Positions 1 to 64,000 of a stretch of 64,000 bases of DNA are shown one piece after another. The DNA is from Chloroflexota bacterium. GTDB lineage: Bacteria > Chloroflexota > UBA11872 > VXNJ01. Position 1 is the stretch's first letter. The number at the start of each line of letters is the position of its first letter. The notes below the pieces were generated by a model. That model saw only the letters and a list, made by a program, of their open reading frames with translations, did not search any database and was not told the origin of the DNA. The position numbers and the translations under genes are program-made. The stretch is from assembly GCA_965217845.1 (NCBI GenBank), contig OZ244573.1, forward strand, positions 2,275,663 to 2,339,662. Direction: 5' to 3'.

Positions 1-1578
1 TTCATGGCGCTCGGTGCCAAGCACGTACAGCCCGCCGAGCTCGGTTACGCCCGGGCCCAGCTTGATGTCGGTGCCGCGGCCGGCCATGTTGGTGGCGATG
101 GTGACTGCGCCCGGCTGGCCTGCCTCGGCCACTATTTCGGCTTCCTGGGCATGGAAGCGGGCATTTAGTAACTGGTGCGGGATCCGTTCCGAGCGCAGCA
201 ACCGGCCGAGGTGTTCTGACGACTCGATCGATGTCGTCCCCACCAGGACCGGCCGCTTTTGCTGGTTCAGACTTGCGATCTCGGCGACCACCGCGCGGTT
301 CTTGGCTACCTTGGTCTTAAAGACCAGGTCGGTTTTATCGCGCCGGACCATCGGTGCGTTGGTTGGAATCTCGCGCACCTGCAGCCCGTAAATCTTGTGC
401 AGCTCCTCTTCCTCGGTTTTGGCGGTACCGGTCATGCCGGCCAGCTTGGCGTAGGCCCGGAACAGGTTCTGGAAGGTGATCGTGGCCATGGTGCGGGTTT
501 CGGCCTGGATCTGCACGTGCTCCTTGGCTTCGATCGCCTGGTGCAGGCCCTCTCCAAATCGGCGCCCATGCATGAGCCGCCCCGTGAACTCGTCGACGAT
601 GACGATTTCGGCCCGCACGTCGCGGGCATCTACGACCGCGCCGTCGCGAAAGAGCACGTAATCGCGCCCGCGGCGATAGAGGGCTTTGGCACGCAGCGCC
701 TGCTGCAGATAGTGCAGGTGCTGGTAATTGCCTTCCGCATAGATGTTCTCGATGCCCAGTCGCCGCTCGACCTTGTCGATCGCCTCATCGGTCGGGAAGA
801 CCGCCCGCTGCTTGAGGTCGATTTCGAAATCGCGGCCCTCCCGGAACGGGTCCACGATGGCGGCAAAACTCTGGTACAGAGCGGTTGATTCGGCGACCTG
901 CCCGGAAATGATCAGCGGGGTCCGCGCTTCATCGATCAGGATGTTGTCGACCTCGTCCACGATGGCGAAATCAAGTCCCCGCTGGACCCGGTCGCCCAAC
1001 CGCTGGACCATGTTGTCGCGCAGGTAGTCAAATCCGATCTCGTTGTTGGTTCCGTAAGTGACGTCGCTAGCATAGGCCGCGCGGCGGCTGGCCAAATCGA
1101 GATCAGCGGCGATCACGCCCACCGTCATGCCCAACCGCTCCAGCACCGGTCCCATCCAGTCGCGGTCGCGCCGGGCCAGGTAATCGTTGACCGTTACCAC
1201 GTGCACGCCGCGACCCGGCAGCGCGTTCAGGTAGGCCGCCAGCGGGGCTACATAGGTCTTACCCTCGCCGGTCTTCATTTCCGCAACCGCGCCCTCGTGC
1301 AGCACTGCCGCGCCGACGATCTGCACGTCAAACTGGCGATCGCCGATGGTGCGCTCAGTGGATTCGCGCACCGCCGCAAACGCCTCGGCGCGCAGTCCGT
1401 CCAGTGAGCGACCCCGCTGCAACTGATCCCGCAGTCGCCCGGTCACGGCGGCCAGGCCGGCGGCGTCCAAGGCGCGGTACTGGACAGCGAGCGCGTTCAC
1501 GCGCTCGACCAGGCGGGTGTGGCGCCGCATTGTTTTAGAAGGACCGTCGCGCAGCAGGCCGGTCAAGTTTTTCAGCAT
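1..1578 (-). CDS. secA: Preprotein translocase ATPase SecA, N-terminal 526 codons (runs off window edge; absent from ORF track)
   Basis: Manual translation from ATG 1578: MLKNLTGLL...EMKTGEGKT...VTVNDYLARRD...DEVDNILIDEARTPLIISG...GMTGTA...ATNMAGRGTDIKLG...GTERHE. Confidence 0.97.
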   Translation of the reverse strand, partial: MLKNLTGLLRDGPSKTMRRHTRLVERVNALAVQYRALDAAGLAAVTGRLRDQLQRGRSLDGLRAEAFAAVRESTERTIGDRQFDVQIVGAAVLHEGAVAEMKTGEGKTYVAPLAAYLNALPGRGVHVVTVNDYLARRDRDWMGPVLERLGMTVGVIAADLDLASRRAAYASDVTYGTNNEIGFDYLRDNMVQRLGDRVQRGLDFAIVDEVDNILIDEARTPLIISGQVAESTALYQSFAAIVDPFREGRDFEIDLKQRAVFPTDEAIDKVERRLGIENIYAEGNYQHLHYLQQALRAKALYRRGRDYVLFRDGAVVDARDVRAEIVIVDEFTGRLMHGRRFGEGLHQAIEAKEHVQIQAETRTMATITFQNLFRAYAKLAGMTGTAKTEEEELHKIYGLQVREIPTNAPMVRRDKTDLVFKTKVAKNRAVVAEIASLNQQKRPVLVGTTSIESSEHLGRLLRSERIPHQLLNARFHAQEAEIVAEAGQPGAVTIATNMAGRGTDIKLGPGVTELGGLYVLGTERHE

Positions 1579-1687
1579 GGTTGATCTGGCGGGCGGAGAT
1601 CGGGCGGCGGAGAGGGCGGGCGGGCAGCACCGTCGTTCCGATTCTCCAACGTAGCCGGCCGCCGCGGGCCGGCCGCAATGCGCCGCC

Positions 1688-3022
1688 CTAGTACTGCGGT
1701 GTACGCTCGCGGGCCACGAAATGGCCGAATTCGCGCACGAAGATCGCGTCCACAATGCCGGTCTGGCCATGACGGTGTTTGGCCACTTCGATATTCAATT
1801 CCACCGGTCCGCTGGGCGGCAGATCGCCGCCCTCCGGGTAGAGGAATATGACCACATCGGAGTCCTGTTCAATCGAGCCGCTCTCGCGCAGGTCGGAGAG
1901 TCGGGGGCGCTGCTGGGTGCGCATTTCGATCGCACGCGACAGCTGCGCTCCGGCCATGACGGGGACATCGAGTTCGCGGGCAAGCTGCTTTAAGGAGCGC
2001 GTAATCTGCGAAATCTGCTGGACCCGGTTTTCGTGGTCGCGGTGCGGGCGCATCAACTGCAGGTAGTCGATGATGACCAAGCCGATATGGTGGTCCAGCT
2101 TCAGCCGGCGGGCCTTGGAGCGCAGCTGCAGTTCGGTCAGTGCCGGAGTGTCGTCGAGATAGATTGGGAATTCGCTCAAATTTCCGGCTTCGGTGCCGAC
2201 GATTCCGAACTCCTCGTCGGTCAGGTCGGCATCACGCAACTTGGTCGAATCAATCCGGGTCTGCATGCTCAGCAGGCGCTGGGTCAGCTGCTTGGGTGAG
2301 ACCTCCAGGGTGAACAAGGCCACCGGTACGTGATGTATTCCGGCCGCGCGCCAGGCAATGTTTAGCAAGAAGGAGGTTTTGCCGATGCCGGTCCGGGCCG
2401 CAACCGTGATCAGGTCGGAGGCCTGGAACCCGCCCAGGAGCTCGTCAAGGCGCGTGAAGCCGGTGTGCACCCCGGCCAGCAACTGGCCTTCCTCGCGCCG
2501 CCGTAGCAGCTCGTCTACATACGGGACGAGCAGGTCGCGGACGTGCTGGTAGTTGCCGGAGTCGGTATTGGCGGCAAGCTGAAACAGCAGTTCCTGGGCC
2601 CGGGCGACGACCGCGTCGGCGTCGGCGGCGCGGTCGTAGGCCAGATCCGACAGCGCCTGGGCCCCGTCGATAACCTGACGCAGGATCGAGTTGCGCTTGA
2701 CGATCTCGGCGTAGTAACGGACGTTGAACGAGGTCGGAACCTCGTGCCCCAAAAGGCTCACGTAAGCGGTGCCGCCTACCGCCTCCAGGTTTTCGCTTCG
2801 TTCCAGCTCGTCGATGACCAGCATTAGATCGGCCGGCTGATTGCGTGCCGCCAAGTTTTCGATCGCCCGGTAAATCAGGCGATGTGGCTGCCGGTAAAAA
2901 TCGGCCTCGCTCAAAAAGTCGGCGACCTTGGATATGCCCTGCGGATCGAGCAGCAGCGAACCCAGCACCGAGCGCTCGGCGTCTTCGCTGTGCGGGGGTA
3001 CGCGCGCGTCGTTTGTGCTCAT
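1688..3022 (-). CDS. dnaB: Replicative DNA helicase DnaB
   Basis: PPHSEDAERSVLG N-terminus, AARTGIGKT Walker A, IIDYLQL, QLSR, LSDLRESGSIEQDSD; ATG 3022 with GGAGAGG upstream. Confidence 0.97.
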   Translation of the reverse strand: MSTNDARVPPHSEDAERSVLGSLLLDPQGISKVADFLSEADFYRQPHRLIYRAIENLAARNQPADLMLVIDELERSENLEAVGGTAYVSLLGHEVPTSFNVRYYAEIVKRNSILRQVIDGAQALSDLAYDRAADADAVVARAQELLFQLAANTDSGNYQHVRDLLVPYVDELLRRREEGQLLAGVHTGFTRLDELLGGFQASDLITVAARTGIGKTSFLLNIAWRAAGIHHVPVALFTLEVSPKQLTQRLLSMQTRIDSTKLRDADLTDEEFGIVGTEAGNLSEFPIYLDDTPALTELQLRSKARRLKLDHHIGLVIIDYLQLMRPHRDHENRVQQISQITRSLKQLARELDVPVMAGAQLSRAIEMRTQQRPRLSDLRESGSIEQDSDVVIFLYPEGGDLPPSGPVELNIEVAKHRHGQTGIVDAIFVREFGHFVARERTPQY

Positions 3023-3280
3023 CGCGTCCTCTCCGGGCGGCGCCCTTGAATTGCCTGGGCCGGCACCGGCGGTGGCGCAGTCGCGGTCACGTGTCGGCGG
3101 CCGACGATTAGTCTGCCCTTGCCGCGCCGATCGCGCAAAGAATTGCGGGTGGCCGGCGAAGGTTGCGGGAGATCGACCTCCGCGGCCAGCTTGACGTCGC
3201 GGCGATTCCCGCACAGCGCCGTCGGGTCATCGGCCGGCCCCTGACTAACCGAACGGACCCATGATCCGAATCTCAGCGGG

Positions 3281-4372
3281 TCAATCAAAGGTCAGTACGC
3301 TGCGCGCCACCTTGCCCTCGCCGAGCAGTCGGAACGCTTCGTTGACCTCACTGAGCGGCAGGCTCGTGGTGATCAGTTCGTCGAGCTTTAGCTTTCCGGC
3401 CTGGTAAAGGGAAATCATTCGCGGGAAGTCGATGTGCGGGCGGGCGCTGCCGTACATGGACCCGATAACGGTTTTCTCCCACATCAGGTCCTGGGCGTCC
3501 AATGTCACCGGCGTATCCAGCGGAGCGTGGCCCACCCACACGGTCACCCCGCGATTGCGGGTCGCATGGATTGCCTGGACAAACGGCTTGGCCACCAGCC
3601 CTATGGCCTCGAAGGCGTAGTGCACACCCAGACCGCCGGTTAGGTCTCTAATTGCCTCCACCGGATCGCAATCGCGGGCGTTGACGGTGTTAGTGGCCCC
3701 GAATTGCCGGGCCAGGGCGAGTTTGTTTTCCAGCAAATCGACGGAGATGATCGTCGTGGCCCCGGCGATGGATGCGCCCTGGACTACGCTCAGGCCCACC
3801 CCGCCGGCGCCGAAGACCGCGACGGTGGAACCGGGTTGCACCTGCGCCGTGTTGATCGCCGCGCCCACCCCGGTGGTAACCCCGCAACCCACCAATGCGG
3901 CTTGCGGAAAGGGCATCGATTTGTCGATCGGGACCGCCGCCATCTCGCTGACGATTGCGTGTGAGCACATCGTGCCCAACCCGTAGAGGAAGGGCACGTG
4001 GGCCCCGGTCCGGGCCACGCGGGCGGTGGCCTCGTTCATGGGCTGGCGATAACAGACGTTCGGTCGGCCGGTCTGGCAGGCTTCGCACAGGCCGCAACTC
4101 GGCATCCAGGAGAGGATCACGTGGTCGCCTTCCTGGACGTTGGTGACCCCGGTGCCGACCGCTCTAACAATCCCGGCTCCCTCGTGGCCGAGTATGACCG
4201 GGACCGCGATGTCCGGCCAATCCCCTTTTACAACGTGCCAGTCGGTGTGACAGACGCCGCTGGCCTTCATCTCCACCAGCACCTCGCCGGCGCCGGGGTC
4301 ACCCAGCTCCATGACCTCGACCAATACCGGCTCGTTGTACCCGAAGAGGACCGCACCCTTGATTGATTGCAC
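3281..4372 (-). CDS. Zn-dependent alcohol dehydrogenase (MDR family)
   Basis: GVCHTD, GHEGAG, structural Zn CGLCEAC...C, GAGGVG nucleotide-binding motif. Confidence 0.93.
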   Translation of the reverse strand: MQSIKGAVLFGYNEPVLVEVMELGDPGAGEVLVEMKASGVCHTDWHVVKGDWPDIAVPVILGHEGAGIVRAVGTGVTNVQEGDHVILSWMPSCGLCEACQTGRPNVCYRQPMNEATARVARTGAHVPFLYGLGTMCSHAIVSEMAAVPIDKSMPFPQAALVGCGVTTGVGAAINTAQVQPGSTVAVFGAGGVGLSVVQGASIAGATTIISVDLLENKLALARQFGATNTVNARDCDPVEAIRDLTGGLGVHYAFEAIGLVAKPFVQAIHATRNRGVTVWVGHAPLDTPVTLDAQDLMWEKTVIGSMYGSARPHIDFPRMISLYQAGKLKLDELITTSLPLSEVNEAFRLLGEGKVARSVLTFD

Positions 4373-4843
4373 CTGCCATTTCTCCTATCAAGCCGATGAG
4401 GTTGGCGACGCGCTCAAGATGCCGGGTGGGGTGAGGCGGCCCCACGCTTTCCAGGTCCGGCCGGCCCGATCAGTTATGGACCCGGGATCTTGACGGTTTG
4501 CGCTGGTCGGGACGAATGCGGGACGGTGCCGGGCGAGATTGTGGGCGAAGCCGAACCGGCCAAGCAGAGAGATCTCCGCCGCTTGCCATTGGCCATGCAC
4601 GGGCTCGACCCGACAGCAACCGACGCTGCCCGCAATTATTGTCCTTCGCGCCGGCCGCGCCAGCACCCCGATTGAGAAATTGGTCTCCGCTTACGGTCAA
4701 AGGCGCGCGTCACCTGACGCGACTGGCCGCCCGACGTTTGCTGACCGATCACGCCCGGACGGCAAGCGATCAGCAGCCAGCCGCTGCAGATACTGCTAGC
4801 GCCGTTGGCCGAGAGTTGCTTTGAAGATATGCTGCGGCCGCGA

Positions 4844-5359
4844 TCATTCGCTCGCTTCCGCTCTTTGCTTGAGCTGCTCACGGGCGAGGGCTTCGGCTTC
4901 CGCCGCCAGTTCGTCCAAGTCCATCACCTCGACCGTAATCGACGCTTCCAGCCCGGTCGCGACCCGCACCGGCAAGGTGTAGATGCCGAGTGAGCGGATT
5001 GGATCAAGAACGGTTATCCGGTGGCGATCGATCTCGATGTCGATTTGTTCGGCCAGCGCCTCGGCGACCTGCTGGTTAGTGATCCGGCCGTGGATTCGGC
5101 CTTCGGATCCGACCCGCGCTGGAATGATCACCGATGCCCCCTGCAGCTTGGATGCCAGTTCTTGCGCTTTGGCCATCTCTTGTTGGGCGCGGTGACTGGC
5201 GATCGCGTGTTTTGTGCGCTGGTCGCGTAATACCCCGGACGTGGCGGGACGGGCCAGTTGCTTGGGGATCAGGTGGTTACGTGCGAATCCCGGTGCGACT
5301 TCGGTGATTTCGCCTACCCGACCAAGGTTCGGGACATCGGAGAGAAGGATTACTTTCAC
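4844..5359 (-). CDS. rplI: 50S ribosomal protein L9
   Basis: MKVILLSDVPNLGRVGEITEVAPGFARNHLIPK; C-domain PIRSLGIY. Confidence 0.96.
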   Translation of the reverse strand: MKVILLSDVPNLGRVGEITEVAPGFARNHLIPKQLARPATSGVLRDQRTKHAIASHRAQQEMAKAQELASKLQGASVIIPARVGSEGRIHGRITNQQVAEALAEQIDIEIDRHRITVLDPIRSLGIYTLPVRVATGLEASITVEVMDLDELAAEAEALAREQLKQRAEASE

Positions 5360-6732
5360 AGCGATTGCTTCTGGATGGTGCGCATGAAATCGGCGTTGTC
5401 ACGGGTTTTCTTGAGCTGGTCGAGCATCAGTTCGATTGCGTCCTCGTCACCGACCGCGATCAGCATCCGACGCAGCAGCCAACTCATTCGGGTTTTTTCG
5501 TCGTCGAGCAGCAGTTCGATCCGACGAGTACCAGATTTAATCACATCGACCGATGGGAAAGTGCCGCGCTCAGCCAGGCGTCGATTCAGGATCAACTCCC
5601 AGTTGCCGGTACCCTTGAATTCTTCGTAGATGACCTCGTCCATGCGTGACCCGGTGTCGATCAGGCAGGAGGCCAGAACGGTCAATGAACCGCCGTTTTC
5701 GATATTGCGGCCGGAGCCGAAGAAAGTCTTGGGAGGGACCAGCGCCGCCGGGTCGACGCCGCCGGAGAGGGTCTTGCCGGAAGACGGAACCTGCAGGTTG
5801 TAGGCGCGCGCCAGGCGCGTGATCGAATCCAGGAAAAGCACCACGTTGGCGCCGTTTTCAACCAGTCGGCGGGCGCGCTGCATGGTCAACTCGGCTACCC
5901 GGCAGTGGCTGTCGGGATGCTCGTCGAACGTCGAGCTGATTACCTCGGCCTTGACGGTGCGCTGCCAGTCAGTGACCTCCTCGGGGCGTTCCCCAATCAA
6001 AGCCACCAACAGCTGCAGGTCGTCGTAATTGGTACTAATGGATTTGGCAATCCGCTTCAAGACTTCGGTCTTGCCGGCCTTCGGCGGCGAAACTATCAGG
6101 CCGCGCTGGCCGCGCCCGATGGGCGCCACCAGGTCGATGACGCGGGTCGTCAAATCCACCCGTTCGTGCTCTAGCAGGATCTGATCGGTCGGGAAAATCG
6201 GGACCAAATCGCGGAACCGCGGGCGGCGCGCCGCCAGCTGGGGATCGGCGTTGTTGATCGCCACCACCCGCACCAGTCCGCGGTACTTCTCGTTTTCCTT
6301 GGGGCGTCGCACCTGCCCGGTCACGAAGTCACCGGTGCGCATGCCGGCGCGGCGGATTTGGGCCTGCGAGACGTAGATGTCAGAGACGGTCGGCAACCAG
6401 CGTGAATTGCGGCGCAGCACCCCGAATCCCTCCGAGGTTATCTCGAGAACCCCGTGCTCGAGCGAGCTGGCCAGACTTTCATCGCTCTTGGCGATTATCA
6501 AATCGACCAGGGACCGCTTGTCGATGGGCTCCGGGTCGCCGTTGGGTTCGATGCCAAGGCGATCGGCAAGGACCTGCAACTCGTCGAAATCGCGCGCCAT
6601 AAAGTCGCGGGTCGAATAATTGCTCAGCAACTCCGGAGCGCCGTTGACGCTTTCGATGTCGATGCTGCGCACTGCGGCACCCCAATTGCCGCCCCGCCCT
6701 CGATCACGGTAGGGTCTTCGGCGTCCGCTCAC
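5356..6732 (-). CDS. rho: Transcription termination factor Rho
   Basis: GFGVLR, DIYVSQAQIRR, PIGRGQRGLIVSPPKAGKT, GERPEEVTD, DSITRLARAYN, EEFKGTGN. Confidence 0.98.
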   Translation of the reverse strand: MSGRRRPYRDRGRGGNWGAAVRSIDIESVNGAPELLSNYSTRDFMARDFDELQVLADRLGIEPNGDPEPIDKRSLVDLIIAKSDESLASSLEHGVLEITSEGFGVLRRNSRWLPTVSDIYVSQAQIRRAGMRTGDFVTGQVRRPKENEKYRGLVRVVAINNADPQLAARRPRFRDLVPIFPTDQILLEHERVDLTTRVIDLVAPIGRGQRGLIVSPPKAGKTEVLKRIAKSISTNYDDLQLLVALIGERPEEVTDWQRTVKAEVISSTFDEHPDSHCRVAELTMQRARRLVENGANVVLFLDSITRLARAYNLQVPSSGKTLSGGVDPAALVPPKTFFGSGRNIENGGSLTVLASCLIDTGSRMDEVIYEEFKGTGNWELILNRRLAERGTFPSVDVIKSGTRRIELLLDDEKTRMSWLLRRMLIAVGDEDAIELMLDQLKKTRDNADFMRTIQKQSL

Positions 6733-6994
6733 TTGGAAATCTCCAGCCTGTTTGGCAAATGCGTTATCTCACCCGGCGGCAGCTGAGTGCATAGTCTTGG
6801 CCGCCACAATGGATGCGTTGGCGAAATGCCTGAGAAGGGTAAATAGCTACGGCGCGGTGCATTTGTCGCTTGGGACTGGCTATGGCGCCGGCAAGGAGGC
6901 CGCCCGGGCGTGCAAAACAACCCGTCGGCTCCGAAAATGATACACCGTAATTGGAGACAGTCAGCACCCGCAACCCGGATACCAGGGAGACCTA

Positions 6995-7603
6995 TTGGCC
7001 GACCAGCGACCGATTGGCGTAATCGGCGGGTCCTTTGACCCCGTTCACGACGGCCACCTCGCGCTGGCGCGGGTGTGCCTGGACGCTGGCGAGGCGGAGA
7101 GGATACTGCTGGTGCCTGCGGCCCAGGCGCCACTGCGTACGGCGCCGGCGGCCTCGCCGCAGCAGCGCCTGGAAATGTGTCGCCTTGCCGTTGCCGGTGA
7201 TGCGAGCCTGGAGGTATCCGATCTGGAAGTGAAGCGCCGCCGTGCCTACACAGTCGATACCCTGGAGCGTCTGTCCGAACTTTGTCCGGGTAGACGCCTG
7301 GCCCTGATCATCGGTACCGATCTGCTCGCCGAGCTGGTCAACTGGCGCGATGTTCCCGGGATCCTGGCGCGCGCCCAGATCCTGGCTGTGGCGCGGGGCG
7401 GCTACGGCAACACCGCCATCCCGGCCTGGGTCAAAGCGCACCGGGGCGAGCTGCGTGTTATCCGTGCCGATACCCCGGCCATTTCCTCAACCCTGGTGAG
7501 GGACCGCATTGCCGCCGGGAAATCGATTGACCGCCTGGTTCCGGCTCCGGTCGCAAGATTTATTCGGTGCAACCGCCTCTATTGCAATGGCAGTTTCCGG
7601 TGA
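6995..7603 (+). CDS. nadD: Nicotinate-nucleotide adenylyltransferase
   Basis: GGSFDPVHDGH, YTVDTL, IIGTD, ISSTLVR; adjacent to rsfS. Confidence 0.94.
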   Translation: MADQRPIGVIGGSFDPVHDGHLALARVCLDAGEAERILLVPAAQAPLRTAPAASPQQRLEMCRLAVAGDASLEVSDLEVKRRRAYTVDTLERLSELCPGRRLALIIGTDLLAELVNWRDVPGILARAQILAVARGGYGNTAIPAWVKAHRGELRVIRADTPAISSTLVRDRIAAGKSIDRLVPAPVARFIRCNRLYCNGSFR

Positions 7604-7640
7604 TGGCGGCCCGCAGCCGCCATTCCTGGCAGGGTTGGTC

Positions 7641-7997
7641 GTGAATGCCGTCGAAGACGATGCCATCCGCCGACTGGCCCACCAGTTGGCCCGGGAACTG
7701 GCCGCCAAATCCGCAACCGACGTGCGGTTGCTGGAGATCGCACCGATTTCCACGATCGCCGACTACTTCGTGCTGGCTACCGCCAACTCCCGCCTGCACA
7801 TGCGCGGCCTGGTCGACACCTGCCACGAAATGGCGCCCGAGGGGTCCCGCCCGCGGGTTGAAGGGAGGACCGATGACGGCTGGGTGCTGGTCGATTGTGG
7901 CGACCTGATCGTTCACCTATTCCTGCCCGACCCGCGCCGCTACTACGCCATTGAGGAGCTGTGGGGCGACGCCCGGACGGTGCTGCATCTGGTGTGA
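7641..7997 (+). CDS. rsfS: Ribosome silencing factor RsfS
   Basis: IADYFVLATANS, WVLVDCGDLIVHLF, RRYYAIEELW; GTG 7641 chosen by family length. Confidence 0.93.
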   Translation: MNAVEDDAIRRLAHQLARELAAKSATDVRLLEIAPISTIADYFVLATANSRLHMRGLVDTCHEMAPEGSRPRVEGRTDDGWVLVDCGDLIVHLFLPDPRRYYAIEELWGDARTVLHLV

Positions 7998-8016
7998 CCT
8001 GGCCCACCGTTTTGGG

Positions 8017-8043
8017 CCGCCTTCCACGGCGGTTTTATTATTT
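8017..8043 (+). terminator. Possible intrinsic terminator after rsfS
   Basis: CCGCC-ttccac-GGCGG hairpin followed by TTTTATTATTT. Confidence 0.5.
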
Positions 8044-8084
8044 GTTGTAGTAGGGCTCTACAAGAAGAGGCGGAGGCAGCGAAA

Positions 8085-8255
8085 TTGGCGCGTCAGAAAC
8101 CGGCCGTAAGCATCCTTGAACTGGCCTTTGTTCTCGGTGTGGGCATCGGGATCGGAGTGCTACTGAGTTCGCACGGATCGCTGCGTAAATTCATCGGCCG
8201 GGTGGGGCCCCTGGCACGTCGTCGCCAGGTTGATTACCAGGTACTGCGCCAGTAA
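8085..8255 (+). CDS. Small single-TM membrane protein, 56 aa (below ORF track cut-off)
   Basis: GGAGG at 8072-8076, TTG start; MARQKPAVSILELAFVLGVGIGIGVLLSSHGSLRKFIGRVGPLARRRQVDYQVLRQ*. Confidence 0.65.
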   Translation: MARQKPAVSILELAFVLGVGIGIGVLLSSHGSLRKFIGRVGPLARRRQVDYQVLRQ

Positions 8256-8290
8256 GTACGACCTGAGCGCTCGGCTGCAGTTCCCGGGCG

Positions 8291-10657
8291 TTAGGACAGG
8301 GTCACAACGGTGACCCCGTCGCCGCCTTCGGATGGCGGGCCCATAGCGTAATCCCGCACCAATGGATGTCCGCGCAGGTGGCTGCGCACCGCGTCGCGCA
8401 GGGCGCCCGAACCCAGGCCGTGCACGAGCACCACACTACTTCGATTCAGGGCGACCGCGCGGTCCAGATGGCGATCAACCTCAACACCGGCATGGTCGGG
8501 AAAAACCCCATGCAGATCGGCCCGGTATGGCACGGGATTGGTAGGTGCCCGAGGCGGTGTATTGGGGTGTGCGCTGCGGCCACCACCGATAACGCGCACG
8601 ATTGAATTCGCCCCCACGCGCAGCCGCATGCCTCCGACCACCACCAGATATTCAGCGCCGCCGCGGTGCACCGATAAGACCCGACCCGGTTTTTGCTGGC
8701 CGATCAGTTCCACCCGGTCCCCGGGGTTGGCGGCGGTCCGGGGAGAGCGCCGCAGGCGCGGGGTCGAATCAAGCGGCGGCCGGGGCGGGGAGATGTCGTC
8801 GTGTTCGCGCTGACGGGCACTCGCCTGGCGCGCTATGTCGCGGACCGAATCGAGGTTGCCGGACGCGACGGCGCGGGCCTGGCGGCGCGCCAGGGCTTCC
8901 ATTTCTCGCTGCAACCTCCGGGAATTGGCGCGCTGACGGTTGAGCTGATCCTCGAATTGACGCTGGCGTTCGGCGATCTCGCGCTCGGTACCCGCCAGCT
9001 GCGATTGCGCCTCGCGCCGGGCAGCGTCCGCCTCAGAGCGGGCCACGGCCGAGTCCTCGCGCTGCCGGCGCATGTCCGACAGCAGGCCTTCTAGTTCTCG
9101 GTGCTCTGCCCCCAGGCCGGCGCGGGCACGGCTGCATACGGCCTCTGGGATTCCGCTGCGGCGGGCGATCTCCAGCGCGTGCGAGGAACCGGCCACGCCG
9201 ATGTGCAATCGGTAGTTGGGCAGCAGCGTCTCGCGATCGAATTCAACGCTCGCGGCCTGCGCGTGCGGATGCGCGATCGCGTACTGCTTCAGGTCTCCGA
9301 AATGGGTCGTGGCGACGACAGCCGCGCCGCGCCCGGTCAGTTCATCAATGATCGCCGCCGCCAGCGCTGCGCCCTCAGCCGGGTCGGTGCCGGCCCCGAT
9401 TTCGTCGGCCAGGACCAACGATCGCGGTCCGGCGAGCCGTAGCGCCCGCGCCAGGTTACGCATGTGGGAACTGAAAGTGCTCAGATTCTGGGTGATGCTT
9501 TGCTGATCGCCGATATCGGCATAGACGCGGTCGAATACGGTTACCTCGGATCCGTTCGCGGTCGGAATCTGCAGGCCGCAGGCGGCCATCATGTGCAGGA
9601 GGCCGACCGTCTTGAGGGCAACCGTCTTGCCGCCGGCGTTAGAGCCGGTAATTACCAGGGCCCGAAACCCCTGCGGGCCGCCCAGGCAAATATCAATCGG
9701 CACCGCCGCATGGCCCAGCAGCGGGTGACGGGCCGCCCGGAGATCGAACCGGTTCTCGGTCGCAACTTTCGGTCTTGCAGCGCGCTGCTCCAGCGACAGC
9801 TTCGCTCGGGCCAAGACCAGATCCAAGTTACTAGCTTGGTCCCAGTTCCGCTCCAGCGCGTCGGCGCTGGCGCGCACCTTGGCCGAAAGGGATGCTAGTA
9901 CGCGGCGCTCCTCGCTGCGGACGCTTGACTGCAGGGTGCGCAACCGGTTGTTGGTCGCAACCGTGTCCAATGGCTCCACGTAGGCGGTCGCGCCGCTGGC
10001 GGAGAGGTCGTGCACTACACCCGGCACCTGGCGCTGCGATTCGCGCCGCAAGGGAAGGACGTAACGTCCGCCACGCACCGTAAAGATCGTCTCGGCCAGG
10101 AGTCCCTGCGGTCCCAGCCGGGAAATCAATTGCCCGAATTGGCGCTCGATTGAAGCGCGCTGGCTACGCAATTGGCCGCGCAGCCGGGCCAGCTCTTGCG
10201 ATGCCTGGTCGCGTACCCGCCCGTGCCGGTCAATGGTCCGATCTATGGCCTGTGCCAGCGCTTGCAGGGGTTCGATGCGGCGCGCCCGGTGGGAGAGCGT
10301 CGGCGCGTCCTCGCACTCTGCCAGGGCGCGTCCGAAGCGGTGGAAAGCAACGATTGCATCGCGCAGCTGCCCGAATTCGGCCTCGTCCAAGACCGCGCCG
10401 ATCCGCGCGCGTTGCAGGATGCCGGATATCTCTTCGGGACCGCTGCAGACCAGCCCCGGAACCTGCCCCAGCGCCGCCAGCGCCTCGGTCGTCTCGTCCT
10501 GGAGCTTTAGCACCTGCTCGGCGGAACCGGCCGGCCGCAACGCTCGGGCCAGCCCGGTTGAGCCGGAAAAACCGCAGTGGCCGGCCAACGCCGCAAGTAC
10601 CGCCGGCAGCTCCAAGACTGCGTTCGCCGATTGGGCCTCGGGCGCTGACCCGGTCAT
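8291..10657 (-). CDS. mutS2: MutS2 family ATPase/endonuclease with C-terminal Smr domain
   Basis: ITGSNAGGKT, DIGDQQSITQNLSTFSSHM, DEIGAGTDPAEG, TTH, Smr DLHG...VHGLGSGALR. Confidence 0.95.
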   Translation of the reverse strand: MTGSAPEAQSANAVLELPAVLAALAGHCGFSGSTGLARALRPAGSAEQVLKLQDETTEALAALGQVPGLVCSGPEEISGILQRARIGAVLDEAEFGQLRDAIVAFHRFGRALAECEDAPTLSHRARRIEPLQALAQAIDRTIDRHGRVRDQASQELARLRGQLRSQRASIERQFGQLISRLGPQGLLAETIFTVRGGRYVLPLRRESQRQVPGVVHDLSASGATAYVEPLDTVATNNRLRTLQSSVRSEERRVLASLSAKVRASADALERNWDQASNLDLVLARAKLSLEQRAARPKVATENRFDLRAARHPLLGHAAVPIDICLGGPQGFRALVITGSNAGGKTVALKTVGLLHMMAACGLQIPTANGSEVTVFDRVYADIGDQQSITQNLSTFSSHMRNLARALRLAGPRSLVLADEIGAGTDPAEGAALAAAIIDELTGRGAAVVATTHFGDLKQYAIAHPHAQAASVEFDRETLLPNYRLHIGVAGSSHALEIARRSGIPEAVCSRARAGLGAEHRELEGLLSDMRRQREDSAVARSEADAARREAQSQLAGTEREIAERQRQFEDQLNRQRANSRRLQREMEALARRQARAVASGNLDSVRDIARQASARQREHDDISPPRPPLDSTPRLRRSPRTAANPGDRVELIGQQKPGRVLSVHRGGAEYLVVVGGMRLRVGANSIVRVIGGGRSAHPNTPPRAPTNPVPYRADLHGVFPDHAGVEVDRHLDRAVALNRSSVVLVHGLGSGALRDAVRSHLRGHPLVRDYAMGPPSEGGDGVTVVTLS

Positions 10658-12309
10658 CCGACCGCCGGCGGAGCCGAAGACATATTTGCGTTGTCCTCGC
10701 CGGTCGAACCCGGATCAACATCGGGGTTGCCAAAGTCGCCGATCCCCGGGGCAAGGAAGGCGCCGGGATCCACCTGGGTGCCGAAAACGCGGATTTCCCA
10801 ATGCAAGTGCGGTCCGGTAGAGCGACCGGTCGATCCGACGGTTCCGATCACGTCACCGGCCTCCACCACCTCGCCCGGTTGGTGTTCAAAGTCCTCGAGA
10901 TGTGAATAGGTTGAGTACACCCCCAGGCCGTGGTCGATCACGATCGTGCGACCATAAACGGACAAATCCAGGGCATGGCTGATTCTCCCGGCGGCCCCCG
11001 CCATTACCGGATCCCCCAAATCGCCGGCAAAATCGATCCCATGGTGCAGGATCGTATGCTCACGCAATGCGACGCTGCGCCGGTCACCGAAGCCGGCGGT
11101 GACCTCGCTTTCCAGCGGCTCCCGGAACGGACCTCGGAACAGCAACTCCAGCGTTACCGGGGCGGTGGCCTGTTCCAGTTGCAGTTCGTCGGCCGCCTCT
11201 ACCTCGGGATCGAACAGGAATTCGAGATCGCCAACGACCCCGGAGAGTTCGTACTCATCCGCTTCCAGCGGCTCGACCTCGAACTCCACTGATCCGGTCA
11301 GGGAAGGCCCTGATCCGACCGCTTCAAGCTGCAGTTCCATGGCTCCCGGTTCCGCGTCCAGCGGCACCGGCACGAGCAACTGCTGCGAATCGCCGATGCA
11401 GAACGAGATCGCCGGATGGCCGACGGATCGAACCTGCGAGGACGTGCCCCAGATCTGAACCAGCGTCGGCGACCCTGCCCGCGTCGGCAAAGCGGAGGCC
11501 GCTATCCGGTCGCCGGCCCGCACCGGCGGCGACATCGGGATGCCGGCTTCCTGCGGCAGTAGGCCGAATTCCTTGGCGATGTCGCCGGTGTTGGCAAGGA
11601 TCGCCTTTCCGACCGGCCCGCCTAAGTCGGGCACGTTCCAGACCTGGAAGATCTGGCGCTGGCTGCGCAGAACTCGCACCGGGCCGAAATCTTCGTAACT
11701 GACCGGAAGCCCGTAGAGTTCAAGCCAGCGCGGTTCGGCGAGGAAGAAATCGCGGATCTGCTCGTCCACCGCCAGCAGCTGCAGATGGTTCTGGACGATG
11801 TGCCCGAAATCCTCGGGGTCGGTTGGGTCCAGTCCGCGGTCGGCGGCCAGCGGGAAGTAATAGGGGACCTGGCGCTGGACGTAGAGATCGGCGTCGACGC
11901 CGATCTGGCCCAGCCAGTCGACGGTATTGGCGTAGTTGGCCCGATCGGCCCCGATCGGCCACTGCAGGATGACCTTTTGGAATGCTTGGTAGATAAAGCC
12001 GTTCAACAGAAATCGCCGCGTAATCGGGTATCCGAGCGCGTGCACGCCGCCGCCTTCGCGGAACGCGGTCAGGAACCGGGCGTCGGCGTCGTCGCGAACG
12101 TAGAACCCCAACCCGGTGCCGGAACCCGTCTGGGCGAAAAAGTGCGCGTCGGCGGTCGCGTGATCGAGGCTGGGCAGGCATGCGTTCGACAGCGCCGTCG
12201 CCGGGCGCGCTAGCAACAGCAGCATCGTCGGAACCAGCACCAGGAGGGCCAGCAAGCGCCATGTGCTGCCTCGCCCGACCCCGGCCGGCCGGCTGCCAGA
12301 AAGATGCAT
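10654..12309 (-). CDS. Secreted M23 family metallopeptidase
   Basis: Signal peptide; HHGIDF (HxxxD), YSHL, STGPHLHWE (HxH); N-terminal FFAQTG..GYPIT repeat domain. Confidence 0.9.
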   Translation of the reverse strand: MHLSGSRPAGVGRGSTWRLLALLVLVPTMLLLLARPATALSNACLPSLDHATADAHFFAQTGSGTGLGFYVRDDADARFLTAFREGGGVHALGYPITRRFLLNGFIYQAFQKVILQWPIGADRANYANTVDWLGQIGVDADLYVQRQVPYYFPLAADRGLDPTDPEDFGHIVQNHLQLLAVDEQIRDFFLAEPRWLELYGLPVSYEDFGPVRVLRSQRQIFQVWNVPDLGGPVGKAILANTGDIAKEFGLLPQEAGIPMSPPVRAGDRIAASALPTRAGSPTLVQIWGTSSQVRSVGHPAISFCIGDSQQLLVPVPLDAEPGAMELQLEAVGSGPSLTGSVEFEVEPLEADEYELSGVVGDLEFLFDPEVEAADELQLEQATAPVTLELLFRGPFREPLESEVTAGFGDRRSVALREHTILHHGIDFAGDLGDPVMAGAAGRISHALDLSVYGRTIVIDHGLGVYSTYSHLEDFEHQPGEVVEAGDVIGTVGSTGRSTGPHLHWEIRVFGTQVDPGAFLAPGIGDFGNPDVDPGSTGEDNANMSSAPPAVG

Positions 12310-12311
12310 CG

Positions 12312-13457
12312 TCAGCCCTGGGCCGGGTACCCGACGATCAATTCCACGCTCGTCCCCAAATTGACGCGCCGCCCCGGCGACGGCGACTGCGCCCTGACCA
12401 CCAGCTCACGGTCCGGCCGGGGATTGGGGCTCAATACCCGTTCGATCCGAATTCCGGCAGCCGCGCCGATTTCGCGCGCCTGGCTCAGCGGCATTTCAAC
12501 CAAGTCGGGCACCTCCACGATTGGGAGCTGATTGGCGCGCAGCAACACGCGTTCGCCGACTGGCAATACTGTCCCTGGTGCCGGCGACTGCTCGAGTACA
12601 AACCCCAGCGGCAGGCGCGAATCATATTCGGCGGCGGCGGCGGCGGCGGCGGCGAACCCGTGCGCAGCCGCCCGCCGCTGCGCCAGCGCTAGGTCCAGAC
12701 CGGTCAGGTCCGGCACGGCTTCGAGGCGTAGGCCGGCGTTGTAGGTGAGGGTCACTCGCCCGCCGGGTTCGATATCGGCCCCCGGTTCCGGAAATTGCTC
12801 GGAAACAACGCCGACCGGGAGGTCGGGATGGTGGATGGGAACCGTATCAACCACATACCCGGCATCGGCTAGCAACCCTTGGGCGGCCTCGACGTTCTGT
12901 CCGATCAAGGATTCGATGACGAACCTTTCGGTACCGGCCGCAACCTGAACCAGGATGCTCTCGCCCGGGGAGAGCAGGACGCCGGCGGTCGGGTCCTGTC
13001 CCAGAATCCGGTTCGGTTCGGCGCCGTCATCGGGCACCGGCTCGACCACCAATTCCAGGCCCAACGCATCCGCCGCGGCGCGCGCTTCGGTCAGCGACCT
13101 CCCTGCCAGCAACGGCGCCGACACCTCCACCCCGCTGGCGCTGTCGACCAGCGGCTCAAATGCATACCCGAGCTCGTCGGTGAACCTGGTCAATGGCCCC
13201 GACAGGTTCAAGTCGAGCGAGTAAATGTACCCGAACGCAAGCAACGCGCAGGCCAGCGAAACCGCCACCATCCAGCCGTTGATGCGGTAGTCGCGTGACT
13301 CAAGCCGTGGCCGTGGAGGGAGCTCTATCCGGCCGGCCGTTAGCTGCCGGAGCACGCGGCGGTAGCGTCGATCCGCACCCGCGGCCCCGATCCGCTTAAT
13401 CCGGGCTTGGCGATCTCCCAGCAGGCGCGGCGAGATCAGGGGCCGCGGGCGGGCCAA
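12312..13457 (-). CDS. Membrane-anchored multi-PASTA-domain protein without kinase domain
   Basis: One TM helix then four repeats such as VPDLTGLDL..A...VLEQSPAPG. Confidence 0.85.
   Translation of the reverse strand: MARPRPLISPRLLGDRQARIKRIGAAGADRRYRRVLRQLTAGRIELPPRPRLESRDYRINGWMVAVSLACALLAFGYIYSLDLNLSGPLTRFTDELGYAFEPLVDSASGVEVSAPLLAGRSLTEARAAADALGLELVVEPVPDDGAEPNRILGQDPTAGVLLSPGESILVQVAAGTERFVIESLIGQNVEAAQGLLADAGYVVDTVPIHHPDLPVGVVSEQFPEPGADIEPGGRVTLTYNAGLRLEAVPDLTGLDLALAQRRAAAHGFAAAAAAAAEYDSRLPLGFVLEQSPAPGTVLPVGERVLLRANQLPIVEVPDLVEMPLSQAREIGAAAGIRIERVLSPNPRPDRELVVRAQSPSPGRRVNLGTSVELIVGYPAQG
12630..12653 (-). repeat. (GCC)8 trinucleotide tract encoding poly-Ala
   Basis: Eight perfect GGC units on + strand. 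Confidence 0.9.
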
Positions 13458-13539
13458 TTGCTAAATGCTCCGACAGCCGGGGCAGGGGTTATCGCCAGTG
13501 CGGGCAGGGTCTGCCGGGCCGCGCCCTGGCACGGCGCCG

Positions 13540-14589
13540 TTAGCGCCCTGATCGGCGGCGGCGCAATTCCTTTTCCAGGACTCGGATCGCCCGTCCGGCC
13601 GCGGTTTGTTCGGCGCCGCGCACGGTCTTGCCGGACGCCGAGGCCAGTTCGCTTCCCTGGAGGCCCACTGCCACCGCGAACGTGGGCGCGTGCGACGGCC
13701 CGCGGGTGCTGATCAGTTCGTACCGCGGCTGCAGCCGGAATTCCGACTGGGTCAGCTGCTGCAGGCGTGATTTGTTGTCGGTTGAGAGTTGTTTTTCGCG
13801 TTCGCCGGAGGGTTCGGATTGTCCGTTGCGACCGGGGGTCGCCGCGGCGGACCGGCCCGAGACATGGTGGTTGATCCACAATAGTTCCTCGAAGAACGGA
13901 GCCAGCATCCGCTTGACCTGGTCCAATCCGTAGTCCGAATCGAGATAGATCGCCCCGACAATTGCTTCGAAGCTGCGCCCGGCCACGCCCTTCTGGTTGC
14001 GTTTCTTGGAAAGGTCCAGGCCGGACCCGACAACCACGTATCGATAGAGCTTTATCTTCTCGGCCATGGCAGCCAGGGCGGTGAGGCTGACCAGGTCCTT
14101 GCGGACGTTGGTCATCTCGCCTTCGTCCATTTGCGGGAAGCGCGCGTACAGGTCGTCGGTCGCGGCCAGGTTCAGGGCCGAATCCCCCAAAAACTCCATC
14201 CGTTCGTAGGAATCCAGGCTGCTCAGATGGCGATCTTCGTTGATTGCCGAGCGGTGCGTCAATGCCTGACGCAGCAGATCGATGTCCTGGAAGCGGTAGC
14301 CCAGCTTGCGCTCCAGGACCTCCAGCTCGGTGCCGTTCTCGGCTTCGGCTGCGGGACGGGCCGGGCGGCGTGAGCGCCCCGACTGCCCGCTGCGCCCCGT
14401 GCTCGATGTCGACGACCCGTTCCTGGTCGCCTGGCTACGCGATCCGCGCCGCGAAATGCTCCGCGGTCGGCGCGTACGCCGGCCCGCGGATGGCGTCGGT
14501 GACGCGGGCTTTGCTGAGGTTGATGGCTCCGGCGCCGGTTCCTTCCTGGGAGGACCGGTCAGACCGATTGAGCGAAGTAGATTTTTCAG
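13540..14589 (-). CDS. rnc: Ribonuclease III; start uncertain, probably non-canonical
   Basis: ERMEFLGDS signature, dsRBD (NKSRLQQLTQ...GPSHAPTF); frame open upstream of TTG 14262 through LERKLGYRFQDIDLLRQAL to CTG 14589. Confidence 0.92.
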   Translation of the reverse strand: MKNLLRSIGLTGPPRKEPAPEPSTSAKPASPTPSAGRRTRRPRSISRRGSRSQATRNGSSTSSTGRSGQSGRSRRPARPAAEAENGTELEVLERKLGYRFQDIDLLRQALTHRSAINEDRHLSSLDSYERMEFLGDSALNLAATDDLYARFPQMDEGEMTNVRKDLVSLTALAAMAEKIKLYRYVVVGSGLDLSKKRNQKGVAGRSFEAIVGAIYLDSDYGLDQVKRMLAPFFEELLWINHHVSGRSAAATPGRNGQSEPSGEREKQLSTDNKSRLQQLTQSEFRLQPRYELISTRGPSHAPTFAVAVGLQGSELASASGKTVRGAEQTAAGRAIRVLEKELRRRRSGR

Positions 14590-15554
14590 AGTCGCGACTT
14601 CACCCGGGCCGGGATTGCCGGCATCAACCAGTGGCGATATGCCTGGTTGCGCCCTTTTACAACACCGAAATAGATCTTTTGCAGCTGGCGCGTCACCGGA
14701 CCCACGTCGCCGTTGCCGATGGCCCTGCCGTCAAGATGCGAGACGGCCGAGATCTGAGCGCCGGTCCCGCAGAGGAATAGTTCGTCGCAGCTGTAGAGCT
14801 CGGTGCGGTCAATCGGGCGCTCTATCGTCTCCAACCCCAACTCCCCGGCAGCCAGTTCAATCACCGTTGCACGGGTAATTCCCTCGAGGATGTTCTCGGA
14901 AACCGCCGGGGTGACCAAGTGCCCGTCGCGCAGGATGAAGAGATTCTCGCCGGATCCCTCGCTGACGTGTCCGGCGGCGGTGAGCATGATCGCCTCGTCG
15001 TACCCGTTGAGCTCGGCTTCGGTCTTGGCCAAGGCCGAATTCATGTAAAGGCCGGTGGCCTTTGACCGCGCCGGGATCATGTTGTCGTCGATGCGCACCC
15101 ACGGCGAAACGCAGCAGCGGATCGGGGCGTCGACGTCCAGGTAGTCCCCGAAGGGCGCGGCAAACAGGCAAAAATCATCTTCAAGGTTGACGGCGTTGCC
15201 TTCGGCGTCACGCCGGATCATGCTCAGACCGATCGTCGTCGAAGCCTTATAGACGATTGGCCGCACGTACACGTCGGTGGTGAAGGCACAGCGCTGGATA
15301 AGCTCCAGGGTGATATCGCAGAGTTGGTCAACCGAATACTCGAGCGTCAATAGCAGCATGCGCGCCGATCGGTGCAGGCGCTCGAAGTGTTCAGGGACCC
15401 GGAAGAGGTACATCTGCTCCTCTTGCTCGCTCCAATAACCACGAATGCCCTCGAAGCACCCGGTGCCGTAATTGAAGGCGTGCGTTCCGATGCTCACGCG
15501 TGCGTCTTCGAGCGGAACAAACTCGCCCTTGAAAAAGGCCCAACTGTCAGCCAA
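14586..15554 (-). CDS. ilvE: Branched-chain amino acid aminotransferase
   Basis: HAFNYGTGCFEGIRGY, KATGLY (PLP Lys), EGSGENLF, ILEGITR. Confidence 0.95.
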   Translation of the reverse strand: MADSWAFFKGEFVPLEDARVSIGTHAFNYGTGCFEGIRGYWSEQEEQMYLFRVPEHFERLHRSARMLLLTLEYSVDQLCDITLELIQRCAFTTDVYVRPIVYKASTTIGLSMIRRDAEGNAVNLEDDFCLFAAPFGDYLDVDAPIRCCVSPWVRIDDNMIPARSKATGLYMNSALAKTEAELNGYDEAIMLTAAGHVSEGSGENLFILRDGHLVTPAVSENILEGITRATVIELAAGELGLETIERPIDRTELYSCDELFLCGTGAQISAVSHLDGRAIGNGDVGPVTRQLQKIYFGVVKGRNQAYRHWLMPAIPARVKSRL

Positions 15555-15618
15555 ATTGAACTCGCCCCGGTTAGCGGTGTTGTGTCGGCGGCGGCGATCT
15601 CATCAAAAGAGGGCGCGG

Positions 15619-16161
15619 CTACTGGTTCAAAAATTTTATATGGGTTCCTTCAAGCAGGTGCAGTGCCGCGTCGGGGCCAAAGGTGGAGCGCCGCATCAGG
15701 ATCAAGTCGCCACGCAGATCCATCAGCTGCGCGAACTGATCAAACCCCCATTTGCGGTAGAGATCCCGGGCGTAACGGTTGGGTTTATCCACGGCAATCA
15801 CCAGTTCCCGCCGATCCCGCCCGCAGGCCAGCTGCGACGCCCCCAGCACCAACCCAAGCCCGATTCCGCGACGGCGGCAGTCGGGGTGCACGAACAGGGT
15901 GTGGAGGTAGCACTGCGACCGGTCGTCGGAAAACTTTGGATCGCTGCCCCGGAAACGGATCCAGACCTGGCCCACTATCCGTCCATCAAGCGACCCGACC
16001 AGCACCTGCTGGGCATCGCGGTCAATGTCATCAAAGTAACGGCGCAGCAGGAATTGGCCGTCCGGATGGGTGGTCGATTTCCACAATTCGACCAGGTCGT
16101 CCATATCCCCGCGCGCGCCGATCCGGATTTCCGGCAGCGCTGCGGCCGCGGAATCATTCAC
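15619..16161 (-). CDS. GNAT family acetyltransferase
   Basis: LFVHPDCRRRGIG motif A; NRYARDLYRKWGF. Confidence 0.88.
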   Translation of the reverse strand: MNDSAAAALPEIRIGARGDMDDLVELWKSTTHPDGQFLLRRYFDDIDRDAQQVLVGSLDGRIVGQVWIRFRGSDPKFSDDRSQCYLHTLFVHPDCRRRGIGLGLVLGASQLACGRDRRELVIAVDKPNRYARDLYRKWGFDQFAQLMDLRGDLILMRRSTFGPDAALHLLEGTHIKFLNQ

Positions 16162-17015
16162 GGACTGCGGGGCCGCCAGGGTGAAATCCCCTTGGCACCG
16201 CTGACAGTGGCTAGCACTCGAGTCAAAGCCTCTCGTTCCGCGGGCGTGATCGTTTCCTGACTGAAACGGTAATCGGACTTGCGCACAATCTCATCCAGAA
16301 GATCGTGCAATTCCTGCCAGCGCCCAACTTCGGCGGCGGCAACCAGCGCAAGAGCGCGACTGTCGGCGGCGGCGGCGGAAACCAATTGCAGGTGCGGCAG
16401 GCACAGCCCCCGGCCCTGGCGGTAGCGCTCGATCAGCATCTCATCACCGGCGTAATCGGCGAAAGTGGCCGCGTAGCGCAATTCCGCCCGGTACTGCTCG
16501 ACGCAGACCGGACATGGCTGCGCGGGTTTGAACACCCGGCCGCGCCACAATCGCCCACGCCAGTCGCGGAGCAGACGAAATAACCAGCGCGGCAAGCGGC
16601 GGCGCGATTCGGCATCGTACGCGCCCAATTGCCGACCCAGGTTCTTGATGATGTCGGCGTAGGTGATCGCCAGGCCCAGCGCGTCACGCCGGTCCGGCAG
16701 CTGCCAGGCATGGGTGTTGCAAAAACCGTTGGCTTCCCGGACTGTCGCCCGAATATCGACATCAGTTACGTTGTCGGAGCAGTAGACGGTCAGGTAGTGG
16801 TCGGCGATCCGCAGCCCCAACCGGCAGATGGGACAGCCGGCCTCGAGCATGGCTTCATACAACTCGGCGAAGCTGGGTTCGCGGGTGCTAAAGCGGGGGT
16901 CAGACCAATCGATCACCGGTCTCTCGGGCCGGCGCCGGCCCGAGTAATCGGTGAAGTAGGAACGCGCCGCGATGGTCGGTGATCCGCTAGGGTCGGCTAG
17001 GTGGCCGCCGGCCAC
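16158..17015 (-). CDS. Hypothetical protein with duplicated CPxC...CxxH module (DUF6062-like)
   Basis: GCPIC...GFCNTH and PCPVC...LCLPH; C-terminal KSDYRF; start uncertain. Confidence 0.75.
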   Translation of the reverse strand: MAGGHLADPSGSPTIAARSYFTDYSGRRRPERPVIDWSDPRFSTREPSFAELYEAMLEAGCPICRLGLRIADHYLTVYCSDNVTDVDIRATVREANGFCNTHAWQLPDRRDALGLAITYADIIKNLGRQLGAYDAESRRRLPRWLFRLLRDWRGRLWRGRVFKPAQPCPVCVEQYRAELRYAATFADYAGDEMLIERYRQGRGLCLPHLQLVSAAAADSRALALVAAAEVGRWQELHDLLDEIVRKSDYRFSQETITPAEREALTRVLATVSGAKGISPWRPRSP

Positions 17016-17122
17016 AAGCGCGGGGGCGCCTGAATTGTCAATTTCATAGACTGATTTTCGGTGCTCATATTCAAAAACAGCGCGCCGACAGGCCCTGGGC
17101 TAGCCGATCACAGGTTCACGAT

Positions 17123-18685
17123 ATGGACAACGCCGCGCTGACCGACCAGATCGCCGCCGCCAACCTTTCCGAGGAGGCGCGCGCCGTCGCCGGCGAAGTC
17201 GCCCGCGCGCTGGAGCAGACGGATGCGCCCGCCGCCGAAGTGTTCCAGGCGAGGGAATACCTCGCCAATCTACTGGCGCTGCCCTGGCCGGAACCGGATC
17301 CGCCGCCCAATGCCGATCCCGAGACAGTTGTCACAGAGGTCGACATCGGCCAATACGCGCCGCCATTCAACCGCCGCCTGTTAGTCGACTGGATGCTCTC
17401 GGCGCACCGAGCCGAATCACCCGGCGCGGCCCTGCTGTGCGGGCCACCGGGCAGCGGCCGGCGCAGCCTGGCAAAGCGCGTGGCAAAGGCCCTGAACTTG
17501 CCGACGGCCACCATCGACCTGGTAGGAACGGTTGGCGAAAACGATCTGTTCGGCTCCGGATCGTCGCACACTCGCGGCACTATCGGTTCGCTGGCGCGGG
17601 CGTTGGCCGCAAATGGCTCCCGCCGCGGGGTGATCATACTGGCCAATGTTCACTGGGCGGTGGCCAACTGGCCCGATCGCGGGGCGAGGCTGCTTTCGCT
17701 GGTCAACGATTCCGAGGCCAGGCGGAATTGGCGTGATCAATACCTGGATGTCGGCTTCGACCTGCGATCGACGCTCTTGGTGCTCACCGCCGACGGGGGC
17801 AGCGCGTTGCCGCCCGAAATCGTCGACCGGATGCTGCTGGTCGACTGCCCCGGTTACACCCGTAGCGAACGCGCCCGGATCGCGCAGACCCTGCTCTGGG
17901 ACGAAATCAAGTCCCGCTACGCAATTGCCGATCAGGTAGCGCTGGGCGAGGATGCCGCCGAAGTGCTCGTCAGCGAATACACGCCCGAGGCCGGACTGGC
18001 CGCCACTAGCATCGCACTGACCGAAATGGCGCGCAGCGTGGCCGCCGCCCCGGAGGGATCTACGCCCCCGCTGATCGACGCGCCCGGACTGAGCAAGATT
18101 CTGGGCAAACCGCGGCGCTACTACCGGGATGAAGGCGGCTACGCCCGTCCCGGCGCCTGCCGAACGCTGCAGCTTGGCCCCCAGGGCGCCAACGTGCAGT
18201 TGATCGAAGCGGTTCCGGTGCCCGGAGGACGCTACTACCTGACCCCGGAGGGGACATCGGCCCCGGTCAACAAGGCCTGCGACACGGCCTATTACTACGT
18301 ACGCTCGCGGATGACCGAACTCGACATTTCGGCGCGCCAGCTATTCGAGTACGGTTACAAGATCAACCACAACCTGGGCGCCACCGACCAGGACTCCGAG
18401 GCTCTTACGCTGCCGGTGCTGGTGGCACTGATCTCGGCGCTGCGCGATCGCCCGATCGACCCCGAGACCGCGGTCGTTGGCGAGATGAATCAGAACGGGC
18501 TGCTGATGGGTGGATTCGGGTTGTCGCATCGGTTGTTGGCCGCCCAGCGCGCCGGAATCCGCCGGTTGCTGCTCCCGCGCGCCAACGCGCCCGATATCGA
18601 AGAGCTGCCGCCGGGACTGGAAAACGACCTGACCCTGATCATGGTCTCCGATGCCGATCAGGCGATCAGGGTGGCCCTGAGTTGA
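17123..18685 (+). CDS. Lon-like AAA+/S16 protein lacking N-domain and catalytic residues (putative pseudoenzyme)
   Basis: Colinear with LonA from the three-helix bundle on: LPW, GPPGSGRRS, DQYLDVGFDL, DRM, GYT, YTPEAG, LLAAQRAGI, DIEELP. Confidence 0.88.
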   Translation: MDNAALTDQIAAANLSEEARAVAGEVARALEQTDAPAAEVFQAREYLANLLALPWPEPDPPPNADPETVVTEVDIGQYAPPFNRRLLVDWMLSAHRAESPGAALLCGPPGSGRRSLAKRVAKALNLPTATIDLVGTVGENDLFGSGSSHTRGTIGSLARALAANGSRRGVIILANVHWAVANWPDRGARLLSLVNDSEARRNWRDQYLDVGFDLRSTLLVLTADGGSALPPEIVDRMLLVDCPGYTRSERARIAQTLLWDEIKSRYAIADQVALGEDAAEVLVSEYTPEAGLAATSIALTEMARSVAAAPEGSTPPLIDAPGLSKILGKPRRYYRDEGGYARPGACRTLQLGPQGANVQLIEAVPVPGGRYYLTPEGTSAPVNKACDTAYYYVRSRMTELDISARQLFEYGYKINHNLGATDQDSEALTLPVLVALISALRDRPIDPETAVVGEMNQNGLLMGGFGLSHRLLAAQRAGIRRLLLPRANAPDIEELPPGLENDLTLIMVSDADQAIRVALS

Positions 18686-18715
18686 ACCCTTCCGCCGGGG
18701 TCCGCTGAGGCGCAG

Positions 18716-19774
18716 ATGTTCGGCGTCGGCATAACCGAATTCCTCTTCATCCTCGCGATCGCAATGATCGTGCTCGGCCCCGACCGTCTGCCGGAGGCGA
18801 TGGGAAGACTGGGAAGAATGGTGCGCCAACTGCGGGTATGGGCCCACGAATTCCGGGCCGAATTCGATGAGGAGATCCAGCTCCTGCGCGGTGAAGTCGA
18901 AGCACTGCAGCGCGAGGCCGAGCTAACCCGCCAGGAACTGCAGGAGATCCATGCCGAGGTTGCGGCGACGGTGGGTGAGGCCCAGGAGGACTTAGACAGC
19001 GCCGCCCAGGATATTGCCACCGAGTTAGGCGCGGCCACCGATGCCGCCGATTCCCAGCTCGGCGCCGCCGCCAGGACGTTGACCGATCCGACCCCGACGG
19101 CCCCATCTGCGACCGCGCCGAAACCGGTCGCGGCCCAGGCCTTGCCGTTCGCTGCCAACCAACCCGCGGAGGCCATGGCGAGCGCCATCACGCAGGCGTT
19201 TGCCCCCTCGAATGGCGGACCGGCCGCATCGCCGGCCGCAGTCCCGGCGGCGGCGCGCTGGCAAAGTCCACCCGAACCTGAGCCACCTGCCTTGCCAGAA
19301 GGCGGCGTGACCATGACGCGGTTCGCGCCCGACCACGGTCAATATGCGGCGCTGCTGCGCGCCGCCGCCGGGGCCGGCGCCAAGTCGCTGGGCGCCAGCC
19401 GCGAAGCCCTCCGCAACCAGGGTCGCCGCGACGCGGGCGAACTGGACGGATACGCCGGCAAGGGGCCGATGGCGGCGGCGTTGCTCTGGGCGGGCAGCAT
19501 CCAGGCGCATGTCGACAGGGACGCGATCCAGGTCGAACGCGAAGACGATGCCGACCCGGTGCAGGTGACCGTATCCCTGACCCGGGACCCACACGGTCTG
19601 GAACGGCCCATCGATGCTCCAGCCGCCCGCCTGGCACGCTATTACGACCGGGCCTTTTTCGCCGGCTTAGGAGTGGCCATGGAGGATGGATCGCTGTTGG
19701 CCGAAGGCGCCGAGCGAACCCGGTTCGTGTTGACCGATCTAGCCGCCAGCGAAGCCGACGACGCCCCCGAGTAG
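18716..19774 (+). CDS. tatB: TatB-like Tat translocase subunit with long linker and extra C-terminal domain
   Basis: MFGVGITEFLFILAIAMIVLGPDRLPEAMGRLGRMVRQLR; coiled coil; Pro/Ala linker; about 150 aa C-terminal domain. Confidence 0.8.
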   Translation: MFGVGITEFLFILAIAMIVLGPDRLPEAMGRLGRMVRQLRVWAHEFRAEFDEEIQLLRGEVEALQREAELTRQELQEIHAEVAATVGEAQEDLDSAAQDIATELGAATDAADSQLGAAARTLTDPTPTAPSATAPKPVAAQALPFAANQPAEAMASAITQAFAPSNGGPAASPAAVPAAARWQSPPEPEPPALPEGGVTMTRFAPDHGQYAALLRAAAGAGAKSLGASREALRNQGRRDAGELDGYAGKGPMAAALLWAGSIQAHVDRDAIQVEREDDADPVQVTVSLTRDPHGLERPIDAPAARLARYYDRAFFAGLGVAMEDGSLLAEGAERTRFVLTDLAASEADDAPE

Positions 19775-19779
19775 CTGCC

Positions 19780-20817
19780 ATGCAAACCAGGAGCAAGACC
19801 TCGTGGGTAACCTCGCACCAGTTGCAGAACCTTGTCGGAGAACTTCTCGCCGGCGCCGGCGTGGACCCGGTTTCCGCCGCCGCCGCGGCGGCGGCATTGG
19901 TCGATTCGGACCTGCGCGGCCACCATAGTCACGGCGCGTTCTTGGCGCTGACCTACCGCAATGAAATTGCCGCCGGCACGCTCGACCCGCGCGCCCAGGC
20001 GCAGATCGCGAGCCGGCGCGGTGCCACGGCCCGAATCGACGGCGGCGGCGGATTGGGGCAATCGGCGGCACGCTTGGCCATGCGGACCGCAATCGAATTG
20101 GCCCGCACCCATGGCATCGGTGCGGTAAGCGTTACCCGCAGTGGTCATTTCGGGGCCGGCGCCTACTGGGTCGAGATGGCCGCCGAAGCCGGCTTGATCG
20201 GTTTCGCCACGTCGACCGAACCGGCCGGCTGGCTCACCGCCCCGGGGGCGATCGAACCAGCTTTCGCCAATCTGCCCTGGGCATGGGCCTTCCCCGGACG
20301 CAACAGCGAGCATCTGGTGCTGGACATGGCCACCGGCGCTATAGCCGACGGCAAACTCAGGCTCGCCCGGTTGGGAATAGGGCAGCTCCCGCCGGGGTCG
20401 ACCGTAGATGGGCAAGGGAAGCCCGCCACCGACCCCGATCTGGCCCGGATGATTCTGCCCCTGGCCGGCGCCAAGGGCCTGGCGTTGACGCTGGCCTGCG
20501 ATGCCCTGGCCGGAATCCTCGGCGGCCTGGGAGGCACCACCACGCGCGGCCGCCGCCCGATCCATGGCAGCGGATCCACGGGCCAGTTTCATTTGGCCAT
20601 ACACGTGGACGCCTTTGGCGATCCGGACGAATTTGCCACCAACCTGGCCGAACAACTGGACGCATTGCAAGCGACCCGCACCGCCCCCGGGGCCGCGCCG
20701 GTCCGCACCCCGGGATCACGCGGGCGAGAATGGCGGCGTCGCCAGTTACGCGAGGGCATCGCTCTGCCGGAGCCGATATGGCGGCAGTTGCAGGAAGCTG
20801 CCGGAACGCGATCATGA
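19780..20817 (+). CDS. Ldh_2 family (malate/L-lactate/ureidoglycolate-type) oxidoreductase
   Basis: DLRGHHSHG, IDGGGGLGQ, SGHFGA, LDMAT, GAKG. Confidence 0.88.
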   Translation: MQTRSKTSWVTSHQLQNLVGELLAGAGVDPVSAAAAAAALVDSDLRGHHSHGAFLALTYRNEIAAGTLDPRAQAQIASRRGATARIDGGGGLGQSAARLAMRTAIELARTHGIGAVSVTRSGHFGAGAYWVEMAAEAGLIGFATSTEPAGWLTAPGAIEPAFANLPWAWAFPGRNSEHLVLDMATGAIADGKLRLARLGIGQLPPGSTVDGQGKPATDPDLARMILPLAGAKGLALTLACDALAGILGGLGGTTTRGRRPIHGSGSTGQFHLAIHVDAFGDPDEFATNLAEQLDALQATRTAPGAAPVRTPGSRGREWRRRQLREGIALPEPIWRQLQEAAGTRS

Positions 20818-21686
20818 TCCAGCTGCGGGACCGCTGCCACGCGGCCGAGGAACTAATCCTGAGTGGCGATACCCGCGCGATCAGCGCCATCGCCGATCTG
20901 CTTGAGCCGGGCTACCTGGGCAGGGTTGCGGCCCGCCTGGCGCAACCCGATACTCGCCTGCTGCTGGCGACCGGATTCCTCGTTATCGGGTCCGGACGCG
21001 CCGAAACCGACGGCCCGCTGGGGGCGCGCGCAATCTGTGACGCGGTCGCACTGGCCGGGGGTCAGGTGTGCGTGGTCTGTGACGAACCGACCGTCGATGT
21101 GGTCGGGGCCGCGATCGGCCAATCGGCGCAAATTGCGGTCATGCCGATCGGCGATGACGAGCAGGCGCGGATCTGGTCGAACGCCCAGCGGACGCGGTTT
21201 CGCGCCAACGCGGTCGGTTTCATCGAGCGCTGCGGCCGCGACGCCACCGGTTGCTTCCACTCCATGCACGGGAAAGATATCAGTGCCGTTACCGCTCGCA
21301 CCGATCACCTCATCTCGCCAGCGGTTACAAGTTTTTCCATCGGCGACGGGGGCAACGAAGCCGGTTTCGGCCCATTTGCGCAAGCGCTGCGCGAGCGGGG
21401 CGTAATGCCTTGGCCGTCGGCCTCGGTCGTGGACGAACTGATCATCGCTTCGGTTTCGAATTGGGGTGGATACGCGCTCGCGGCCGCAATCGCCTGGACC
21501 GCCGGCCTGTCTCCGGGGGCCGTGCTGCCGGATGAGGACCGGCTCGCCGGACGCGTCCGAGAACTGCTAAACGCCGGCGCGGTCGACGGAATGTCGGGGT
21601 TGAGCGAGGCCAAAGTGGACGGGCGCGAGCTCGAATCCGAATTCGCCATCCTGGGCGAACTGCGTCGTATCGGAGGTCAGGCTTGA
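20814..21686 (+). CDS. D-glutamate cyclase-like protein (DUF4392)
   Basis: TGF..ETDGPLGA, IERCGR, IGDGGNEAG, SVSNWGGY; ATGA overlap with upstream gene. Confidence 0.85.
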   Translation: MIQLRDRCHAAEELILSGDTRAISAIADLLEPGYLGRVAARLAQPDTRLLLATGFLVIGSGRAETDGPLGARAICDAVALAGGQVCVVCDEPTVDVVGAAIGQSAQIAVMPIGDDEQARIWSNAQRTRFRANAVGFIERCGRDATGCFHSMHGKDISAVTARTDHLISPAVTSFSIGDGGNEAGFGPFAQALRERGVMPWPSASVVDELIIASVSNWGGYALAAAIAWTAGLSPGAVLPDEDRLAGRVRELLNAGAVDGMSGLSEAKVDGRELESEFAILGELRRIGGQA

Positions 21687-21720
21687 TCCCGGCATTTTGC
21701 AGGCACGGAACCGGCGGCTG

Positions 21721-22743
21721 ATGCTAAAAATTCGGCTCGGCCGCACCGAGGCCCTGGTCTCCAAACTGGGGTCCGGCACCATGTGGTTTAGGCGCATGCG
21801 CCAGTCCGAATGCGACGCCGCCGTCAGCCACGCGCTCGACCGCGGCGTGAACTACTTCGATTGCGCCCGCGCCTATGGAGATGCCGAGATAAAGCTGGGG
21901 CGGGCCCTGGGCAACCGCCGCGACGAGGCGTTCATCGCCACCAAGTCGAGGGCCCTGGACGCGACCGGCGCGTCGGCCGGAATCGACGAAAGCCGCTCTC
22001 GCCTGGGCGTTGACCGCATTGACCTACTCCAATTTCACTACGTCAATCGCCAGCGCGAATTCGAGCAAATAACGGCCTCCGGCGGGGGCCTGGAGGGGGC
22101 GCTGGCAGCCCAGGCCGAAGGACGCATCAACCATATCGGCATCACCGGTCACCGGCCCGAGAAACTGGCCCAGTGGCTCGCTGACGGTCGATTCGCGACC
22201 GTCCTGTTCCACCTGTCGCCGGTTCAGCCGCATGCCGCCCGCGACCTGCTGCCGGCCGCGCGCGCCCTCGACGTGGGCACGATGGCAATGCGTCCCACCG
22301 GATCCGGCGTGACCAATCAGTACCGCCAGTTCCTGCGCTTTGCGGCCAGCCAGAACCCGGACGTGATCGTCTCCGGACTCACCACCCCGGCGATCATCGA
22401 CGCCAACGTCGACGCCCTCGCCGAGCTGCCGGATCGCCAGGAAACGCTGCAGCTGCAGCGGTTGGCCGACACCTACGGGGCCAATTTCTGCCGTCGCTGC
22501 AGCTATTGCGAATGCCCGATCGAGATCGACATCCCGGAGGCCATGCTGACCGAACACGTATGGCGCGCCGGGGCCCTTTCGGAGGGTGGAGCCGAAACCT
22601 GGAATGAAGCGGTGGCCAGCGTCGGCGGCTGCGCCGACAATGAACCCTGCCGCACCGCCCCGCTGTGTGAACCGCTCTGCCCCTACGAACTGCCGATACG
22701 GCGAACCATGATGGGGATAGCAGACTCGCTGAACTCGGGGTGA
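21721..22743 (+). CDS. Aldo/keto reductase with C-terminal Fe-S motifs
   Basis: GVNYFDCARAYG, IATK, IDLLQFH; CRRCSYCECP and CEPLCP. Confidence 0.88.
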   Translation: MLKIRLGRTEALVSKLGSGTMWFRRMRQSECDAAVSHALDRGVNYFDCARAYGDAEIKLGRALGNRRDEAFIATKSRALDATGASAGIDESRSRLGVDRIDLLQFHYVNRQREFEQITASGGGLEGALAAQAEGRINHIGITGHRPEKLAQWLADGRFATVLFHLSPVQPHAARDLLPAARALDVGTMAMRPTGSGVTNQYRQFLRFAASQNPDVIVSGLTTPAIIDANVDALAELPDRQETLQLQRLADTYGANFCRRCSYCECPIEIDIPEAMLTEHVWRAGALSEGGAETWNEAVASVGGCADNEPCRTAPLCEPLCPYELPIRRTMMGIADSLNSG

Positions 22744-23294
22744 ACTTGCACCTTGTTCCGCAGAGCTTTCCGATTCTGCTGCTGCGGATGGCGCTCATGT
22801 CACCGCAGGCGTGGCGGCTGCTGCTGGCCGATCCCAGGTTCTTTCGTATCGGGTTGCTGCTGGCGGCCGGGGCCGGGGCCAGCGGGGCCCTGGGCCTGAG
22901 CATCGGGCGCCCCCTTGACTGGGGCGAACTGGCGGCAAGCGCCGCCGTCGCAGTCCTGGGAACTACCTTAGGCTGCCTGTTCGTGGGCGCCAGCGCGCAT
23001 TTACTCGTGAACCGGATCGGCCCCGGTCGCGCCCCGCTATCGGTCACCATCGGGGCGGTGGGCTGCGCTCATGTGATCGGATTTCTGCAACTGTTAATGG
23101 TCCTGCCGGCCTGGACATTTGGGATCTGGGCGATTGCCATGGTCTGGACGTTACTGGCCGCCAGCGCCGGGGTAGCGATGGCGACGCGGGCTTCCCTGGC
23201 CATCTGCCTGCCGGCTGTGATCGCACCTTGGGCGATCTGGGCGGTGTTGCAACTCTCGGCCTGGGTGCTGTTGGGCGGGGCGGCAATCACCTAG
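22740..23294 (+). CDS. Polytopic membrane protein (possibly Yip1-like)
   Basis: About five hydrophobic segments; GTGA overlap with AKR stop. Confidence 0.65.
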   Translation: MNLHLVPQSFPILLLRMALMSPQAWRLLLADPRFFRIGLLLAAGAGASGALGLSIGRPLDWGELAASAAVAVLGTTLGCLFVGASAHLLVNRIGPGRAPLSVTIGAVGCAHVIGFLQLLMVLPAWTFGIWAIAMVWTLLAASAGVAMATRASLAICLPAVIAPWAIWAVLQLSAWVLLGGAAIT

Positions 23295-23302
23295 ATCGAT
23301 TG

Positions 23303-23680
23303 CTAGCGGCGCGTTACCTTGTCCGATGAGATGATCCCGGCCGCGCGGCCGCGGCGCGGCGCAAATCCACGATAGGCCATTTCCAGGATCGGCAGCAGGC
23401 CCAGCAGATCCACTGCCAGCGCCAGGTGCGCCAGGCAGGGAATCTCACGGGCAATCTCAACCAGTGCTCGCGCCCCGCCCAGCAGCTGCCCCGCTGCCAG
23501 CAGGCGAATTGAACCGGTCTCGACGGCCGCGGCCGGGCCGAGCTCGAATTCCGCGGCCGGGCCGATACCAAGGTTTTGTTCGCGATCGAGCCGGGCGATT
23601 AGCGCCGCTGCAAAGCGACAGAACCCGCATGTGGCGTCGTAGATGACGATCGCGCGCGGCTCGGAATTGATGTTGTTCAT
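23303..23680 (-). CDS. DCC1-like thiol-disulfide oxidoreductase (DUF393)
   Basis: VIYDATCGFC (DxxCxxC); C-terminal YRGFAPRR. Confidence 0.82.
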   Translation of the reverse strand: MNNINSEPRAIVIYDATCGFCRFAAALIARLDREQNLGIGPAAEFELGPAAAVETGSIRLLAAGQLLGGARALVEIAREIPCLAHLALAVDLLGLLPILEMAYRGFAPRRGRAAGIISSDKVTRR

Positions 23681-23855
23681 CTGCTGGATCGATTGACGCC
23701 CGAATCGGTGCGCGGCCCCACTGGCGGGATTGCCGCGGCAAAGATTCTGGCACGGACCCGCGCGAGCGGTCCAAGAATCTTGCGGTCCGCCGCACCTGGG
23801 TTCCACCTGCAAAACATACGAGAATCCCAGTTGGAGCGGGCAACCCGCAATCCGG

Positions 23856-23949
23856 GGAGAGGTGCCCGAGTGGTCATAAGGGGTCCGTCTCGAAAACGGA
23901 TAGGCGTGGATTAAGCGCCACGTGGGTTCGAATCCCACCCTCTCCGCCA
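23856..23949 (+). tRNA. tRNA-Ser(CGA)
   Basis: GGAGAGG/CCTCTCC acceptor, TCCGT-CT CGA AA-ACGGA anticodon arm, long variable arm, GTTCGAATC, CCA. Confidence 0.96.
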
Positions 23950-24003
23950 CCGGCCGCTAGATAATGCGAACTCGTATGGGCGGACCAACCCGCTCCGACC
24001 CAG

Positions 24004-24090
24004 GGAGAGGTCGCATAGTGGACTAGTGCGCACGCCTGGAAAGTGTGTAGGGTAATACCCTCGTGGGTTCGAATCCCACCCTCTCCGCCA
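24004..24090 (+). tRNA. tRNA-Ser(GGA)
   Basis: GGAGAGG/CCTCTCC acceptor, CACGC-CT GGA AA-GTGTG, variable arm, CCA. Confidence 0.96.
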
Positions 24091-24152
24091 CGGCGCCGGG
24101 GCCCCTGCGGGCCCGGCCCGCCGCCAACCTTTTACCCCGAAAGTCACCCGTG

Positions 24153-25028
24153 ATGGAACTGGTCGACAGCCATCACCACCTCTGGTGGATTGACATCTCC
24201 GAATTGAATTGGCTGACCGACGAGATGCGCGCCGGCGGCGGCGCCACTATCACCGACTTCGACCTCGCGCAAATGGAGGAGACGTTTGCCACGGTCGGTG
24301 TCAGCCGCTCCGTCCTGATCGAGGCCTGGCATGCCGAGGCCGACCAGATTCATTGGCTCAAGGACACCTCCGATCACCCCATAGTTGGAGCCGTGATCGC
24401 CTGGGCACCGCTTGAATCGCCGGAATTGCGGCGGCACCTGGACCGCTTTTGCGGGTACCCGAAATTTAGGGGGCTGCGGGTGAGCCCCGAGAACGATCCC
24501 GACCCCGATTTCCTGCAACGTCCCGACATCCGCGCCGGCGTCGCCCAGCTCGCGGAGCGCGAGGGTTTGACGCTCGATCTTTTGGTAAAGCTCAGCGACC
24601 TCAAGGACGTCCCCGATTTGTGCGCCAGCTTCCCCAACCTGCCCATGGTGCTGGACCACCTGGCCAAGCCGCAGACCTACCAGGACGGATATTTCGAGGC
24701 CTGGTCCGAATTGATGCTGCCGTTGATTGACCTGCCCAATCTCCAGTTCAAGCTGTCGGGCATGCTCACCGAGGCCGGACCCGAGCCCACCGCCCCGCAA
24801 TTGGCGCGCCCGGTCCGATTCATGCTGGAGAAATTCGGGCCCGCGCGCTTGATGTGGGGCAGCGACTGGCCGGTGTGTCTTAACGCCGCCGGCTACCGCG
24901 AGAACTTTGCCCTCATGCAGGCTGCGATCGGACCACTCGCAAAAGCCGAGCGCGAAGCCCTGTTCGGCGGCAATGCCGCCGCTCACTACCGCTTGGCCGA
25001 CTGGCCCGGCAAGCCCCAAAACAGTTAA
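24153..25028 (+). CDS. Amidohydrolase, sugar-lactonase (L-fuconolactonase)-like
   Basis: DSHHHLW, LDHLAKP, KLSG, LMWGSDWPVC. Confidence 0.85.
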   Translation: MELVDSHHHLWWIDISELNWLTDEMRAGGGATITDFDLAQMEETFATVGVSRSVLIEAWHAEADQIHWLKDTSDHPIVGAVIAWAPLESPELRRHLDRFCGYPKFRGLRVSPENDPDPDFLQRPDIRAGVAQLAEREGLTLDLLVKLSDLKDVPDLCASFPNLPMVLDHLAKPQTYQDGYFEAWSELMLPLIDLPNLQFKLSGMLTEAGPEPTAPQLARPVRFMLEKFGPARLMWGSDWPVCLNAAGYRENFALMQAAIGPLAKAEREALFGGNAAAHYRLADWPGKPQNS

Positions 25029-25095
25029 TAATTCCGATGACCGCCCCGTCGGGGGCAGTGCCTGATTCGGATCCGCGCGGCACAAGGGATGGTGA

Positions 25096-26226
25096 GTGAT
25101 GGCGGTAACGAGCCCGCGACAGGACCGCGCCAGCCGGCGCAAGCTGGTCGCCCAGATAGTCGACACCGACATCCATCACGGTTTCGCGGAAGAGGCCGAA
25201 TTGCTGGCCCACGTCCCGCCCGAGTACCGTGAGCGCACGTCCTGGTACGGGTTACCGGTGGACTTTAATCCGGTGCAGAACAACGGCGGGATGCGCGGCG
25301 GGCGCAGCGATTTGGCCTTCGACTTTCCCGAGATCCCGGTCTCGACCCGCGAGTCCTCGCTACGGCGCTGCCGCGAGACCCTCCTGGATCGCTACGACAT
25401 CGACCTCGCGATCCTGACCGGGGGACAGATGTACGGGCAGACCGGAGCCATGGACTCCCAATACGCCTCGATCATGGCGCGCGCCTTCAACGACTGGACG
25501 CGCCGGCACTGGCTCGATGAGGACGACCGGTTGCGCTACGCGATGGCGGTGATACCGCTCGATCCGCCGGGAGCGGTGGCCGAAATCGAGCGCCTGGCGC
25601 CCGATCCGCGCGTGGTGGCGGTGCATCTGAACACCGGCGCGATGCGGCCGTTTGGCAACCCGATGTACCACTCGATCTGGGAGGCCGCCGCCAAACACGA
25701 CCTGACGTTGCAGTTGCACCTGGGCGGGGAGGGAATCGGGGTGCACCCGCCGATGACTTCGGCCGGATTTCCCACCCACTACGTCGAGCGGCGCATGGCC
25801 GAACCGGGTCTTTACCTGCCGCATGTGGCGAGTCTTATCTTCGAAGGCGTTTTCGGCAAATTCCCGAACTTGAAGCTGGTGCTGGCCGAGTCGGGTTTTA
25901 CCTGCCTGCCGCACTATCTCTGGCGGATGGATGCCTCCTGGAAGGGGCTACGGCACCAGGTCCCCTGGATCAAGGAGCTACCCAGCGAGATCTTTTACCG
26001 CCACGTCTGGGTAACGACCCAGCCGATGTACGAGTACAACGAAGACCATGCCAACCTATTGAAGATGGTCGAGTGGCTGCGCGGCGATCAGCGTTTTGTT
26101 TACGCCAGCGACTACCCGCATTGGGACTGGGACGATCCCAACGATGCGGCCCGCGCGTTCCCGTCCGAAATGCGCGAGCGGGTGTTCCACCGGAACGCTT
26201 TCGAAGCCTATCCGCGTCTCCGGTGA
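25096..26226 (+). CDS. Amidohydrolase_2-fold protein, probable dinuclear oxygenase subunit
   Basis: DTDIHH, LHLGG, LAESG, ASDYPHWD; coupled to Rieske gene. Confidence 0.85.
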   Translation: MMAVTSPRQDRASRRKLVAQIVDTDIHHGFAEEAELLAHVPPEYRERTSWYGLPVDFNPVQNNGGMRGGRSDLAFDFPEIPVSTRESSLRRCRETLLDRYDIDLAILTGGQMYGQTGAMDSQYASIMARAFNDWTRRHWLDEDDRLRYAMAVIPLDPPGAVAEIERLAPDPRVVAVHLNTGAMRPFGNPMYHSIWEAAAKHDLTLQLHLGGEGIGVHPPMTSAGFPTHYVERRMAEPGLYLPHVASLIFEGVFGKFPNLKLVLAESGFTCLPHYLWRMDASWKGLRHQVPWIKELPSEIFYRHVWVTTQPMYEYNEDHANLLKMVEWLRGDQRFVYASDYPHWDWDDPNDAARAFPSEMRERVFHRNAFEAYPRLR

Positions 26227-26648
26227 ACACCCGCGGGCGTCGCGCGCACCTGGTCTGCCGGGCCGAGGAGCTTGCTCCGGGGCAGAGGGTAATCGTTGTC
26301 TGCGGCGCGGTCGAAGTCGGAGTATTCAATCTCGACGGCGAATACTTCGCGCTGCTGAACCGTTGTCCGCACAAGTCGGCGCCGCTGTGCAAGGGAGTCC
26401 TGCGCGGGTACCTGACCGCCGATGAACCGCGCCAGCTAAAGATGTCGTCTTCCAACGAGGTAATCGGATGCCCGTGGCACGGTTGGGAATTTCAGATCCG
26501 CACCGGACGGTCATACTTCAATCCACACCGCGTCCGCGCCCGGCGCTATGACGCCGCGCGGATCAGCGGGCAGGAACTCGAGGAAGATCCTTCGGTGCCC
26601 ACCTATCCGGTGCAGCGCGAGGATGACTATATCGTCGTCTATGTTTGA
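26223..26648 (+). CDS. Rieske [2Fe-2S] ferredoxin
   Basis: CPH...CPWHGW; GTGA overlap. Confidence 0.9.
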   Translation: MNTRGRRAHLVCRAEELAPGQRVIVVCGAVEVGVFNLDGEYFALLNRCPHKSAPLCKGVLRGYLTADEPRQLKMSSSNEVIGCPWHGWEFQIRTGRSYFNPHRVRARRYDAARISGQELEEDPSVPTYPVQREDDYIVVYV

Positions 26649-26701
26649 GCGGGCGGGCCGGCCCACGCCAGCGCCCGGTCGGAGCAGATAGCGGGGCCCA
26701 G

Positions 26702-27559
26702 ATGCGCGACTTTCGGATCGGTGTCGCCCAGATCAACCCGACCCTGGGCGATCTGGACCGCAATCTGCAACTGCACCTGGAGTGGATCGAGCGGGCCCGC
26801 GCCGATGGCTGCGATCTGGTCGTATTTCCCGAACTCTCGCTGACCGGCTACGTGCTCGAGGACCTGGCCTACGGGGTCGGGATGCGGCTTCAGGACCCAC
26901 GCCTACAGACCCTGGTGGAAGAGTCCAAGTCGATCTCGATCGTGGTCGGTTTCGTCGAACACACCCCCGACCACCAGTACCGCATCGCCAGCGCCTACCT
27001 CGAGGACGGGGCCATCGTCCATGTCCACCACAAGGTTTACCTGGTCACCTACGGGCTCTTTGACGAGGGCCGCTATCTGGCCGCGGGCGAACGGATCCGG
27101 GCCTTCGACACCAAATTCGGCCGCCAGGCAATCCTGATCTGCGAAGACCTCTGGCACCCCTCGGCGCTGGTGATTGCGGCCGCCGACGGGGCCGACGTCA
27201 TCCACGCCCCGGCCGCCAGCCCGGGCCGCGGCGTGGCCGGTGCAGTAGAGGTGCTCGGATCGGCGCGGACCTGGCACGACCTGACCCGGGTCTACGCGCA
27301 AATGCTGGTCAACTACACCATTTTTGCCAACCGCACCGGTTACGAGGACGGGATAAATTTCTACGGGGCTTCCCGCATCCTGGGGCCGGACGGGCAGGTG
27401 CTGGCCGATGCCGGCGCCGCCGAACCGACCCTGATACGCGCCGATCTGAGCGACGGCGCGCTGCGCCGGGCGCGCATCGCCTCACCCTTGCGGCGTGATG
27501 AGAAGCTGGTCGTGACGCTGTCCGAATTGGCCCGGATCCAGCAAGCCCGCACGATATGA
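26702..27559 (+). CDS. Nitrilase-family C-N hydrolase, probable glutaminase subunit of NAD synthetase
   Basis: FPELSLTGY (E), HHKVYL (K), ICEDLWH (C); ATGA overlap with nadE. Confidence 0.9.
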
Positions 27560-28422
27560 ACCCGTTCGCGCGGGCGCGCTCCGAACTGGTTGCAGAGCTG
27601 GATAGATGGCTCACTCTCGACCATGATCTGACCGCACAGATGCTTATCGGATTCGTGCGCAATCAGATCGGCAAGGTCGGATTCCGGCGCGCCGTCATCG
27701 CCCTTTCCGGCGGAATTGATTCGGCTCTATCGGCAGTAATCGCGGCGCGGGCGCTCGGCCCGGAGAACGTAACCGCGGTCATGATGCCCTATCGCCAGAG
27801 CAACCCCGACAGCCTCGGCCACGCCCAACTCCTGGCCGAGCGCCTGGGGATCAATTCACGGGTGATCGAAATAACCGCTCTGGTGGAGCCTTACTTTGCC
27901 AACAACCCCGAAATGGACAACCTGCGCCGCGGCAACGTGATGGCGCGGACCCGCATGACGCTCGTCTACGACATGTCGGCCCACCACGACGCCCTCGTAA
28001 TCGGGACCTCGAATAAGACCGAACTTCTGCTGGGCTACGGAACCCTGCACGGCGACATGGCCTCGGCGGTGAACCCACTCGGCGACATCTACAAGACCCA
28101 GGTATTTGCGCTGGCCGAGGCGCTCGGCATCCCGGATCAGATCCTGCGCAAGCCGCCGAGCGCCGATCTGTGGGAAGGCCAGACCGACGAGGAGGAGTTG
28201 GGCCTAACCTACCGCGACGTCGACCGCTTGCTGGTGCTGTTGGTCGATCGGCGCTTTAACTCCGAGGAGGCCGCCGCCGCCGGGGTGAATGGCGAATACA
28301 TCCGCCAGATCCTCGGCAAGGTCCGCACAAATCAGTTCAAACGCCGTCCGCCGGTAATCGCCAAGCTTTCCGACCGCACAATCGAGCGCGAGTTTCGCTA
28401 CCCGCGCGACTGGGGCGTCTGA
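27556..28422 (+). CDS. nadE: NAD+ synthetase
   Basis: [44 protein letters not shown]. Confidence 0.95.
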
Positions 28423-28456
28423 CCCGCGCAGCAGGGGCCGATGACATCTCTCCCGG

Positions 28457-28530
28457 TCGGGGCGGCCGGATTTGAACCGGCGACCTCCTGAACCCCATTC
28501 AGGTGCGCTTCCAAACTACGCCACGCCCCG
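28457..28530 (-). tRNA. tRNA-Pro(GGG)
   Basis: CGGGGCG acceptor, CCTGA-AT GGG GT-TCAGG, GTTCAAATC; followed by CCG rather than CCA. Confidence 0.94.
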
Positions 28531-28582
28531 TAGCCTGGCGATTATCGCCACCCCGCCGGCACCCCTCCGGCGTGGACAACGA

Positions 28583-28933
28583 TCAGTCGTTAAAAGCCTG
28601 GTTGCGCCGGTCCAGGTAATCGCTGCGCGGCGGCACGAACACGTCAAGGGCGACCGCGGGGCCGTCGATGGCAACCGCCGAGTGGACCTCGTTGGCGGGG
28701 ATCATGAAGAAATCGCCGACCTCGACGATATGCTCTTGGCCGCCGATCGTGAACCGGATCCGGCCGCTGAGTACGATCCCGCACTGCTCGTTGGGGTGCC
28801 GGTGTTCTGGAACCAGGCAACCTTCATCGAAACTCACATGCGAGAGCATGATCGTTTCGGTGCTGGCGATCCGAGCATTGACGCCCGCAATCAACTCCAG
28901 CGGTTCCAGATCGCTCAATCGAATCGAGGGCAC
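28583..28933 (-). CDS. Cupin domain protein
   Basis: PEHRHPNEQ and IPANEVHS motifs. Confidence 0.88.
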   Translation of the reverse strand: MPSIRLSDLEPLELIAGVNARIASTETIMLSHVSFDEGCLVPEHRHPNEQCGIVLSGRIRFTIGGQEHIVEVGDFFMIPANEVHSAVAIDGPAVALDVFVPPRSDYLDRRNQAFND

Positions 28934-28944
28934 GGCGGCGCTCC

Positions 28945-29688
28945 TTAATGGGTCGGGGCGACGAACTCGCCGCCACGCAGGACTTCGATGTTGTTGCCCC
29001 AGCGCTCCCCGGTCTCGGGGTTGATCGCATCGCTGGGACTGTACTGCACCACGTAGGCGCGGCGCGGGTTGCCGGTGGTGTTGGGGCCGGAGCGGTGCAG
29101 GCAGAGCGAGGAGAACACCGCAAACGCGCCTTTGCGGATCCGGCAGGGAATCCCCTCGGCATCGCCGCGGTAGCCGACCTTGTCACCAGTGTCATCATCG
29201 ACCCGGTGCTCCTGCAGGCCCCAGTGGTGCGATCCCGGGATAAGCCAGATCGTGCCGTTGGCTACCCTGGCGTCTTCCAGTGGAATCCACAGGGTCAAGT
29301 ACTCGAGTGGTTCGATCGGCACGTAACCGCTGTCCTGGTGCCAGGAAAACGAACCGCCGGTACGGGGCGCCTTGGTCACCGCCTGGTTCCAGTACAGGCG
29401 CACGTCCGGACCCAGCAGGGACCCGGCCAGCTCCGCCAGGTCACGCGAGAGCGCCAATTGGCCGCCGGCCTCGGAGAGGGCATGAATATCGCGGATGAAA
29501 TTCCGCCCTTCCAGGCTGATGCCGCTGCGTTCCCCAGCGCCGCGGAGCGCTGAATCCTGTTCTGCCCGCAGCCGTTCGAAATCGGCGCCGATCTGGTCCA
29601 GCAAGTCGTGATCGAGCACGGGGTCGGTGATGAAATACCCTTCGCGGTGAAACTGGTCGAGTTCGTCGGTGGTGGGGATCAAGGTCAC
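28945..29688 (-). CDS. PhyH-family Fe(II)/2-oxoglutarate dioxygenase
   Basis: WHQD, IPGSH, LHRSGPN...R. Confidence 0.92.
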   Translation of the reverse strand: MTLIPTTDELDQFHREGYFITDPVLDHDLLDQIGADFERLRAEQDSALRGAGERSGISLEGRNFIRDIHALSEAGGQLALSRDLAELAGSLLGPDVRLYWNQAVTKAPRTGGSFSWHQDSGYVPIEPLEYLTLWIPLEDARVANGTIWLIPGSHHWGLQEHRVDDDTGDKVGYRGDAEGIPCRIRKGAFAVFSSLCLHRSGPNTTGNPRRAYVVQYSPSDAINPETGERWGNNIEVLRGGEFVAPTH

Positions 29689-29850
29689 ACTTCCCGGTCA
29701 GGTATTGAATGGTTATTGCACCGCCGTCGGGCAGCGCTCCGATGAGATGGCGCAAACAACCAATTTTGCCCAGTGCACCATCCGGCTTGGGGTTGCGGCT
29801 AGACTGCGCCGAATTGCCTGCAATCCCTTACTATCCCGGAGCCGGCCTCA

Positions 29851-30828
29851 ATGCCTACCGCGCTCATGGGCCGGCCAATGGCCGAGTCCTGGCTAAGACA
29901 GACCCAGCTTGATCGCCTCCGTGCCGCCGGATGGCGGGTGGTCGTCGCAGCGGCCGAACCGCCCCTGACCGAAGAAGACCTGATCGCCGAAATAAGGGAC
30001 GTTGAGTACCTATTCGCCAACGGCCGCGACGATGTCAACGCCAGGGTGATCGCGTCGGCGCCCATGCTAAAGGGCATATTCAGGACCGGCGTGGGGGTCG
30101 ACATGGTTGACCTGGAAGCCGCCGCCGCGCACGGCATACCGGTCTGCAACACCCCGGGCAGCAACAGCGAAACCGTCGCCGACATGGCATTTGCAATGAT
30201 GTTGATGTTGCTGCGACGGGTGCGCGAGCTCGATTCGACCATGCACGCCGGCCGCTGGGAACCGATATTTGGCAACAACCTCCACCACAAGACGATCGGC
30301 ATCTTCGGGTTGGGTCGAATCGGGCGCGCGGTCGCCCGCCGAGCGCGGGCATTCCGAATGTCGATCCTGGGTTTTGATCCGTTCGTGACCCAGGAAAGCG
30401 TGGCCAGCGAAGAGATCGGCCTGGTCGCGGAGGTCGACGAGCTTTTCGCCCGCGCCGATATCGTTTCGCTGCATGCCCCGGCCACCGGCGACACCCGCGA
30501 AATCGTCAATTCCCATACCCTGGGCCTGATGCAGCCCGGAGCCGTCATCATCAGTGCCGCGCGCGGCGATCTGGTAAACGAGGCCGATCTGCTGGCGGCC
30601 CTGCGCGAAGGTCGCATTGCCGGCGCCGGGCTGGACGTGTTCAAAAACGAACCGGCGTTCGATCGTGCGTTCTGCGAGTTTCCCAACGTCGTACTCACGC
30701 CCCATGTGGCCGGCAACACGATCGAGACGACCGCGTCCACCGCTCACGCTTGCGTCGACAACGCGCTGGCGGTCGAATCGGGTCGCTGGCCGCGCGAAGT
30801 GGTCGCAAACGGCGTCTATTCCGACTAA
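29851..30828 (+). CDS. D-isomer-specific 2-hydroxyacid dehydrogenase (SerA-like, no ACT domain)
   Basis: GLGRIG, ARG, DVFKNEP, TPHVAG. Confidence 0.9.
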   Translation: MPTALMGRPMAESWLRQTQLDRLRAAGWRVVVAAAEPPLTEEDLIAEIRDVEYLFANGRDDVNARVIASAPMLKGIFRTGVGVDMVDLEAAAAHGIPVCNTPGSNSETVADMAFAMMLMLLRRVRELDSTMHAGRWEPIFGNNLHHKTIGIFGLGRIGRAVARRARAFRMSILGFDPFVTQESVASEEIGLVAEVDELFARADIVSLHAPATGDTREIVNSHTLGLMQPGAVIISAARGDLVNEADLLAALREGRIAGAGLDVFKNEPAFDRAFCEFPNVVLTPHVAGNTIETTASTAHACVDNALAVESGRWPREVVANGVYSD

Positions 30829-30842
30829 GGCCCCGATCCCAG

Positions 30843-31673
30843 ATGGGGACCCTGCATGTAGTCGCCACTCCGATTGGCAACCTGGACGATATCTCGCCCC
30901 GGTCGCGCGCGATTCTTGAATCGGCGTCCGCAATTTATGCCGAGGACACCCGCCGCACCCGCATCCTGCTCTCCCATCTGGAGATACGCACGCGACCGCG
31001 CAGTCTGCACGGCGACTCGCCCAACGCTGCCTGGGAGGCGGCCGCGGCCGCACTCATCGACGGCGACGTTGCCTACGTCACCGACGGAGGGACCCCGGCG
31101 GTGGCCGATCCGGGCGCGCGCCTGGTCCGACTAGCCCACCAAAACGGTCACCCGGTGCGGAGCGTTGCCGGGCCCTCGGCGGTGACCGCCGCGCTGGCGG
31201 TTTCGGGCCTGGAAAGCGGCGGACACGTATTTCTTGGATTCCTGCCGCCGCGGCGGTCGCGGCGGATGCAGTTGCTGGAATCGGCAATCGCCACCGAACT
31301 GCCGCTGGTGGCGTTCGTCGGACCGCATGATCTGGCCGATCTCCTGACCGAGCTCGCCGATCTTATGGGTCCCGAAACCGGTTTGGTCATCTGTCATGAA
31401 CTGACCAAACTGCACGAGCAGGTAGTGCGCACCACCCTGGGAAAGGCCCGCCAGCTTGAAGTAGTCAGGCTGGGCCGCGGTGAAAAGACTTTGGTCATCG
31501 ATCCGCCGCGCACCACCGTCGATCCGCCACCCGAGGCGCAGCTGCGGTCCGAACTGGCCGAACTTCGCGGCGCCGGCCTCTCGCCCAGCCGAGCCGCCCG
31601 CGCCCTGGCAACCCGGCACGGCCTGCCCAAGGAACGCATCTATCGTCTGGTCGTGGAACCGGAGAAAAGTTGA
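30843..31673 (+). CDS. rsmI: 16S rRNA C1402 2'-O-methyltransferase
   Basis: VVATPIGNLDDISPR, AEDTR, DGGTPAVADPG, ELTKLHE. Confidence 0.93.
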   Translation: MGTLHVVATPIGNLDDISPRSRAILESASAIYAEDTRRTRILLSHLEIRTRPRSLHGDSPNAAWEAAAAALIDGDVAYVTDGGTPAVADPGARLVRLAHQNGHPVRSVAGPSAVTAALAVSGLESGGHVFLGFLPPRRSRRMQLLESAIATELPLVAFVGPHDLADLLTELADLMGPETGLVICHELTKLHEQVVRTTLGKARQLEVVRLGRGEKTLVIDPPRTTVDPPPEAQLRSELAELRGAGLSPSRAARALATRHGLPKERIYRLVVEPEKS

Positions 31674-32674
31674 CCGCACTCCAACCCGTCGATACCGCTG
31701 CGCTAGCCGAAGCGGTAACCGGCGCCGCCGGCCGGATCGGCATCCTCGCAGCCTGGGGATCGCATTGGGGACGCCGGCCGCCGCCAGGTAAATACGCCGG
31801 CCTCGAGCTGACCGCGATGGACAAGATCCTTGATTTTTCGACCGGCGATCTGACCTGCCGGGTTGAGATTGGGATTGGCCACCAAGGCCTGACGCGGCGG
31901 TTGTCCGAGGCCGGGTTGGAATGGCCCCTGCAGCCACTGCCAGGCCAGACCGATCTGGCCCAGACCTACCTGTCCGGGGCAGCCTATGCCGACAGCGCCC
32001 TATTCCCCAATCCACGCGATTGGATCCTGGGCGGGACCCTGGTTAGCGGTCGCGGCGAAATCGTTACCACCGGCGGCGCCACGGTCAAGAACTCGGCCGG
32101 TTACGACCTGGCGCGCAGCTGCTTCGGCAGCATGGGGTTGGTGGCGGCGCCGGCGCAATTGCAGCTGCGGCTGCGCCCGCATCCGGAGCAGCGCACCCGG
32201 TTGAGGGCCAATGCGCCGGGACCGCGGCATTACCTGGCCGTCCTGGACGAAGTTCGCCGACAGCTCGATGTTGTCGACGGATTTCAGATCGGTGGCGGAG
32301 GTGGTCCCAGTTGGATCCGGCTGGTGCTGGCCGGTCCCCGCGATCGAGTGCGCGAAGCATCGGCGGCGCTGCAGCCTCTCTGCCCCGACCTGGATTCCGA
32401 TCATTTCCCCGTGGGGGCGGCGGCGGCCGACTGGGGCGGTTCCCGCTATCGCATCGGCCTGCCGGCCCATCAAATGGCCGACTTCTTCGGCGGCGCAGCG
32501 ACCCGTTTCTGGGCATTCCCGTTGCAGCGCCTGGCCTACGCGTCCGATCCCGCGAACGAGTGGGCCCACACCAACTGCGCCGCGCAGCTCCTGCCGCTGC
32601 CCGACCCGCAGCGGCTGCGCGAACGCGTAGGGCTGCTCTGCCGCGGGCTTGATCCCGATGAACGGTTCGTCTGA
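31670..32674 (+). CDS. FAD-binding oxidase, GlcE-like
   Basis: RDWILG, GGATVKNSAGYDL, GSMG, C-terminal LDP. Confidence 0.8.
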   Translation: MTALQPVDTAALAEAVTGAAGRIGILAAWGSHWGRRPPPGKYAGLELTAMDKILDFSTGDLTCRVEIGIGHQGLTRRLSEAGLEWPLQPLPGQTDLAQTYLSGAAYADSALFPNPRDWILGGTLVSGRGEIVTTGGATVKNSAGYDLARSCFGSMGLVAAPAQLQLRLRPHPEQRTRLRANAPGPRHYLAVLDEVRRQLDVVDGFQIGGGGGPSWIRLVLAGPRDRVREASAALQPLCPDLDSDHFPVGAAAADWGGSRYRIGLPAHQMADFFGGAATRFWAFPLQRLAYASDPANEWAHTNCAAQLLPLPDPQRLRERVGLLCRGLDPDERFV

Positions 32675-32785
32675 GCATGCACCGGCCCGGTTCCGTCCGG
32701 CCGCACGGAACCGCGATTGACGCGGCGGGCAAACCGCCAAGGTGGCGTTCATAATGATCCGGCTCGATCGCGAGAGGTAACTGGC

Positions 32786-34522
32786 TTGGCGGCAACCGCA
32801 TCCAACGAAAACGTGCGCTTCGAGCCCGACGAGATTCCGCCGACTCCGATCGCCATCGGCGCCGGACTCCAGTCGGCGATGGTGATCGTGGCCCCGGTCG
32901 TGCTGACCGTTGTGATCGTGGCCAGGGTGGCCGACCAGCCGGCCGAGTACCTCACCTGGGGCGTGTTCGCGGCGCTGTTGATCTGCGGGATCACCACTGT
33001 GGTGCAGGCCGTGCGGGTGGGCCCGATCGGATCCGGGCACGTGCTGATCATGGGCACGTCAGGGGCCTTCATCGCCGTCTGCGTTGCCGCGCTCACCGAA
33101 GGCGGGCCGGCGCTCATGGCCACCCTGGTGGTGGTGTCCTCGCTGATCCAATTCCTGCTGGCGTCGCGGCTGGCGCTGCTGCGGCGGATATTTACGCCCG
33201 TGATCGCCGGGACGGCGATCACCCTGATAGCGGTCACGGTAATGCCGATCGTCTTCGATACCGTCGGCAGCGTACCGCCCGGAGCACCCTCGCAATCGGC
33301 GCCGGTTACGGCGCTGGTCACCCTGGTGGTTATTGTCTTTCTCATCCTGCGGGCACCGCCGGCGCTGCGGCTCTGGTCGCCGCTGATTGGCATCGCTACC
33401 GGTTGCGTGATCGCCGCGATGTACGGCATCTACGATGCGGACTTGATCCTGGACGCCGCCTGGGTTGGCGTGCCCCTGGGAGCCTGGCCCGGGTTTGATT
33501 TCTCGCTGGGGCCCGAGTTCTGGGTGCTCCTGCCGGCGTTCGTGGTGGTCACCTTGGTCGGAGCAATCGAAACCCTCGGCGACGGGGTCGCCATCCAGCG
33601 CGTATCACGACGCCGCCCCCGAGCTACCGATTTCCGGGTCGTGCAGGGAGCACTGAATGCTGACGGGCTCGGCAATCTGCTTTCCGGGCTGGCCGGCACG
33701 CTGCCCAATACCACCTATTCGACCAGCATCTCCCTGGCCGATGTCACCGGCATCGGCGCCCGGCGGGTTGGGATCGTAATCGGGGTAACGTTGGCGGTGC
33801 TGGCGTTTTTTCCCAAGGCGACGGCGGTCCTGATTGCAATCCCCAACCCGGTTGCGGCGGCCTATCTGACCGTGCTGATCGGCCTGTTATTCGTCCAGGG
33901 CATGCGGATCATCGTCATCGACGGGATCGACCATCGCAAGGCGACCGTGGTTGGAATCTCTTTCTGGCTCGGGGTCGGCTTCCAGAACGGAATGATATTT
34001 GGAGATCAACTGGGCGACGGGTTCATCGCCGCGCTGCTCGGCAACGGGATGACATCGGGGGCGATCGTGGCCATCCTGATGATGGTCCTGATCGAGTTGA
34101 CCGGACCGCGCAGGCGGCGTTTGCGCACCAATCTGGATGATTCCTGCCTGCCCGGGCTGGAGCAGTTTCTGCGCGCGTTCGCAGCGCGAAGCGGCTGGGA
34201 CCAAGCGACAACCGACCGGCTCCTATCGGCCGGCGAAGAAACGCTGGCGATCCTGTTGCAGTCGGCCGAACAATCCGGCGATGACGCGCGCCGCCTGACC
34301 ATATCGGCGCGGATGGAGAGCGGACGCGCCGAAGTCGAGTTCGTCACCGCCTCTGAAACCGAAAACGTCGAGGACCGGATCGCCTACCTGAGCGAATTGC
34401 CGCCCGCACCCGATGAACGCGAAATCTCTTTCCGATTGCTTTGGCACTATGCCGATTCGGTTCGCCACCAGAAGTACCACGGGTTGGACGTGATCACGAT
34501 CGGTGTATCCGGGACGAGCTGA
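32786..34522 (+). CDS. NCS2 xanthine/uracil-type permease with C-terminal soluble domain
   Basis: MGTSGAF, IETLGD, ADGLGNLLSGLAGTLPNTTYS, many TM helices, about 140 aa soluble tail. Confidence 0.88.
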   Translation: MAATASNENVRFEPDEIPPTPIAIGAGLQSAMVIVAPVVLTVVIVARVADQPAEYLTWGVFAALLICGITTVVQAVRVGPIGSGHVLIMGTSGAFIAVCVAALTEGGPALMATLVVVSSLIQFLLASRLALLRRIFTPVIAGTAITLIAVTVMPIVFDTVGSVPPGAPSQSAPVTALVTLVVIVFLILRAPPALRLWSPLIGIATGCVIAAMYGIYDADLILDAAWVGVPLGAWPGFDFSLGPEFWVLLPAFVVVTLVGAIETLGDGVAIQRVSRRRPRATDFRVVQGALNADGLGNLLSGLAGTLPNTTYSTSISLADVTGIGARRVGIVIGVTLAVLAFFPKATAVLIAIPNPVAAAYLTVLIGLLFVQGMRIIVIDGIDHRKATVVGISFWLGVGFQNGMIFGDQLGDGFIAALLGNGMTSGAIVAILMMVLIELTGPRRRRLRTNLDDSCLPGLEQFLRAFAARSGWDQATTDRLLSAGEETLAILLQSAEQSGDDARRLTISARMESGRAEVEFVTASETENVEDRIAYLSELPPAPDEREISFRLLWHYADSVRHQKYHGLDVITIGVSGTS

Positions 34523-34664
34523 CCCCGCAATTGACGCACCGCCGTCTAAATGGGCGGCGTCCTGACGCAATCGGCCAATCCCCGCGCGAGGTCCGGGCTT
34601 TGCGGCGAGCCACGTGACCACAAGGCATGCCGCGCCAGGGAATCGGCGCTTGGTGGTTTGCCGG

Positions 34665-36098
34665 TCAGGCGCCTAGCTGAGCGGCCACCGCGCCGGGTTT
34701 GAGCAGATTCCAATACGAGAGTGCGGCTGCGGCCAGCATCAGGACGCCGGCGATGTAGAAGCCGATGGCAAATCCCTGCGCTTGCAATTCCGCCGGAGCA
34801 TCGATTGCGCGCCCGCCCGCGAACTGCAGCAGAACCAGGAACGCGAACAGACCGCCCCAGGCCGACTGGCCGGCGCCGAACCCGAAGGTCCGCGTGGCCG
34901 AGATGAACGCGCTCGCAGCACCCAACTGGCGCTGCGGCACCGATCCCATGATGATCGAGTTGTTCGTTGTCTGGGTCATCCCAGTTCCCATGCCGACCAG
35001 CACCATGGCCGCCGCCGCGACGGCGATCGAGGTGCCGGGCCCCATCTGCGCAAACAAGGTGTACCCCAACGCTCCGACCGCAAATCCCAGGGTGCGCGGG
35101 ATACCGGCGCCGACGCGGTCGGCCCAAACCCCGACGGCAGGCGACAGGATCGCCCCGACCGCGGGGTAGATCGCCATGTAGAGGCCGATCTGAAAGACCG
35201 GCACGCCCATGACCCGCTCCAGAACGAACGGTCCGTTGAGCATTAGCGCGGCCATGCATCCGAACCCGGTGAGGCCGATCGTGACCCCCAGCGAAAAATC
35301 GCGCCGCCGAAAGAGATTGAGGTCGAGCAACGGGTTGCGAGCGGTCGCGGTGCGATAGGCAAATCCAAAGGCCATCAATATGAATACGATCGCCGCCGCG
35401 TACAGCTCCACCGTTAGTCCGGTCGCAAAACCCCGGTTTATCCCGTAGACCAACGGCACCACCCAGCCCATGAGCAGGATCGAGGAAACATAGTCGAAAT
35501 TCCCTTCACCGGTGCCCGGCATCGGCGGGACCGCCGCCAATGCCATCACAAACGAGAGAAACGCCACCGGCGTCAGCGCGATGAACATCCAGCGCCAGTC
35601 CAGGTACTCGATCATGGTCCCGGCCAGCGGTGGCCCCAGCGCCAGCCCGCCGGCTGCCAGCGTGAACCAGAGCCCCAGCGCGCGGCTGCGCTGCGAGGCG
35701 GGAAAAACCGCTACCAGGATCGCCGTTCCGTTCGACTGCAGCAGGGCCGCTCCAACCGCCACGACGACGCGCGCGCCGATCAGCCAGCCGAGTCCCGGTG
35801 CCAGCCCGCAGGCCAGGGAGGCCAGCGCAAATAGCAGGCACCCGGCCGCAAAGGCGGTACGCCGCCCGTACATGTCCCCGTAGCGCCCGGTGGTCAGGTG
35901 CAGGCTGGAGACGATAACGAAAAAGATCAGCGCCACCCACTGCACGGTGGTGATGTCGGCCTGGAATTCTTCGGCCAGCGTCGGCAGGGCGACGTTTACC
36001 ATCGAAGCCGTTATCGTGGTGATCATGCTGGAAACCCCGACCGCCACCAGCACCCAATAGCGGCGCGCGGCGGAGTATTCGATCGCGGGATTGTTCAA
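34665..36098 (-). CDS. MFS transporter, DHA2 (14-TM) type
   Basis: [18 protein letters not shown] motif [13 protein letters not shown]. Confidence 0.92.
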
Positions 36099-36153
36099 AC
36101 GGCGCCGCCCATACCGGGAATCTGGATTGACGCCTGCCGCGGTTTGCCGGATC

Positions 36154-36230
36154 TGGTCGGGGCGGCCGGATTTGAACCGGCGACCTCATCGTCCCGAACG
36201 ATGCGCGCTACCAGACTGCGCTACGCCCCG
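36154..36230 (-). tRNA. tRNA-Pro(CGG)
   Basis: CGGGGCG acceptor, CATCG-TT CGG GA-CGATG, GTTCAAATC, CCA. Confidence 0.96.
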
Positions 36231-36325
36231 CACCGGCCGAACCGGGCCCTAACGGCAGGTGCCGATCGTGACCCGAACCGCGCGCCACCATTATCAACGA
36301 TTTGCGCGAACGAGCGCCCGTCTGC

Positions 36326-37963
36326 CTATGCCATATCCAGCGGGCGGCGCGGATTGACCGGCACGTGGATCAGGGCCGGGCCTTGGTCAGCAATCGCCTC
36401 CCGGAGGGTTTCGGTGAGATCTTGTGGTTGGCAGCGGTACGCGCTCACGCCGAATGCGCGCGCAAGCGCCACATAGTCCGGGTTGGCAAGATCGACTTCG
36501 AATGACTCGCCGTAAAGAGTCTGCATGCCCTGCTTGATGACGCCGTAGGCCGAATCGTCGAAAACGACCGCCACCACGCCGAGATCGTGACGCACCGCGG
36601 TGGCCAGCTCCTGGGCGGTGAACAGGAAACCGCCGTCGCCGGACAGCGATACGACCGGGGTATCGGGCATGACCGCCTTGGCGCCCAGGGCCACCGGGTA
36701 GGAGTAACCCAGCGCGCAGCCGGTCATTCCGTAGATCCACTTGCGTGGCTGCGAGATCGGCAGGAACGGCCGGCACCAGTAGCCAACGATGTGCGGGTCG
36801 CCGACTACGATCCCCTCCTCGGGGATCCCGGCGCGCAGGCCGCGGACCAGGTCCATCTCGAATCCGGCGTGATCGTTCATATACGCATGAACCTGGGCGC
36901 GGGCGTTCTGGGCCCGGCCCACCCAGGCGTCGTGGTTGCTGGCGCCGGATCCCAGCGCGTCCAATATGGCCTCCAGGGCCGGTCCGGCGTCGGCGCAGAT
37001 TCCCAGTTCGGTGGGATAGTTCTTGCCCGGCTGGTTGGGGTCGATATCGATCTGGATCAGCTTCTGCCCGACCGGCATCGACCATTTGCGGGTAGGCGAG
37101 GCCCCGAACGCGCTGCCCACCGCCAGCATCACGTCGCTGTCGGCGAGCAACCGCTGGATCGGACCGTAACTGAACAGCGAGCCGATGTGCAGGCGATGGT
37201 CGTCGGGCATTACCCCCTTGGCGGTGATCGAGGTCAATACCGGGGCGTCGAGCCGTTCGGCGAGACGCTGAAACGGCTCCCAGGCCTCCCCGGTCATCAC
37301 CCCGCCGCCGGCCCAGAGCAGCGGTCGTTCGGCCTCGGCCAGCATCTGGGCGGCCTTGAGCAGGTCCTGCTCCTCCCCGGCCGGTGGGGCCGGTTCGGCC
37401 GGGCCCGCGGTTTCGACCATCCCGTCGGCCAGATGCACATCGTGCGGGACCTCGATTGCGACCGGGCGCGGCCGGCGCTCACGCATCAGGCCGAATCCAT
37501 GCCGGATCGCCGGTGGGATGGCGGCCGGCGACTGAACCTGGGTGTTCCACTGGGTCAGGCCGGAGAACAATTGCTGCTGGTTCTTCAATTCGTGCAGGAA
37601 ACCGACGTCGCGGTACAGGAGCGGCCGCTCTTCCTCGGCCATGATCAGCATGATCGGAGTGGAATCGGCATGCGCCTGGGCCAGCGGCGTGGCCGCATTC
37701 AGCGCGCCCGGACCCGGCGTTGTCAGCAGCACGGCCGGTTGCCCGCTGGCACGGGCCGCCCCGATGGCGGCGAACCCGGCGCCCTGCTCGTGGCGCACCA
37801 GGATGTGCCGAAGGCTGCCGTCACGCGGCAGCGAGGCGTACAGGTGCTGAGTGTGTACGCCAGGGATGCCAAAGACGAGCTTTACGCCCTGCGACCGCAG
37901 ACCGGCCACCACCGCCTCAGAACCGTTCATGCGCTGTGCGCCCACGGCAGATAAGGTGTCCAC
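36326..37963 (-). CDS. Thiamine-pyrophosphate-dependent enzyme (acetolactate synthase-like)
   Basis: FGIPG, RHEQGAGF, TPGPG, SGDGGF TPP motif; start may be ATG 37930. Confidence 0.9.
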   Translation of the reverse strand: MDTLSAVGAQRMNGSEAVVAGLRSQGVKLVFGIPGVHTQHLYASLPRDGSLRHILVRHEQGAGFAAIGAARASGQPAVLLTTPGPGALNAATPLAQAHADSTPIMLIMAEEERPLLYRDVGFLHELKNQQQLFSGLTQWNTQVQSPAAIPPAIRHGFGLMRERRPRPVAIEVPHDVHLADGMVETAGPAEPAPPAGEEQDLLKAAQMLAEAERPLLWAGGGVMTGEAWEPFQRLAERLDAPVLTSITAKGVMPDDHRLHIGSLFSYGPIQRLLADSDVMLAVGSAFGASPTRKWSMPVGQKLIQIDIDPNQPGKNYPTELGICADAGPALEAILDALGSGASNHDAWVGRAQNARAQVHAYMNDHAGFEMDLVRGLRAGIPEEGIVVGDPHIVGYWCRPFLPISQPRKWIYGMTGCALGYSYPVALGAKAVMPDTPVVSLSGDGGFLFTAQELATAVRHDLGVVAVVFDDSAYGVIKQGMQTLYGESFEVDLANPDYVALARAFGVSAYRCQPQDLTETLREAIADQGPALIHVPVNPRRPLDMA

Positions 37964-38140
37964 GGCAGCGGCTCCTATTGATCGGATTGGCCCGGCAGCC
38001 CTATTGTTGCGGAAATTTCGAATCCACCGGCGGTAACGATCACGTCGTAGACGGGCAGGTGGCGTTGCGGGATCGCCTTAATGCCGTCATTCTTGATAAT
38101 CTGGCAACAAGCGCAATAAGCGCCCGCATTGGAGGCGGCA

Positions 38141-39244
38141 ATGGCCATCGCTCCGCAAATTAGGTCGGCCGGGACCCGGGAGCAGCCGGCTGCAATAAAC
38201 CTCATCGACACCGACGTGCACAACTACATCGGCAGTTCGCGCAATCTGCTCGAATACCTACCCGAGCGCTGGGTTCATTACCTAGAACACACGGGTTTTG
38301 AACGGCCGCCGGCTGACTTCTACCCGCGGTTCTACCGCAACGCGGCGCGTCGTGACGCCTACCCGCCGCAAGGCATACCGGGCAGCGACTCGCAATTTTC
38401 CGCCGAACAACTGCTCGACGGTTACGGAATTGATATCGGGATCCTCAACTGCCTCTACCCGGCCTACAAGCTGTTCAACATCGATTTGGCCAATGCGCTG
38501 GTCCGCGCCGCCAACGACTGGCAGATCGACAAGTGGCTGGATGCCGATCCGCGCTGGCGGGCCTCGATCCTGGTGAACGCACGCGATCCGCAGTTCTCGG
38601 CCGACGAGATCCGCCGCTGCGCCGAGCACCCGGGTTACGTTCAAGTGTTGCTGTATGCCCGCAACCACGCCCCGCTGGGCAAGCGCGAATTCTGGCCGAT
38701 TTACGCGGCCGCCCAGGAATGTGGCATCCCGATCGGGATCCACTTCGGCGGCGGACACGACGTTCCGATCACCAGTACCGGATGGCCCTCCTACTACATC
38801 GAGGACCACACCGGCATGGCGCAATCCTTCCAGTCGGTGGTCCTGAGCCTGGTCTGCGAGGGGGTCTTCGTCGAATACCCGCAAACCAAGGTTGTGCTGA
38901 TCGAGGGCGGGTTCGCCTGGATGCCGCCACTGATGTGGCGCCTGGACAAGAACTGGAGGGGCCTGCGCGGCGAGGTGCCGTGGCTGACCAAACCGCCCAG
39001 CGAATACATTCGCGAACACATCCGCTGCTCGACCCAGCCGATGGAGGAGCCCGAGGATCCGCGGCATCTGGCCCAGATCATCGACATGCTCGGAACCGAC
39101 GAATTCCTGCTCTTTGCGACCGACTATCCGCATTGGGACTTCGACTCCCCCGAAAGGGCCCTGCCGGCGGTGATCGGCAAGGAACTGCGCCGGAAGATCT
39201 TTGTCGAGAACGCCCTCAAGATCTACGACTTTGCCCGCGGTTGA
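38141..39244 (+). CDS. Amidohydrolase_2-fold protein, probable dinuclear oxygenase subunit
   Basis: [24 protein letters not shown]; GGAGG RBS; overlaps Rieske gene. Confidence 0.87.
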
Positions 39245-39587
39245 CGTAGGGCCGGTCGAAGACTTTCCGCTCGGGAAGATTCGACCGGCGCAGGTAAATG
39301 GACGTGGATTGGCGATTGTTCGCAATGACAGCGGCGTCTATGCATTGCGCGACACCTGCCCCCACCAAGGGGCCAATCTCACGCGGGGCACGCTGACCGG
39401 TGAGCCGGTTTACTGCGGTCGCGGAAACATCGAGTTTCGCCGTTTCGGACAGGTGCTCAAGTGCCCCTGGCACGGCTGGGACTACTCGCTCGCCGACGGC
39501 AATGCAATAGGGGGCAATCGCAAGGCCCGCGTGCGTGCCTACAGCGCGCGTGTGGAGAACGGCAGAGTCCTGGTCGAAATCGACTAG
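39231..39587 (+). CDS. Rieske [2Fe-2S] ferredoxin
   Basis: CPHQG...CPWHGW. Confidence 0.9.
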
Positions 39588-39689
39588 GGTGGGTCGGCCG
39601 CGCACTTTTCAATTAACCTTTGGTGACCGCCCGTTCTGCGATCAGACCGGGGACCGGTGCCCGACTGCACCTCTAGGAGCGGACCGGAC

Positions 39690-40328
39690 TTGGCGATCCA
39701 AAAGCCCGTAGAACCCAAAATTCGCGACCCGCTGCTGGTGCGGCTGGGCGAGAAAAACGGCGCCCTTGACATCCTCACCACCACTACCGACAAGTTGTTC
39801 TCGTGGTGCATGGCCAATTCGCTCTGGCCGATGACCTTCGGTCTGGCCTGCTGCGCGATGGAATTTATGGCCTCGGCGGCGCCGATGTACGACACCGACC
39901 GCTTCGGCGTGATCTTGCGATCCTCACCACGCCAATCGGATGTGATGGTCGTGGCCGGCACCGTGACCAACAAGATGGCCCCGGTGGTGCGGATGCTCTA
40001 CGAGCAGATGCCGGACCCCAAGTACGTGATCGCGATGGGGATCTGCACGATCGCCGGCGGGCCCTTCCGGACCTACAACACCCTGCAGGGCGTGGACCGG
40101 ATCGTGCCGGTCGATATCCATGTGCCCGGCTGTCCGCCGCGGCCTGAGGCATTCATCGACTCGATCCTGCTGCTTCAGCAGAAGATCAAGCGCGAGGGCG
40201 TGCTGCGCTGGAAGCCGCCCCCACTGCCGCCGGCGCCGTCGGGGATCGGCCATTCGCTGGAGCCGCCGCGGCCGGGCGAGAGCATCTCGCCGGTCCCGGA
40301 AGGCATGCTGCCGCCGCACCGCGCCTGA
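39690..40328 (+). CDS. nuoB: NADH-quinone oxidoreductase subunit B, stand-alone
   Basis: [41 protein letters not shown]. Confidence 0.93.
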
Positions 40329-40358
40329 GCGCGCCGAACCTTTGCGGCCTTGGGCGCG

Positions 40359-41921
40359 CTAGCTGACGAGCTGCTTCTTGAGCGAATACTCGTAGCCGTC
40401 GATTAAGGCGATCCAGGAAGCCTCGACGATGTTGGCCGAACTGCCCACGGTGCTCCACTGGCGCTCGCCGTTGGTCATCGTCATAAGAACCCGGGTGTAG
40501 GCGCCGGTCCCTGAATCGGGGTCCAGAATCCGGACCTTGTAGTCGACCAGATGCACCTTGGCCAGGGCCGGATAAGCGGGCAGAATTGCCTTGCGGAAGG
40601 CCCCGTCAAGAGCTGCCACCGGCCCGTTGCCGTCGGCGGCGGTGTGCGATTGAGTCCCGTTGACCTGGAGTTTTACGACCGCTTCCGACATCACCGGCTG
40701 GGAACCGCGAGTCTCGGTCAGGGCCAGGAAATCGATCAGCTCGAACGGGGCCTGATAGTCCGGCTGGCGGCGCAACAGCAGCAGCTCGAACGATGCCTCC
40801 GCACCCTCAAAGTGGTAGCCTTCGGCCTCCAGCAGCTTGACCGCCTCCAGGGTTTCGGCGGCGGTTTCAGCCGTCTGCGAGATGCCCAGGCGGGCAGCCG
40901 TGCTGGCGATGTTCTTAGAACCCGAAAGCTCGGAAATGAGGATGCGCTGGCGGTTACCGACCAGGGCCGGGTCGATGTGCTGGTAAGCATGTTCGAACTT
41001 CGAGGAAGCCGAGGCATGGTAGCCGGCCTTGTGGGCAAAGGCCGAATTGCCGACGAAGGGCTGGTGCTGGTCCGGGGCCAGGTTGGCCAACTCCGATACC
41101 AGGTGCGAGAGCTCGGTCAGACGCGAGAGATTCCCATCGACGGCGCTTTCGTAGCCCATCTTTAAGGACAGGGTTGGAATCACCGAACAGAGGTTGGCGT
41201 TACCGGTGCGTTCCCCGATGCCGTTGATCGTGCCGTGTACCTGGGTCGCACCGGCGCGGACGGCGGCCACCGAGGCGGCCACCCCCATATCCAGGTCGTT
41301 GTGGGTATGAATTGCCACTGGCAGCTTGAGCTCCGCGACCACCAGTGCGGTGATTTCGGCAACCTCCAGAGGGAGCGAGCCGCCGTTGGTATCGCAAAGC
41401 GCCACCCAGCTGGCTCCGGCCGTCTGAGCTGCCTGCAACGCCGCCAGCGCAAAGTCCCGGTCCTGCTTGAATCCGTCGAAGAAATGTTCGGCGTCGAGGA
41501 TCACTTCCTTACCGGCAGCGGCCAGGTAGGCGACCGTGTCGGAGATCATCGCCAGTCCCTCGCGGGGTGTGGTCTCGAGGATGTTTTCGACCTGGAACAG
41601 CGAACTCTTGGCAACGATCGCACAGGCCGGCGTTCGCGAACGCGCCACCGCCTGCACCGCCGGATCTTGTTCGCAGGTCGACCCCTTGTAGCGGGTCGCC
41701 CCGAACGCGGTCAGCTTGGCATGATGCCAGGTCAGGCGCTCGGCCTGCCGGAAGAATTCCTCGTCCTTGGGGTTGGCGCCGGGAAACCCGCCCTCGATGT
41801 AGTCGACGCCGAAGCAGTCCAGGGCGCGCGCGACGTTGAGTTTGTCGGAGACCGAGAAGGAGACGCCCTCGGTCTGGGCGCCATCGCGCAGGGTCGTGTC
41901 TAAGTAAAAAATGCGGGTCAT
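40359..41921 (-). CDS. cimA: Citramalate synthase
   Basis: DTTLRDGAQTEG, DYIEGGFPGANPKD, DAEHFFDG, HTHND, GERTGN, FEGAEASFEL. Confidence 0.92.
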   Translation of the reverse strand: MTRIFYLDTTLRDGAQTEGVSFSVSDKLNVARALDCFGVDYIEGGFPGANPKDEEFFRQAERLTWHHAKLTAFGATRYKGSTCEQDPAVQAVARSRTPACAIVAKSSLFQVENILETTPREGLAMISDTVAYLAAAGKEVILDAEHFFDGFKQDRDFALAALQAAQTAGASWVALCDTNGGSLPLEVAEITALVVAELKLPVAIHTHNDLDMGVAASVAAVRAGATQVHGTINGIGERTGNANLCSVIPTLSLKMGYESAVDGNLSRLTELSHLVSELANLAPDQHQPFVGNSAFAHKAGYHASASSKFEHAYQHIDPALVGNRQRILISELSGSKNIASTAARLGISQTAETAAETLEAVKLLEAEGYHFEGAEASFELLLLRRQPDYQAPFELIDFLALTETRGSQPVMSEAVVKLQVNGTQSHTAADGNGPVAALDGAFRKAILPAYPALAKVHLVDYKVRILDPDSGTGAYTRVLMTMTNGERQWSTVGSSANIVEASWIALIDGYEYSLKKQLVS

Positions 41922-42006
41922 GTTGAATTTCGTTCGTAATGGCAAGACTTAAAGAGGGCAGATATTGGGAACCGCCACGCCCGATGCCGGCAATGCGGCC
42001 AAACCT

Positions 42007-43095
42007 TCAGGCGGCCGCCGGCACCCCTAGGCGGGCAATGATGGCTTGGCCCATGTCGGTGGTCCCAACATGTGACGAACCCGCCTCCTTGATGTCTGCC
42101 GTGCGCATCCCGGCGTCCAACGCGGCCGCGACCGCATCCTCGATTGCCCGAGCCTCGTCTTCGAGGTCGAACGATAGCCGCAGCATCATGGCAGCCGAAA
42201 GCACCGCTCCAATGGGATTGGCCAGCCCCTGCCCGGCGATGTCGGGGGCGGCACCGTGGATCGGCTCGTAGAGGCCGCGCGGCGAATCGCCAAGGCTGGC
42301 CGAGGGCATCATTCCCAGCGACGCCGACAGCACCGCCATCTCGTCGGTGATTATGTCGCCGAACATGTTGGTGGTGACTACCACGTCGTAATCGCGCGGG
42401 CTCAGAATCAGGCGCATGGCGAACGCATCGACCAGGATTTGATCCATCTCGACGTCGGGGTACTGTGAGGCGACCTCGGTCATTACCTCGTGCCAGTAGG
42501 CCGACGATTCGAGCACATTCTGCTTGTCGACCGATGTGACCTTGCCGCGACGTCGGCGCGCCATTTGGAAGGCGCGGTGACCAATGCGCTCAACCTCGGA
42601 ACGTTTGTAGAGCATCGTGTCGCGGGCGGCCGGCTCGCCATCGACAAGCAATCGCCCACGCGGCTCGGCATAATAAACGCCGCCGGTGAGTTCGCGCAGG
42701 ACCACCATGTCCACGCCGCGCAGGATTTCGGCCTTAATCGGTGAGGCATTGATGATCGGTTCGAAGATCTGGACCGGGCGGATGTTGGTCCACAGCTCCA
42801 GTTCGGTTCGCAGGCGCAGCACAGCCCGTTCGGGGTGGCGGCCGTTGATCGCGGCTCCGCCGGCGACGCCGCAGGCGCCGAGCAGCACGGCATCGGCGGA
42901 GTGGGCCCGGTCGATCACCGCATCGGTGATCTCGATCCCGTCGGCGACGATTCCGGCCGCTCCCACGAGCGCCGTTTCAAAATCGAATTTGTGTCCGAAC
43001 CGTTGGCCGATGGCCTCCAGTACCCGACGGGCCTGGCCTACGACCTCGGGTCCGATTCCGTCTCCGGGTGCGAGCAGTATGTGGTGTGATGCCAT
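42007..43095 (-). CDS. leuB: 3-isopropylmalate dehydrogenase
   Basis: GDGIGPEV, RELTGG, NMFGDI, EPIHGAAPDIAG. Confidence 0.95.
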   Translation of the reverse strand: MASHHILLAPGDGIGPEVVGQARRVLEAIGQRFGHKFDFETALVGAAGIVADGIEITDAVIDRAHSADAVLLGACGVAGGAAINGRHPERAVLRLRTELELWTNIRPVQIFEPIINASPIKAEILRGVDMVVLRELTGGVYYAEPRGRLLVDGEPAARDTMLYKRSEVERIGHRAFQMARRRRGKVTSVDKQNVLESSAYWHEVMTEVASQYPDVEMDQILVDAFAMRLILSPRDYDVVVTTNMFGDIITDEMAVLSASLGMMPSASLGDSPRGLYEPIHGAAPDIAGQGLANPIGAVLSAAMMLRLSFDLEDEARAIEDAVAAALDAGMRTADIKEAGSSHVGTTDMGQAIIARLGVPAAA

Positions 43096-43106
43096 AACAG
43101 GAGAGA

Positions 43107-43715
43107 TTATCCAGCAAAACCCGAGATGTAAGGGAGCCCGTCACGGACGCCGCGCACCGCGTCGGCATTCTGGCGCAATTCGCCCAGAGCGTCCCAGCAT
43201 CCGCTAAGCAGCGCCTCACGCGTGGGCGCCGGCAGGGACACCGGATAGTCGCGGTCTCCGGCGCTCAAGTTCAACTCGGCAACGTCGAGGCTGAATTCGC
43301 ATTCTGGATGGTCCCCGACGATCGCCTGCAATTCGGCGGCGACATCGGAAGAAACCGTCACCAGCGGCAGGCCCAAGGTGGTCGAGTTGCCGAAGAAGAT
43401 CTCGGCGAAGCTCTCGCCCACGATCGCGGCTATGCCCCAGCGGGCCAGCGCCTGGGGGGCGTGTTCGCGTGAAGAACCGGAGCCGAAATTGTCATTGACG
43501 AACAGGAACCGGGCGTCAGCATAGCGTGCATCGTCGAAGGGGTGCTTGCCAGCCGCGGCCTTGCGCTCATCCTCAAACACATGTCGGCCGAGCCCGTCGA
43601 AAGTGACCATCCGCAGGAACCGGGCAGGGATTACCTGGTCGGTATCGATGTTGTTTCCGCGCAGCGCGAGGCCGCGTCCGCTCACCTTAGCGATGGGGGT
43701 CCCAGGGACGTTCAT
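43107..43715 (-). CDS. leuD: 3-isopropylmalate dehydratase small subunit
   Basis: [31 protein letters not shown]; ATGA overlap with leuC. Confidence 0.96.
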
Positions 43716-45115
43716 CTGGCCACCTCGCGGACGTCGGTGACGGCACCGGCCAGCGCGGCAGCCGCGACCATGGCGGGGCTCATCAGCAGGGTCCGACCGG
43801 TCGGTGAGCCCTGGCGTCCAATGAAGTTGCGGTTGGAGGAGGAGGCCGAGACCTGGCGCCCTTGCAATTTGTCCGGGTTCATTCCCAGGCACATAGAGCA
43901 ACCCGCGTCGCGCCATTCGAATCCGGCTTCCATGAATACCTCGTGCAGCCCCTCGGCCTCGGCCTGGGTGCGCACCAGTTGGGATCCGGGCACGACGATC
44001 GCTTTCACCGATTCCTCCACGCGGTTGCCCCTCACCACCGCGGCGGCCTCGCGCAGGTCCGAGATCCGGCTATTTGTGCAGGACCCGATGAACGCCACGT
44101 CGATCGGAAAACCGGCGATGGGCTGGTTGGCAGAAAGCCCCATGAACTCGAGCGCGGCCGAAACTGCCGCCGACTCGACCGGGTGCACCGAACGCGGGTC
44201 CGGTACCGTTTGGTCCACCCCGATGACCTGTCCCGGGTTTGTACCCCAGGTGACCATCGGTTCGATCATGGCCCCGTCGAAGTAGACCACGTCGTCGTAG
44301 TCGGCGTTGGGTTCTGAGGCCTGCTCCGACCACCACTGCACCGCGCGCTCAAACGCTGTCACGGCCGGGGCATAGCGGCGACCGCGCAGGTATTCGTAGG
44401 TTGCCTGATCAGGGTTCACGTACCCAACCCGGGCCCCGCCCTCGATCGACATGTTGCAGACCGTCATGCGGCCTTCCATCGCCATGGCGTCAAAAACCGG
44501 TCCGCCGTACTCATAGGCGTAGCCGGTGCCGCCCTGGACCCCCAATCGACCGATGATGTTCAGGATCACGTCCTTGGGATAGACTCCGCGGCCCAAGGCC
44601 CCACCAACTTCAATGCGGCGCAGCTTGGGCTTGGAGACGGCCATCGTCTGGGTGGCCAGGATGTCGCGCACCTGCGAGGTGCCGATACCGAAAGCGACCG
44701 CGCCCAGGGCGCCGTGGGTTGAAGTGTGCGAATCCCCGCACGCGATCGTCATGCCGGGCTGCGAAAGGCCCAACTCGGGTCCGATCACGTGCACGATGCC
44801 CTGCATCCCGGATGCTCCGTCAAAAAAGGTGATTCGGGACTTGTCGACGTTGCGCTCGATTGAGCGGAACATCTCCTCGGCCATCGAATCGGCGAAGGGG
44901 CGGGCGGCGCCGTCGGTGGGGATTATGTGGTCGACGGTGGCAAACGTGCGGTCGCGGAAGGCGACTTCAAGCCCCAACTCGGAGAGCATGTCGAACGCCT
45001 GCGGACTGGTCACCTCGTGGACCAGATGCAGGCCGATAAAGAGCTGCGACTGGCCCGACGCCAGCTTGGCGACTTCGTGGTTTTGCCAGACCTTGTCGAG
45101 AAGCGTTTCAGGCAT
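43712..45115 (-). CDS. leuC: 3-isopropylmalate dehydratase large subunit
   Basis: [43 protein letters not shown]. Confidence 0.97.
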
Positions 45116-45121
45116 ATCCGG

Positions 45122-46669
45122 TCACACCGAGTGCTCGACGGGAGTGCGATTCTGGCCCACCGCGACTTCGGCGGTCAGCCGATTGAGCCCGCTGACGAAG
45201 GCGTGCGCGCTGGCAACCAGGATGTCGGTATCGACCCCGTGGCCGGTGGCGGCGCGGTCATCCTGTTCGACCCGGATCACCACCTCGCCGAGCGCATCTG
45301 GCGATTCGGACACCGCTGAGATCGAAAAGTCGGTCAGCTCAACCTCCATTCCGGTGGCTGACATGATCGCCTTGTAGACCGCATCCACCGGTCCGTCGCC
45401 CATCGCGGCGACCTGGGCCGGCTCGCCGTCGACCAAGACGCGGACCGTGGCGGTGGGGACCCCGAAGGTCCCACAGGAGACCTGCACCAGCTCCAGCTTG
45501 AAGCGCTGGTGGCGCTGCAGGCGCATGCGCGTCCCAACTATCGCCTCCAGCTCCTGGTCGGTGATCTCCTTCTTGCGGTCGGCCACGCGTTTGAACTCGT
45601 CGAACACGTCCTGGAAGTCGGAATCCGGGATATCGACCCCCATCATCTGCAGGTGATTGCGGAACGCGTGTCGGCCGGAGAACTTGCCCAGTACGATCCG
45701 CGAGGAGTGGTGTCCCACGTCCTCGGGGCGCATGATCTCGTAGTTGACCGAATTCTTCAGCATCCCGTCCTGGTGCAGGCCCGAGGAATGGGCGAACGCA
45801 TTGGCGCCCACGATCGCCTTGTTGGGCGGAACCGGCATCCCCATCAGGTTGGAAACCAGACGCGAGGTGCGGTAAAATTCGCGCGCATCGATCCGGGTGT
45901 CGGCCTGGTAGTAATCGCTACGGGTGCGCAGCGCCATCACGATCTCCTCCAGCGAGGCGTTGCCGGCGCGTTCGCCGACGCCGTTGATCGTGCATTCGAC
46001 CTGGGCGACGCCCTCCATCACGCCGGCCAGTGAATTGGCCACCGCGTGTCCCAGATCGTCGTGGCAGTGGACCGAGACCGTCACCTCGTCGATGCCGGGT
46101 ACGTTCTCCACGCAGTAGCGCACCAGCGACCCGAACTCGCCCGGCATCGAATAACCGACGGTGTCGGGAATGTTGACCACGGTGGCGCCGGCGGCAATCG
46201 CCGTGGCCAGGACCTGGACCAGGTAGTCCGGATCGGTGCGGGTGGCGTCCATGGTCGAAAACTCGACGTAGGGGCAGAGCCGGCGCGCCTGTTCCACCGT
46301 CGAGCGCGTCAGCTCCAGGACCTCGTCGCGGGTCATGTTCAGCTGGTTCTGAAGATGCACGTCGGACGTGGAAATGACGGTGTGCAGGAGTGGGCGCTCG
46401 GCATCGCGCAGTGCTTCCCAGGTTCGCTCGATCTGGTAGTCCCGAAATCCCGAGAGGGCCGCGATCTCGACATCGCGAAGTTCGCGGCACATCCGGGTCA
46501 CGGCTTCGAAGTCACCGGGCGAGGTCGAGGGGAATCCGGCCTCGATCACCGTTACCCCGAGCCGCTCCAATTGGCGGCCAATTTCCATCTTTTCTTCCAG
46601 CGTCAGCGCGCCGCCGGCAGCCTGCTCACCGTCGCGCAGAGTTGTGTCAAAGATGCGTATTGTGCGCAT
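45122..46669 (-). CDS. leuA: 2-isopropylmalate synthase
   Basis: [32 protein letters not shown], regulatory GPVDA. Confidence 0.97.
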
Positions 46670-46710
46670 CTGCAGCTTCCTATTTCGTGTACGGGTGGTT
46701 GGTTAGGAGT

Positions 46711-46750
46711 CCACCGCATTGATTCCGATTGGACGGATCGCGCGCGGTGG
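46711..46750 (-). promoter_or_regulatory. Stem-loop between leader peptide and leuA, possible attenuator element
   Basis: CCACCGC/GCGGTGG outer stem with inner GATCCG/CGGAATC pairing; no U-tract. Confidence 0.5.
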
Positions 46751-46764
46751 CAGCGCTTGCGGGT

Positions 46765-46860
46765 TCAGACCCCTCTATCGGTTCGATCCGGCGAGGGGCC
46801 GCTAAGCGCGAGCAATAGTGGTAGGTGCGCTGGTGCAAGCGGCGTTCGGTATAGCTGCAT
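46765..46860 (-). CDS. Leucine-rich leader peptide of the leu operon (31 aa)
   Basis: MQLYRTPLAPAHLPLLLALSGPSPDRTDRGV*; 7 Leu codons (CTA, CTT, CTA, CTA, TTG, CTC, CTT), none CTG. Confidence 0.8.
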   Translation of the reverse strand: MQLYRTPLAPAHLPLLLALSGPSPDRTDRGV

Positions 46861-46866
46861 GGGCAA

Positions 46867-46872
46867 ATTGTA
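46867..46872 (-). promoter_or_regulatory. -10 box for a probable leaderless leader-peptide transcript
   Basis: TACAAT 6 nt upstream of the ATG; no SD. Confidence 0.6.
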
Positions 46873-47130
46873 AAGGGGTTAGCGGCCGATTCAGGTGTGA
46901 TTTCGCCTCGCACCGATTTTTGAAGAATTCGGCACGTCAACATCGCTGGTCGTTACCAGCGTCCAGTTATCCGGCAGGCCACCATCCAGCGCGTTCTGCC
47001 ATTCCTGATCGTTGACACCGTGCAGTCTCAACTGATGGAACGGATAGCCAGTGCGCGGGAACGGGAGCGGATCGCGCTGCAAATGCAGCCGCAGCCACCA
47101 TTTGCCGGCCGTCTGTGGGCGGACACGAAC

Positions 47131-48806
47131 CGATGCCTCATTAGATTTGTAATCCAAATCCGGATGGGGGCAACACCTGCCGAAGAAGAAATTGAGTCGC
47201 GGCGCGCGCGTGGAGGTGCTTGCCGCGCGCTGCGACCGTTACGGTTCATCTTCCAAGTCCGGTAAGGGCAGGATCTTGGACGAGTTCGTATCGCTCAGCG
47301 GCGACAATCGCAATTACGCTTCGCGGCTTCCGCAGCGACCGGTAACAGTCAAGCCGAGAAACGTCAAGGTCCCCGCCGGCCACGTTTACGATCAAGCCGT
47401 ACGGGACTCCCTGATCGTCCTCTGGGAGGCTTCCGACCGGATTTGCTCCAAGCGTCTCCGGGCGATCCTGCCCACCCTGATCGAGTCGCTTGAGGTGCAC
47501 GACCATCTGCAGCTGGAACCGGTTCTTCGGAACAAGCTGCTTACCATCAGCCCGGTATCGATTGACCGTGTATTGAGGCCGGTGCGTGAACACGCCAGGG
47601 GGAGGCGCCGGCCGCCGCGGCGCCGGAACCGCCCCAGCCGGTCGGTTCCTATAAGGACGTTTGCCGACTGGCAGAACCCCGACCCTGGCTACCTGGAGGT
47701 TGGCCTGTTGGCCCATTGCGGGGGCGCTGTTTCGGGGAATTTCATCGGGTCGCTGGCGGTAACCGATGTTGCAACCGGCTGGGTGGAGACGGTACCGCTG
47801 CTGGCCCGGGAACAGACCCTGGTCACTGCGGCGCTCGATGCGATCGCCGAGCGGCAGCCGGTGCCGATTCGAGGCATCGATTCCGACAACGACAGCGTCT
47901 TTATCCGTGGGCAGCTGATCGACTACTGTCGGGAGCGCTCAATGAACTTCACCCGATCGCGCGCCTACCGCTCCGGGCGACCAAGCCTACATAGAGCAGA
48001 AGAACGGAGCGGTGGTACGACGTTTCGCCGGACACGATCGCTACTGCGGCCTGCTCGTCGGGCAAGCCCCGGCCCGGTTACTTACCCCGGTCGGTCTCTA
48101 CGCCAATTTCTTCCAAACCCTCTGCCAAACCGATCGGCAAGCGACGGGTGGGAAGTCTGCTGAAGAAGCGCTACGACCGCCCCCAAACTCCCTGTCAGCG
48201 CCTGATGGTCCATGCGGGGACCTTAGGGCGTGTAAGAGAGCAGTTGCAGGCCGCCCGCGCAGAACTGGATCCTCTCGCCCTGCTTCGCGACATCCGCCAG
48301 GCCCAGTCGGCACTGGCAGCCCTTAAAGACCCGGAATCGCGCAGCGCGGTGCAGTCAAAAGACCTGTCCGAGTTCCTGGCCGGGCTCGCCGATATCTGGC
48401 GCCAGGAGGATGTATGAGCCGCCCGGCGGCTCCCCAAGCAAGCCCGCTGGTGGCGGACTCGCGCCGATCCTCCGGCAAGCGTCTGGCCCGAAGCGCTTGC
48501 CTACCTGGAAGAGCACCGCGACGCCAACGCCGGGCAGATCCTGGACATGTTGATGGACAGACACACTCCGGTGAGGTCGGACCGGCGCAGCTGCGCACCC
48601 TGCAGCGTCGGCTCAAGGAATGGCGGTCAGTAATGGCGCGAGAGCTCGTCTTCGGGGTCGCCAACGGCGGTTCAGATGTGGCTGGGAATGCCGCAATCGT
48701 GCGCGAAATCGTGGTCGTGGGAGCCACCAAACCGGGCGCATAAAGCTCCGACGAAGTCAGTTACATTTCTTCATGAGGCAACGGGGATCTGCAAAAGTAA
48801 CTGTCG
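47131..48806 (+). mobile_element. ISNCY-like (rve/DDE) insertion sequence copy 1; frameshifted transposase about 47177-48743
   Basis: KGRILDEFV, LWEASDRICSKRL, GIDSDNDS, EQKNG, QLRTLQRRLK across several frames; end motifs TGCCTCA..TGTAA / TTACA..TGAGGCA; ends approximate. Confidence 0.82.
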
Positions 48807-48811
48807 TCGAA

Positions 48812-49389
48812 CACCGATCATCCCGGCCAGCTGGTGCAGATGGACTGCTTCCACGTCGGCAGACTCACCGGCACCAGGGGGACCCTGTGGCAGTACACCG
48901 CCATCGACGTGGCCTCCGCCTACGTCTGGGCCGAGCTGCATGCAACCCCGCGCAATCCGTCATCGCGATGGACATCGCACCTGGCCCGCCGGGTGGCCCG
49001 GGATCTATCTTCCCGGGGCTGGCAGCTGGAGAAGGTCATGACCGACAACGGCTCCGAGTTCCGGGCCAACCAGTTCGGGAGGAGCATCACCAGACTGGGC
49101 GGCCGGCAGAAGTTCATCCATGCCGGGCGGCCGCAGACCAACGGCTGCGTGGAAAGGGTGCAGGGAACGATCCTCAAGGAATGCTGGAAATCCTCGTTCG
49201 CACGCTACCTGGTGCCCAAGCAAACCGGGCTGCGGCGGGAGCCGAACCGGTATCTGCGCTACTACAACACCGATCGTGCCCACACCGGCAGGTGGAACCG
49301 CGGCCAGACCCCCGAAGAGGTCATCGGCAAGGGCAGAATCTACTCCTGAGAAACAGCGGGATGTGTCGCTACATCTCTGAATCAGGACA
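48812..49389 (+). mobile_element. IS481-family element, 5'-truncated
   Basis: PGQLVQMD, TAIDVAS, TDNGSEF, PQTNGCVER, YYNTDRAH; right end terminates in ACA. Confidence 0.85.
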
Positions 49390-49584
49390 AGTTAAGAGCC
49401 GCCTGGCCAGGCCGGCGAGTCCTGGCAGCACGCCTCACTCTCATATCCGGATGCAGCCAGAATGCTGACGGTGGATCCGACCAGCAGGGCACAACTCGCC
49501 AAAGAGATTGTCAGGGAGCGCTTCATAATGAGAGCCTGAAAGCGCTCGCGGCTCGGAGGCCGGGCACGGTGAGCGGGTAGCCGA

Positions 49585-49809
49585 TTAAGCTCCCGGTGGC
49601 TCCGGCTTCATTAGGGCCCAGATCAAAGCGACGATCCAACCGACTACGACGGCGCCAAAAGCCAAGTTGACGAGAAATATCCAGAAGGCGCTCGGGTGCT
49701 GATTGCGGATCGCGACGATCGAAGGCATAAAGTAGACCACCAGCGCCAGCAGGGCCAGTACCAAGCCGGTCGCGATACGCAGGATTTCGTCAAGAATGAA
49801 CCAGTCCAC
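49585..49809 (-). CDS. Superinfection immunity (T4 Imm-like) membrane protein
   Basis: YFMPSIVA..H...IFLVNL..G..VVGWIVALIWAL. Confidence 0.8.
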   Translation of the reverse strand: MDWFILDEILRIATGLVLALLALVVYFMPSIVAIRNQHPSAFWIFLVNLAFGAVVVGWIVALIWALMKPEPPGA

Positions 49810-49824
49810 TTAAGTCCTTAATAT

Positions 49825-50094
49825 CTAGCTATCGAATACATTCAGCAGGGCCGCCACCAGCTCGACCAGCGACCTAATCAAGTTCGGCCCCTGGGAGACG
49901 CTTTCGACCATCTCGGCCAGCGTTTCGGAGGCTTTCGCCAGGTTGTCGGACGCCTGCGCAAGGTTTTCGAGCGCAGCGGACAGGTCCCCCCACAGGATGA
50001 GCCCGCCGATGGCGACGCCGAACGTGACCAGGATGAAAAGCCACGCCGCGGCGATGACCGAGATCAAGCATACGCGCCAGAGCGTCTGGTCCAT
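49825..50094 (-). CDS. Small membrane protein with amphipathic/coiled-coil tail
   Basis: MDQTLWRVCLISVIAAAWLFILVTFGVAIGGLILWG; TGATG overlap with upstream ORF. Confidence 0.6.
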   Translation of the reverse strand: MDQTLWRVCLISVIAAAWLFILVTFGVAIGGLILWGDLSAALENLAQASDNLAKASETLAEMVESVSQGPNLIRSLVELVAALLNVFDS

Positions 50095-50195
50095 CAGGCC
50101 AGTGCCCATGCCAGCGAAGGCGCCAGGATCCCGATCGCGGACAGGATCACCTGGACTCCCAGCAGGATCCGAATCCGCGTCAGGTCGTCGGCCAT
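50094..50195 (-). CDS. 33-aa hydrophobic peptide
   Basis: MADDLTRIRILLGVQVILSAIGILAPSLAWALA*; stop overlaps next start. Confidence 0.5.
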   Translation of the reverse strand: MADDLTRIRILLGVQVILSAIGILAPSLAWALA

Positions 50196-50230
50196 GTGGT
50201 TTATTGCCCGCCGTGTGTATTCCCCGTCCC

Positions 50231-50413
50231 TCAACGCCGCCGGCCGAGCAGCGCGTCGAATAACCCGCCCACGACCCAGGCTGCCGTGAAGCCGGCCAGG
50301 ACTCCGGCGGCCACCAGAATCGCGTCCTGGCGATCGACGCTGAACCAGATGATCATTGCCAGCGTCCCCACCGCCAGGAGTAGACCGAATGCGTAAGAAA
50401 AAAGCGCGCGCAT
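50231..50413 (-). CDS. 60-aa two-TM membrane protein
   Basis: MRALFSYAFGLLLAVGTLAMIIWFS...AILVAAGVLAGFTAAWVVGGLFDALLGRRR*. Confidence 0.55.
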   Translation of the reverse strand: MRALFSYAFGLLLAVGTLAMIIWFSVDRQDAILVAAGVLAGFTAAWVVGGLFDALLGRRR

Positions 50414-51298
50414 CAAGTACCAGACCTTTCCTGCCAACACTTCCCATTCAGCCGTAACGCCCGCATCCGCTTCGCGCCTAGCAACGCTGCGGTCGGCATC
50501 CGGAAGCCGCCCGCAAAGCCGGGCCCGGGGGTGCATGGCCGGCGCTGCTTCCTCTTCATCTCCAACCCGGCGCGGCGCGCCAACGAAGATCGCGACCCGT
50601 GCCGACCGCAATCCGTTCAGCCGATAAATCAAGAGCCGTTGACCCGACTTCGGTGGCCAACTGCGGCAAAGCACGTTCTTTCCCGGCCAAGCGTCTACCA
50701 GGGGAGTCAACCGTGGTTGCCATGCGGGATTCCTTCGCTCGCAGCTGACCGAATCTCATCTGGTCGATGATATGTTGCAAATGCGAAACACATGCGAAGC
50801 GCATTCTAGCGCTCAGCGTCCGCCAGGACGCGCTGGCGAACCAATGCGGTTCCAATCCGGCCGCCGCGGTCATGCCCCCAGATGTCCAAGAGCGGCAGGC
50901 GCCTGGGCCCGGTTCTCCCGGCAAGCTGGTGCCGGCGGTGCGGGTCAACCAGCTCACCGGTCAATTCGAGCTTTGGCTCGGTCTCTCCCTCAATTGCCCG
51001 GGAGCTGTCGATCGTAAGGATGCGGATACGGAGCACGATTGCGGCGGCAATCGATGGAACAGCGACCCTCTCAGCAGCACATAGTTGATGAACGCGCGCC
51101 CCTGGCTCCATGTTGGCGTTACCCAGCAGTGTGTCTGGTGGCCGACATACTGCTGGGGCCCGGCGCTCCTTGTAGTCCCATGCACGGCGTCTGGCACTCC
51201 CCTAGCCGGCGGCTTGTTCCTTCCCGAGAACTGGCCACCGGCAGCTTATTGGGCAGCAAATCTTAAACGCGCGGACAGGGGCGATATCCGCCAGCGCC

Positions 51299-51841
51299 GT
51301 GCTAGTTGCGATCGCCTCGGCGGTAATCGCGGTATCGCAGTTCGCCAGAGTGCCAGACCCGGTGGAAACCGAAGTTCCGATCGAGACGCCGCCAGACCGG
51401 GTGCAGGAACTCGCTCTGGCGCAGATCGAACTTGCGCAGGCCCAGGAGGAATTGATCCGGGAACAGATGGAACTGATCGGCCCGCCGCCAGCGCGCCCGC
51501 CGGAGGAGGATCGACTGGCGGCGCTCGAGGCGGATATCGACTTTCTGCGTCAACGGATCGACAATATCGAGAGCGGCCGGCTGAACGAGATCGAGGGCGT
51601 CGTCCACAGACCACGGGAGCGGGTCGATGCAATCGACCACGGCCGCAGCAAGGACTTCCACTACCTCGAGGGCGAGATTCTGAAACTGGACGCCCACCTA
51701 CAGGTGGTCGAGCAGCAACTGGCGGACGCATCCGGCGGGTTACTGGCCGATGTACGCGAAGAGATCGAGGAAGCCATTGAGGAATTTGCGGTCGACCTTA
51801 TCAACTTGGCGATCGAGGGGCTGCTCGAAGGAAGCGACTGA
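51299..51841 (+). CDS. Hypothetical N-anchored acidic coiled-coil protein
   Basis: Hydrophobic N-terminus, heptad-like E/L-rich body; start uncertain. Confidence 0.6.
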   Translation: MLVAIASAVIAVSQFARVPDPVETEVPIETPPDRVQELALAQIELAQAQEELIREQMELIGPPPARPPEEDRLAALEADIDFLRQRIDNIESGRLNEIEGVVHRPRERVDAIDHGRSKDFHYLEGEILKLDAHLQVVEQQLADASGGLLADVREEIEEAIEEFAVDLINLAIEGLLEGSD

Positions 51842-52151
51842 GTATTGCAGAACCTGGAATCGGAATGCAGGCGACGATTGGATGGCGGCAGTAACCAGAA
51901 CAGTCATAGTCGGAGTTCCCGTCGCCACCATTGGACGCAAACGTATTGCAATAACCCGAGATGCAAATGAAGTTAACGGGTTTCGGCGCTTTGGCCTCTC
52001 TGGCCGGAAGAAAATTCAATCCGCCGCGGTGGATCGATCCAGATTATCGAGCGGCTGACGCCTGGGCGCCCGGCCGGAACAACCATTGGTCCACGTGAAC
52101 ATCGGAACCTAGACGGTCCGCCGGCCCTCACTTACCCCCATTTTTTTTCAG

Positions 52152-52607
52152 CTAGTACAAGCCGGATTGCAGGTTACGATGTACTTTTCTCATCACCTCA
52201 AGGAAGACTCGCTTATCTTCATCGTCGACGCCAACATTAACCAGAGCGTTGGTTTCCTGCAGAGATTCAATAAGCTGCGGCATGAATGCCCAGCCTTCTC
52301 TCGTGAGTTCCAACCGTATGGCGCGGCGGTCTTCGAACGGGCGTGTCCGCTTGACCAGGCCTTTTTCGACCAGCTTTGCCGTGTAGCGGCTTATCGAGGC
52401 CGAATCCAGTTGAATGGCGTCTACCAATTTCTCGGTCGTGCTAGCTTCGTTTCTTGAGCAGTACATGAGAATTGCTATCTGCACTGGCGTAATGCCGAAA
52501 GGGGCTAGGGCCTCCCTGGAGAGTCTTGCTAACATGGCCGTCGTGCCGGCGGCGAGGTATCCCAGTTCGGGAAGAATCTCCCAGTCACTTTCCATGGCCT
52601 TTGTCAT
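52152..52607 (-). CDS. MarR family transcriptional regulator
   Basis: GITPVQ, LVEKGLVKR, EDRR..LELTREG; GGAGG RBS. Confidence 0.9.
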   Translation of the reverse strand: MTKAMESDWEILPELGYLAAGTTAMLARLSREALAPFGITPVQIAILMYCSRNEASTTEKLVDAIQLDSASISRYTAKLVEKGLVKRTRPFEDRRAIRLELTREGWAFMPQLIESLQETNALVNVGVDDEDKRVFLEVMRKVHRNLQSGLY

Positions 52608-52751
52608 GGCCGCCTCCAATGACCGATTTCGGGATTAAACCTGACCCGCCGGCAGATGAAGGGAAAGTGCGGTTGCCATGGCCAACGAATACGAGAGATT
52701 CGTCGGCGCTCCCAGTTACAGCGCAAATCGATTGAAGAGTTGAGGGTCTGA

Positions 52752-53510
52752 TTGGCAAAGGAGGCCAGAACCGTGATCCGTCACGCCGATCCAGCGCGAG
52801 CCGACGCCGAGCGCCGAGAGGCCATGTTGGACAGGATCGAGCGGGTGACCGAGTTGCCACTGATGATCCTGGCCTTTGTGATGGTGCCCCTGCTAGCTGC
52901 GCCCCTCTTATGGAACCTGAGCCCGTCGGCGTCGGCAGTGACATTCGCCCTCGACATGTTTATCTGGGCGCTTTTCGCTACCGACCTGGCGGTCAAATTG
53001 GCGGTCGCACCGCGGCGACTGGAATACATCAGGCAACATTGGCTCGAAGTGCTGATCGTGCTGATTCCCTTCGCGCGACCCCTGAGGTTGTTGCGGATCA
53101 TTGTGTTCGGTTCGAGGGCATACAGGGGGGCCTTGAGACTGGCCCAGGTCGATTTTCTGATAGTGTACGCCGTCGGCCTCGTTCTGATCGTGGCAACCCT
53201 AGTCATGTCGGCCGAGCGCGGACACAACTCCGACCTTGACTCTTTCCCGGACGCTTTGTGGTGGTCCGTCGCAACGGTTACCACTGTGGGGTACGGCGAC
53301 GTGGTGCCGGTGACTCAGGCTGGCCGGGCCTTCGCCTACGTGCTGATGATCGGCGGGATAGGACTATTCAGCGCACTCACGGCAAATTTCGCGTCCATCC
53401 TCGTGAGGAAAGACGATGGCAGCTCAGCTGTCGTCGCCACCCTGTCCGAAGAGGTTCGGTCGATGCGAGAGGAGTTGAAGCAGTTGAGGGAGCAGTTCCC
53501 GCCGGAGTAG
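52752..53510 (+). CDS. Potassium channel (6-TM, voltage-gated type)
   Basis: S4-like RPLRLLR; ALWWSVATVTTVGYGD selectivity filter. Confidence 0.93.
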   Translation: MAKEARTVIRHADPARADAERREAMLDRIERVTELPLMILAFVMVPLLAAPLLWNLSPSASAVTFALDMFIWALFATDLAVKLAVAPRRLEYIRQHWLEVLIVLIPFARPLRLLRIIVFGSRAYRGALRLAQVDFLIVYAVGLVLIVATLVMSAERGHNSDLDSFPDALWWSVATVTTVGYGDVVPVTQAGRAFAYVLMIGGIGLFSALTANFASILVRKDDGSSAVVATLSEEVRSMREELKQLREQFPPE

Positions 53511-53639
53511 AAGGCGAACGCGTCCTGGCTGCGTGCGCCACCAGCCCTTTAATGGTCCTCGCGCCGTAGCTGGGTCCGCATAGCGTGGTTGTCTTGGGGC
53601 CTTGAGGAAAGCAGTTGCGCAGAAGCGCCTCGCTTGAAT

Positions 53640-54051
53640 AATCGAGCGAGAGCGGCTGCCGCAAGCGGCGGCCGGCAACGCCGGTAACCAGCGGCATCAC
53701 CGTATCGACGAAAGCCCACACCAATCCATCGGGAGCGATGTTGGGTGAGAGTTTCGAGAAAAGGTTCCAGAAGAATGCAAGCAATACGACCACGCTCACG
53801 CAGAACAACACGCTGGCTCCCAGTTGCTGCCGCAGATCGGCCGACTCGTCGCCGTCAACAGCACGCTTGGCGGCAATCGCGATCGCAATCGTGATCGCGA
53901 TGCCGACGGCTGTGAACCAGTTGAGTACCTACCAAACCGCGAATGGTTCGTCGCCGCCGGGATTGAACAGCGGTGTGGCGATGAAATTTAGCGCAACGAC
54001 CACGGCCAGCAGGACCAAGCTTGCAGCTTCGATCCGCATGATGATTGCCAT
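53640..54051 (-). pseudogene. Four-TM membrane protein interrupted by in-frame TAG
   Basis: MAIIMRIEAASLVLL...EPFAVW*VLNWFTAVGIAI... continues in frame into ORF 53377..53811; 3' end approximate. Confidence 0.65.
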
Positions 54052-54464
54052 CGGGGTCACGCCCGCTTCGGTTGTCCCTTGGCGGACGGCTCCCGCGCGA
54101 CGAGTTTGCGAATAGGCTGCCGGGCAAGCGCGTGCATGATTACCAACGATACCCGTTGCGCTTTTCTCATGTGAGTCTCGCGATAACCCACTCTTGTCTG
54201 TCGAATGCCGCGGAGATGTTGTTGGTGATTGGCGAGTTGGCCGCGCAGGTGCCGCCAGCGCGGGGGAAGTTGTCCACTCCTGCCGCCTTGGTGGGAACAG
54301 CTCTACCCGGGAGTCTGCTTCGCGCCGGCCTCGCATCTGACGACTGGCGGCGACTCCGTTTTCGGCCACCAGTTCTGCCAGCGGCAGCGGCGCGTTAATC
54401 GGAAATCGTAGGGGGATTTTTTGCGGTAATAACCATGAAGAAACGAACAAACAAGGAACCATCG

Positions 54465-55389
54465 ATGGCCCAACCAGGGCCCGGTCGATCTCACCGTACC
54501 GGCCTGAGCGTGATCAAGTTATTCGAAATGTTTCCGTCGGAAGAGTCTGCCCGCCATTGGTTTGAACAAATCCGCTGCCCGCGCTGCGAAAGCGACAACG
54601 TAGTGGAAGTCAAGAACGCTCGCTCGACGCCACTATCGGTGCCGGGCCTGCCGCAGGTTCTTCAGCGTAAAGGTCGGGGCCGCGATGGAGAGTTCCAACC
54701 TGCCGCTCCGAAAATGGGTTATCGGAATCTACCTGATGACCACCAGCCTTAAGGGCGTCTCGTCAATGATGCTGCACCGTGACCTCAACATCACCCGGAA
54801 GTCCGCCTGGTTCACGGCGCAGCGGATTAGGGAAAGCTGGATGGTCAACGGCGATCCGCTGGACGGCGAGGTCGAGGTGGGCGAGACCTACATGGGCGGC
54901 CGCGAGACCAACAAGCACCCATCGAAGCGTCGCGGCGTCCAGGGGCCTTCCGGCAAGATGATCGTCGTCGGGGCCAAGCAACGCGGCGGGGACGTTCGGG
55001 CAAAGCTGAATCAACGCACCGACAGTCGGACGCTGCATGGGTTTGTCGAGGAGAACGTCGGGCCCGGTTCGACAGTCTGCACGAACGAGTATCGATCATA
55101 CCGCCGCATGCCCAATGTGCTGCGTCATGCAGTGCGGCATTCGGTGGGCAACTATGTTGACGATCAGGCTCATGTCGACGGCCTGGAGTCGTTCTGGGCG
55201 ATGCTAAAGCGCGCTTATCACAGCACGTTCCACCACTTCAGCCGCAAGCACCTGGACCGCTACGTCAGCGAATTTTCCGGACGGGCCAATGCCCGCGATC
55301 TCGATACGCTCAACCAGTTGGCGCCAATGGGGCGCGGGATGGTCGGGCGGCGGCTGACATACCGGTCGCTTACACAAACCGCCGACTAA
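54465..55389 (+). pseudogene. IS1595-family transposase, frameshifted and catalytically mutated
   Basis: CPRC..CRAC Zn ribbon split by frameshift, KGVSS, VEVGETY (D to G), TNE, ESFWAMLKR. Confidence 0.88.
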
Positions 55390-55554
55390 ACCCGATAATG
55401 ATTAGGCTCCGACTTCAGGATTTAAATTTGAGCAAACGAGGAAAAGACTACAGCGTAGTTGGTGGTCATATCGCGCGGAGACGATACTGAGCAGTAAGCA
55501 AGGACGAACACGTCATTTGACCCGGGTGGTTCGGCACCAATTCGCTTTTATCCA

Positions 55555-55813
55555 GTGAAAAACCCATTTACGCCGTATTTGCGTCAGAGATTGTCCCACC
55601 GACGGTGGAGGCATTAAGGGGGTTTTTCTCGGACCTCGCGAACGGGGTGTCAGAGAGGTCCACATGGGCTTCACCACACCAGGTGGCGAAATGGATGCCG
55701 GCATGGCATTGTTCGATTTCCTGCGCGGTCCGCCAATCGAACCCAGCATTTACAACTTGAGTCAGGTTGCGTCATTGGGTAACGTCATCGTCGCTCCCAA
55801 TAACAACGCTTGA
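55555..55813 (+). pseudogene. Frameshifted N-terminal remnant of a ClpP-like protease
   Basis: FASEIVPPTVEAL / VREVHMGFTTPGGEMDAGMALFDFLRG..IYNLSQVASLGNVI across two frames. Confidence 0.55.
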
Positions 55814-56130
55814 ATCTCGAAGATGCGGACTGATCGTAACCGTCCTTCGCGCGCTTGTTCGAAACTAGATCATGGGCAACCAACGCAATAGAATTGGGCG
55901 ACATTACACGAGTCAATTGGGTGCCAGAATAGTGCCCGCACAGGCAGGCGAGTTGGCGGCGGTGCCGGCCGGCTAGCTGATTCCACCCAAGCCCTACCCG
56001 CGAAGGCGGGCTACCACCGGGGGCGAATTGGTTAAACGATTGGATCCGATTCAGAATCGGGCGCGGCTCACGCTTTCGCCGGTGCGAATTAGTTCTCGTT
56101 TGCCGTCAAGCCAAACGTTCGTCGACCCGG

Positions 56131-58212
56131 TTGAGAGCATCGTCGCACAAAGTGACGAGTAAAGCCGTCGACGAGTTGCGCGAGCGCCTTACGCGGTTGA
56201 GGCTGGCAAGTCAGCGCATCAAAGAGAACCCGGACTTAAAGAATGTCCTGCAGGAAATGGTAGACAGCGCAGTTGCAATGACTGGCGCGAGCAGTGGCAT
56301 CATTACCACCTTAGACAACGATGGGCGCGCCCTGGATTGCTGCGTTTCCGGATTAAACACGCGTAACCGCAGACTTCTGGCTGTTGACCCATCACGTTCG
56401 CAGCATTTCGAATTCATCAGAGATCAAAAGGGTGTGCTCCGCGTAGCGGATTGGGACGAATACGCAAAATCGGTTGGTCTTCCCGAGGTGAGCTCTGGGC
56501 GAATCAGGGCGTTTCTGTCGGTTCCGATCCACCATCGTGGCCAATTGATGGGCCAAATCTACTTAGCGAAAAAACAGCCCGGCCTGGAATTCAGCCACGA
56601 AGACGAAGACACACTTTCGGTCTTTTCCGCGCAAGCTGCGTTATTGATCGCCAATGCTCGGCAACATCGCGGCGAAAAACGCGCTCGGAAGGATTTGGAA
56701 ACGCTGTTCGAGATTTCGCCTGTGGGCGTTGCGGTCTTTGAGGCAGAAACGGGATTGCCGATATCGTTCAACCGAGAAGCGGCGAGGATCGCAAGCGAAT
56801 TGCTCGATTTGAACCAACCGCCTGAAGAGTTGTTTGACAGCTTGATCATCGAGCGGGCTAACGGCAACAGTTTCCAGCCTTCGCGTCGCGTCATTTCTGA
56901 GGCAATTGGGGCGGCAGAAGTCATTCGTGCCGAGGAAATTGAACTCAAGCGAAAAGACGGCCGCTCGATCGCAGTTCTGTTGAACGCCACGCCGATACGG
57001 GCCAACGACGGAACTGTCGAATCTCTGGTAACTACCTTTCAGGACTTGACACCGCTCAAGGAGCTAGAGCAATTGCGGGCGGAGTTTTTGGCGATGGTCA
57101 GCCACGAATTGCGAACTCCCCTTACATCCATAAAGGGCGCGGTGGCCACGCTATTGGACCCTTACGCAGGGTTGGACCCTGCCGAATCCCGGCAATTCCA
57201 CAGGATCATCAACGCGCAAGCCGACCGCATGCGCAAACTAATCAGCGACTTACTGGACGTGGCGAACATCGAGAGCGGGTACCTATCGGTACGCCAGATA
57301 CCGTTAGAGGTTGCGGTGCTGGTGGATGAAGCGCTCAACCTGCACCTTGCCGCGGACCGGCCGAACCGATTACAGATCAAACTCGACAAAAATCTACCTT
57401 TGGTGCTGGCCGACCGAATGCGAATTGTTCAAGTCCTGGATAACTTGCTTTCGAACGGGTCCAGACATTCACCTCCCTCGTCAGCAATAAAAGTGTCGGC
57501 TGTCCGGGACGGATTGGCAGTATCGATTTCGGTGCGAAACGATGGCGAAGGCATTCCGGCCGAGCGGCTTCCTCAACTGTTTCGTAAATTCATCAGTATC
57601 GACGCAATTGCAAGCGAGCGGAAGCCGCCGGGCTCAGGGTTGGGATTGGCGATTTGCAAGGGAATCGTAGAAGCGCACGGAGGCCGAATTTGGGCAGAAA
57701 GCGACGGGGCGGGATCGGGGGCCCAGTTCACGTTTACGGTGCCGGCGGCGGAAGCCGTCGCTATGCAGTCAAATTTTATCGGGCACCAGGCGAAACTCCG
57801 TCACGGCAGCGTTGGGAATCTGAGAAGTCGTCGAATCCTTGTTGTCGATGACGATCCGCAAACCCTTAAGTACATTCAAAGCGTTTTGACCGGAGCGGGC
57901 TGCGTTCCAATTGTTACGGCTGATCCGCTTGACGCTGCCCGGATGGTCGTGGAGGAGAAACCACATCTGGCATTGCTGGACCTCATGATGCCGGCTTTGA
58001 ATGGGATTAACCTCATGCGGCAAATGAAGGCGGTGGCAGACGTGCCCATCATATTCGTATCTGCTTACAGTCAGGGTAATTTAATTGCGCAGGCTCTTGA
58101 TTCGGGCGCGACCGACTACGTAGTTAAACCGTTTGCGGCAACGGAACTCTTGGCACGGATAGAGGCAGGGATTCGAAAATACGAGTCCGCAAACCCGCAG
58201 CGAAATGATTGA
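56131..58212 (+). CDS. Hybrid histidine kinase (GAF-PAS-HisKA-HATPase-REC)
   Basis: VSHELRTPLT, VLDNLLSN, DGEGI, GSGLGLAI, VVDDD, LLDLMMP, YVVKPF; visibly more AT-rich than core genes. Confidence 0.93.
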   Translation: MRASSHKVTSKAVDELRERLTRLRLASQRIKENPDLKNVLQEMVDSAVAMTGASSGIITTLDNDGRALDCCVSGLNTRNRRLLAVDPSRSQHFEFIRDQKGVLRVADWDEYAKSVGLPEVSSGRIRAFLSVPIHHRGQLMGQIYLAKKQPGLEFSHEDEDTLSVFSAQAALLIANARQHRGEKRARKDLETLFEISPVGVAVFEAETGLPISFNREAARIASELLDLNQPPEELFDSLIIERANGNSFQPSRRVISEAIGAAEVIRAEEIELKRKDGRSIAVLLNATPIRANDGTVESLVTTFQDLTPLKELEQLRAEFLAMVSHELRTPLTSIKGAVATLLDPYAGLDPAESRQFHRIINAQADRMRKLISDLLDVANIESGYLSVRQIPLEVAVLVDEALNLHLAADRPNRLQIKLDKNLPLVLADRMRIVQVLDNLLSNGSRHSPPSSAIKVSAVRDGLAVSISVRNDGEGIPAERLPQLFRKFISIDAIASERKPPGSGLGLAICKGIVEAHGGRIWAESDGAGSGAQFTFTVPAAEAVAMQSNFIGHQAKLRHGSVGNLRSRRILVVDDDPQTLKYIQSVLTGAGCVPIVTADPLDAARMVVEEKPHLALLDLMMPALNGINLMRQMKAVADVPIIFVSAYSQGNLIAQALDSGATDYVVKPFAATELLARIEAGIRKYESANPQRND

Positions 58213-58378
58213 AGTCAAAACTTCGCCAGTGTCTGCGTCAGTCTTAGCGATCCGGCAATTGAAGTTGAGTCCTGCGCGTAGTAAAGCCCTTCGGCATGCG
58301 GCGGTGTCTTGACCCGAGAGAACAATTCCGAAGTAGACCTTATTAGGCGGGTCCGGATTCTTCGATCCTTGTGGCCAG

Positions 58379-58926
58379 CCCGGATATTTCACCAGGCCGA
58401 TTGATCGGGTCCAAATCGCGCTGACTGGCCGCTGCCGCCGGCAAACGGGAACCATGGGACCGCGAATCCGCCTTTGCCGAAACCGGCCGAACGCCAAGTC
58501 TCGGGAACCGGCCCCTGCGGGTCGGCCCCGGGGCTCGGCTTCGCCACTGACCCTGACCGGCGGCCGATCGGGAACGCGTTCTGCTACCCCGGCCGCATCT
58601 GGTATGCGGGTATCCCGGCCAGCCTGGCCAACACCCCGGCAAAGACCGCCTTGAAGGGATAGGCGCTCGGCAGCGACAACCATATGCGGCGATGGGTGAT
58701 CCGGATGCGGCCGGCGACCTTGAGCAGCTTCAGGCGCACCGTGTCGCAGCGCCAGCGCCGGCTCTCGGAACCGCTTAGCCCCATCCGCCGCAGCACCTCC
58801 AGCAGCACGTAAGCAAAACCCGAGAAGTAGAGCCGCAGCTGGTTGCCGAACAGTGTCGCGGTGCTGGTGCGGTTGGAGAACAGCGCCAGCTGCAGCTCCT
58901 TGATCCGGTTCTCGGCCTCGCCGCGG
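58379..58926 (-). mobile_element. IS1380-family element, 3' fragment
   Basis: RGEAENRIKE..LFSNRTS...NQLRLYFS..AYVL...TVRLKLLKVA; terminal GTGAAATATCCGGG. Confidence 0.85.
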
Positions 58927-59236
58927 GTCTACTCCGCCAACTGCGGGTGATAAACGTCCCGCCACCGTCAGCATCAGCGTAATCCACCCCTACCACCCCT
59001 TGTACGGCAGGCGCTACCAGGTCATTAACGTCGCCGCCGGCTGGAGTCGGGAGAGGATCTTCTGCCACGACGGGGGCCGCCGCGTCGTCACCTTCCCGGT
59101 CGGATTTACCGACTACCTGCCCCAGGACCCGTTCGTTGTCGCCGCCGGGGGTCGATCTCCGTTCAGGGCTCACGACCTGCTGGAGCTAGCCGAGTTTGTC
59201 GAGAGCCTTGCCAAAGATGCCGGAGACGTAAAGTGA
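58927..59236 (+). CDS. DUF5372 (Y4bD/Y4pK)-like protein, no start codon before conserved region
   Basis: VIHPYHPLYG...FTDYLPQDPFVVAAGGRSPFRAHDLLELA. Confidence 0.7.
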
Positions 59237-59426
59237 TTGGAGCCGCCAGAGTAAATACGATAACGCCCATCAGCGCATTGCAGATGACGCTTGCAGAGGC
59301 GATGCTACAGATGGTAGTGCACATTACAAAGGCCATACGGCGCGGACTGAAGCGCCGTCGGGGCGTTTACAGATCCCATGGATGGGGCAACAGTGGATTT
59401 GCATATTGCCCGCATGGAGGACTGCG

Positions 59427-59678
59427 ATGGCGACCGATGGCGAGAGCAAGCGCGAAGTCCTGCGGCGCAGCGGGGCGCTCAACCCCCACCCGGAACGGGT
59501 GCGCGACGATCTCTTTCGCGAGCATCCCTTCTTCGACCCCTGCGACCTGGTGCAGGTGCGCTACGAGATGCTGCGCCGGGTCTGCCGCGACGGGATGTCG
59601 ATCGCCCAGAGCGCGGGGACCTTCGGGTTCACCCGCCCCACCTGGTACAAGGCCAGGCGGGCGTTCGCCGAGCGCTGA
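59427..59678 (+). pseudogene. Truncated HTH protein of a serine-recombinase-type mobile element
   Basis: GALNPHPERVRDDLF..FFDPCDLVQVRYEMLR..FGFTRPTWY; GGAGG RBS; cut at ISNCY copy 2. Confidence 0.72.
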
Positions 59679-59682
59679 TCAA

Positions 59683-61240
59683 CGACTTATAGATTTGCCG
59701 GCGCATTGACTCACTGTTTTTGTAATCGAAACCGGGTCGTTGCCTCACTGGATTTGTAATCCAAATCCGTAGGGAGGCAACCGATGCGAAAGAAGAAACT
59801 CAGCCGGACTGCAAGGCGGGAATTGCTTGCCGCGCTCAGGAGCCGCTATCGCCGTGCAGCCAAGCTCGACAAAGGCAAGATCCTTGACGAATTCGTCTCC
59901 CTGACCGGCTACAACCGCAGCTATGCGACCCGCTTGCTGGGGGAGAGTGCGGACGCAGCGACAAGCCGCAAAGTTCGGTCCGCAAACCGCATCTACGGTG
60001 AGGCCGTCAAAGAATCACTGATCGTTCTGTGGGAGGCATCCGACCGCATCTGCTCAAAGCGCCTACAAGCGATATTGCCGGACCTGATCGAATCGCTGCA
60101 AGGGCATGGCCACCTGCAGCTCGATCCGGACCTTAAAAGCAAGCTCTTAGCAATCAGCCCCGCGTCGATCGATCGGACGCTCAAACCAGTCCGCAAGACC
60201 GCCGGCAGCCGCAGGCGAAATCCCCGCCGCCGCAATCGCCACCACAAGATGGTCCCGATCCGAACCTTCGCCGATTGGCATGGCCCCAAGCCCAGCTACC
60301 TGGAGATCGACCTGGTGGCCCACTGCGGCGGCAACATGGCCGGGACGTTTATCCAGACTCTGGCGGTGACCGATGTCGCCTCGGGCTGGGTGGAAGCAAT
60401 ACCGCTGCTGGCCCGCGAGCAGACGCTTGTGACCGAGGCGCTTGCGGTGATAGCCGGGCGGCTACCGTTTCCAATACTTGGAATCGATACTGACAACGAC
60501 AGCGCGTTCATCTGCCAGACCCTTATCGATTACTGCCAAGAGCGTGAGATCGAGTTCACCCGCGCCCGCGCCTACCGCTCCAATGACCAGGCCTTCATCG
60601 AGCAGAAGAACGGCGCCGTCGTACGCCGCTTCGCCGGCTACGAGCGCTTTGCCGGCCTCATCGCCGGACAGACCCTGGCCAGGTTGTTTGCCTTAGTCGG
60701 TCTCTACACTAATTTCTTCCAACCCTCCTTCAAACTGATCTCCAAGCAGCGCTATGGGGCCAGGACCCACAAGCGCTACGACCGTCCCCAAACGCCCTGC
60801 CAGCGCCTGATCGATCACCCTGCTGTTGCCGAAAAGGTCAAGGAGAGGCTGCGCGCGTCCCGCTCCAAACTGGACCCGCTCTTCCTCCTGCGCGAGATCA
60901 GAGCGGCCCAGTCGGCCCTGGCCACATTGGCATCGCCCGCGGAAAGAAGCAAGGTGCAAAGGGAAGACTTGTCGCAATTCCTGGCCAAGCTCTCTCATCT
61001 CCGGCGCGGGGGTGATGCAAATCCGACGCGCCGTCCCAAACGAAAGCGCCGCAGGTGGTGGCGGACTCGGACTGATCCCTTCGAGCACGTCTGGCCCCAA
61101 GTCCTCACCTATCTACAGGATCATCCCGACGCCAGCGGAACGGGGATCCTGAAAGTGCTAATGCGCGATCATCCCGACAGCGTCGGTTCAAAGCAGCTGC
61201 GGACGTTGCAACGACGGCTCAAGCAATGGCGCTCGGTTAT
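59683..61240 (+). mobile_element. ISNCY-like element copy 2; transposase ORF 59784-61265, right end missing
   Basis: Uninterrupted 493-aa ORF: EIDLVAH, GIDTDNDS, NDQAFIEQKNG; left end CGAC..TTTGCC..TTGACTCA..TTGCCTCA. Confidence 0.88.
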
Positions 61241-62948
61241 GCGCATTGACTCACTGTTTTTGTAACCCAAAGAGGGCCGTTGCCTCACTAGATTTGTAAC
61301 CCAAATCCGGATGGGGGCAGCCGATGGCAGGCAAGAAGTTGAGCCGCTCGGCGCGGCAGGAAATGCTGACCGCTTTGCGTGACCGCTATGGGCGGGCGAG
61401 CAAGATCGAGAAGGGCGCGATTCTAAACGAATTTGTAGCTCTATCGGGCTACAACCGCAAATACGCAACTCGAATACTAGGCAATGCCGCAAGCCCTGAT
61501 CCGGCACCACCCGCCAAGTCCACGTACCGCATCTACGACGAGGCCGTCGCTGAAGGAACCTTTGATCATCCTCTGGGAAGCGGTCGGTCGGATCTGGGGC
61601 AAACGATTGCAAGCGATATTGCCGAGCCTGATCGAGTTGCTGGAAAGGCATGGCCACCTACAGCTCAATCCAGATGTACGCAACAAGCTGCTAACAATCA
61701 GCCCGGCGTCGATCGATCGGATGCTCAAACCAGTCCGCAAGACCGCCGGCAGCCGCAGGCGAAATCCCCGCCGCCGCAATCGCCACCACAAGATGGTCCC
61801 GATCCGAACCTTCGCCGATTGGCATGGCCCCAAGCCCGGCTACCTGGAGATCGACCTGGTGGCCCACTGCGGCGGCAACTTGGCCGGATCCTTCATCCAG
61901 ACCCTGCCAGTTACCGATGTTGCCTCGGGCTGGGTGGAAGCAATACCGCTTCTTGCCCGGGAGCAGATGCTTGTGACCGAGGCGCTTGAGGTGATAGCCG
62001 GGCGGGTACCGGTGACCAATTCTTGGCGTCGATTCTGACAACGACAGCACTTTTATCTCCCAGACCCTTATCCATCAATGCCAAGAGCGTGAGATCGAGA
62101 TCACCCCCGCCCGCGCCTACCGCTTCGGGCGACCAAGCCTACATCGAGCAGAAGAACGGCGCCGTGGTGCGGCATTTCGCCGGCTACGAGCGCTTCGCCG
62201 GCGTCATCGCCGAGCAGACCCTGGCCAGTTTAGGTTGTTTGCCTTAGTCGGTCTCTACACCAACTTCTTCCAACCCTCCTTCAAACTGATCTCCAAGGAG
62301 CGCAATGGGGCCAGGATCCAAGAGCGCTACGACCACCCCCAAACCCCCTGCCAGCGCTTGATCGATCATCCCGCCGTTGCCATCAAGGTCAAGGAGGGGT
62401 TGCGCGACAAGCGCTCCAAACTGGATCCGCTCTTCCTGCTCAGCGAGATCCGGGCGGCCCAATCGGCCCTGGTAACGCTGGCTGCTCACGAGGAACGCCG
62501 GCAGGGTGCAAAGGGAAGACTTGTCGCAATTCCTGGCCAAGCTCTCTCATCTCTGGCGCGAGGAAGAGGCCAATCCGACGCGCCGGCGAAAACGCAAACC
62601 CCACTGGTGGCGCACTCGCAAAGATCCCCTGGAGCACGTCTGGCCCCAAGTCCTCACCTATCTACAGGATCATCCCGACGCCAGCGGAACACAGATCCTG
62701 AAAGTGCTAATGCGCGATCATCGCGACAGCGTCGGCTCCAAGCAGCTCCGCACCTTGCAACGACGGCTCAAGCAATGGCGATCGGTAATGGCCCGCGAAC
62801 ACGTCTACGGAGTCGTCAGCGGATCCGACGATGACGAATTGGGTGCCGAAATCGTGCGCGAGATCGCTCCAATCGGGGCCGAATAAATGCGCAGAAACTT
62901 CGGTTACGTTGTTTCGTGAGGCAACGGGATCGGCAAAAATGGGCGTCG
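61241..62948 (+). mobile_element. ISNCY-like element copy 3; multiply frameshifted transposase 61324-62886
   Basis: Long near-identity to copy 2; starts GCGCATTGACTCACTGTTTTTGTAA as at 59701; right end TGAGGCAACGGG..GCAAAA..GTCG. Confidence 0.87.
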
Positions 62949-63659
62949 CTGTTCAAGCCACCTGATGCTGAGCCCGATCTCTTTCCTCACCCTGGCGTCG
63001 ACCGCCCGGTACAGACGGTTTTTCTCCCGCCCCCGCTGGCCCATCAGCTGGTCCCGACGGGTGGCCAGTTCCCGGATCTCGGACAGGGTGGGATCGGGCC
63101 TTTGCCAGCGCGGCGGATTCATGACCTCGGCGTAGTGGGCGATGACCCGGGCGCCCAGGGCGTCGGTCTTGGCAAGATTGTCGGCGGCGTCGGCGAAGCG
63201 GCGCATGCACCTGGGATTTACCACCGCCACCGCAAAGCCGGCGTCATGCAGGACCGTGGCCAGTTTCTGCTCGTAGCCGCCGGTGGACTCCATGCAGACA
63301 AGGGACACCGTCAGGGCGGACAGCTGCCTGAGGAGCTTCCCGATCCCGGCCGCGGTGAAGGTGAACCGCCAGCTTTCTCCTGAGGGAAGCACGGCGACAT
63401 CGAAGCCGTCCGTGCTTACGTCGACGCCGTTGAATGAGGGGCCGTCCATGCTAGAACTCCCATAGTTACCCGCAGCCGACACCCTTTCTCGCGGATTCGG
63501 GCTCGACGGCATGCAAGCGGTCGGCCCAGGTCAATCGTTCGGGTTAAAGGGCTGCGGTGCTGGGGGTGTGGCGACCCTTGCTTACGAACAGCCTCGCGAA
63601 CGCGGGCCTAGATACAACCGGTCTGCTTCACCCCCTACTTCCCGCTATCAACATACGAG
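62949..63659 (-). mobile_element. IS110-family element A: left non-coding end plus 3'-truncated recombinase (ATG 63449)
   Basis: GVDVS, CMESTGGYE, VVNP, AKTDALG (DEDD, fourth D to G), RRDQL..EKNRL. Confidence 0.87.
63455..63650 (-). ncRNA. Putative bridge RNA region of IS110 element A
   Basis: About 200-nt non-coding left end upstream of the recombinase; position-based inference only. Confidence 0.5.
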
Positions 63660-64000
63660 GATCCAATCAGCCAGCGCCGCCAGGCCGTCGCCGCCGTGCG
63701 GGAAGCTGCGCTCGGCGGTTTGTTTGCCGTCAGAATCGAGGATGCAGACTTGGTGCTCCCGGGCAGCCCAGTCGAAGCCGACGGTCCATTGGGGTCCTCT
63801 GTCCACGGAACCTCCCCTCCAGCGGATCGATGTGAAGAGTGAGTTCGTTCAAGGCCCGCCGCGATGCCGACCGATCCCTGTACCGGCGCTCAAGTACGGC
63901 GCAAACTCTCCACCGGGCATCCATCGCGGCCAGCTCTGGCCGAGGTACTGGTCCCCCCAAGGTGTTCAGTAAGACACGAGGGGCGATTGGTTACTCCCGG
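63657..64000 (-). mobile_element. IS110-family element B: upstream non-coding region plus first 50 codons (GTG 63806), interrupted by element A
   Basis: GGAGG RBS; MDRGPQWTVGFDWAAREHQVCILDSDGKQTAERSFPHGGDGLAALADWIL. Confidence 0.78.

Follow-up and report, generated by a model that had tools for sequence, protein, structure and literature searches.

A Lon paralogue degenerate in both its ATPase and protease modules, conserved as a probable pseudoenzyme in Chloroflexota

Introduction

Pseudoenzymes are common, and among the relatives of AAA+ proteases both kinds of loss are already known, that of the ATPase (LonC) and that of the protease (FtsHi). Lon-protease-like domains also serve as non-proteolytic ring modules in RadA/Sms, ComM/ChlI and BrxL. 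LonC of Meiothermus taiwanensis is described as an ATPase-dead Lon with a chaperone function (PMC13069640; PMC3391209). Its description presents it as a third Lon beside two LonA genes, without the LonA N-domain and with degenerate Walker, sensor and arginine-finger motifs, and as a 719-aa protein with specific insertions and an active Ser-Lys dyad, which is compared with LonB (PMC3391209). The FtsHi proteins of plastids are described as AAA+ protease paralogues retained after loss of the proteolytic site (PMC8197885).

Here we analyze a gene in a stretch of 64,000 nucleotides from a Chloroflexota genome (hereafter the window) whose product, referred to below as dead Lon, resembles LonA in body and carries replacements at the catalytic positions of both modules. 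In searches of full-text literature we found no LonA paralogue described as dead in both modules. Lon is among the best-studied AAA+ proteases, and this dead paralogue is constrained like working Lon genes.

Results

An intact reading frame for a Lon without its N-domain

Dead Lon is encoded on the forward strand at 17123..18685 by an uninterrupted frame of 520 aa plus stop, which opens with ATG and has no internal stops. A preliminary description of this DNA had judged the frame colinear with LonA minus the N-domain, and this is borne out by TIGR00763, Pfam and the HMMER alignment. The LonA model TIGR00763 matches the product from position 257 to 793 of its 795 (E 1e-52, 179.7 bits); as an equivalog for LonA/endopeptidase La this model has a whole-protein cut-off of 608.05 bits, and dead Lon stays below it. 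In a search of the genome with the lon model the same protein scores 176.3 bits. Pfam recognizes Lon_C (3.4e-25), the AAA matches being merely weak. The N-terminal LON substrate-binding domain is missing: Pfam finds no LON N-domain (PF02190), and the TIGR00763 match begins at model position 257. Residues 1-100 (17123..17422) form an N-terminal helical region that corresponds approximately to LonA positions 257-350, with the LON N-domain proper absent. The DNA 5' of dead Lon is filled by a divergent gene for a DUF6062 protein (Pfam; 16158..17015, reverse strand), and therefore no N-domain is hidden nearby. By sequence, then, the product is a LonA homologue without N-domain. Of 150 positions conserved at 85% or more in LonA, with 65 canonical LonA sequences as the reference, 61 are identical in dead Lon.

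The AlphaFold2 model, computed from a 17-row family alignment, is a confident Lon fold (mean pLDDT 86.7, pTM 0.85). When this predicted structure is compared with the PDB by Foldseek, its full length is matched by LonA and LONP1 chains at a probability of 1.00 and TM values reaching 0.85, the LonA chains lying at TM 0.8-0.85. The predicted model thus has the AAA+, lid and S16-domain fold of LonA, with the Lon protease-like domain (residues 316-520, 18068..18682) delimited by Pfam and distinguished again in the dN/dS analysis below.

The catalytic residues of both modules are replaced

Residues were called by aligning dead Lon with HMMER to LonA chains of solved structure, among which 7p6u matches best (E 7e-54), and were checked against the 65 LonA sequences. 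In the P-loop remnant (residues 107-115, 17441..17467) the LonA motif GPPGVGKTS has become GPPGSGRRS, where R113 stands for the Lys and R114 for the Thr. In the former Walker B stretch VIILANVH (residues 170-177, 17630..17653) LonA LLDEID is replaced by ILANVH, with A174-N175 in place of Asp-Glu and no acidic residue left. A functional Walker A (GxxxxGK[ST]) and Walker B (hhhhDE) are therefore both absent, GSGRRS and ILAN standing in their places. Sensor-1 Asn is D224, and sensor-2 EAGVR is EAGLA (A293). In the protease-like domain the catalytic Ser is A427, within DQDSEALTL (residues 422-430, 18386..18412), and the catalytic Lys is R470, within LSHRLLA (residues 467-473, 18521..18541); these columns are 100% Ser and 100% Lys in the 65 LonA sequences, and the Ala of an S678A mutant chain aligns to the same column as A427. 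The Ser-Lys dyad is thus missing, and the GPSAG context around the Ser is gone as well.

All of these substitutions in Walker A and B, the two sensors, Ser and Lys had been read by eye in the preliminary description, and HMMER with the 65 LonA sequences returns the same calls. Its account of pore loop 1 stands in one half. The former loop, GSGSSHTRGT (residues 144-153, 17552..17581), has indeed lost the Tyr, which is now H149, and no aromatic remains; the proposed pairing of TYIG with HTRG is off by one residue, as both HMMER and MAFFT align TYIG with SHTR. The arginine finger that had been reported as kept is seen in the alignment as R236, the arginine of VDRM (residues 234-237, 17822..17833). 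Finally, the suggestion that activity might be rescued through the nearby Ser of QDSEA does not hold: S425 is Ser in 5 of 10 cluster representatives and Ala or Val in the others, and because it is unconserved we rule it out as a rescue nucleophile.

A small family within one order of Chloroflexota

A word-indexed search of 5.8 billion proteins finds nine clusters close to dead Lon in length (520-540 aa), with identities of 84-37%, everything else being full-length LonA. Among species-representative genomes, relatives occur at 11 loci, all of them in Chloroflexota metagenome-assembled genomes. Within the class, orthologues at E 1e-60 or better are present in 17 of the 18 other genomes of the same GTDB family and in none of 79 genomes from the class's other five families. 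The one family genome without it (G053) is 80% complete and also lacks matches to both neighbor genes. With the lon model, LonA is found above the curated cut-off in 56 of 57 genomes of the order, and among the matches listed the order's genomes hold two full-length LonA genes and a third, N-less match. The window genome follows this pattern, with two full-length LonA genes besides dead Lon, namely LonA1 at C1:1959087-1961360 and LonA2 at C1:1839396-1841675, and in a sister family the third Lon is an ORF of 519-631 aa at each of the 10 loci fetched.

We scanned 1.84 billion representative proteins with a profile of both groups, and about seven full-length, single-module N-less clusters plus two fragments score above canonical LonA. 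High scorers of 900-1800 aa were set aside as not belonging to the family, since the 12 inspected carry two or three AAA+ modules whose scores add up. The 301 genomes sampled across the phylum include 23 of the order, of which 22 score 553-703 bits with the family profile; the remaining one (G034) has a shorter match of 441 bits. In the same sample, which includes the unpublished genomes G301 and G132 as just two of the outside-order negatives, no genome outside the order has a match above 463 bits. Among the genomes searched, the N-less degenerate Lon family is confined to one Chloroflexota order; it is small and seen solely in metagenome-assembled genomes.

In a quick maximum-likelihood tree (IQ-TREE, 62 rows) a branch with SH-aLRT 100 sets off the N-less proteins, and the window genome's own LonA genes lie on its other side. 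Dead Lon has what characterizes this family, namely membership of the clade, no N-domain, no pore-loop aromatic, and the signature residues R200, S403-A404-R405, E409, R441-D442 and D446-P447-E448. A search of the ESM Atlas gave Lon clusters alone, among them short N-less Lons from giant viruses and from other phyla, so that absence of the N-domain is not in itself unusual.

Constraint equal to that on full-length LonA

dN/dS was computed by the method of Nei and Gojobori. Dead Lon gives 0.119, 0.112 and 0.114 against three orthologues (L009, L010 and L011) at dS 0.72-0.88, and these three give 0.07-0.11 among themselves; pairs with L012 and L019 reach 0.17-0.27 and are near saturation. By region, the protease-like domain is the most constrained part (0.065-0.089), followed by the AAA+ core (0.10-0.135), the lid (0.13-0.15) and the N-terminal helices (0.16-0.22). 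For one and the same genome pair (with G052), dN/dS is 0.089 for LonA1, 0.105 for LonA2, 0.112 for dead Lon, 0.184 for the TatB-like gene downstream and 0.066 for an aminotransferase gene. The constraint on dead Lon equals that on the two full-length LonA genes of the same genomes.

The preliminary description had pictured a selected pseudoenzyme and let this picture depend on orthologues under purifying selection. Such orthologues exist, in 17 of 18 family genomes, with dN/dS of 0.07-0.12 for unsaturated pairs, equal to that of the active LonA genes. An enzyme homologue with its catalytic residues missing and under purifying selection is what is meant by a pseudoenzyme, and dead Lon has all three properties.

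Catalytic residues are lost piecemeal while other residues become fixed

Members of the N-less family differ in which catalytic residues they keep. The pore-loop aromatic is retained in none; in the sister family its loss is a 5-residue deletion in 10 of 10 members taken from genome loci, and the same deletion is found in 4 of 5 further database representatives. The Walker B Glu is missing in nearly all N-less members. The 10 sister-family genome-locus members keep the Walker A Lys in nine cases, the Ser in seven and the catalytic Lys in all, with ED, EE, EG or AG at Walker B. Walker B in the window's own family is AN or RN throughout, and Arg always replaces the Thr that follows the Walker A Lys. 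L013-L018 retain this Walker A Lys, and the window's genus has Arg instead. At the Ser position the family has S in L014, L015, L012 and L019, T in L009-L011, V in L013, and A in L016-L018 and the window protein; at the catalytic Lys position L014-L018 retain the residue, and L013 and the genus carry Arg. Ser and Lys are thus both present in L014, L015, the database cluster P0121 and 7 of 10 sister-family members, and in L012 and L019 a retained Ser stands opposite Arg. Reading the states by eye onto the quick tree, we count at least five independent replacements of the Ser, or seven if regain is disallowed. As judged from these alignments, the catalytic residues are lost piecemeal and repeatedly across the N-less family, and the window protein shows the most complete loss among all sequences compared.

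The arginine finger, on which the preliminary description had laid weight, does not behave as a conserved feature of the family. Within the genus, six of seven clusters have R in its column and the seventh (P0004) has H; elsewhere it is Q in L013, P0008 and P0009, K in L014-L017 and E in P0121, and in the sister family it is A, S or Q in 3 of 10 members. Other columns are fixed. The P-loop glycine frame (G107, P108, G110, G112) is invariant across the window's own and the sister group. R200 is invariant in the N-less family, where 100% of LonA sequences have Asn, and W183, R441-D442, D446-P447-E448, R481, R486 and Q513 are N-less-invariant and rare or absent in LonA. The family signature VRSRMTELDISARQLFEYGY (residues 393-412, 18299..18358) contains S403, A404, R405 and E409, which vary little or not at all among the N-less proteins and are rare in LonA. 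Across the 13 sequences closest to dead Lon, namely the own GTDB family plus P0121, H469 is invariant and R151 and G152 each have the same residue in about 92%.

Neighborhood of dead Lon

Immediately downstream, as the preliminary description had noted, a TatB-like gene of 352 aa (18716..19774, forward strand) starts 30 bp 3' of dead Lon. Its N-terminus is of TatA/B type (TIGR01410 6.7e-15, just below cut-off; PF02416, above cut-off); beyond it come a coiled stretch, a linker rich in Ala and Pro, and a C-terminal domain that is conserved. The window genome has two TatA/B-family genes including this one, and one tatC elsewhere. The neighbors of dead Lon in the window are the DUF6062 gene, the TatB-like gene, dehydrogenases and an aminotransferase. 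A promoter and terminator scan over 16900-19900 found no consensus site of either kind, such a scan being uninformative in this phylum. A defense reading was rejected, since all that PADLOC reports is BrxL, through a generic match of the protease domain, and IetA, through short matches in the P-loop.

All 11 loci of the GTDB family, even where identity falls to 37%, show the order DUF6062, dead Lon, TatB-like gene, with a spacer between the latter two of 30-32 bp in the genus (six sequences) and 77-91 bp elsewhere in the family. The DUF6062 gene adjoins the TatB-like gene with or without a Lon gene between them, and the TatB-like gene is matched in 91 of the 98 genomes of the class. In the sister family the slot between the two is occupied by an isocitrate/isopropylmalate dehydrogenase (Iso_dh) gene in 6 of 6 loci examined, about 90 bp 5' of the TatB-like gene, and the N-less Lon lies elsewhere, at all 10 loci beside divergent genes for rhodanese and ThiF. 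The surroundings of this sister-family Lon, ThiF and rhodanese upstream and enolase, DUF3179 and SMP-30-like genes downstream, give no functional lead. With the sister-family slot held by Iso_dh and its N-less Lon elsewhere, the TatB-like adjacency looks like a single rearrangement in the ancestor of one family that was then inherited. Linkage to tatB in orthologues is therefore found throughout the window's own family and breaks down in the sister family. The adjacency permits co-transcription and is weak as evidence of shared function; the 30-bp spacing of the genus is as compatible with dependence on a partner as with a stand-alone role.

Discussion

How should we read a Lon that has lost its chemistry and kept its constraint? 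From the alignments and the dN/dS values we consider it very probable that dead Lon is a selected non-catalytic protein. The aromatic is lost family-wide, the Walker B Glu nearly so and the Ser repeatedly, and other columns are invariant, from which we infer that the selected function would need none of these activities; it appears to need the fold, and probably the ring. Our preferred reading, which we hold tentatively on residue patterns and on analogy, is that dead Lon forms a stand-alone Lon-type ring that binds without processing. Dead Lon has the AAA+ module, the lid and the protease-like domain for this, without the residues on which ATP hydrolysis, substrate threading and peptide cleavage depend. 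The ring might act as a holdase or scaffold, like the ATPase-dead LonC chaperone, whose description demonstrates that holdase function is possible for a Lon ring. The P-loop frame (GP.G.G[KR]R) is kept, the Mg-binding Thr is Arg and Walker B has no acids, a combination that suggests that a nucleotide or phosphate is bound independently of Mg and could still be held as a structural or sensing ligand. Judging from P-loop mutants, however, Arg for the Walker A Lys and a missing Mg ligand may leave dead Lon with no nucleotide binding at all. The invariant charged residues of the former protease domain suggest a binding surface, and S403-A404-R405, E409, R441-D442, D446-P447-E448, R481, R486 and Q513 would be its working part. 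Across the N-less family, threading and hydrolysis may have been given up first, with the Ser lost repeatedly.

A different possibility is that the dead protomer joins full-length LonA in mixed rings as a regulatory subunit, lending its arginine finger and tuning ATPase or protease output or the choice of substrate. Suitable partners would be at hand, as the window genome has two full-length LonA genes and LonA is above the curated cut-off in 56 of 57 order genomes; the Lon fold is preserved in the predicted model, and R236 is kept here and in 6 of 7 genus clusters. Rings that mix active and dead protomers are described for FtsH/FtsHi (PMC8197885). Several observations make the idea rather unlikely all the same: across the N-less family the finger column is also H, Q, K, E, A or S, merely 61 of 150 conserved LonA positions are identical, and dead Lon has no N-domain. 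The N-domain helps organize LonA hexamers. Full-text literature searches found no Lon hetero-oligomer, and to our knowledge none is known.

The preliminary description had also tied the protein to Tat, as a scaffold or chaperone that works with the TatB-like protein in the quality control of Tat substrates. Such a protein might, for example, hold these substrates or the tail of TatB at the membrane. The tie draws on the adjacency of all three genes at 11 of 11 family loci, on the spacers of 30-32 bp in the genus and 77-91 bp elsewhere, and on a scan, uninformative for this phylum, that finds no terminator-like site between dead Lon and the TatB-like gene. It loses its specificity once the class is considered: the TatB-like gene occurs in 91 of 98 class genomes and dead Lon in one family, the sister-family slot holds Iso_dh in 6 of 6 loci at a similar spacing (~90 bp), and the sister family's N-less Lon sits beside ThiF and rhodanese in 10 of 10. 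A complex prediction for dead Lon with TatB-like residues 22-352 scored 0.00, which counts neither for nor against binding. We regard this role as quite improbable.

Could dead Lon still be an enzyme, by way of another nucleophile or an Arg-based site? Relatives that keep Ser and Lys (L014, L015, P0121 and 7 of 10 sister-family members), or a Ser opposite Arg (L012 and L019), give the idea some footing; in the window protein itself the two columns are Ala and Arg, the surrounding GPSAG has disappeared, no acid is left in Walker B and S425 is Ser in 5 of 10 clusters alone, so we think it very unlikely. That the gene is heading for loss and still open by chance, as its having the lowest lon-model score among the order's N-less Lons listed might hint (176 bits against at least 214), is contradicted by a dN/dS of about 0.1, equal to that of LonA, by an intact frame without internal stops present in 17 of 18 related genomes and by long invariant blocks, and it is the least credible account of all.

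Returning to the non-catalytic ring, one can take it a step further and suppose that a LonA duplicate was turned stepwise into a ring protein whose new, invariant charged surface is the site for a specific partner. We offer this extended version as speculation that may well prove wrong. The N-domain and the pore-loop aromatic would have gone first and the Walker B Glu next, with Ser, Lys and Walker A Lys following in separate lineages; the partner might be a LonA ring, the TatB-like protein, or a nucleotide or polyphosphate signal. If the surface does bind a partner, dead Lon would be the first Lon-derived pure adaptor or sensor, and if the stepwise account is true the family would be a tractable system for how an AAA+ protease becomes a pseudoenzyme. 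Relatives that keep different catalytic subsets form a comparative set for what a Lon ring does without chemistry and for the order of the losses.

It remains to set dead Lon beside the systems known so far. With LonA (TIGR00763) it shares the colinear helical region, AAA+ alpha/beta domain, lid and S16 protease-like domain, and its best sequence and fold matches are LonA chains; it differs in having no LON N-domain, in the replacement of all catalytic motifs and in keeping 61 of 150 conserved positions. The protease-like domain also matches, weakly, the modules of RadA/Sms, ComM/ChlI and BrxL (sms 4.8e-8, PF13541 0.0011, BrxL 8.1e-13 and, by PADLOC, 1.3e-14). Those proteins have other ATPase modules, and BrxL sits in a BREX neighborhood, whereas dead Lon keeps the whole LonA body and its gene lies among housekeeping genes; against BrxL the C-terminal 180 residues alone match, and neither the full-length architecture nor a BREX neighborhood is present. 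FtsHi proteins, which keep a working ATPase, are membrane-bound relatives of a metalloprotease in a eukaryotic organelle, whereas dead Lon appears from its residues to have lost both activities. LonC, as described, offers a parallel in outline, being likewise a third Lon homologue with degenerate ATPase motifs and no N-domain. Among the 48 solved sequences that match dead Lon at E 0.001 or better, none is named LonC, and at 520 aa, colinear with LonA and without large insertions, dead Lon does not have the dyad, the insertions or the length of about 700 aa that define LonC. On the published description, LonC keeps its dyad and belongs to a different Lon branch, whereas dead Lon is LonA-like and has lost the dyad.

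A conserved position flanked by DUF6062 and the TatB-like gene

In the sister family we find that a different gene stands where the window carries the dead Lon, the LonA paralogue that lacks the N-domain and the catalytic residues. At all six sister-family loci in question (L035-L040), the gene between DUF6062 and the TatB-like gene encodes an isocitrate/isopropylmalate dehydrogenase, which matches PF00180 with E-values of about 1e-88 to 1e-91. The position between the two flanking genes is conserved while its occupant is swapped, dead Lon in one family and dehydrogenase in the other. The DUF6062 homologue at one dead-Lon locus of the window's own family (L009, around 5041-5890; G055:C18:96923-97757) falls into two matching pieces in different frames, possibly owing to a frameshift or to misassembly of this metagenome-assembled genome.

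C-terminal cysteines of the TatB-like protein, and the ORFs downstream

In alignment A3 the long TatB-like protein's C-terminal domain (window 19300-19774) was compared with those of L014, L016, L018, L035, L036, L038 and L039. The sister family has a CPYGL...C...C cysteine pattern here, as do L014, L016 and L018 of the window's own family; in L013 and the window's genus these cysteines are replaced by D, A and R/T. The clade with this replacement is also the clade in which the dead Lon has exchanged its catalytic Lys for Arg and, because the two changes fall in the same clade, they count as a single phylogenetic event rather than as a correlation. There is a hint, in a sub-threshold match to MetOD1 (E = 0.0084; 16.6 bits where the cut-off is 23.8), of an output domain that binds a small molecule or a metal.

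Further downstream, an Ldh_2 ORF (window 19780-20817) and an ORF with a GLUCM-like C-terminal domain (window 20283-21686) share about 535 bp. In the latter, Pfam similarity begins only at residue 202, so its true start probably lies well downstream of 20283.

Other Lon forms

At 10 of 10 loci (L041-L050) the sister family's N-less Lon, which lacks the LON N-domain, follows two divergent genes, one for a rhodanese of about 120 aa and one for a ThiF-family protein of about 279 aa. The second full-length LonA of the window's own genome (L002; C1:1839396-1841675) has an intact Ser-Lys dyad in unusual surrounding sequence, its Ser site reading PKSGASAGM as against PKDGPSAG and its Lys site KAKVLAVGR. 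Ten metagenomic Lon proteins of 889-1829 aa (P0117, P0118, P0120, P0122, P0125-P0128, P0130 and P0138) combine a single C-terminal Lon_C domain with AAA+ modules repeated in tandem, two or three per protein, an architecture unlike that of either LonA or the N-less family.
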